A stretch of DNA of 56,122 nt, filler included, from Sphacelaria rigidula (taxonomy: Eukaryota), in NCBI GenBank assembly GCA_964200075.2. It is 6 parts of 6 records of this genome, joined end to end, with 100 filler letters (N's around TTAATTAATTAA, not from the genome) between each part and the next. Parts side by side here need not be neighbours in the genome. Positions count along the whole stretch, not along the records: positions 1 to 9,272 come from CAXNAA020008867.1; 5 more parts are not named here. One strand, written 5' to 3'. Position numbers and translations under genes: made by a program. The notes under the pieces were generated by a model. That model did no database searches. It was not told where the DNA came from and was given only the letters and a program-made list of their open reading frames with translations. Position 1 is the first letter of the stretch. Each line of letters starts with the position of its first letter. Below are positions 1-56,122 of the stretch, piece after piece.

Positions 1-50
1 AAATTTTTTTTGCCAAGCAAAAAACGGCATACCCGCTCCCCCCCCCACTG

Positions 51-117
51 GATCTCAGTCGAATGGGATGCGTGTCCAATGGTCAAATGACTAAGGCAAG
101 CAACAAATGAGTACGCC
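51..117 (+). mobile_element. 5'-truncated C-tailed LINE-like retroposon (family A), 13-bp TSD
   Basis: gggatgcgtg..aatggtcaaatgactaaggcaagcaacaaatgagtacg followed by a C-run. Flanked by CCCCCCCCCACTG at 38-50 and 118-130. Confidence 0.8.
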
Positions 118-142
118 CCCCCCCCCACTGTGACGTTTCCAG

Positions 143-415
143 GTATACGTGAACCCCTGCGACGAGGCAGCCCCGCCCGCATCGAAGTATGTCATCCGCC
201 AAATGCCCAAGTCGGTGCACCTCACAGGACCCCTCTCTTCTTCGTTCGCATCTACTCCTCGGGTCATGAGGTCGGTGCTACGGCGCCCGCCGCCGCGCCG
301 GCCTGCCGGGGAGTTGCTGGAGAAAGCGGTGTGGCGCGATCACCTCGGGGTTATTCCGAACCCGGGCTACGAACCAAATTCGCTGCTGTTCGGTAAGGGC
401 AAGGCTGCCTATGAG
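143..415 (+). CDS. PAN2: PAN2 deadenylase subunit, internal exon (linker upstream of the UCH-like domain)
   Basis: tttccAG acceptor at 141-142 and GTGGGT donor at 416. 91 open codons VYVNPC...RRPPPRRPAGELLEKAVWRDHLGVIPNPGYEPN...AAYE resemble the PAN2 linker (RPPP..D.EIL......IGY.PNP). Splices in frame to the 2676 exon. Confidence 0.75.
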
Positions 416-505
416 GTGGGTGGGTGTGGGGTGGGTACCCCCCTTCCTCGGGGGTAGCGGGGGTAGGGGTGTACCCGGGAGCGTGGTGGGGGGAGAGGGG
501 AGGGG

Positions 506-700
506 CGGGGGCGTACTCATTCGTTGCTTGCCTTGATCGTTTGATCGTTGACTACGCATCCCATTTGAGACGGAGCACCGTTCCTGCTCCACATAGAGAC
601 ATCTCCAATATTCCGGCGCTCATTACGTTTCTTCCATCTGTGGCCACCATCTATCTCCTAGTATAGCCATCGTTTTCTCCCTACTGTCTAATGCGTCAAA
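506..700 (-). mobile_element. C-tailed LINE-like retroposon family A fragment with internal deletion
   Basis: Reverse complement matches about 5210-5272 and 5325-5437. Ends atgagtacgccccc. Confidence 0.8.
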
Positions 701-1734
701 CACAGAGGGGGGAAGGGGGGGAGAGCTGCTCATGAACCTTGGCCTTGTTGGACAGGCGAGTGATACTGCTGTGACTTAGTTCATCGGCCCCGTTGTCTAC
801 GAGTCTGCCGGTTATTGGGATATTGACCATCCTTACCTTGACTACTCCCGTGCTTGAGTATATGACCCTTGATCCTTTGCCCGCCACGGTGAATTACATT
901 TCAAGCGAAAATAATGCTGATTCAACAGATTGCCCCACTCTGGGGGTCAAATGATTTCGATAAAACAGGTTCGTCTAGAAAACAATCGTAGTGGGAGTGA
1001 AGGGGGGGGGGTTGGGGGGAGGGAGGGAGGAGAGGATGCTCAAAGACGTATGTGAGGTGGCTCAAAAGAGTAGTACAGCCGTACCGGCGCGGTGCCCAGC
1101 TCAGAGTTGGGGCGATTCAACCCTCAGAAAACAATGTGTGTCTGCGGTAGGGGTGGTAGACCAAGAGAGAAGGGTGTGTCCTTGCTTCCCCCGATCGTAT
1201 GTTGCTGCTAGTTAGTGTCAACGCCTTATCGATGACTGTACGAAAGTGTGAAAAGTGGAGCAGGTCGCGGAATACGTTTTCCCCGTTCCGTGGGAGAGGA
1301 TATTCGTGTGTTGCTCGGCCGTTTCTTCCGGTTCGTTGTCTGCCGTCGTAATTTGCAGATAACGAGGAAGGAATACAAGATGCCTACGTTCTTACGGTTG
1401 GTTTTTTCACAAGATTTTCGAGGAACAAAAATACAAGACGAGGGAAATTTTACGAGATGGGCTCTCCTGGCTTGTATTTGAAAAAAAATTACGAGACGAG
1501 ATCGACTTGTATTTTTTTCTCGTATTTTTCATTCGTGGCGCGGCGAGACAAGCAATGTCCGCCAGCCCTGAATATGTTTGTGCCCTTCGACATCTGCGTG
1601 ACTCTCCTGACAGCAATATCGAACAGCCCCAGCGCCGTTTATACACTACACCAAACTTTGCTTCGGCATCCTGGCGCACGCAAGATGTCGTCAGGGGTTG
1701 ATGATCTATTGGCATCGACCGTGCTCTCGAAAAA

Positions 1735-2302
1735 CTGCAGCATAGACAGTACCCAGCGCAGAGATTACGTGATACTGTCTGTACTGTTTCATGCAGTGAG
1801 TTGTAGGTGTCAGTTTGCACAAAACGGTAGTACGCACGGCTGTAGTAAAAATGATGCGTAAAATATGAGATATGTGGACAGCGTGCAATACAGACAACAC
1901 TAGGCAGTACTGTACCGTCTATACTGCCGCATTAAACAGTAGGATCCACAAGCCATGCTGCCCCCAACGGCTGCCTGGGCGACGTGCAGTGCAGACAGTA
2001 GTACATGGCTTGTCCTGCCGCATTCGACAGTACAGTAGGACTGAAATGTTGGTTTGCCAGTACGATAGTGTACAACGGCTGCACTAAATATGATGTGGGC
2101 AACGTGCAGTACAGACAGAACTAAGCAGTACAGTATGCATGCGCGCATGTCAGGTTGCAGACGGTAATACACAACGGCTGCACTGAAATTGATGTGTAGG
2201 AGTGCAGTACAGACAGTACTATACAGTACAGTACCACTGTCTGTACTGCCGCATACGGGATACGGCAGTATAGATCGAAGATGTCAGTTTGCACACAGTA
2301 CG
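1735..2302. repeat. Degenerate satellite-like array (about 100-130 nt units)
   Basis: Recurring blocks tgcagtacagacag / ctgtctgtactgccgcat / tgtcagtttgcac / caacggctgcact, 4-5 times. Confidence 0.6.
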
Positions 2303-2675
2303 AGCTGGGCCAGCAGCGATCGGGGGGGGGGGGGTTATGTTTCACGTCTTCTTACACCAACACAGGAAGCTTGGCATGGCGAAGTCTTCAGGTCTTTGTA
2401 CCCCGCCTTGGCGTGCACACCCCCTTTGAATTTCGCTGACCGTACTTTTGGTACCTCCCCACTATTTTTGGTACACCACCCCCCTCAAAAATATATCTGG
2501 AGCCGTAAGCTAGGGTCAACATCTCACTGTATTTTCCTAGCGGTGTTTTTTTTCTCATAATATGTTGTAGAATACAAGGGGAAAAAATGAACCGGAAGAA
2601 ACGGTCTTATGCCTGCTTTAGCTCTCAATCGAGTTTTTATTGATTTCACGTTGGTTTTTTTTTCAAACAAAAAAG

Positions 2676-2800
2676 GTGGTTGACCCTAGAAGGCGAAAAG
2701 ACAAGGACACTCCGGTGTTCGATCGACGGAATCGTGGAGACGGTCTAGGTGGATCCGCCTCCAGCGCGCAAAAGATGGGCCTGGAGGATGTACCGCGTCG
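2676..2800 (+). CDS. PAN2: PAN2 internal exon
   Basis: T-tract then aaAG acceptor, GTGAGC donor at 2801. Encodes VVDPRRRKDK...MGLEDVPR; the phase-2 end (cg) joins g at 3194 to give VPRRYRRP, like PAN2 VPKKYRKV. Confidence 0.8.
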
Positions 2801-2896
2801 GTGAGCGAGCGGTGCTAGACAAGAAGAAAGAACAATCATGACTCCTTCTTTTTGTTTTTTTTTCGAGTCCAGCACTTTCCACCTGCCTCTTTCTCT

Positions 2897-3160
2897 GTGT
2901 TTGTTGTTGTTGTTGTGGTTGTTGTGGTGACGAGTACTTTACGATATCATGAAGCAAGTCGAAGGGGTACTACTGCACTCACAACTCCGTGTGTTGAAGA
3001 TCCCCTAGTCGTGGCCCGTGGAGCAAGCCTTCCCTGTGTGGTCTACAAGTCGGCACCGGCGGTACTTGACATAATGTCATGATGAACGGCAGTGGGCACC
3101 ACTTGTGAACAGTCAACACACGAGACCAGCTTACTCTGCCCCCGCATTCCCCTAACACTT
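2897..3160 (-). mobile_element. Possible retroposon ending in a (CAA)n tail inside a PAN2 intron
   Basis: Minus strand ends in cacaacaaccacaacaacaacaacaaac. Only one copy in the window, so unconfirmed. Confidence 0.3.
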
Positions 3161-3193
3161 CCATGCACCCGCCCCGCCATTTTGTTGGACAAG

Positions 3194-3313
3194 GTACCGC
3201 CGTCCGGCTCTAAATTTGGGGCGACGAGGGTTCGACGGTTTCGACTTCAGCCGTTACAACACTACCGAATACGCCGGTCTCGAGAATGGTATGGCGCACG
3301 CCTACGTCAACAG
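3194..3313 (+). CDS. PAN2: PAN2 exon, start of the inactive UCH/USP-like domain
   Basis: Encodes YRRPALNLGRRGFDGFDFSRYNTTEYAGLENGMAHAYVN, matching the PAN2 signature DFDF..YN.T.(Y/F)AGLE....N(A/S)Y.N. AG/GT boundaries; phases agree with both neighbouring exons. Confidence 0.88.
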
Positions 3314-3322
3314 GTGTGTAGG

Positions 3323-3403
3323 TGTTATTCTCCAGTGTGCGTCATACTCCAGTGTGTGTCTTACTCCAGTGCGTGTCATACTCCAGTGTGTGTCATACTC
3401 CAG
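3323..3403 (+). repeat. 17-nt minisatellite (gtgtgtcatactccagt) x ~5 just after a PAN2 donor site
   Basis: tattctccagtgtgcgt catactccagtgtgtgt cttactccagtgcgtgt catactccagtgtgtgt catactccag. Confidence 0.9.
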
Positions 3404-3931
3404 CGTTGGGATATTTTCATTCCCCTCCTTTATATATTATTGTTTTGTTATACAGGCTGGGCCGCCGAAGAAACGGACTTTTCTTCAGCCCGTTCTAACT
3501 GACGATGTATCGCGAGTTATGCCTACTAAGACACATCGTGGTGATATGCAAATCAGAACGCGTCTTTCGATCCACGTAGCACTGCGATCCGACAAGTCCC
3601 CATCAAACAGAATACCGAACTGCAGTCAGCTGCAAATCGTAAAGAGTGAAGGGTGACATGTGCGGCGGAATTAGGGCAACAAAACGGCTGAAATCGTATC
3701 TTCGGTTAGAGTCGGTTGTGCCCCGGCCGCAAAGTGGTGGTGCTGCACAAGTTGTGATTGTACTGTAGGCACGCAGTGTCTGAGATGACACGCAGACGAG
3801 GCCTCAAGCGCGCCAAAATCTGATAGTAGTGTGTGAAGCAGTGAGCAGTGGGTGAAGAAAGCTTGTAGAGAACGTCAAAGTCCCGGCTGAGGTTGTTGTG
3901 CTCTGAAAGGAAGTCAACCGGTTCTCGACAG

Positions 3932-4229
3932 ATAAGCGCGGTTGCGCTGCTCAATTTCGAGTCGTTTTCCATAAAATTTTGTCACGATGTACATGAGGTA
4001 TGTGCGAAGCCCTTATCGTTTCCCCCCTCATTTTGTTTTTTTCCTCGTGAGTGATTGGTGATCGATATTCCGGAACAATTTTCTCGGTACAAAAGCGTCG
4101 ACAAGTCATCGACACAACAAAATGAGTAAAGGGAGGAAGGACAATAAAGTCTTTACAACATACCTCATGCACACCGTGTCAAGATTTCGTGGGAAAAGGC
4201 TTGAAATTGAGAAGCATAACCGCGTTTCA
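3932..4229. mobile_element. Foldback MITE, copy 1
   Basis: Long imperfect inverted arms (gcgcggttgcgctgctcaatttc...aaaattttgtcacgatg / caccgtgtcaagattt...gaaattgagaagcataaccgcg). Homologous to the 4282-4667 copy. Confidence 0.7.
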
Positions 4230-4281
4230 TTCTTTCGTGGCTGGGTTGGTCCATCTCCACATGGGAACCTGTCTTCGATAC

Positions 4282-4667
4282 GAACACACGGTTATGCTGC
4301 TCAGTTTGGGGTCGTTCTCTATGAAATTTTGACACGATGTGAAGGACGTATGTGCGACGACCCCATTACCCCCCCCCCTCCCCCTACATTGCTCCGTCTC
4401 GAAAGGGATGCGTGGTCGATGGTCAAACGACTAAGGCAAGCAACAAATGAGTACGCTCCCCCCCTACATCTTTCGTTTTCTCCGTGAGTTATTGGCGACT
4501 AAACATTTCAGAGCAGTATTTCCGGGACTAAATCGTGAATAACTCACGAAAAACAAAAAATGTATTTGGGGGGGGTGATGGAGTCTTCGCACATACGTCC
4601 CGTCGTTTACATCGTGTCAAAATTTGATGGTGAACGACCCATGATTGAGCAGCATAATCGTGTGTTC
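4282..4667. mobile_element. Foldback MITE, copy 2, interrupted by a C-tailed retroposon
   Basis: Arms gaacacacggttatgctgctca...aaattttgacacgatg / catcgtgtcaaaattt...tgagcagcataatcgtgtgttc. Confidence 0.75.
4390..4459 (+). mobile_element. 5'-truncated C-tailed retroposon family A, 10-bp TSD
   Basis: tgctccgtctcgaaagggatgcgtggtcgatggtcaaacgactaaggcaagcaacaaatgagtacg, flanked by CCCCCTACAT at 4380-4389 and 4460-4469. Confidence 0.85.
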
Positions 4668-4707
4668 ACATTCCTGTCCGCGTCTTGGGCGGCCTAGCGT
4701 GTACTTT

Positions 4708-4858
4708 CACACCCTGCATAATGGGAATAGAAGACATCGTTAACACGTATACCGCGTACAGTATCGACTATTGCGTCTTTTTGCAATAGACAATGGATTC
4801 CATACTGTATGCAGTACATCTTTTGACAATGGAATCTATCGCCATTATCCAGGGTGTG
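4708..4858. mobile_element. CACACCCTG-ended MITE (~150 bp)
   Basis: TIRs cacaccctgcataatgg / ccattatccagggtgtg. Internal sequence shared, inverted, with 10379-10516. Confidence 0.75.
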
Positions 4859-4884
4859 CATACTCTTACTCCCCCTCCCCCCGC

Positions 4885-5437
4885 TTAGACGCAAAGTAGA
4901 CGAGGAAGAACACCTGAAGATATGCGATAAGCTGAGAGAGGAGATAGGGATGAAAACATATTTGCATGGCCCCATGGACGCGGCGGAAGATCTGAAACTG
5001 CGATTTCGGATCGAGGACCTGGACCCGCCAGAAAGAAGAAGGAGATTTACTAGTCGTCGAGAGGAGGAGGAAGTTGATGGACGGAATTGCTCGTGGAGCA
5101 AAGCAATAGAGAGCAGAAGTCATATAGTGGAAGAATGTGAACTATACAAGGAGGAACGGGACGTGCTAGAGGGGGAAATGCGGAACGTGAGCGAAGATGG
5201 TATGAAATCGTTTGATGCATTAGGCAGTAGGGAGAAAACGATGGCTATACTAGGAGATGGATGGTGGCCACAGACGGCGAAACAGGACGGGGATAAGATA
5301 TGTGGAAGGCTTCTGTGCAATGTGTGGAAGAAACATAATGAGCGCCGGAATGTTGGAGGTGTCTCTATTAGGAGTAGGAAAGGTGCTTCATCTCGAAAGG
5401 GATGCGTGGTCAACGGTTTAACGACTAAGGCAAACAA
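4885..5437 (+). mobile_element. 3' part of a non-LTR retrotransposon (family A) with C-terminal ORF remnant
   Basis: Open frame ...LKLRFR...NCSWSKAIESRSHIVEECELYKEER...GCVVNGLTTKA, containing a degenerate C-x-C-x8-H-x4-C zinc knuckle typical of LINE ORF2 C-termini. The same 3' end occurs as short truncated copies elsewhere in the window. Confidence 0.75.
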
Positions 5438-5501
5438 CGCCGGCTTTGTAGGGATGCGAGGTCAATGGTCTGATGACTATGGCATGCATGATCATGAGTA
5501 C

Positions 5502-5559
<58 letters not shown>

Positions 5560-5580
5560 CCCCCCGCCGCCCCCCCCCCC
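5438..5580 (+). mobile_element. C-tailed retroposon family B 3' end plus long C tract
   Basis: gccggctttgtagggatgcgaggtcaatggtctgatgactatggcatgcatgatcatgagtaca followed by a C-run. Same as copies at 12593, 28293 and 56042. Confidence 0.75.
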
Positions 5581-5914
5581 CTCCTTGGTCGGGGGGCGGG
5601 GACAGTGGTCGGGTGACTATTGCATGTATGATTATGATTACCCCCCCCCCCCCCCCGGCTACCCCCGCTCCTGTAGGACCAGTCTGTAGTCTCGAGGGAT
5701 CAACTGACTTATCTCTTCCTCGTCTCTTTCACCCCGTAGCATTGTATTTTCGAGGTTCGAATCAGCACTCAGGTGCTCGTATCATCAGTCCGACGGCCCG
5801 TCCGCCTTTTATTGGTACACAACTTTCGGCTTGCTCACGCGTCCTTGGGCCCTCCGACGACGGGAGCAAACACACCACTGACTCGTTGTAATTATCGTTA
5901 ACTTCATGGCCTTT

Positions 5915-6010
5915 GTTGACTTGCATTGACCTTATTGACTTCATTGGCTCCATTGGCTCCATTGGCTTCATGGACTATCGATTTGATCGATTTTCATTGA
6001 TCCCATTGTT
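5915..6010. repeat. 9-nt minisatellite (cattggctc / cattgactt)
   Basis: Directly visible tandem units. Confidence 0.7.
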
Positions 6011-6439
6011 TTTATTGGTTGATCCGGTGGATTTCGTTCAGTTGTCGTACGTCAGACGTGGGTGCTGGCATTAGAAAGACTGGAAGGCGCATTTTTTTGC
6101 ATGGGCACAAAAGAATCACCTACGTACCACATGCAAAAGCAGGACAAACCTAGACGGGTACGTAAGTCTCTGATTAACTGCTCCACCGGGTGTTATGCCA
6201 TGAGCGAGAGGCGCTGAAGCACTCTGCCATGTTACGGGTGGAGGTTGTGTGCTCCTAGATAACCTGTAGGGCATGCTATAAAGATCTCGGTATCGCCGCG
6301 CTGTGGTGGTCTAAAGTAATAACACGCCACCAATAGTTGCATAAGATGCAAGGTTGCGGATTCAAATCCAGACAAATGATATACCGAGTATTGGTTTGTA
6401 GCAGATTGTGGCTTCCATCGCTGAAACTGCGTTTGGACG

Positions 6440-6610
6440 TGATTGAGCGGAGAAATTTCGGCTAGAGTCGACGCGGTGCGCGGAAGCGCTGATCCTGGTC
6501 CAACCCCGATACCAAAATGTCAAGCAGACCCAGGCATGTTCCAGGGGGAGAGATGGGTTAGTTAATCCCTTGAGACTAAAGCACTCTTCCCGCATAATGG
6601 GAGGGGGGTG
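6440..6610 (+). mobile_element. Degenerate SINE 3' half
   Basis: gtcgacgcggtgcg...ggggagagatgggtt...atcccttgagac, homologous to the 48471-48767 SINE. Confidence 0.55.
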
Positions 6611-6730
6611 TTACTAAGCGTATGGCGAGGGAAGAGAAGTGAGTAAAGGTATCAAAAGAGTCGGCCACCCACGGCGACATGCGATCTCTCTCAAGCCTAT
6701 CCCACCAAGGTTAATGCCCTACTTAACAAG

Positions 6731-7004
<274 letters not shown>

Positions 7005-7675
7005 AGAGAAAACACGCTTTGGTTCGGGTACGAAAACGGCAGCCTTCAGCAGGAGTAGGAGCCCCGTAAACCAGAGACACATACGACGGAGGTGTCTACG
7101 GAGCAATACAGCGTTTCTGACGTTCGCGTTTCAAAGCCGTTGAATCCGTGCAAGCTTTTTGTTCACGTGTGGCAGTTTGGACCAGCGGGACGCGATGGTG
7201 ACGGACTGGGCTGTGTTTATCTCAATACATACTGCAATATATGCGTCTGGTCAATTCTACTCTGCTCTATTGTATCCTGTCCTATTCTATACTATAGTGA
7301 CACCAAAATCAATATGGAGTGTACGCATTTAAAAAGCGTACGAAAGAGCAAAACAAAATGTGGGGTGTGTTATGTTATATAAAAAGTGACTTCGGTGCGA
7401 GTTCATGAGGCATTTCAGTGCGTGATGCGTGATTGATTCTCGGCCCCCCCTCTCATTCATTCAAAACAGTTTTTCCCCCTCGTCAGGTCTCATTGTCTAT
7501 TGGGGGGGAAGTGTGTCACTAGCTTCTTTTTTCAATGCTTCTGTGAAATTTCAGCATAATATCTTCCCCCTTTCTGTCTGTTTCCACCTATCTCTGCCTG
7601 CCCGTCCTTCTTTTTTTTTCCCTCTCTCTCCTTCTTGCTGCCTCGTCCCCGCTGTTCTGTTTACTTGCTCCTCAG

Positions 7676-7733
7676 CATACTCCAGCTACTGTTCTTCATT
7701 CCTGAGGCGAGAGAAGCGGCCTTGCGTGAGCAG
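7676..7733 (+). CDS. PAN2: PAN2 exon (UCH-like domain continued)
   Basis: Long pyrimidine tract, ctcAG acceptor, GTACGT donor. The phase-2 join gives AYVN-S-ILQLLFFIPEAREAALREQ, the USP Cys-box helix without the catalytic Cys, as in PAN2. Confidence 0.85.
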
Positions 7734-8195
7734 GTACGTCCATCTGCAAGGTTTTGATGGTCGGCCCAACACACGAAGCGACCAAAGGAATTCGGCTTGC
7801 AATAGTTGCACGAGAGCAGACTTTACCGTTTTGGAGCATAGTTTGTGAGTCATGCGTGTACATTATCTTGATATAGATATATTTAGTATCTGTATTCGGA
7901 ATACCTTATTTTATTAATTTCAGACATATACGTCTAACTAAGATTACGTGTGAACGCTCCCGTGCAAGCGGGACAATTAGACCTACTCTTAACACAGTAC
8001 ACTTCACAATCCCCTTCAGCTCGACGTCACCCTGCGACAGTTTTCATCTTCGAAAGCTTGATGAGATAGTGCAATGTTTTCCCATCACCATTTACCTTTG
8101 ACAAGGGCGAGATTCGACCTTCGATCCAAGCAGTCAGTACCTGAAAGTATGCGCGTAACAGGCAATACGCGGAACCCTGATGGTGGATCCGACAC

Positions 8196-8259
8196 TTTGA
8201 TTCTGAAAAACGGAGATTTGATTTTGAAAAATGGAAATTTGATTCTGAAAAACGGAATT
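8196..8259. repeat. 21-nt tandem repeat x3
   Basis: tttgattctgaaaaacggaga tttgattttgaaaaatggaaa tttgattctgaaaaacggaa. Confidence 0.9.
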
Positions 8260-9272
8260 TTCATGTTTACATGCACACACGATAAATACAGGAGACGCCA
8301 GAACGCAACAAGAGCGTCCCTGTTTCCTTCGGGAGAGAGTTTTCTTTCGACCATGTCGCTGTGTATGTCTAACATGTGTTTCTGCATTCCGCAAAACACA
8401 TAATAACGTAAGGTTGATCAGGTCGTGCAACGTTTTCTCCGCCATCGTTCACCTCTTTGTTGTTGCCTGCTTGTAGACTTCCGCGCGGCGCTTTTTTTGT
8501 CGGCCTCTCTGCGTCTCTTAGATTCGATTTCTCAATAGACGCCCTCGGTTGAACGTTCTTCGTGAATTGTTGTCGTACAGGTAGAGGTTGATCCGCAAAT
8601 TTTGAGGGATATTTCACCTTGCATTTTGTACACAATTACATTGCTTCTTAGTAAGCAAGATACATACTGGGGTGCGACACAGGTGTTTCGCGAAGGTTTC
8701 CTGGTGTGCCTTCACTTTTCCGTCTTGACTTTGTGCAGCTGTTTGCAAGAAGTTTGTTGTAGGAAAAACGTCTTCCCATCACACTTTTTTCTCGCGGGGG
8801 GATTTTGTCCACGTGGTCCGTCATAACCTCGGTAAATGAAGTCGCGTCCTCTTTTCTTACCCAAGAAATATAGCTTTTTTTCGTTGAATGTCGAATGTTA
8901 AAAATGCATATGGTGTAGCGAATTTCAACCAACTGTTGCAATACATCAACTTCTGAGCAAACTCCTACTTTTGGAGAACGAATCCACTTTTTTCTCCGTG
9001 CTTAACTTTGTTTTTTTCAAGAACGCGTTGTCTATGACACATTCGGGTGTTCCGCGTTCTTCACACTATTAACTCTTTCGGGACCGGACCCCCACTAACA
9101 CAGGGTTGACCCTGTGTTAGTGGAATAATAAAAAATAAATCTTCGAGCACCCTACCCAATCACGGCGAGGCGAAATTCATCGACTAGACCCGAATGACCA
9201 GCGCGGAGATTGCTGTCGGATGTGATGCCACTGCAAAGATCGTGGGGGGCCCTATCCCTGGCCCAGATAAGC

Positions 9273-9372
9273 NNNNNNNNNNNNNNNNNNNNNNNNNNNN
9301 NNNNNNNNNNNNNNNNTTAATTAATTAANNNNNNNNNNNNNNNNNNNNNNNNNNNNNNNNNNNNNNNNNNNN
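9273..9372. other. Artificial contig spacer (N44-TTAATTAATTAA-N44)
   Basis: All-frame stop linker within Ns. Confidence 0.98.
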
Positions 9373-10378
9373 GGAGGCGGGGCCGTGGGTGGAAGGTGGT
9401 CCTCCCCGGGAGGGGGGGGGGGGGGGGAGGGGGGGGGGGGGGGGACAGAGAGGGAGAGACGGAAAGCATATGAGTACGCAACCGCAGAAAAAACACAGGA
9501 ATATCCTGCACGCAAAAGAGACTCCACAGAAGTGACAGGTTTGTAGCGGATCAAACTAGCGGTGCACTTGATTTCGTTGGCGGACGGAGCATTCACTCCG
9601 ATCAGTGAGTGCACGTGAGAGAGAAAACGTATGCTTCCATAGAACAGAAGACTGGCGATGGTGTGAGCTGTACGCGATGAACATACATATATCGGTACGA
9701 ATACCGTACCGATAACTCGTGTCATGAGCCGTGCTACGGTATGAGAGCACAAAATCTTCTGGGCCGGAGGACTGGACTTATATATAGACAGACTCTCGCC
9801 CACCCGCACTCTTGGTAGTGCAGTCGAGACGAAGTTGCCTCTGATCGTGAGGCGATCCTCCCGCGGGCAGAGGTCACCAATAAGCTTCGGTGAGAGAGGG
9901 TGTCAATCTGAGTAGGCGGCAGTAATGCCGAGCAAGAGCCACATCGTGTAAATACCTCAGACACACGTGTTGGCCAAAAACGTGCACACTACCCACCGCA
10001 TTGTAGCACAACTCTGATCTGAATAATATCGAGCGGATGTGTGAGATCGTACGTCAACGCAAAAGTATTGCTCTTGGCGTACTCACGTCACACATCTCTC
10101 CTCGTCCGGATCTCCCAGTATTTCCTTGAGTTTCTCTTCCGCCTCTCTTATGGCATCCCTTTGCCTATCCAGCACCTGGTTGGATTATGGTGAGGAGAAG
10201 GGGGGGGGGGGTTGGGAGTTGGGAGGGGGAATAAGCAAATGCGAGGGATTTCTCTCTTGAATAGACCACCGTTGCGATGCCGGTGAGATCGACTTTCAAA
10301 CTGAGATGGTCACAAGATACCAACTTCGACTCCAACCCGGATCACCACGTTGAAGCGCGAGTAGAAACGAAAAACGAC

Positions 10379-10516
10379 CACACCCTGGACAAAAGATTAT
10401 CTTGTAAAAAAATGTACTGCGTACAGTATGGAATATATTGTCTGTTGCGACAGGCGCACTAGTCGATACTGTATGCAGTACACTCTTTGGCTGTGTTTTC
10501 TTTTGTCCAGGGTATG
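10379..10516. mobile_element. CACACCCTG-ended MITE
   Basis: TIRs cacaccctggacaaaaga / tcttttgtccagggtatg. Homologous to 4708-4858. Confidence 0.75.
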
Positions 10517-11440
10517 AAAACATAACAAGAAGAAGGAATGAACCGACATGAGCTGAAGGAAGTGCATCACAAAAACAAGAAACAAAAAGAGGAAAACGAA
10601 CCCCTCGCCGTTTCACAGCTAACCCCCATCAAATCGACGAGTCTTCTTCTCGTTCCCGTCATTCCCTCTTCTAGAAATAGAGTATCAAATACAAACTAGC
10701 GACGTGCACGCACGCTTTTTTAAGGTTAAATATACATCCCCGATACCAATTGCTACGCAACATGTAAGTATGCACCTCGATATTTGCCATGCCCTGTAAC
10801 TGAATGTTTCGCGTTACTCGTTTGCGGGGGGTAAAACAAACAGAACTTGCTCAACACCATGTCACCCTATGGCATTCAGAGTAGGCGAAAAAAAAACGTT
10901 ATCACATCTACTATTAAACTACGAGGGGGTTATTATATAGCCCGAGGACATGAAAGGATGGGCTTCTGGTTTCCTTTCAGCTGCGTCTTTTTTTTTCAGG
11001 TTAACGATAAATCACCCACGTACGTCAACAGCCGACGCCCAGTTCGTTGAAGTAGATGACCGCATCTATGCTGGCATTTTCAATTTGTGATTGCTTGTGT
11101 AAACCTCGACTTTTTTTTTTTCTTTCAGAGGCAGAAAGTTGATTCAGATAGGAAATCGTGCTGTCGAGGACATGCACTTCGTATGTTGTGAAAAAATATC
11201 GTCATTTTTTTTCCCTCTCCCGTGTTCGGCCCTTCCATCCATCGAGCTGGTTCGCCAATAAATAGTCAGAGGGGACGGCATGAACCCTTCTAGAGACCAA
11301 CCAACGTTTCCATTATGCTACACGTGATGGACACTTCCGAATAAAACAAATTCGAACGGGGGAAAAAAAACGACGGCGTTTTCCATCGAAAAAAGCAGCC
11401 CGAGAGCACTTGGTAATCGCTAGCGAAATATTTCCTCGGA

Positions 11441-11693
11441 AATGCACCACTGCATACACACGCATTCTGCCCTCATCATAGCGGTCAGCGTCTTCACAAG
11501 TCAGTGCGCACGTTTCTCACACGTGTACTTGCTTCTTCACATAGTGCATGGCGCATCCGCCAGTGATAATGCACCACTGCATACACACGCGTTTAACCCT
11601 GATCAAAGCGGCCAGTCTTCACAAGTGTACGCACACATTTCTCCGCTTGTACGTGCTTTTTCACCTCGAATAGTGCACGGCGCATCCGTCAGG
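11441..11693. repeat. ~127-nt tandem duplication
   Basis: aatgcaccactgcatacacacgc...atagtgca.ggcgcatccg occurs twice. Confidence 0.85.
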
Positions 11694-11749
11694 AATACTT
11701 ACAAATTGTCGTACATGTACACACTTACATCTTCCCCAAGTCTTGGGAG

Positions 11750-12010
11750 CCCATCCCCTTCCTCTTGACGAGACCCTAGTAAAAAAAAAGATCAACCATT
11801 TCATCTCTCTCCCGGTCACTGGCGAACGATTTGCCCTTTTGATAATTAGATCAGCGTTTGTACACCCTATCCACTCTCGTCAACTTCACTTTTCACTTTT
11901 CACTCTTCTTAAGGACGGAAACTAGATCCTGCTTAAAGAAATCCGTATCTCTTGGGGATTCGAGCCCACCATACTCATCCTCAACCGGTCGATGATGTAC
12001 TACTGTACCA
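11750..12010 (-). mobile_element. tRNA-derived SINE, second subfamily
   Basis: Minus strand has a B-box-like gggctcgaatcccc near the 5' end and a gagagatg..ggttgatc..gggtctcgtc 3' tail like the other SINEs. Confidence 0.55.
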
Positions 12011-12592
12011 GTTCAGACGACTTGAAAATCCATGCATGTCCATCCTCAACCAGTCGATGGTGTACTACCGTACCTGTTTAGACAACTACAAAATTAATTC
12101 AGAAACGTGTCAAGGCAGCGGGGCTCAGAACGGACGATCCGAATATATTTTGGGGCGGGGCTCTGCACTTTGTATTCATTGATGACCCCCCTCTATGGAG
12201 TTTGCGTCGGTTGGCGGTGATGCTGTACAACACGCCACTCATCGCGTGAGCTGGACAACCAGGTCACCGATTTTTTTTGCGCGCTTGCGTTTCTTTTGGC
12301 GGTAACCATGATGGTAGTCGAGCTAGATCACCTTGTGCGGAGTGGGGGAACCTCAACTCCGCGCGAAGGAGATGATCGTACCACGTAGTGTTTATATGGG
12401 GATGCCAGTGTAAAAGCTGTGCCTGTCCCAGGAAGCGGCGATACCAGAAAATGAAGCAACTCATTGGAGGCTGACATCCAAGTGCAAGATAATCAGTAGG
12501 CTACGGGCCGAACAATCTCAGCAGGATGCAGCTCATCCTTCATGCGATTCGCCGAACACACCACGGCGCTTCGCGCTTGATGATTGACTGCG

Positions 12593-12688
12593 AGCCTCGT
12601 CCGGTGAAAAACCGGCGTGCTCCAGCCCGGCTTTATAGGGATCCGAAGGCAATGATCTCATGACCATGTCATGCAAGATCATATGTAG

Positions 12689-12726
<38 letters not shown>

Positions 12727-12745
12727 ACCCCCCCCCCCCCCCCAC
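12593..12745 (+). mobile_element. C-tailed retroposon family B 3' end
   Basis: cctcgtccggtgaaaaaccggcgtgctccagcccggctttatagggat...catgcaagatcatatgtag followed by a long C-run. Confidence 0.7.
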
Positions 12746-12944
12746 CCACAACCCCCCTCTCACCGCGACAACNNNNNNNNNNCCCGCCTCTGTGTGTGCG
12801 CAGACAAAAGCACTACCACCCCTACACACGCAACCACAATTCCACCCCCCCCCCCCCCCCCCCCCCCGTCACTAACCTGAACAAATACAGCACAGGTGGT
12901 TAATGGAGCGCGAAGTGACCATGCCAACACCACACATTCGTCAC

Positions 12945-13049
12945 CTTCAGGCAATCCTTCGTGGGCTCCTCCAGCACTGCTTTGTGAGCGTCCAGGTCGT
13001 CCAAAGATTTTCGGTACAGCTGCTCCAATTGGCTTTGGAGACTTTCAAA
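12945..13049 (-). CDS. Exon of an unknown coiled-coil protein
   Basis: gcAG acceptor, GTGACG donor. 35 codons FESLQSQLEQLYRKSLDDLDAHKAVLEEPTKDCLK, in phase with the 13651-13810 exon. Confidence 0.65.
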
Positions 13050-13650
13050 CTGCTCGTCAGTTTCGGAAACAAAAGCAAAAATAACAGAAACATAGAAAAC
13101 ATACTCAGCACGACCAGTCAACTACAAGCACAGAGAATGCGGCCGAAAAAAGCTCAAGTGTCTCCTCCGAATCCCCTGCTGACTGGCAAGTAACCTATTT
13201 CAATTTGATCTTGTTCGATGGGCGACAACAAAAAACGGCGTCCCTGCAGCACAGCAATATGTGGACACAAAGACACAGAGATGATCCCAGTTCTCACCAT
13301 GTCTGATTCATTCCACTCAAGATCGGAGAGCTACTTCCGTGTGCATGTCCCACTGCAGTTGCGTGATTCTCGCTGGCGGGCCGGTTATATGAGGGTACAT
13401 GGCATCTACACCCCTCCCGCAGAGAAAAACACAAGCTCAGACGAGGTCCAGACAAAATATGTGACTTAGAGACGTGACCTCTATGTAAGTGCCACCAAGC
13501 TGCTGTGGTGGTCTGTCTGTCTGCACGGAGAGATTGAATAACAGAGAGAAAAAAAACCCATGTGATCGGACTGGGGCATACATCAATTTACGACGACGCG
13601 GTCTTTCAAAGGGGCGGAGAAGGGCATGCATCATTAAAGAACACACGTAC

Positions 13651-13810
13651 CTCCCCGCGGACCCTTTCCTTGGCCCCTTCGTGGGCAACTTGAACCCTTT
13701 CGGCGAGTGTATCTCGTAGCTTCTGGGCGTCACGCTGATGGCGATCCCTCAAGTGATTGAGTCGGCCGAGGGTGACATAGGCTTCACAGGTCTTTGCCTC
13801 GGCGTCCGTG
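13651..13810 (-). CDS. Exon of an unknown coiled-coil protein
   Basis: Long T-rich tract, cgcAG acceptor, GTACGT donor. Encodes TDAEAKTCEAYVTLGRLNHLRDRHQRDAQKLRDTLAERVQVAHEGAKERVRGE. Confidence 0.65.
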
Positions 13811-14379
13811 CTGCGTTCATAAAAAAAGCCAGAAAAAGACGAGAAACAAAAAAAAAAGTGAAGAAAAAAGGAGGCAAAAAAAGGCGTGAGGAAAAAGGGA
13901 AACACGTATGAAGAAGTTCTAAACAAAAACAATGAGGTGTGAGTTGGCATCATTTTAACTTGAAAACAAGACAAATGGACACTTGCCACTAACACACGAT
14001 TGTGGCAGAAAAGGGTCCCAAAAGGGTTGATCTCTGGGCACATGAAACACTGGCTCACGACGAGATCTACTGAACAGCAGTAGAGCTTCTGCATTTGGCG
14101 TGCTAATAAAAGACTTGAAAGTTTTTTTCACTTGATTCAGGCCAACACCGATATTCGGGTCTCTGCGCATACTTTGGCTAGAAGATCCTCTGTATCCCCC
14201 TTGCTCGAGTTCTCGGTATACCCTGGGATGGGGTTGGGGTGAGGGTTAGCGTTTCTTCAAAACAGTGCACTTGCGAGGCATTTCTTCAAAGGTTGTGTTC
14301 TGCAGGGTATGGGTATGTTCTGGAGAGTATGAGATTCCTTACAGAACTTACAAAAATATCGGTAACACAGGAGGAAGGC

Positions 14380-14609
14380 CAACCCAGGAGTTTTCTTCTT
14401 TTTTGTTTTTAGGTCTCCACCTTCCTTCTGCGGTGTCTACCTTTATTATTCATCACGAGAGAGGTTCAGCAGTCCCTTTTCTCGTAGACGATCAAGTCGA
14501 ATTTTGTGTACCCACGACATGGTCGCTGTCCACTGTTGGGCATTGTCTGAGAAAAAATCCCAGATTGCTCCGAGTTTTGAACCCACGACTCAAACGTCAG
14601 AAGGTTTCA

Positions 14610-14610
<1 letters not shown>
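14380..14610 (-). mobile_element. Probable SINE, third subfamily, head truncated by (CA)n
   Basis: Minus strand has a B-box-like gggttcaaaactc followed by a non-coding body. Abuts the (CA)n tract at 14612-14647. Confidence 0.45.
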
Positions 14611-14649
<39 letters not shown>

Positions 14650-15321
14650 GGGGGCATCTGATGCGGACGACATCAAAGAAGACCAGACCCAGAAACATTT
14701 TACTCAGACGCGATACAAAAAAAATGAAAGGAGCAAACGAAACAATAAAATAAAAAAATAAAAAAGAAGAAAAAGAGGAAGGAAAAAGGATCACTGCTAG
14801 CCCTCCAAGTCCCGATGCCGTATGCGACCATTCGGACTAATGGAAGCAAGGCCTTTTGGTTCACTCAACACGCGAGGCCAAACCGGAGGTGAGCTAACTC
14901 GAGAGCCACGAATACCCAGTGAAATCAAACGGAAAGGATACATGATACTTTCCAGTTTCAGGCTACAGCGATAGACACTCTGTCCCACAAACACACATCA
15001 AGGATACCCTTACTGGTCGACCCTCACATACACCAGCTCTGCGAATATGACAGGGGATGATTCCAGTAAGGTCGCCGGGGGAAGCCCTGTTGCAGTAGCG
15101 GATGATGAAGCGAACAGTTTGGGACGTGCGGCAGATCCCAACGGTGTTGCTGCCGGACCTACCGCTCGTACAACACCACCACTAGCTGCGGGAAAATGGC
15201 GATGTTGTGGAGGTGCCGGACGAAGTCAAGAAAGCCATCCAGAAGCAAAATGCCTATTACATCACACGCGGCCATTTCACTACCCCCAAAAATCCCTCCA
15301 CACAAAAATTGCAAAGATCCT

Positions 15322-15570
15322 CCCCGTATCCCGTACAGCGCCAGTATCCAGTACAGTATCACCCGTACCCGTCTACTGGGCACGGCCAGTATCCACCGGC
15401 ATGAGACGGCAAAGATATCCAGTATCGCCAGTATCCGCCAGTATGAGGCGGTAAATTACCCAATATCACGAGTATCCGTCAGTATGAGGCTGCAAAATAC
15501 GCAAGATTACCAGTATCCGCCAGTATGAGATGAGGAATTACGGGGGGCGTACGGATACGGGCCAGTACGG
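15322..15570. repeat. MITE-like element with internal cagtatccgccagtatgag repeats
   Basis: Short inverted ends cccgtatcccgtac / gtacggatacggg, with 3-4 internal direct repeats. Confidence 0.5.
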
Positions 15571-16549
15571 AAATCCATAGGGGCCAAACTGGTATGAGTA
15601 ATACGTGGAGCATCTTTGGATTTGTCCAAATGTGTATGCATGGCTACTAGATAGACAGGCCCACTGCTGCCGATAAGTCTACGCGGTTCTGTCGTCCAAG
15701 TAGCTCCTGGTTGTTCCACTAGCATTTTATTTTGGGCATCAAGATCCAAATCTTCGGGGAGCTGAAACAATACTCTTTTTTCCTCTTTTGCACGTATTCG
15801 GAGCAGAAATGGTTGAACACATACATTGACGAACAACAGAACAGCGTCAGGAGGTCAACTTCGAAGAGGACCTTGCAGCGGAGAAGAGCAGAGCAGGCGG
15901 CTAATTTCGTTGAGGGTGGAATATTCTTTTGTTGGGGTTTTCACCTAGTTGTTTGTTGTGGATACTACACACAGGTATCCCATGTTTTCATGGATGAATA
16001 TAGGACTCTCTGAACATATTCTGTTTCTTGCTAATAGCGCTGTGCCGTGGGTAGGCTAGACACGCGCTGTCTGTTGTGTTGCTACGACGATGCTACTTGA
16101 CCAGAACCCGGGGGAGATCATAGCTCCTCGCTTTCCCTCCTCATTGCCACCAGCTCTCCCTTCTTATTTTACTCCTTGTCTTTTTCGGATCCTCCTATCT
16201 GAAGTTTGTCAGTCTCCGGTGCGCAGGCTCTGTAGAGGACGTCTTTGAACAGCACTCCATACAGTAGATGTGTTTTGGCATTGTTCTTTGTTCTATGCGA
16301 CAGTTTCGATTACCGTCTTACTCACTGTTACTAATCTGTGTATACTGCACTGTACACCAGTAAGTGGCGAGGTAGTCGTGGAGTTCACACGCGGAGACTT
16401 TTTAGATTCCAGAAGGTATCCTGTTGTTCAATCGGTCTTACACGGATCTTTCGTAGTGTAAGTGTCCTTTTTCGTGTAGATATCGTGTTTCTCGCCTTCC
16501 TCTGCGAGATGTTTGAGTTATGGGTATGGGTCGTATGCTCCTGGCACTC

Positions 16550-16598
16550 TGTGACCACGGGTTCGAGAGATCGAGCTAATGCGACGAAGATAATAAGA
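16550..16598 (+). mobile_element. Retroposon 3' end, same family as 28910-29040
   Basis: gtgaccacgggttcgagagatcg..ctaatg...ataataagaa. Confidence 0.6.
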
Positions 16599-18168
16599 AC
16601 GGGAGACGAGGAACTAGATTGTGCGGAGAAGCATCGTAGGAGGGCAAGGGGGAAGTGGGAGGAAGAGGCACGCGCGGCATACTGTAGCCCCCTTACCCCA
16701 CGTATCACCTCCAACCCAGAACCAAGATGTACCATGTGCTCTACTTTTATTAGGCCCTCTCTCTTGGCACGCACTCCTCGTGCCCAAGCGCTTGCGGGTT
16801 GTCCGCAGAAATTAACCTTAGTTCATGTATGTCTTGATTATCTTCACGTCGTTTCAGGAAGGATGTTGGTGATTGGATATCGAGGCAGCTGATTGACAGT
16901 CCCGTCTGTTTTGGGGAACTCCGCAGCGTAAGCGGTGTCAACCAGCCACCAGCGGTGACCTACATTAGGCACGCAACCGATCTCCGGCCGCTCCACATCC
17001 AAGGGTTTTCGACGTGTATACGGTGAAGGTTTCCGGCCAGGTATCACGGTGAAACGTCTCCATCCGTGAGATAAAGAGCAAACTAGGGCAGACAGTGGAA
17101 TGCCTCCCATCTCGGCAAGTGGCAGATCTTTACATTCGTAGAGCCAGACTCCCACCGTTCCCGGCAGTGATCATGGCCGCGACAAGATTAACCCATCGTT
17201 GACTCGACGGTTGCCCGCGATCATCGCTGAAATACCGTGTTTTCGGGGTGTCGTGTTTCCGGGGTTTCTTGCTCATAGAACCGCGCTACCGGCAGCAACG
17301 CTTGAACGGCACTACTCTACGTGTATGGGTGTTTTGGTCTGATTTTGCGGGAGGGCAGATAACGCACCGTGGAGACAGGCGGCACAAACCACGACGCCCC
17401 CCGCGGAACCGCCACATAAAGAAGGAGAACATCGGCAATTTCCGCACGCATCAGAAGGCATCCAGTACAGTAGGTGACCCGATTTAAGGTCGCTTTTGTG
17501 AAGGCCATCGTAGATTTAAGGCCTCCTGAATTCCCCGGTCACATCTTCCACAGATTCTCGCCTTGACCGAAATTGGCCTTATATGAGAATGCTCCGCCCA
17601 GCGCCATTGCGTGGTCGTCAGAACATCGGGAACTCCACAGGGGTTTCCGCGCCTCCAGCAAGGCACACCAGGGTGACATCGACGACTTCATGGGGTAGCG
17701 CGCATTTATGTGGGGCCGAGCTTTTTGCGTGAACGTATTTTCTCGGGTCTGTCATGTGTCGCTCCCATGTGCGGATGCTGCGAGGGTGCTCCGAGAGGGT
17801 ATGCCCCGGTTTTATCTCCAACAGAGAGGATTGAGAGTGCACCTCACATTCTCGCACAGCATCATCAGTTATACTATCCTTTTCACCTTATAAACCTAGA
17901 CAAAAAACATTATGCTCTCTACAAATTAAAAAATCACGTCAAGATTTTCAACAGGAATCATGACAAATAGAACTTTAGAAGATACAGAAAGAGAACTAAT
18001 TGCATGAAGTCCTGCAATAGAGGATGATACAACACAACGCCATGCGTGTTCGAAGCAACACAGTGCGATGATCCTATTCCCCGTCGACGAGAACAACACT
18101 TGCCGCTTCTATACCGTATGTAAGGCCGATTCGGCCTTATATTCGGCCTTTTATAGGTGCCGCGTAGT

Positions 18169-18310
18169 CAGTGTTGAAAATCGGATATCGATACTCTATA
18201 CGATTTCGATAAATATCGGTCGATATGGCGTATCGATATCCCCGATTTCCAAGCCGATATTTGTCGATACGTATCAAGATCAATATCGGATATTGTTATC
18301 GCCGATATAT
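18169..18310. mobile_element. Truncated hAT-like MITE (cagtgttgaaaatc end, tatcgata-rich)
   Basis: Same terminus and ATCGAT-rich subterminal repeats as 49484-49828. Confidence 0.55.
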
Positions 18311-18454
18311 TCATTAACTTTATTACAGGGGTGGTGGGGGTGGTAGGCAGCATATCGTCCCCCCATTTTCACATGCCTCCGCTCACCGCCCACCACCACA
18401 CTACACACACCACACACAAACCACACACGCATCATCCGCGGACTGCACACCCAC

Positions 18455-18570
18455 TTGCTGCGAATCACACAGTTCTGCAACATGAGCTGCCTTCAGACGT
18501 TCGGCTTTGTGAAAGGCGGTGCGCTGAGTCTGCGGTCGACGTTTCTGCTGGACCATCTGAGCTGGTCCAG
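18455..18570 (-). CDS. Candidate upstream exon of the contig-2 gene
   Basis: cacAG acceptor and GTGGGT donor. One frame reads (A)GPAQMVQQKRRPQTQRTAFHKAERLKAAHVAELCDSQQ; the other two frames contain stops. Confidence 0.4.
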
Positions 18571-18644
18571 CTGTGAGGATAACGAAACAGCGGAAAGGGC
18601 TGGCAGGCGGTAATTCGAAGAGTTAGGCGCTGAAAATTTGACAC

Positions 18645-18744
18645 NNNNNNNNNNNNNNNNNNNNNNNNNNNNNNNNNNNNNNNNNNNNTTAATTAATTAA
18701 NNNNNNNNNNNNNNNNNNNNNNNNNNNNNNNNNNNNNNNNNNNN
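18645..18744. other. Artificial contig spacer
   Basis: N44-TTAATTAATTAA-N44. Confidence 0.98.
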
Positions 18745-19221
18745 GGCAGGGGTAGGGCGTGTTCCGATATCGTCGCCATGTAGTAGCACGTTTACGGGTG
18801 GTAGACACCGCACGGTGCAGGCAGGGGCCCTGGCGCAAAGGGTATTCAAACCCACCCCACCGTGGTGCGTAACACATAGATACTGTAGTAGGAGTTAATC
18901 TCCGCACAAGCCGAGTGTTGTACTCTTCCAGGGGTCTCTGCCTTAGCTGGCCTATACCCGGCGACGGCGGTTCGGGTCTACGACCGGGAAAGGTACCGAC
19001 TGTATCACGGGTGATAAACACCGTATGGCTTGCACGAGCAGGGATACGTGGGATGAGAGGTAACCCAGCTACCGCACGGGCGTGGTACGAAGTAGATTGA
19101 CAGTAGATTCACAGATACTCCGTACTAGCCAAGTTGCTGCGTCTTTCCTTGGGCCGCTGCCGTCAGCCAGCCCAACCCGGCCTCAGCGTTCGGGCCGAGG
19201 CCGGAGGGAAAGCAGGACAAA

Positions 19222-19470
19222 ATGCCATGACATTACAATCGGTAAACCGTTGGCGTCATATTCCTCCTGTCCAGGCGCCATTTTTATGTATATTTCCTCC
19301 TCATGTTCGACGTTCACAGAAGGAGTGTTGTCGCCCAGCTGCCAGCACTCCAGATTGTACTCGCCGCTACTACTAACACCATGTGGATGCTCCACATCCT
19401 GCAGATCAGAGCAGACGTGCTGCCGATACGTTCAGGGAGTCTATGTTGCGTAGATAGACTCTAATCAATG
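19222..19470 (-). mobile_element. Ty1/copia reverse transcriptase relic
   Basis: EYNLECWQLGDNT..VNVEHEEEIYIKMAPGQEE resembles the copia RT motif (Q.D..TAFLN...EEE.Y...P.G). Frameshifted. Confidence 0.7.
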
Positions 19471-19696
19471 GCGTCGCATGTCGAGTAGCATTGTCGAGAA
19501 TTGGGGTAGCCCAGCCAGGCCGATGTAGACCTAAACTCTTTATGTCGTTATTTCAACTCCGAACACAAAGTCCCAGAAAACAATACCAAAATACATACTT
19601 CACACGCATACTCACAGTAAATAGCGAGGGGGGAGCACACATCAGAGAAATCCCTGATCATAGGAAGCGCATTTTATTTTCCTCGCACTTTAAACC

Positions 19697-19971
19697 CCTT
19701 CCCTTCCTCGGGAGGAGTCCGTGGTCTCCAGGGATCAACCCATCTCTCCCCTGGTACGCACCTTGCATTTTGGTCTCCCGGATTGGGTCAGCACTCTCGT
19801 GCCGCGTCTACGTCACACAAACCCAGTCGACTAGTTTGTTTGCTCACGTTATCACGCTTTCCACGGTGGAAATCATACATGACCAAGAAAAACCCCAACG
19901 CATCGGGAATTGAACCCCCGTTCTCTCTACCCCATTGGCGACAGTCGGACCATTACAGCACCACGGCGGCC
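19697..19971 (-). mobile_element. tRNA-derived SINE
   Basis: Minus-strand head with A-box-like tggtgctgtaatgg and B-box ggttcaattcc. Body and tail homologous to 36679-36975 and 48471-48767. Confidence 0.8.
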
Positions 19972-20478
19972 ATGTGCCGTCAATGCCGTACTTGACTAGA
20001 ACAGTACGTCACCCTGGAATGGTGAAATTCTTCCCCGATCGTCCGCATTTAACGCAATCATCGGGATGGCATAATTAAATCATTACCAGTTTGTCTTCAT
20101 CCAATATTTGTCACTTGCTAGGACTTAGTGCGAGTATATATTTGATCAGTTCCCCTGCTCGCGGCCAAGTTCTCGCAATTTATTATGAAAATGCAGTAGT
20201 TCAGAGTAGCCTTCATTCACAAGAAACACACAATATATACCCTCAAACCTACATAACCAGAAACTCAAAGGGAAAAACCGATCCTTTTAGGCAAAAACTT
20301 TTTCCAGTGACGCACAGGTGGTTGTACTGGGAATATAGACTAGTAACCCTTTGGGAAGCTCGTAACCTAATGTAAACATAGGCGTGTGGTGTTGTCTGAA
20401 CGGACAGGCTTCACTATCTCAATGGCAGGGGCTTGCAGTGGATGCACAGTAGCCGTGGGGTTTACTTGACTTGCGCAG

Positions 20479-20569
20479 TGTGACGGTTTAAGAAACAACC
20501 AACTAGACTACTGACCAAGTCAGCGCTGACTTGTCAGTAGTCTAGTTGGTTGTCTCTTAAACCGTCACA
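20479..20569. repeat. Near-perfect 91-nt palindrome
   Basis: tgtgacggtttaagaaacaaccaactagactactgaccaagtcagc|gctgacttgtcagtagtctagttggttgtctcttaaaccgtcaca; one mismatch and one 1-nt bulge. Confidence 0.92.
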
Positions 20570-21723
20570 GCAGCAAGAAAAAAGGAATTGATGGGTGGTA
20601 AGAAGAGAGGGCAAGAGCAGTGGGGGTTCACCCAAGATGCGAATTGTTTAAATGGAAACAAACTCTTGCCCACTAGAGATACGTTCGTCTGACTTTTCGT
20701 CACTAGAGACCCATACGTGAAACCAAATTATACTCTAACTTATTGCTGATCTGTTCGTCTCGCCAGCTCTTCCAATAGTTCATTTTACAGCTGGCCCCTC
20801 CGTCTTGTCACGCCTTTCATTAGTGCAACTAACTGTCATGTGCGTGCCCTAAAGTGGAACTACTCGTCGCTTTCCATACAGTTGTACCGCCGTAAGTTGT
20901 GAAGTACATGGCCGAACAGAAAGGAAAAGGCATTTTCTGCACGCCCGCGTAGAGACGCATAAGAGTAGCGTATCGACAAAAAAAAGGGTCGCGAAAGCAG
21001 GTCGCGAAAGTTGGTCTTTCTGGTGTTGATGCCGCTGTTCCAGCACAGCCGTTGACCGTTGCTGTGTGCTGCCTCTAGCGTTACTTTGTACTCCCGGCTG
21101 TTTTTCCTGTTGATGCCGAGCGTGCCTACGACGAAGCCCGGCGGCAGAGTGGTCTGCACCTATGCCAGTATCTCTGTACCGAACTTCATGTGCGCCCCCT
21201 GTCTTACCCTCAGCAGGCAGATCTGCGTGGTCACAGGTGCCGAACTTTTTTAGATTTTCCGGGGACGGCACCCCTGCGAAAAGGTTCAAGCCAACCGTTT
21301 TTCAAACCCGTTTTTCACGGTGGTTCCAAAAATCTGACTTTTTTTACATATTTTTTCTGACCATTTTTTCGCGACATTTTGGATTTTTTCGGTTTTCCCC
21401 TTCAACTTCCATTGTGCATAACTCATCACCACATAATTATGCCACCACAAACTTAGGTGTATATGAAAGCCCTTAGTGCCAGCCTTCATTTGGTATATAC
21501 TTTGTTGCATAAATCGATGGTGCTGCGGATATATATATATATATACCATACAGTGCTGTATGGAAACCGACGAGTAGTTCCACTTCACTTGCTGAACTAC
21601 AATATCTAGGTTACCATGAGTTATCTACCGTAGTACACCGAGTTTGCTTTGCCTTGAACTACACAACGGATTGAAAGGGTCACATCAAACGGGCTGCGGC
21701 AAAGTCATTTGCAGTGAGTAGCA

Positions 21724-22524
21724 TTAAAATATTGCAACAGTTTGAGCTGGTATGGGCGTGTGGTCGCGAAGGTCACTTCGGAAGTTATCGTCAATGACGT
21801 AGTTATGACCCCTACTGTCGCCAGGACCCTCGTCAGTGGGTGGGAGCGGATGCATCAGAAGCTGTGGCTCCTTCGGCGACGCAAGGGGCGAGGGCGTCTC
21901 GATGAAGACGGCGTTTTTGTTCTCCATGAGTGTCGGGTGGCCGGGTTGTTAAGGCAGTAGCTCTTGCTGTCTTAGCTGTTCCCAACCAATCGTCCTTCAG
22001 CTCCCTTGAGAGCGAGTATTTTGTTGCGCCACTCGATATGTACGAAAGCCCCCGCTCCAATAACGCGAAGATGGCGGAGATCTGTTCCATCCGCGCAAGC
22101 ATCCTGTGCGAAATTGTGTGCCAAGCGCGGAATATGGTGCTCTGTTTGCAAGATACGCTGCCGCGAACATCAGTTCCGCCCATTGACGGGTTGGCAGACC
22201 GCAGTCCACGAGCAGGCACCGGATCATGGCTGCGAGCGTTTTCCCGGCGCGCTCAGACAGGCCGATTCGCTGTGGTGTGATATTGCTGGGGTACCCTAGC
22301 AATACGCCTGTCTGGGAGCGCAGTAGCCATTGAACTTGCCGCCTACGAACCCCCCCCCCTTGTCAGCTCTCGTTTGCTCGATTCGAACGCCGCCAGGAAT
22401 GACCATCAGCCGTACGAACGACTGGAATGCGTGGAATGCGCCGTCCCTGGTTTTCAGGAGGTGAAAGCTGTTGCGGTTGAGATGCCCCATTCGCTGATGC
22501 TATAGTGTAGCGGTAACTGCAGCA
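21724..22524 (-). mobile_element. Ty1/copia relic: GAG-pre-integrase and integrase
   Basis: L*HQRMGHLN, RADKGGGF, PQRIGLSERAGKTLAAMIRCLL..GLP...WAELMFAAAYLANRAP. Contains stops, frameshifts and deletions. Confidence 0.85.
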
Positions 22525-23731
22525 TGTACCGCCAGCCAGAAGAAGGACTGATGGATCGCTGCTGTTGAGAGACTCCCCAGTCACACTGACCTCAGTGTCA
22601 GTCGTCAACGTTTACAACATCTCATATTATCAGGAGTGACCTTCCAAGGCACCAGCCTTTCTAGATCCGCAGGCTATCACCGCCGTGTCCCCGGTCAATA
22701 TCCACAATTCTCCAGAACCCCCGTGCCCCCTGCCATCATCCATATCATCACTACCAACTCAACGTAATGGCGTATTTTGATCACAGAACCCCCAAGGCGC
22801 ACCTTCCAAGCGGATTCCTCTTCCGCCGGGTCCACAAACATCTCCGGGCCGCGCTCTACTAAGCGTTTCACCGCCGCATCCCGCTCCTCGGTCACCTGCC
22901 CCCTAGCCTCCTGCAAAGCATCTACCGACAAACTCACGCGACGACTGCCCAAAACGGCGGGCGTCTCCAAGTGCGAACCAGGCGGAAATATCCGCGTCTC
23001 GATGGAGTCCTTCAACCGCTCATACGGGTCGACCCCTAGATCCTGAAGCGTCGGCAACCCCAGAAAAATAACGCCATCCGACCCCGGCATAATCGCATAC
23101 GAAATCGGAGGCAAGGGCATCAGCCCCCAGGCAGTCTTGATAGCCAGCTGTAACGGAACAGTGCGCTCCTTCACGGAAACATTTCAACCCGACGCGGTGA
23201 CTGCCTGCCGCGCCCCGAGCGAAAACGGAATGCACAGCGGCACACCCGCGAGAAGACGCTCCAGCATCTGCAGCATCTGCACCGACAGACTCGTGAAATG
23301 GGAACCAGAATCCAACACAGCCTAAACCACGATGGCTCCACGCTGCCGTTGATTCGGAAGACACTACTCCGCGGGAACGTATCTGTCCGCAAACTCGACG
23401 GGAACTTCATCCGACGACCGATGCGCCGCTAGTGCCACTTGACGCCACGGCTGCGCAAGCTGCGCAGGCGAAGACGCCCCGGCAGGTCCAAACGGCACCG
23501 CCGGCAGGTATGACCTCCAGCCAGCAGACCAAGAATTTGGCGAACCTCCGACCAGCGCATCAACAGGCGTCGCGCCTGGCGCTGCTGCCGGTGTCGCCGC
23601 CGGCGCCACCACTGGCGGCGGCGTAGTGTTCGACACCGTAAAATTCAGGTCCACCTGCACCGCCCGTTGCGGAGCAGTAGCACCTACGGCGGCACCGGAC
23701 CCAGAGCCAGGCCCATGCTGACGCCGCTGCC

Positions 23732-23786
<55 letters not shown>

Positions 23787-34263: not shown

Positions 34264-36678
34264 CTGTTTGACATGTTCGGGTTGAGCCGTGTTGGGTCCG
34301 TGGGCCCGAAAGGACCGTAGAAGGAGGGAGGAGACGAGAGGAGAGGCAGAGGGGCAAGAGGTCAAGAGGGCCGACGAACAAGAGTCCAGAGGAAGGCAGA
34401 CGGGAAAATAAAGGCGGACCGAGTCAATGACACGAAAGAAGTGCACGAAAGTGAGCGCGACGATGAGGCATGCACCAGACAACTCGTAACAACGTTTCCG
34501 TGAGATAAAGAGTAGAGCGTCGATCGAGAGTGACTTTGATCATTCACTTCAACCAGCCAATTTCTTATTCCGTGTGTGCTTTTCTTTGCCTCCATCACTG
34601 GCGTGTGCATGCAGCTACACGTCGATATCCTACTCGGGGGTATTAAGCGCCTCAGTGGCGAGCTACTACAAAAAGTATATCGGGCCTCGCGGAAGGGATT
34701 TTAACTCTCACTCTGACAAAAACATTGTTCCGTGAAGATGGCTAAGGCATTGCTACTGAGTATTCTCGGGTTGATTTCATTTGATTCATCGATTCATTGA
34801 GTCATTGAACAATTGATTGGGTGGTTGTCGCTGGAGAAAAGTGAAGGGAAAAAAAAGCAGAAAAGGTACAACAGACAGAGAAAAGTGAAGAAAAAAACGA
34901 AGAAGGTACAACAGACAGAGTAGACTAATGAAAAGAGTAAGACAGCTAAAAATGGCCGGCCTCTGCCACATGGCTTCGGTGAAAAGGGGCTTGCCCACGA
35001 TGATATCGACTGCGCGAAATAGAGATTGCTTCGGGGTGCCCGAGGTATCGACCATAAAAAAACAAGGGTAGGGTGTCTGGGGTATTCGGACTGCCGAAAG
35101 TGCTGAGCGTCTCGGGGTAATCGAGGACGTGTTGACTACCGAATCCACCGAGTGTCCCGCGGGTACTTACTTGCGGGTGTCGTCAATAACAGAAGTAGAT
35201 ACAGTATATTCGGCATTTACTCCCATAAGGCAGTTGTGAGTCGCGATATTATAACCTAGCACAAGTTTTGGTGATGTCTTTGTCCGAGGGGTTGTGCACT
35301 CTGCGAAAAGAAAAGGGGGTCTCTTGTCGAGTTGAAGCAGGGACACGCTTTTTTTTCGCAAAAAAAACATGTTCTAGACATCGACCTTTTCATGAGCGAA
35401 AAAGACTGGACCGATCACGTCGTAACTACGACGAGACTCCATGTTTCGTAAAATCAAGTAGAAGAACCAAAGGAGTACTCCCGGGTATCTGCCCCCAAAA
35501 TGGCCGTACCCGCAACCGATCTCTGCACCCCAACCACTCTTCGGAACGTGGCAGCCTCCGTGACTTTTCCGCACGAGCTCGTTTGCATATTTGCGCATGG
35601 AAGGAAAAAAACGGACGAATGTGAAACGGTACTCGTGTTGAATCAGGACAAGCCGCCCCCTGCCTGCCCCCTCCCCCCCTCCTCACCCCCGGAACTCCCG
35701 AAGATATCAACAAAAACGAGCCTTGTTCGATTGCAACAACGAAATAGTCTACGCGATTCGGGAAGAAAGGAAATAAAGACTGATGAAGGTTGGATGGGTC
35801 AGGCTGTACCCGTACCCGTTACGTACAACGAAGCAGAACAACGGACGGAGCGTGCAAAAACGAAGGATATTCCAAAGCTAATGCCGCGTGGTGGCACGGC
35901 GAAGAGCGTTAAAGTCGTTGAACCTCCCGAGCGCCCGAAGAGGGGCATTTCAATTCCGCCAAAAGTGAAGACAATCAACGCGCTCCATTCGTGGCTTTCT
36001 GTTTGGAGAATACAGTCCGACAGCCCCGCAAACACTTGGAGAATGGCGGTCATTTACATTAATGTCCCCCTTTTTATGGTCCTTGGGCGCTAAATCAAAC
36101 AGGGGGGGGGGAAAGTTGTTAGCTTGGATTATGGTCAGTGTCGCAGTTGATGTCCATATGCTTGAGCAGGCGGATGTGGGGTTTTGAGGCGTCTGTCAGC
36201 TGCCGAGACACCCACGGAGGCGCACCCGCAGGATATGGCTTGTGATTCTTACGTACATGTTGTACCACGTGCGGCGATTGTGCGGTCATCACTCATGGTC
36301 TCCACCCACCCAGTATCTTTGTAGGGCGCTATACTATGCTGCATCGATTTTGATCGTGGCGACGGCCTGGCTCGCCTTGACCCCCTGTTTTCTGTGTAGG
36401 CGTTGTGTCCTTTGTCAGAACAGCTATCCCGGATCCCCCCCCACCCTCGCCCCCCAACAGCCAGGCCAATTAAAGGCCACCTGCACAACTGGGCGCCACA
36501 GGGGTTCACGTATCTTCACAATCGCAGAGCGTACCGGGGATGCTGACATTTTTTCGAGAGTTGCTCATGTCCGTGAGATACAGTTAAGGTGGTGCAAATG
36601 GATTCATCGCACACGCCCGACGGAAAGCTCATGAGCGATCTCTTTTTTTAATTTTTTGATTCGTCGCGCTGTGAACCC

Positions 36679-36975
36679 CTCCCCTTCCTTGGGACGAGTC
36701 TGTGGTCTCAAGGACTCGTCCCAAGGAATCATGCCATCTCTCCCCGATACACGCCTTGCATTTTGGTCTCGCGGATTGGGTCATGACTATCAGTACTCCC
36801 GCACCGCGTCAACTCACATCAAACAAACTCAGTCAATTACTTTGTTTACTCACGTTCTCACGTTTTCCACTGTGGAAATCAGATACTACGAAGAAAAAAC
36901 CCAACGCATCGGGAATCGAACTCTCGTTCTCTCCACCCTGATAGCGACAGTCGGACCATCACACCACCGGGGCGC
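36679..36975 (-). mobile_element. tRNA-derived SINE
   Basis: Head cgccccggtggtgtgatgg...gagttcgattccc. Colinear with 19697-19971. Confidence 0.8.
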
Positions 36976-37041
36976 GGAACTGTAGGAAGAAAGTATGGAG
37001 AAGGATGCCAAACGAGCTAGCTCATGATATGGATGAGTACA

Positions 37042-37147
37042 CTAGTAACAAGTAATTTCCAGGTAGCCCGCGAGCTGTGCGACGTATGATCCATAGCCCG
37101 ACCGACCGACCACGACACTTTCTATGATAGCCTCCCTCGAAAAGTAC
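37042..37147 (-). CDS. Possible terminal exon of an unidentified gene
   Basis: Pyrimidine tract and ccAG, then YFSREAIIESVVVGRSGYGSYVAQLAGYLEITCY*. No recognised family. Confidence 0.3.
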
Positions 37148-37385
37148 CTGGTTTGGGGAGGCAAGATGTTCACGTTAATCGAAATGGAAAAAGACGAGCA
37201 CAACGAGCAGCTGGGAATTCCAACGCTTGAGTTAGTTCTCGCCAACGCCGCTCATATGAAGCGCTTCATGCAGCCTGAGCCCAAACATCAGGCGCTGTAT
37301 GGCCATTTTTTTCGGGACATTTTTGGGCTGGTTGAGGGGGGGGGGGGGGGGGGGGGGGTGTGTGGGTGTGGTCCCCGGGGAAGGG

Positions 37386-37485
37386 NNNNNNNNNNNNNNN
37401 NNNNNNNNNNNNNNNNNNNNNNNNNNNNNTTAATTAATTAANNNNNNNNNNNNNNNNNNNNNNNNNNNNNNNNNNNNNNNNNNNN
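37386..37485. other. Artificial contig spacer
   Basis: N44-TTAATTAATTAA-N44. Confidence 0.98.
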
Positions 37486-38958
37486 GTCTCCCACAGGTGA
37501 AGTGGAAAGCTCAGGAACAAAGTTCACTCCGCAGAGCTGACCTGAACTGGTCTTCCGACCGTTCTGCGCCCGGACGTCCCAAATCCCGGGCACGTGGTGA
37601 GGTGCGTCCCACCACCTGGCTTCTTCTCCCCACCCGCGGGCAGTGCCCCGTGCACTAATCGGGACATCGCTGCGTTTGCCTCAGCAAACTATCTCTTGAG
37701 TCCGCGTCGTCCCCGGTCGCAGTTGGGGGTATGACCGCGTCCCTTGGTACTGCCATCTTCGTCGAATGCTTGGACCACAAGCCGTCGGCAAATCAAATGG
37801 ACGCTCTAGAGTGTTCCTTGATACGTGATCCATAAACAGGGACAGCTGGGCACGACTGATGAAGTCGATCAAAGGACACGGCTGAGCCGATCATGTTGAT
37901 GTAGAAGAGTAGTATTACATAGCTTGGCTAAGCAAGTCAAGGAAGGAAAAGAAGGAAGATAATGAAGTGGCTGGGTTTGGCTACCCCAACACCATGACCA
38001 GCAAACATTGCGTACGTAGGTACAAGACACTATGCCTACTACGGTATCAAATCCCACCGCATGTAACGCTCAGAACCCGTGAAGACGAATACCTCCGTGC
38101 CGTGGCTGATCAGTACTGTAGACCACACTGAAAAAGCCTGTTCACCTCAACATACTCGCCGTTGAAAGGAGAATTTACCCTTTGTGTACAGTCGCTCAGA
38201 ACAAAGCAGCGCCTGGGGGCACACAACCCAAGTGCATGTTGTCACAACTTGCTTGCGGCAGGAAAAGTAGTATTCGCACAGATTGGCACCGATTTGTTTT
38301 TATTTGCCATCTTCGACCTCGAAAGACGCTATTGATCCTCAACCCAGAAGTGCCGATCGTGCAACGCTTACAATTCGGCAACGACGCGGGGGATTGGAGT
38401 GCGGTTTCTTGCGTGCGCTTCCCGCACACCCAAGCTATGTCGCCTAGTTTGGTTTATGGGTTTGCTCGTGATGCTGACTCGCAAAAGACATAAGTATACA
38501 AAAATAAGGTGTTTTCCGCTCTGGGAGGGGATTCTCGAGCCGCTGACGCGACGCCAGCAAAATATCAAACTGGGTCCCTTAGATCTTGTGTGTATGCGGG
38601 GGGCTGTCAAGTGCCGTGGACCAGCTTGCTTCCTGTGTCGAAAACCGCGCGATCTCCAGTGCTACAGCTTTCCCATACTACACCAACTTAATGAGTGATG
38701 AAGCGTGTGCGCAGTTCGTGAGGGCCTCGGCACAGGTCCCACCACCTACTGACGTGTTCATCATTCCTCCGCGTTATTATTATTTTTTTAATCTTTTGCC
38801 GATTTTTGGTCGTTAGGGCCCCCATTCCTATCTGTCGGGGTAGAAGTCGTCGCTCTATTCCCAAATATAGGCTCAACTATTTTTATGAAGGTCAGGCGTC
38901 TTGTTCGAACACAGTCCAAGAGAAATGCGGGCACTGATGTGCCAAGATGAGAAAATAC

Positions 38959-39165
38959 CAAGGGTATGTCAAGTAGAGGATACTCAATTGCGGGGTATTC
39001 TGAAATTCGTACTTGAAGTACACGAATTGAGGGTAGGGTTTCAGGAATTACTTCCCAGCTATTTTTTGGGTACGACTCTCAACACTTTACCCAAACTTGA
39101 GTACCCCAAGTTCATCTTTCGAAATACCCCGCAATTGAGTTTTTACTCTACTCGACCTACCCTTG
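38959..39165. mobile_element. hAT-type MITE with perfect 8-bp TSD
   Basis: TIRs caagggtatgtcaagtagag / ctctactcgacctacccttg. GAAAATAC at 38951-38958 and 39166-39173. Confidence 0.88.
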
Positions 39166-39216
39166 GAAAATACGCTTTTGATTCGTCTTCTGAGTATATT
39201 ACTGGTGCCGCCCTGA

Positions 39217-42200
39217 TGTTGTAGCACTATAATAACACAATAAAAAGCACTCACAACCAATCTTCAAACCAGAAACTAGGGACCGTAGAGAGAGTGGATC
39301 ACGGGGGTGAAAACAGAAAACCTTTCGGTCTTCACCTCTGTGTCTCTTCATCTCTTCAATTGTACTTGCCCACCTAACCTGTGATGTTAACTCTAAAATA
39401 ACCCACTCTTCCGTCGTCGAACACACCCAACAGCTAGTTTATGCTGTACGAAGTCCAAAACATAAAATCTCTGGTGAGCCTTAATATTTCTAATTGACAC
39501 TCAAACCAGCCGCCCCAAATCCTTGAGTATGACAAAACAGACTCCCAAGAAATGCAACATTCACTAATTTCCCCTGATTGCTTTACCCAGAACTCCACAA
39601 ATCGGTCCCCTTCCTCAAAGATGCTGCCTGTGTTCAACCTACACAATTATTCCAACAGTCAACTTCAAAGTAAAACAACGAAAAACACTCAAACTAAGGT
39701 AAGAAAATTAGTCAAGCCATTTCATCGTTCTCCTGGCGCAGCTTCATCTCCTTCTCGTCGTCGTGTACCGATGCCAAAACCACCCCCAATTGTCTAGAAT
39801 CTTGTGATGTCCGTCTTCAATTCCGACGATAGTCGATGGGCCCCTTCAGCATTCTGGCTGCAGTGTATGTGCAGAGAATTTTGAAGTCCCGCACTGCGCA
39901 TGAACATGCCAGCACCAATCCCCCACTTGATTTCTCGAGGCGTTCAAATTCTCCGGTGAGAGGTGAACATTGTACCTCTTTCCCAGATCCAGCATCCTCA
40001 AAGTGTGCGGGCGCCTTTGTAACGCCGCATCTTCTTGAAGACCCATCACCTGAGCTAGAAGCCATCCTGTCGTCTGCATTCGATAACATATTCAACAGCC
40101 GACAATTTGCGGGTCATACACATGAGGACCAAAAGTGACATTGCTCCTCAACTCATAGCCTTGAGCCACAAACATTTCTCCCCGTTTTCTAGCCTCCGCT
40201 CGCCTTGCCAAATTTATGCGATATGTTCGGTACTTCGAGTTGTTTGGCTTCTCCATTCTAGGATTCCCCATCCAGTACGTCAAAATTACCCGACCATATT
40301 GCTTTATGTCCTCCTCATGTTCCCACCTGGGCCTCTCCAAAATTCTTCCAATATAGTAGATATTGGACTGAAAGTTATCCTCCCAAGCCACGATATACAC
40401 GGTGACTCACAATCTTTGTGGGCTTCAGCCTATACGTGTCCAGCTGTATTGACATATCTTCCTCGGTTAGATGTAACGGAAGTGATAGTTCCGAATATTG
40501 ATTCAACACATACTGGCTTAAGCCCCAGGGTAGACTTCGGCGGCTCCGGTTGATCTTTTGGATTGATACACCGCTTACATCTCAACACAGGAACTCGGGG
40601 ACTCATGATTGCCTCCGGCTCAGTTTTCCGGAGTTCAAGCAACAGTAGTTTTCCTCCCACTAGCTCACCCTTTTCCGAAATACCTGGTTTCACCACCAAG
40701 ATTTCGTACGGTCCTCGCCAGGAATGCGACAGTTTCGACGGTAAGACTGTTTTTCCCCCCTCGCGTACCGCAGTTCCCCCTGACATGATAGTACCCTTAG
40801 TGCTAGTGCACAAAAACCCAATTGCCTACCTCCCACTTTGGCTTTCGATTTAGAGCTTCTTCCACCAACTCATTATCTGACTCGTGTTTGGATTTAATCA
40901 GAAAGTCATCTCGCCTCACAAGATCGTATGCTTTGGCTTGACGATCCTTCATCAACTGCAAATATTCGAGTTGGTCCGCCTTCAATCCTTGGTGTCCTAC
41001 CACACCCCTTCTTTCTAGGATGGTCATGGGTAACATTGAATATCTCCCTATATGCACCTCATTCGGCGCTAACCCTATTCCTCTACTTACATTCTTGTTA
41101 CAGTATGTGCAGAAATTGCGTGTAACAATAGCTTATCCCAGTCTTTCTGGTCATCTGCCACAAGGTACGACAACATCTGACAAAGCGTGTGGTTCAGTCG
41201 CTCCACCATCCCGCTAGCTTGTGGATGATACGCGCTCGTGTATCGTTTCACGGCTCCCAACATGTCATAGACTATTCTTGCCACTTTTGCTGTAAATCCC
41301 GTTCGTCGATCCGACAAAAACGTGTGAGGACATCCCCATTCCGGGATGTAGTCATGTGCTAAAATATTCGCACGACCTTCCGCTGTTTTCTCTTCTTCGG
41401 TAAGAGCATACGCTTCCGCATGTCAGCTCAACAGATCCACTATCAAAAGAATGTATGTATTCCCCTTCGTTGATTTTGGTAGCGGGCCCAACAAATCGAA
41501 CGAAACCATCTGCCCCGGTTGACTCGCCAGTGGTGAGGAAATAGGTGGCCATCTCACCGTATGTCTCGGATTTTTCCGAGCTTGACATGTATAACATCTT
41601 CTGATCCAGAATTTTACACTGTCCTTAATTCCAATCCACGAGTAATACCGTTTCAACAAAGATAACGTGACACCTTCCCCCAAATAAATCGCTTCTTTGT
41701 GAGTTTGGTCCATTACCCAAGGTCTCAAAAGCAGTGGCACATACGTTCTGGTTGGCTCTTTTCCCAAATACCTCTCAAATTGTCCCGACTTTCGGTCCAG
41801 TCGACTGGGCATTGGTGTCTGCTTTTTTACTAATAATAAACCTCCGTCCGATACTTCCAAGAGTGTTCCCTGTTTCAGTAATCTTTTGAACTCGGATAGG
41901 TCTATTCGTGTGGGAACCCCGTTTTCTTGATCCTTAGTCAACCCCGTCACCCGTTCTTTCAAATATTCTATGACTGTTCTCGACGTGAGATCTTCCTGCT
42001 GTATTCGAGCCCAATCGTTTGCCGATTCCTGACATAAACGTTCCCCAAAATGACAGGCTTCTTCTGCTTCCAGAGTCGGTGGTACCGTTGTTAATGGTCC
42101 CGCACTCCTGCTTCCTTCATTGGTCGTGGGTCCAATGACTAACACGGCTCTACGCTCTTGAGGTTATAGCAGTCTTCTCTCTACTTCCGTGGTCGGACAT

Positions 42201-44254
42201 GCATCCAGAGTCAATCCTTGTTCCCATTGTCCTCTGATCATGTCACTAATCTGTGGAGGAATTAATGGTGTGTCATCCTGTACCACGTACGAAGACTTAT
42301 CCACTTTCCACTTTCCACCCGTGCACCAATACTATCCTTCGCTCTTTGTAGCTCGATCCATGTTAGGTCAGCTTTTTTAGAGGTCGTGAGCGGTGCTGCA
42401 CTTACTGTTTTTTCCCCAATTTAGAAAACCGATCCAGGGTCTTGCCCATTCAAAAATGAATCGTGGGTACTCACTACCGATCCTACGTGTCCATCCCTGG
42501 CCGAGGTTTTAGAAATTCTCGGCCATATTCCACCAGCGCCAAACAACTAGGCATCCATGCCTCCCGGGTCCGTTATTCGGGCATCCCCAGACATGTCATT
42601 ATCATCCAGCGGCTGTGGTGAACGAGACAGCACATCCGCATTCGCGTTCACGCGTCCTGGCTTGTACTTAATTTCATAAGTGTACGCACTTGAAAAGTCG
42701 TGCCAGCGCTGAACCCTCGGAACCTTTTCTGCAAGGCTCAATAATTTCGCAAAGGTTGGTGATCAGTATAAATTTCAAACGGCACTCCGTAGAATAGTGG
42801 CCTGTTCTCTTTGATGGCCCACACAGTAGCCGCTGCATCTAATTCGGACACACTCCAATTTCTCTCGTTGGGGAGTGTTCCTCGACTAAGAAAAATAAGA
42901 GGTCGAACCGTGTTATCCTCTTGGCGTTGTTCCACCACCGCGATCAGACCATCCAGAGATGCATCCGTGGTGAGCATAATTGGTCGTTTTCCCAATGCTG
43001 CATCTTCGTAGTTCGAAAATGCTAAAACGTTCGTACCAGTCAAGGATGATGACATCTCCTTGGCTATCGATTCGTGTTCTTGAGTAAACTGAAACCAAAC
43101 CCCCTTCTTCAGCAATTGCGTTAGAGGTTTGAATCTCGCAGCCATTCGCGGAATAAATTTACGGTAGTAGCCCAAACCTCCCAACAATGATCTGAGCTGA
43201 GATACATCGGCTGGCATTGGCATCTTGACTAAAGCCTGTACCTTATCCTGACCAGGAGAAATTCCCTCAGCCGGGATGTGATGTCCCAGAAATTTGTTTT
43301 TTCATCCCAACATGTGCTTTTTTCGGTGCCAACTTGAGGTTGTACGTGGTCAGTCGTTGAAAAAGACCCTCCAAGTCATCTACATGTTGTTTGCCTAATC
43401 CGCTGAAGGTACACACATCATCAATATATAGACGATATCGTTCCAACCCATCAAATATTCTCGCCATGATAGCCTGAAACCAGCCTGGACTTCCACTGCA
43501 CCCCATCGGCATAACTAACCACTCATAGAGCCCACTCTGCGTAAAAATCGCCGTTAACGGGATTGAGTCTTGATGTACAGCCACATTGAAGTAACCGGAA
43601 GTGATGTCCAAACATGAAAATATTTTGGCACCCCCCAATTCATTGAAAAGTTCTTCAATAATTGGGATGGGCAACACCGATATTGTACTGTCATTCAGCT
43701 TCTTGTAGTTGCACGTGATTCGAATGGACCCATCCGCTTTGTTCACTACCACGAGCGGACTACTCCAGTTAGAATGTGATCTCCTCAAAATGCCTGCTGC
43801 GAGTATGCGGTCAATTTCAACTTGTACCTTCTTTTGAACCGCCGGGTTGTGACGATACGGGCGCTGTGTGACAGGCCTCGTCCCCGGTTTGAGTTCAATC
43901 TTAAACGGATCCACCGCGCAATACCCCAAATCCATCTTGTCCTTTGAAAATCGATGTTAATATTTGCACAAAAGTTCCCCCAAATTTTCAATGTCCTCAA
44001 CTGGCCAATGTGCGCCTTCCAACCCGAATTTTATTTTTCGCAAGTGTACGGGAAGCTTCACCCACATATCTTTGAATGCTCGTTGTTGTTCATTGGTCAA
44101 ACCGGCCAAAATCGGAAGTTCCTCTAAATTTTGGTCAACCGTGAATATCTCCTCGGGTTTCAGATTTTTTGTTTCAGAAATCGTAACCCTTTTGGAACCG
44201 TTGATGGAAAATTGACTATTTGCATTTGAGGTTTTTGTTACAGCGGATATCGAC
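39217..44254 (-). mobile_element. Decayed Ty3/gypsy retrotransposon: RT, RNase H, integrase, chromodomain, candidate 3' LTR
   Basis: RT 43267-43935 (SPLVVV.K.DG..R, LD...GY, MPMG, YIDD). RNase H 42738-43223 (TDAS, SELDA, TDHQPL). IN zinc finger (H...C..C), core (FDLLGPLP, SD, HPQ..G..ERLN) and GPY. Order RT-RH-IN. Many frameshifts and stops. TGTT...AACA segment at 39217-39423. Confidence 0.95.
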
Positions 44255-44926
44255 TGTATGTGCAGTAGGCGTTTTGCAGTACACATGGCAAGTGCAGTAG
44301 GTCTTATTCCATTCGTATGCTGGTGTCGTATTCCAATCGGGCGTCCTTGACCGGGGCCCACCGCCCTCAGAACTTCCATCACCCAGCAACTCTCGTTTAG
44401 CTACCTAGCTAAGACTGATTAATAACAGAGCTATCAGCCAGCACTTGGAGACATCTCACTTGCAAGCAAGTCAAGAGCACCTCTTCTGCACGTGAAAGTG
44501 AGTCCCTGCTTGGCCTTGAGATGCAGTGCTTATCGGACTCGATGGTCTGTTACTCACGAGCTCAAGGGTCATTCCTCTCGACTGCGGTTGTTCAATGTGG
44601 CCAGCCGCTGACCTCGTGTCACCCCGGGCCGGGCGTGTTCTTCGAGAGTGACGCCAGTATCACCTCGTGATCAGACCACGACATGGTGACCAATCGAGAA
44701 TGTAAGCAGTACTGCATAGTCGCACCGCTGTAGAGCTGCACTGTTTCGCGTTGTGTTTGCATACGCTGTACAGTAGTGCATCAATCGTGCTTTCTGTTCA
44801 GCGTGGGGTCTTCTGAGCAACGATCACGTGTTTAGGTGCCAGAATCTTACATGCCTGTTGGTTACTCGAAGAGACCAGCAGCTGGGCAGAACGGAGCTGG
44901 GACACCAGGCTGCAGCGTATGCTTGC

Positions 44927-45037
44927 CACCTTCCGTGCTAACACGATAGGACAGGTACGTCCTGTGATTCATCATTTCACTGTCACCTTCCGTGCTAACA
45001 CGGCAGCATAGGTACGTCCTGTGATTCATCATGTCAC
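44927..45037. repeat. 57-nt tandem duplication
   Basis: caccttccgtgctaacacg...aggtacgtcctgtgattcatcat occurs twice. Confidence 0.85.
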
Positions 45038-45780
45038 GTGCGCCTGCTTCCGTGTACGAGGACTGTTTTTTCACAATTTTAAAATTCAACATTCAAAAAG
45101 TCCAGATCGGCATCTTACATTACCGCACGTTCGATCAATGTGTCCCATACAGTACCCACAGCGGGCACGCTGTGTACGAAGTGCTCCGTAGGCAGGAGGT
45201 AAGTGCTGCTGATCCACTCCTGGAGAGGGAAGTGTCCCGAGACTGAAACCGGCGAACATGCGTGCGCAAAGTACACATGGGCGGCGGTTGTTGGGGCTGT
45301 GCACCTGGAGAGATTGCGAGACGGTAACCCACGTTCATCATTCAGTTGTGTACTGTGACAGAAAACAGTTCCTGTTAGATTTGGTGCCCGGGTACCCACC
45401 ATGTTGGCCAGGTACGTGTTAGCATGGTGTTTGCACCATATTAGCCAGGTACGTGATCGCATGGTGTTTGCACTGTACTGTGTGCTGTGGCAGCGTGTTT
45501 GCACTGTGCAACTTCGTACCTAACAGGACTGCTCGAGCAGTTGTGCGATCATTCTATGTGAGTCCGAATGAATTTCTGACCAACATACGGGGCTTCTATG
45601 CTGGAGTCATCCTGGCGGCGAAACATGTTCAACGCCCGGCAAATGACGAATGGCCCCTAGTATGATTGATTGATGTGCGGCATTGTGAAAAGTCATTGCG
45701 CGGGTCAAGTCGTATGGATTTGCTTCCGCTCCACGCCACAACATGTCGCCACTGCATTGTCATTGTGTCGCCACTACGTT

Positions 45781-45902
45781 GGATCATCACAACACTACAT
45801 GGGACCATCACTACACTACCTAGGACCATCACTACTCTACATGGGACCATCACTACACTACGTGGGACCATCACTACACTTCAGAGGACTTTACTACATG
45901 GG
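45781..45902. repeat. 21-nt minisatellite (gggaccatcactacactacat) x ~5
   Basis: Directly visible. Confidence 0.9.
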
Positions 45903-46754
45903 TTCCTTCACGCCGGGGAATCGGGGGCAACCAGTGCCGTTGATCGGCAGCAGTAGACACGCCGATTGTAAAAGTTATTGTGTGCGTGGCTCACGCCTTG
46001 ACCATTTTGTTTTGTTCACCCTGCTTCTACTGTAGCGTTGCGTTTGACTCTTTCCTTAACAATTGACCCATATTTTATTCTATTTTGTTTCATTCTATTA
46101 TTTTCTATTTTTATCTACTTTTACGTCTTTATTTATTTTTGAAGTTTCGGAATTGCATACGAACATCGGTAGAGCACGCACTAATACTATACCCCCCATC
46201 TGCCCCTGCCGCTTTTGCTGTTCGATTTTGCCCGCTCCTGTCGCCCTGAATGTGCATGCACAATGCCGCGAGTCATCCCATGGTCGTTGGTATCGCATCA
46301 TATCATCTTTATATCCTCTCCCGCTGGTACTATTTTTCTGTTGAATTTTTTCTCTGTCGCTATCAACTGTGTTATACTAGTGATCCCTTTCCCTCGTCGT
46401 CTGCATTTAGCAGTCATAGCCCACGGTGCACTATTATTGTCATTTCCTCCTTTCACCGGCTCAATCATTTTTTTTCTTCCCCTTTTTTCCCCCCTATCTA
46501 CCGTATGTTACCCCTTGATTTCCCGCCGTTTGTCTCCCCTCTTTCTACAATTTCAGTTATATTCTCTACTCCCCGTAGCAATTTTGCTCTACAGCCATCT
46601 TTGCCGTGTGTTTTTGCTACCTTCATGTTGCAAGCGTACAGCGCTGCCCATCCATGGTGTTTTTTTTTTGCAAATGTTTCGCTAGAGCCATTGCCTGACG
46701 CACGAAAGTACACCCCAGGTACATTTGTCTTGAGAAACCTGCGATGGCAAACTC

Positions 46755-46854
46755 NNNNNNNNNNNNNNNNNNNNNNNNNNNNNNNNNNNNNNNNNNNNTT
46801 AATTAATTAANNNNNNNNNNNNNNNNNNNNNNNNNNNNNNNNNNNNNNNNNNNN
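46755..46854. other. Artificial contig spacer
   Basis: N44-TTAATTAATTAA-N44. Confidence 0.98.
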
Positions 46855-47106
46855 TTATTTTTGTCAATTATAGGAAGCGGCCTAAGCGGCTGATTTTTTT
46901 CAAGTGTGATATGGTTTCAACATATACAGTACCCATGTTGAACGCTCCTCCGACGAATGTTTCGACCGCGAGGGTGGGTCATTTTTTTTTTCTGAGTCGA
47001 CATGATTCTTCACTTGAAAAAAATGACGAAAGACTGTGACGAACCAGCCTGGCGATGAAAGGGTTAGCTTGAGATCCGCAAGCGGAACATTTTGGTCGTG
47101 ATTAAA

Positions 47107-47486
47107 CACACGCGGCCATCCGGCTACCCCCCAAAATACTCTTTTCCGATCAACTTTTCGAGCCTCCAGAGGAATCAAACGTCTCCAGAGGGTGCGCGGC
47201 CCTCTAGAGGGGTGGGATCAAACGCCTCCAGGGGCTTGTTTTACCTCTGGACGGCCGCGCATCCCTCGGGAGGAATTTGGAGGACGCGCGGCCCTCTAGA
47301 GCACGATCTTTTTTGTTCCTCTCGAGGGATTCAGATCTTAAAAGTCACTGGAGCATCAGATGCCCTCCAGAGGATTCGTGTATGATGCACCTGGGGATGA
47401 AATACCCTGGAGAGGGTATTTTACTCTCGAGAGGATGAAAATTGTGATGGAGGAGTTTTATGGGGGTAGCCAAATGGCCGCGTGTG
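47107..47486. mobile_element. CACACGCGG-ended MITE with internal (c)tccagaggg repeats
   Basis: TIRs cacacgcggccatccggctacccc / ggggtagccaaatggccgcgtgtg; AA on both flanks. Confidence 0.8.
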
Positions 47487-47572
47487 AAGTGAAGTAGAAC
47501 AGAAAAGTCAGCAGTTTTGATTGTGATTAGGTTGGGTCTACATGGAAGAAAAAAATGATGACACGCGATCGA

Positions 47573-47951
47573 CACACGCGGCTCATCGGCTCCCCCTCAA
47601 AAGTACCCCAGAGGATGCATATATATACTCTTCGGTGTCCAAATTTTTACAGAGCACACGGCATATGAAAGCTCTGGGGTGCAAATATTCCTCTGGAGAT
47701 AACTTCCACCAGGCTTGTACATCGAGAGTATTTCAAAAGAATATTCAAAGAGGGTCGAGATTGCTAGAAAGTATATGGAATGTGAAACCTCTAGAGGGAG
47801 CATATCCTCGGGAGGAAATCAAGCCCTCCAGAGGATTTCAGAGGTGGTCAAATCTTCTCCAGTGAGCAACAGTGACTAAAGCAGGGTATTACGAAAACCT
47901 CCCGAGGGTTGGAAGCTATATCGCTGGATGGGAGCCGATTGGTCACGTGTG
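47573..47951. mobile_element. CACACGCGG-ended MITE, copy 2
   Basis: TIRs cacacgcggctcatcggctccc / gggagccgattggtcacgtgtg; same internal motif. Confidence 0.75.
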
Positions 47952-48470
47952 AAGAGTTACTCGTTCTCATCCTCGCAATCCCATTCTCACATATCTCATT
48001 CTTGGGGTAGAAAGAAGTGCATACGATCATGCGTGTTTTGAAGACGTCAGCTTACCCGAGAGAATGACGTATGCAGGAGATGAATAGCGTATCTTCCTCC
48101 TTCAACCAAGGCAAAGGGCCATTGCACGAAGACGCGGAGCACGTGCACCATTATCATTATGAACGTATGTTTTCTTCTGTCTGTCTTCTCTTTTTTTCTC
48201 GTGTTCTTGACATGTTTTCAGCCTCCATCCTCTTCCCTCTCCCAAGACAAACAAAGAAACCTCGAGTCTCAAGGGATGAAAACCCCATCCCTACCGTCGT
48301 ACCTGCACACTTTTACCTCCGTTACCTGACATTCTGTCTATACAAAAACTACTGCGGATGAGGTTAGAACACACTCGTGCACCGGGTCGCCTCTCGCGAG
48401 AAATTGTCATCAGCCTCTCGCGTCCTCCTGTTCAACGACCGAAATCAGATTTCCCTTGGACAGAACATAT

Positions 48471-48767
48471 GTCGCCGCCCTCCGGTGGTCTAATGATGCG
48501 AATGTCACCTTGAGGTTGGAGAAAACGTGAGTTCGATCCCCGCTGGATGCATTGATTTTTTCTTCGAAGTATGATCTGACTTCCACCTTCTTCGGAAGCG
48601 TGAGTACATGAGTAGACAAGAAGTAGTTGATCGAGAGTTTGTTTGACGAAAGTTGACGCGGTGCGAGAGTGCCGACTCCATCCGCGAGGATTAAAGTGCA
48701 ACGCGTGTACCAGGGAGAGATGGATTGATCCCTTCAGACCACGGACTCGTCGCCAGGAGGGCGGGGG
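48471..48767 (+). mobile_element. tRNA-derived SINE
   Basis: A-box-like tggtctaatga and B-box gttcgatccc. Tail gggagagatggattgatcccttcagaccacggactcgtc. Confidence 0.8.
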
Positions 48768-49483
48768 CGTTTAGAGTTTAGGTTCTGACGAAAACAAAAC
48801 AAAACAGCTGTCTCTCGAGATTCGAATCCCCAAATTCTCGCCCACGCGGAACATGGGCGAATAATTCAACCATTTAGTCAAGTGCACGTCTTGTAGTGGG
48901 ATCATTAGTTCCCCTTGGGCGCCAGATATACCTTCGGAATACTGCCATGGGCTGGTTATTCTTCAATGCTGACCCCGACGCGACATAGCTACGTGAAAGC
49001 CCCTCTCCGATCGCTACGAGTAGCACGCATTCACTAACAACCAACCCGGATGATGAATGACGCGATGACGTGTACTCCGTGCTCCCAAACCCCTGGCGCC
49101 ATATATATTATTGCCCAGTTAATTATTATCTTGTCATTTCCTTTCTTTCCTCTTGCTTTTGTCTGCTGCGGCTGTATTCTTTTTTCTTTTCCGAGCTGGG
49201 CCAGCAGTAAATCTAGCACTTGGTTCCCACACCACAACTTGTCAAGTTTCGCAAATCAGCGCGACTTGAGCATATCGCTGTGAGCTGTAAACCGACCTGG
49301 TGACACACGGTACCGTTGCTGGTCGATTGGCGCAGTATTAGCGATGATGTTATTGTACTGCACTAAGTACCGGGTACGTTTGCTGTCGTCGCGTGACAGC
49401 GTGTCCGGAGACGTGTCATGTCACAAAATGCGGTGGGATAACGACAAGACAGTCGCGCCGCACAGGCACACGAGTACCCGATG

Positions 49484-49828
49484 CGGTGTTGAAAATCGAA
49501 CGGAGTAAGAGTTCGATACGATTTTTTCAAATATCTTCGAAAAAACGTCAATATCGATATTTTTATCGATACTCGGATCATAGTCGAACAGCCGGTTTTC
49601 TGGTTTTCCGGGCCTTTTCTGCTGTTTTCGAAGAAGTGTCATTTTTGCAAGAAAAGGGGGGGGGCTATGATGTGAATGCACTACCCCCGTCCACTTTTTG
49701 GCAGGCGGGGCCCCCGAGAGAGCCAGTTTCCGTATCGAAAGTATCGGCTTACCAGCTTGCGAGTCCGATCGATACTGAGAGAAATGCCGATACTCGATAT
49801 TTCGATACATGATTGATTTTCAACACTG
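49484..49828. mobile_element. hAT-like MITE
   Basis: TIRs cggtgttgaaaatc / gattttcaacactg. Flanks ACCCGATG / GCCCGATT (6 of 8 match). ATCGAT-rich interior. Confidence 0.75.
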
Positions 49829-49957
49829 GCCCGATTGCATCAAGCTCGTCAAGAGTAGCTCCATCATGGGAGAGGACCTCCGAGCCGACTGTCGTATATC
49901 ACCATACGAGCGAGAGGTACCACTTGAACCTGCGCTACACCCCTCCCCCAAAAGCAA

Positions 49958-50229
49958 GACACGTGGCTATTTGGCTACCTCCAAAATTCCTCCCGGTGGG
50001 TAAACTTTTCGAGCTTCCAGAGGGATCAAACGCCTCCGGAGGGTGCGCGGCCCTCCAGAGGAAATGTTTTGGTTTCCTCCAGAATATTAAACGCCTCGGG
50101 AGGCTTATTTTTGGTAGAGTGTGGTTTCCTCCAGAGGGATTGAAGGCGTCCGGAGGCTTGTTTTCTCCCTGGAGGGCCGTGCATCCCTCCGGAGGCATTG
50201 TGGGGATACGCCAAATGGCCGCGCGTGTG
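49958..50229. mobile_element. CACACGCGG-ended MITE, copy 3
   Basis: gacacgtggctatttggctacc / gccaaatggccgcgcgtgtg. Shares gggatcaaacgcctcc with copy 1. Confidence 0.75.
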
Positions 50230-51053
50230 GGCCGTCACCAGAATATCGAGACCCTCCGCAACCCGGAGGGATCGGCGCCATCATTATATTATGTACACAA
50301 GAAGTTAATGATCACGTCGGGATTCGAACTCGTGACCTTTGCAATTGAAGGTTGTTGTATCAGTTTGAAGATCGGGGCGCAGCCGTTTCACATGCCGAAT
50401 TTCAGGATTTTTTGGCCGGAATTTCACCACGATCTTCTAAACAGAAGGACGCACGACAACACGACGGATGCGGCCGTATACTTTTATTTTTTACGAAATT
50501 AAAAGCATTTTTTCCAGTTTTTGCAGATACTTCAAATCGCTCCAACTTTCTATTTTGTTTTGTTTACTTGGCACCCCGCGTATTGTTGTGCGTAGTAGGG
50601 GTATCTCAATCTCGAGGTTCCCGATATATTTACTGTAAATTACTTCTGTTGTGAAATATACCGAGAATCTCGAGTTTGAGATACCTCCATTCATGATGAA
50701 AAAAATAATGTGTCAAAATTTCAGCCCCCAACTTCTCGGATTACCCACAGCTGGGCCCGGAAACATTCACGAATCACTGACGGCTGGCCCAACTCGTAGC
50801 TGTCTGCACGTGCTCTTCTCGTTCTCAGCTTTGTTACTGTAATAATATCGTTGTGAGTCGTGTTCCTTCCTGCCTGCATATCTTATACCGTATATTTTTC
50901 CCATACGTTTCCCATTCCTGAAATTGTTTTGCTTCCCATACGGCGTGTGAGTTCTTCCGCTTGATTTATTTACCGCTACTGTACTGTAGGTACATACGCA
51001 CGTCAGTCTCGTCATCCAACCACGGCTGCATTCTCTGGTGATCGGTGAATTAA

Positions 51054-51253
51054 CCCTTGGACCGTTGTCCAAAACCATCTAGATCACGCATATTTTGTTT
51101 CGAGTGAACATTGATGCCGATTCAGCAGGCAACCTGCCCTCGCGTTCAAAGGGTCAACCTTCCAAGGCGAGAGTAGGTCATCTGTTGAATCGGCATCATT
51201 TTCACTTGAAAAAAGTATGCATGAAGACGGATTACCCTCAAGATCTCGAAGGG
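51054..51253. mobile_element. piggyBac-type palindromic MITE
   Basis: TTAA|CCCTT ... AAGGG|TTAA. Internal hairpin tgatgccgattca / tgaatcggcatca. Partial copies near 13940-14030, 26810, 46995-47068 and 54410-54485. Confidence 0.8.
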
Positions 51254-51944
51254 TTAATGCGTGTGCCACAATCCATCAACGCTAATGATCGAAGCCCCCT
51301 GTTATTCACAGAACTCCCCTGGTCGTCGCGATTCCCAAAAGCCGTTCTGATGCACAAGCTAAGATGGAGCATACACAAAGGTTTCCGATTGTATTTCCTG
51401 GCATGCACCAGGTATTCTGTCTCTGCCCCACTCTGATCCATTCTGCGCTGCACTACTACTACTGCTGTTAATGTATTTCCGTTATGATCGTAGTTTACCG
51501 ACCGAGCACCAGTCATGCGTGGCGTTCTTGACTCAACAAGCAAACGCCAACAGTCAGTGGCAACCAACAACCGACAGCGAACTAACACAATACCAACATG
51601 ATTGAGTAATTACTATACGTGAAGTACTCTGCGTATTCCTTTGTACGAGGGGGGGGGGGGGAGTAGGCGGAAGGCAATGGTCAGACGAACCCAGCAACCA
51701 AGATAATGGATAACACCCCGACTAAGGCTAACCGTAACTCCGATCCCAGCTTAAGGCGGACCGAAATTCCTTTGGCGGAGGGCAGGGGGGGGGGGGGGGG
51801 GGGGGGGGCCCAGGGGGCCTCAAGGAAAGGGGGGGGGGGGCGGGGTGGGGTCGGGGCCTGGGGCGGGCGCGGTTTGTCNNNNNNNNNNCCCCCCACCACG
51901 ACGTCGCCCGCGCGCCGCCGCGGGCCGGGCGGGGAGACTGGGGG

Positions 51945-51975
<31 letters not shown>

Positions 51976-54900
51976 CGCGGGGTGCCCAAGGTGCTCTAAG
52001 GAAAGCGTGGGCTGGCCGCGCTCGAATCGGCGCCTTGGAGAGCGCCGATTTTAGCCAAAATGCGTATTATACGTCTGCTGGGCGAGCTTGTGTCTTCGTT
52101 TCCTGAACATAGCCTCGCTCACTGCTTTAGTGGGTAAACTTTTCGCTTCCCGAACATAGCCCCCCCACGAGCTCCCTCAGCAGATGCAGTACGCTAAGAA
52201 GCGAACAGTTTACCCATTGAACGAGTGAGCGCTCAGTGGTCTAATGGGTAAAGTGTTCTCTTTCTGAACAAGCTATGAGCTCTGTAAGAATCCGACTATA
52301 TTGATCTCGCGCTAACGCCAATTTTGTGTTTAGCAGTCAGATTTTTGTCGCCGGGTTTGCATGAGCCCCAGGGTACCCTACCTTGTACTGTACTGGATAT
52401 CCGCTTTTTCACCGGAGTGTTGTCCCCGTTCATAAGCGCTGACGACGTCTCTCTTGTGGCAACGGGAGGATTCGTATCATGGCGGATGATCAATCAACGT
52501 GCAACAGCTGATGATTGATCATTGACGAAGCGGTTCAAAGGGACATCGTGCCGTTCGTTCCTACACACGAGTAGAAGAGATAGACCGTCTTGGCGGGACG
52601 TTGTCACTGGGCGCGCGCGCTCAGCGAACCGGATGCTGGCTGTCAATGATTCTATTCTACAACTGGCTCGTTTTGTCGCACTTACTGGCTTGATTTCTTT
52701 TTTAAATGTTCCGGACACTTGAAGAAGCACAAAACAGGAGGCAGCGCAGCATTATCCAGTTTGGTGGCAAGTTGAATTGAAGAGCTTTACCCGGGGATCG
52801 AGCATACTGTCGCTTAGTGTGCTGTGTTGTCCGTCTGCACTTTTGTACGAGATTCGTTTTGCTTCCGAATTTTTCGCGGTACCGTGGAGACAGCACAGCC
52901 AGCGCTAGCGACACCACGGTGAAATGAGTTCACGGCAGACTTGTTCCATGACGTAAATTCCGTGTGGTGAGACGGGACTGTGAAGGATCACGTGGAGAAT
53001 CGCTGTAAAACATGAAATGAAAGATCTTGCCTTTAGAAAGGAGGAATAGAAGGGTCGGCGGGGCGGGGGAGGGCGGGGTGGATGGGTTAACAAGTACACC
53101 CTGCGTAACGGTAGTACAACACAAACAGTTGCACACTCTCTGAAAGGTCCCCGACAAGGGTTTTGAGAGTTTATCGACAAGACCTTGAGAGTTCCGACAG
53201 CGGGCAGTTGTGTTTTTTGTCCAGTACGAGCGGCATGACTTTTTTTGTGGAAGATTGAAAATTTTCCGATATATACATATATGTACATACATACACTTTC
53301 GTACTCGCTCGTCATACGTACCGCTGTGTCGTGCTGCGCCAGAACATATCGTATACGTACTTTTGTAGGAACGCGGCTGCTGCTGCTGCTGCTGCTGCAG
53401 TGCACGTGCTTTCAGTTATTGACAGGGTCCTCATTAGCTACGTACTGTCGTGTCACTACTTCTGATTAGCGTGGGCAGTGAGCAGAGTACAATTTATACC
53501 TTGGACGAGGTGAAAGTCGGGCCGACGCCTTCTCGTGAGCCACTGACAACCCCAGAATCTTACAGTAAGTAGTATTACTACGGACAGACCGACAGACGGA
53601 GCACCACGGACCGGAAGATACTCGCCGCCCCCACCCGCCCAGCTCGCACGATCGAGTCCTGGCAAGATCTTACTTCCGCGTCACTCTCCGAAACACAGCA
53701 AAATCATCTGTCCATGGTGAGTGGTTCGAAGTCCTCCTGCGTGAGACCGACCGATTACGCATTTGCGAAAACGAACGTCCTAAGAACGGTTTCCGAGGAA
53801 GCAGCCCCGGAACTTTCCCCCACTCTACTATTTTCTGATGGCGCAGTCTATTCGTTGTGGTTGGAACAGGCGGTGATGTATATATATATATTATATATAT
53901 TATTGTGAGCTTCCTGTTGGATCCTTTTAACCTGTGTGCACTACGGAAGAAGTATGCGTCCGTTTCCGTTCTCTTTCTTCATGAATGTTTCCGAACACTC
54001 TCTTGTCGTGCTACGCCCCTATTTGAAGGTAAGGGGTACCGTGGGTAGATGCGACGGTGGTGGCGAAACGAACCAGAGTTTGGTAGGACGACTGTCGTCG
54101 GGGGGAGGGGTGGGTGAGGACACGGACAGTACAGACAGTGGAGCTTGTTTTGCGAAGAGGTCACGACGATCATGGTTGCATCTGCATGCGATTGTCGAAC
54201 CTTCGTACGGTTGTTGGAGCTCAACAATTGAACATGAAGAGTGTAGCAGCCGTTCGTCCATTTGCTCGTGTTCAGTTGAAGGAGCGAGCACAGTCGCGGT
54301 TCAGAGTACAGCGACAAAGCCACGCTAAACGACAACTGTTGTTGTAACCGCGCACTACAACAAAAAAGATGACTTCAAAAACAATTTGGACCACCCGCGT
54401 GAATCATGTCTTGAATCGGCATCATCTTTACCTCAAAAATGAAGTATCCCAGACCACCGACCCACCGTGGCGACTGAAGAGTTGATCGCTACTGCCGATA
54501 CATGACCACGCAGTAAATGTTCAAGACACTCGCTGTAGCTCTGCAGCGTCCTCCTCCTTCTCCCTTGTTCGGCACAAGTCCAGCACATCGAAGAACAGGC
54601 AGGGAAGGGGGCGGTCCCACGCCCAACCCACGGTTGGTATTCTCCTCTGCTGTTCGTAGGACATCAATCTTCTCGTATACACTGCAATATCTTGGCACGC
54701 TAATACTCATGTCTACAGCCGCGGAGCTGTGAAGAAGAAGCAGGGAGCAGCGAGAAAACGATGGTTTACGAGTGGCTTCGCAGCCCTCCCACTCCTTTCC
54801 CTCCCGCTCTTGTCGTGCTATCCTGCCCGCACCAAGACGATCCGGATTCGCTCCTCGCATGTTAGAACATTGGATATTAAATGCACGTGTTGGCTGAATT

Positions 54901-55181
54901 ATCATCGTCGTTACAGGTCGCGTTTTCACTGTTTGGTTCTAGGCCGCGGTGAACGCTTCGGCTCATCGAGGTTCTTTGTAAACTTCCTCAGTTTTGAAGT
55001 GGGGGATGATACCGCAATTCAACGTATGTCCCAACTGCAGGCGATTATCAAGGGGGTGGTTGGTACGCTGCACGCAAGGGAGCGATCCTGACTCCGTCGA
55101 TCTGTGTGTTCACTAGTTAGCAGGGTGAACTTGGCCCACGCGGTTATATTGCGGACACCGAAATCTTGATCTTTAATGGGG

Positions 55182-55333
55182 GCTCCTAGCGTGCGCAGAA
55201 CGCATTTTTGTCTAAATCGGCCGATTTTGAGGTCTGTCAACGTATACTTTCACTAGGGAACCCTTTGATTCGCCCTTGCCCGAATGCCCTCGTTGTGCCT
55301 TCGTTGGGGTTGGGGTTCGGGCTAGGGTTAGAG
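55182..55333 (+). repeat. Interspersed element ending in telomere-like units
   Basis: Homologous to 33610-33763. Confidence 0.65.
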
Positions 55334-55947
55334 TTGTTCGAAATCATTCATTCCCGAGAAAGTTTGTAACCCTACCAAGTGGCAAACTAACCTTATTTTT
55401 ATACGAATGCGAACGTGATTGTTTCTTGTTCTTGAATTCGACCCTTTGACCTTCAACGTGGGATCACCTGGTGAACAATCGATATATAATGTTTTCCTCA
55501 AAACAGAAAATGGATTTAACGCCCAAATGACCCACCCTGCGGTCTGTTGAAGTGTTAATGCAGAAAGATCCCCACGAACCTTGCTGGATGGGTAAAAGAG
55601 GGATTAAAAAACAGAAAATCGGTCAATGGTAAGACTCTCGGCATCATGATGTTCATCTTTACCTGTCTTGTTACTGGTGAAAGCGCTTGTCGGTGGCATT
55701 TGGTCTGTCGTGTACTTGAAGTGGGTGACCAAACATGATTGAACGAACGGCTCGCGGTTACGGGCACGATTGGCGAGGGGCAACACGGTGTGCAGCATAT
55801 CACGACAGCGGGTTGGGTGGGCAGGATTTTGTAGACAGACACCACAGCTGGCATACACACATTGTTTTCAGACTGTATATCGGCCTTCTTCACTGTAAAG
55901 TCATGCCACGATAGCAACCCCCCCCCTCCCACACACACACACACCAG

Positions 55948-56122
55948 GCGCTCCGTCTCGAAAATGACGCGTAGTAAATGGTCAAACAACGACGAAGGCA
56001 AGTGACAAATGAGTATCCCCCCCCCCCCCCCCCCCCTCTCCCCTGGTCCGGCGAAAACCCGGCGTGCTCCGTCCCGGCTTCGTAGGGATGTGAGATCAAT
56101 GGTCTTATGCCTATGGCATGCA
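55948..56122 (+). mobile_element. Tandem C-tailed retroposon ends: family A, C-run, family B (cut by window end)
   Basis: gctccgtctcgaaaatgacgcg...aatgagtat + C-run, then cctggtccggcgaaaacccggcgtg...atggcatgca. Confidence 0.8.

Follow-up and report, generated by a model that had tools for sequence, protein, structure and literature searches.

The occurrence in the alga Sphacelaria rigidula of LINE-like copies whose 3' ends run into C instead of A raises the question of how such an element could prime its own reverse transcription. The window (the whole stretch of DNA analysed, 56,122 nucleotides in six joined parts, filler included) had been described in a first-pass annotation as carrying six copies of one 3' end, here termed family A, that were inferred to insert by the G/C equivalent of L1 priming. 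In L1/Alu-type target-primed reverse transcription (TPRT), the A-tail pairs with T-rich target DNA (PMC3812793), and ordinary polyadenylation cannot supply C.

All six copies were recovered by blastn where they had been placed (Table 1). The five intact 3' ends pass from ATGAGTA(C/T)(G) into a C-run and none into poly(A), in line with the original description: C11 in A1, C5gC4tC4 in A2, CT and then C7 in A3, C8 in A5 and C20 in A6. The sixth copy (A4) is indeed cut by a family B end, stopping 11 nt early where that end begins at 5437. The motif ATGAGTAY(N)CCCC has five matches in the window against 0.02 expected (0/100 shuffles gave five), and the chance that C5 or longer starts no more than 2 nt from a randomly chosen position in the window is 0.0074. 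Family A ends in public contigs are followed by C8 (L001), C10 (L002), CCTC7 (L003) and C13 (L004). Overall, a C-rich run stands directly at 9/9 intact ends (five in the window, four in independent public contigs), while the poly(A) tail of L1-like "relaxed" LINEs is found at none of these nine. Among contigs of four sequencing runs (three studies), 763, 664, 135 and 47 match through the C11 at 126, and their consensus continues beyond that position with 9-17 further C (agreement 0.41-0.48 over the 30 letters shown). More than 20 C follow the 3' end in hundreds of copies in these contigs, and just C8-C13 in the intact full-length copies (n = 3). The C-run is thus supported as a general feature of the family A 3' end.

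Table 1. Family A copies, B units, target-site duplications (TSDs) and C-tails in the window.
Feature	Position	Strand	Description	Basis
A1, 5' TSD copy	38..50	+	C9ACTG, CCCCCCCCCACTG	exact 13-nt match to 118-130
A1	51..115	+	65-nt tail-only family A unit, ends ATGAGTACG	blastn, tblastn to family 3' end
A1, 3' flank	116..130	+	C11 then ACTG: two extra C, then 3' TSD copy (118-130)	
A2, C-tail	487..511	-	imperfect, C5gC4tC4tctC6 on minus strand	
A2	512..~703	-	5'-truncated family A copy, ~190 nt, last ~60 ORF codons	blastn
A3, 5' TSD copy	4380..4389	+	CCCCCTACAT; 12 nt if preceding CT counted	10-nt exact match
A3	4390..4455	+	66-nt tail-only family A unit	blastn, tblastn
A3, 3' flank	4456..4469	+	CT C7 TACAT: 3' TSD copy (4460-4469), two C more than 5' copy	
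A4	4884..5436	+	family A fragment of 553 nt, the C-terminal 184 codons with a decayed CCHC knuckle, without last 11 nt	
B end joined to A4	5437..5502	+	66-nt 3' end of family B, closing with ATGAGTACA	blastn
Tail of A4-joined B end	5503..5583	+	C-rich: C56 g C6 g CC g C12 t CC	
Second B end	5584..5656	+	decayed (5584-5640), with C16 (5641-5656)	family D8, 77% identity
Whole B unit	12595..12765	+	unit 12595-12688, ends ATATGTAG, tail C38 a C16 a CCC...	
A5	28217..28292	-	68-nt unit (28225-28292) with C8 (28217-28224)	blastn, tblastn
Whole B unit	28293..28395	-	unit 28299-28395, ends GAATAC; CTCCCC spacer (28293-28298)	adjoins A5 on its upstream side
A6	55950..56036	+	67-nt unit (55950-56016), ends ATGAGTAT, with C20 (56017-56036)	blastn
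B unit	56044..56122	+	starts TGGTCCGG just past A6 tail (tctcccc); cut by window end	

The LINE-like nature proposed for these copies was borne out through intact relatives: as these have coding sequence for a reverse transcriptase (RT) and an APE endonuclease, the window copies can be regarded as LINE copies. Judged by its coding capacity, family A is an APE-type LINE with a single long ORF, about 4.9 kb in length as measured on L002 and L004 up to a point short of the full-length 5' junction. The intact ORFs (1426 and 1382 codons) encode, in order, an RRM-like N-terminal domain, endonuclease, RT and CCHC knuckle. In P0009, Exo_endo_phos covers residues 170-392 (3.4e-12) and RVT_1 residues 740-989 (9.8e-31), with PDB matches to the RT of L1 ORF2p and R2 at E ~1e-20; the N-terminal domain is modelled as beta-alpha-beta-beta-alpha-beta, its best matches being RRM but weak (E 6.7e-3; none at <=0.001). 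Against P0010, A2 aligns to residues 1350-1426 and A4 to residues 1242-1425 at 74% identity (both by tblastn), the 5' limit of A4 being set by alignment to L002 and L004. The zinc knuckle reported earlier is intact in the relatives (CPCGKAIESRTHIVAEC), while the window copy has lost the second Cys (NCSWSKAIESRSHIVEEC); the stop codon does lie 5 nt before the C-run, as TGA within AAATGAGTACG, and likewise on the intact ORFs of L002 and L004. The protein matches bear no clade label; a C-terminal CCHC knuckle and an ORF of ~1400 codons are not generally regarded as typical of RTE proper. Further LINE features are 5'-truncated copies sharing a 3' end (six, 65-553 nt) and TSDs of variable sequence.

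Identity of L002 to L001 and L004 is 79.4-79.6% over ~3.6 kb, compared with 70/72 (97%) in the last 72 nt, and GCVVNG followed by 8-10 residues and a stop closes 19/123 relatives, all but one of them among the nearest ~36. The last ~70 nt of family A thus form a conserved 3' end, more constrained than the body. No significant RNA fold was detected in this region (seven folds, z-scores -1.90 to +0.45, no better than shuffles); the consensus fold reaches just -7.9 kcal/mol, and at 3/14 pairs both bases differ, each time in a single sequence, amounting to almost no covariation.

The earlier description of the copies as variably 5'-truncated holds for two of them (~190 and 553 nt), which are ordinary truncations, and not for the four short copies, which share a start point: all four begin within a few bases of GCTCCGTCTCG and constitute a discrete ~66-nt unit with a fixed 5' end rather than random truncations. 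Unit B is likewise short (~97 nt), non-coding and fixed at its 5' end, and shares its tail with family A (49/65 positions identical); read in the family A frame, its sequence has a stop codon within the aligned region and no terminal stop. Contigs of the sequencing runs (157 from X1, 169 from X2, 100 from X5 and 47 from X6) show B's own upstream part, not A4, before position 5440. Neither B nor the 66-nt unit carries the pol III-promoter head of a SINE: in a search for tRNA, 5S, 7SL and snRNA heads, Rfam produced no match in the entire window at its gathering scores and none at E up to 5 on two whole B units, and ARAGORN found no tRNA-like sequence.

The two clean TSDs reported to open with C-runs are both exact and both abut their element. 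A1 sits inside an intron, with the acceptor site ~25 nt downstream. The C-run targeted by A3 belongs to an arm of an inverted repeat, and since the other arm has its counterpart in G8 (4568-4575), the target run predates the insertion. C5 or longer lies within 40 nt upstream in 5/5 window copies with a 5' junction (background 0.047): C7ttC6 at 707-721 immediately precedes the 5' end of A2, C5TC6G adjoins that of A4, and C9TC is found 21 nt upstream of that of A6. Between 5' and 3' sides, the C count rises from 9 to 11 at A1 and from 5 to 7 at A3, and the A4-B composite has C56 and more at 3' against C5TC6 in its 5' flank, an excess of at least ~44 C over any TSD. No empty allele was seen among the matches listed from the run contigs, and the addition of C at insertion thus rests on the comparison of TSD copies together with one composite in low-complexity sequence. 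These data support target sites that begin with C-runs and a 3' side holding C beyond the target's own run.

C-run ends, C-run targets and extra 3' C are together what would be expected if a G-run primer pairs with an oligo(C) template end. The preferred reading, given a probability of roughly 0.6, is therefore that of a "stringent"-type LINE with a (C)n terminal repeat, in which a nicked G-run would prime on the C-tail and slippage would extend the tails. The element protein would bind the conserved cis-acting 3' end of its RNA, and a nick at the target would leave a free 3'-OH strand ending in a G-run, so that the target site reads as a C-run on the element strand; the choice of G/C runs may lie with the endonuclease or with annealing of primer to template. 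Pairing of this G-run with the (C)n after the 3' end of the template would allow reverse transcription to begin there, and every insertion would leave extra C, a few at minimum and at times tens, because a homopolymer slips freely. The new tails may in turn serve as targets, giving rise to unit-Cn-unit arrays and composite elements and seeding long C/G homopolymers in the genome. The (C)n itself is most likely inherited, with transcription running into the donor's own C-run, as in other LINEs whose terminal repeats are not made of A. A point against this reading is that it gives no account of the fixed 5' end common to the 66-nt copies.

Comparison with known systems refines the G/C-type priming first proposed: LINE copies, C-run ends, C-run targets and extra 3' C all stand, whereas the closer analogue is the "stringent" LINEs and not L1. 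Like L1/Alu, family A combines APE endonuclease and RT in one protein, leaves 5'-truncated copies and TSDs of 10-13 nt, and has a 3' homopolymer that merges with a TSD opening with the same base, its tails becoming new targets; unlike L1/Alu, the homopolymer is C and only 5 nt separate the end of the ORF from the tail. Since the 3' end is conserved and common to the short elements, recognition looks sequence-specific rather than tail-only. Terminal repeats of "stringent" LINEs include (TGTAA)n in UnaL2, (TAA)n in I, (TTG)n in RTE and (CA)n/(CAA)n/(CCAT)n in green-algal RTEX; a role in template slippage during initiation has been proposed for the repeat, and SINEs share these tails (PMC3747384). 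Family A resembles them in having a conserved 3' end with a short repeat behind it and in its short non-autonomous partners with the same tail. It differs in having a single C as repeat unit (Table 3 of PMC3747384 contains no (C)n) and in targets that open with the same homopolymer; no fold better than shuffles was detected where a conserved stem-loop is usual. The nearest named relatives are proteins of the brown alga Ectocarpus (67% identity over the RT region), which close with the same C-terminal peptide, ...RGRVVNGLTAK. Ectocarpus harbours RTE-X, RTE, CRE and Unknown LINEs, LINE-dependent non-autonomous families (for example, RTEX-N1_Ec32), and abundant non-autonomous elements with a LINE 3' end, including very short families and intronic enrichment; the main text of that report has nothing on LINE termini (PMC12477816).

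Long C/G runs and the short elements are both frequent. Contig pieces matched to 6 kb number 80,707 (X1) and 95,878 (X2), and summed depth, which is not a copy number, is 10^5-10^6 over the units against 20-40 over unique parts; the ~66-nt unit and B are very abundant short elements. At least 133 contigs of X1 and at least 108 of X2 contain unit-Cn-unit joints (118-126 to 4389-4392), n ranging from 3 to 11 or more. In the window, C or G runs with a length of at least 12 number 16, the longest being 56, but there is no A or T run above 11 and no A run above 10. Ten of these 16 long runs are not joined to a recognised A or B end, which counts against the preferred reading. C24/C30 likewise closes one further sequence family of the window, if not more.

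Microsatellite-specific LINEs insert into a simple repeat, which then flanks both sides, and LINE clusters grow by head-to-tail nesting through insertion into earlier tails. Family A would resemble both in its two-sided simple repeats and its nesting. An element without a tail, ending ...ATGAGTACG and inserting only into existing C/G homopolymers in the manner of microsatellite-specific LINEs, would have target DNA as its only flanking C, long runs growing by replication slippage and not by retroposition. C-runs do flank copies on both sides (loose ends of X6 contigs before 4390-4392 are C-runs), intact full-length copies have just C8-C13, and in A3 the CT that follows GTACG stands before the 5' TSD as well, which allows a tailless insertion with later slippage, the TSD then being CTC5TACAT (12 nt). 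Such an element is nevertheless unlikely, as in 3/3 comparable cases the run is longer on the 3' side than in the 5' TSD copy (+2, +2, at least +44), so that the repeat is not only target DNA as it is for microsatellite-specific LINEs; in hundreds of copies the C-run at the 3' end is longer than 20, and the first long runs would have no source in a genome with no A/T run above 11. Similarly improbable is an untemplated tail, whether by polycytidylation of the RNA by a nucleotidyl transferase or by addition of untemplated G by the RT, to primer or cDNA, before template engagement, the tail in either case not being copied from a donor C-run. Its attractions are the very wide spread of lengths (7 to >56), the further family ending in C24/C30 and an algal precedent in the polycytidylation of Chlamydomonas mitochondrial mRNAs (PMC5727444); against these, nothing points to an enzyme of this kind working on LINE RNA in the nucleus or cytoplasm, the T, G and A scattered through the tails give them the look of runs that were inherited and are decaying, and in known LINEs whose terminal repeats are not made of A the repeat is copied from the template (PMC3747384).

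The frequent joints (over 100 contigs per sequencing run) could also suggest that the ~66-nt unit and its C-run are a satellite-like tandem repeat spread by recombination, and not a retroposon. This is very improbable, given that the unit corresponds exactly to the 3' end of an intact LINE ORF, that longer 5'-truncated copies exist and that dispersed single units with TSDs, the finding that rejects a satellite, are already observed at unrelated places, two of them with exact TSDs. Practically negligible is an origin of the C/G runs in sequencing or assembly, as poly-G of two-colour chemistry. N10 gaps do adjoin long runs at 12773 (beyond the tail of the B unit at 12595-12688) and 51879, making the exact length of the longest runs unreliable; the runs are, however, internal and flanked by unique sequence and TSDs, and the same junction recurs in contigs of four sequencing runs (three studies) and in four unrelated public assemblies. 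The artefact is thus refuted as to the existence of the runs, a refutation that does not extend to their true lengths.

No published account of a poly(C)-tailed LINE was found by a search in which "poly(C)" could not be matched as text and whose scope lay outside the family notes of the Ectocarpus TE library. Somewhat tentatively, a LINE lineage may have swapped A:T for C:G pairing at TPRT priming, with long poly(C) tails arising via reiterative copying. If true, most of the long G/C homopolymers of the genome, which number tens of thousands and are prone to G-quadruplex and i-motif formation, would stem from this lineage. Furthermore, the ~66-nt tail-only RNA would be among the smallest retroposons still transposing efficiently, roughly equal to the footprint of the element protein on its own 3' end. 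A C-ended, C-run-targeting LINE, along with its tiny relatives, would represent an uncommon variant of a familiar way of copying.

The six copies of family A (the LINE under study) that the first-pass annotation had placed in the window were recovered there by blastn and tblastn (see the table) and, because the window is made of six joined pieces of ~9.27 kb each, they derive from three or more separate places in a single assembly. Distances between pieces are meaningless, the spacers that link them being artificial stretches with stops in all six frames. All five intact 3′ ends in the window read ATGAGTA(C/T)(G) and pass directly into C-runs (C11, C5gC4tC4, CT+C7, C8 and C20), as had been claimed, and the motif ATGAGTAY(N)CCCC occurs 5 times in the window vs 0.02 expected. 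Further copies were sought by a scan with the element's final 21 nt, which yielded four contigs, three from metagenomes and one that had been binned wrongly into a bacterial MAG (L004, the only family A copy of that MAG). All four public-contig ends are likewise followed by a C-run (C8, C10, CCTC7 and C13), giving 9/9 for window and public contigs taken together, and by chance a C-run would be expected there at 0.0074 per position, a figure that already reflects the window's richness in such runs. A scan of viral contigs gave 0 matches to the family A 3′ end.

Contigs of four sequencing runs from three studies (X1, X2, X5 and X6; labels include algae or protist metagenomes) were available for comparison with window positions 1-6000. 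Those matching the copy at 51-115 through its C11 number 763, 664, 135 and 47 in the four runs, and their consensus continues past the C11 with 9-17 more C. The C-runs, for which a poly-G sequencing artefact had been considered, are thus real and general, being seen in all four runs. The window holds 16 C or G runs of at least 12 (longest 56), and its A and T runs do not exceed 11; since N10 gaps adjoin long runs at 12773 and 51879, it is uncertain how long the longest ones really are. On the same 6 kb, 80,707 (X1) and 95,878 (X2) contig pieces were placed, with summed contig depth of 10^5-10^6 over the units vs 20-40 over unique parts (a depth that is not a copy number), and this is clearly a highly abundant family.

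The longest window copy codes for the final 184 codons of the ORF. A 1360-aa relative, P0009, carries Exo_endo_phos and RVT_1 domains. Intact reading frames of 1426 and 1382 codons are present in two of the public contigs, L002 and L004, which are alignable over ~4.9 kb, the 5′ junction being reached by neither; the proteins in the databases were predicted with gene finders of prokaryotic type. The element's 5′ region lies at 4262-5259 (-) in L004, with tandem ~85-nt repeats, and at 4400-5110 (-) in L002, and the long frame of L004 has no ATG ahead of an RRM-like domain. This domain, the N-terminal ~100 residues, is predicted to fold as beta-alpha-beta-beta-alpha-beta, ferredoxin/RRM-like (mean pLDDT 70), with weak best matches to RRM domains and L1 ORF1p among the lower ones; a poly(C)-binding fold was considered for it and rejected, there being no sign of a KH domain. 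At the other end, the ORF terminates in ...GCVVNGQ.TKASNK with its TGA inside AAATGAGTACG, so that the stop codon does lie about 5 nt before the C-run and the 3′ UTR is 5 nt. The nearest named relatives are unnamed Ectocarpus sp. proteins (67% identity over the RT region) with the same terminal peptide, which is present in 19/123 relatives, nearly all within the closest ~36. The 3′ end is constrained: L002 differs from L004 and a further public contig (L001) by ~20% over the body and by 2/72 nt at this end.

The C-run is both tail and target. Two target-site duplications are exact and abut their elements, as had been reported (38-50 / 118-130 and 4380-4389 / 4460-4469), their 5′ copies beginning with C9 and C5, and a run of C5 or longer lies within 40 nt upstream in 5/5 copies with a 5′ junction, vs a background of 0.047. 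The target run of the copy at 4390-4455 has a mirror counterpart in the other arm of an inverted repeat. Compared with the 5′ duplication copy, the 3′ side carries surplus C (+2, +2 and at least 44), the last in a composite of the copy at 4884-5436 with family B, a ~97-nt non-coding unit; here the 5′ end (4884) is preceded directly by C5TC6G, and C56... stands after the 3′ end. Long tails, present in hundreds of the run contigs, point in the same direction. The first-pass annotation had this copy cut by a family B end; the A-B joint itself stands, and cutting seems, in this low-complexity sequence, a less simple account of it than a single insertion in which reverse transcription would have switched template from B RNA to A RNA. 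Among the joints listed from the run contigs, none skips a short copy, as an empty allele would.

Two copies lie in consecutive introns of one host gene, three exons of which are joined in a 4676-nt contig of run X6. The window is eukaryotic: this gene is spliced and expressed, and X6, of which the RNA status could only be guessed, holds cDNA, because this contig is the spliced form; contigs (X6 included) cannot reveal RNA ends. The copy at 51-115 sits ~25 nt upstream of the acceptor 140/141, its site probably being the former C-rich pyrimidine tract of the intron, and the copy at 512-~703 lies in the next intron, after exon 141-413.

The description of the copies as variably 5′-truncated fails for the four short ones, all of which start at GCTCCGTCTCG +/- a few bases; in more than 100 contigs per run a C-run (3 to at least 11) is joined straight to the GCTCCGTCTCG start. 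The common start and these contigs show a discrete ~66-nt unit and not random truncation. Family B has its own fixed start, TGGTCCGG (12595, 28395 on the minus strand, and 56044), and forms the upstream consensus in 157, 169, 100 and 47 contigs. Its last ~66 nt are like the family A tail at 49/65 positions, with a stop within the stretch in A's frame (read from sequence), and its ends are ATGAGTACA, ATATGTAG, ATGATTA or GAATAC, then C56+, C38aC16, C16 or CTCCCC. Neither unit matches an Rfam family, a ribozyme or a tRNA-like head, and an origin of the fixed 5′ ends from a ribozyme or small RNA was rejected, Rfam being empty at gathering scores; relaxing its threshold to E 5 brought only three chance-level matches, all in the C/G-rich 5562-5667 and none in B units. 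RNA structure of the units was not statistically significant.

Other features of the window
Feature	Position	Strand	Remarks
Family A copies	51-115, 4390-4455, 4884-5436, 55950-56016	+	
Family A copies	512-~703, 28225-28292	-	
Spacers	9273-9372, 18645-18744, 28016-28115, 37386-37485, 46755-46854		N44-TTAATTAATTAA-N44
Host gene, three exons	141-413, 2674-2799, 3193-3313	+	GT-AG introns
Two related units	51785-52005	-	~176 nt apart; ends ...CTTTCCTT(A)GAG...GGG then C24 and C30; N10 gap between
Unattached C/G runs of 12-23	2322-2334, 9412-9444, 10200-10211, 12845-12867, 37336-37358, 51649-51661		no recognised A or B end
Ty3/gypsy-type pol fragments	41423-43956	-	RVT_1 (2.4e-22), integrase zinc-binding domain (1e-10), separate frames
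12-nt tandem repeat array	6665-7054		~390 nt long
Inverted repeat 1	32163-32735		247-nt arms, 90% complementary, 79 nt apart; may be MITE-like
Inverted repeat 2	27181-27626		161-nt arms, 80% complementary; may be MITE-like

Among the remaining C-runs, the two related minus-strand units resemble neither family A nor family B and may represent another C-tailed family, and the unattached runs could be orphan tails or could belong to other families. On the plus strand, ATGAGTACG stands beside the double G16 at 9412-9444 with no C-run after it. A 'family C' (3940-4026, 4300-4368, 4576-4660) was rejected as a third C-tailed retroposon, its C-run being internal to inverted-repeat arms. These belong to a foldback at 3940-4700 (arms ~4300-4480 and ~4545-4700, third related copy 3940-4030) with an internal C/G run in each arm and in the third copy, family A having inserted in the left-arm run; its summed contig depth is likewise high. 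The region 1400-2600 is highly repeated (summed contig depth 4,000-19,000 vs ~30 over unique parts), and at many of its sites almost every contig disagrees with the window copy. In one X2 contig, a joint from 126 to 5272 places TTAGGG-like letters (GGATTAGGCTTAGGGTTAGG) directly after a family A C-tail, which may be an insertion beside telomere-like repeats.

We take family A to be a stringent-type LINE with the terminal repeat (C)n. In the stringent model, conserved tails are combined with non-A terminal repeats and with SINEs sharing the same tails (PMC3747384), the repeats including (TAA)n, (TGTAA)n, (TTG)n, (CA)n, (CAA)n, (CCAT)n and others, whereas (C)n is absent from Table 3 of that source. 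In the L1/Alu model, a homopolymer tail pairs with the nicked strand (PMC3812793); for family A, the proposed pairing is of G-run to C-run. Of the G/C equivalent of L1 priming put forward earlier, the C-run targets and the surplus 3′ C are borne out, and the G-run pairing stands as a proposal. The G-run of the nicked strand would pair with the template C-run, slippage would give variable tail length, and new tails would provide fresh targets; tails used as targets would yield unit-Cn-unit arrays, the neighbouring pairs B-A (28217-28395) and A-B (55950-56122), and also orphan runs. In Ectocarpus, brown-algal LINEs have been described that are accompanied by many short dependent elements, the main text being silent on termini (PMC12477816). 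No C-tailed LINE was found in the literature by text searching, which cannot match 'poly(C)'.

For annotation, the 66- and 97-nt units and orphan C-runs would be overlooked or labelled simple repeats unless known as retroposons. For the host, a very-high-copy family leaving C/G homopolymers of tens of bases would create many sites hard to replicate and sequence, and assembly gaps in the window are already located at long C/G runs. If the reading is true, a C-tailed LINE cannot depend on polyadenylation or poly(A)-binding proteins, and therefore 3′-end formation, RNP assembly and nuclear import would have to differ from those of L1. Family A would then be a natural test of what initiation of target-primed reverse transcription needs, in which complementarity between DNA end and template repeat would be the fixed requirement, with the choice of base left open.
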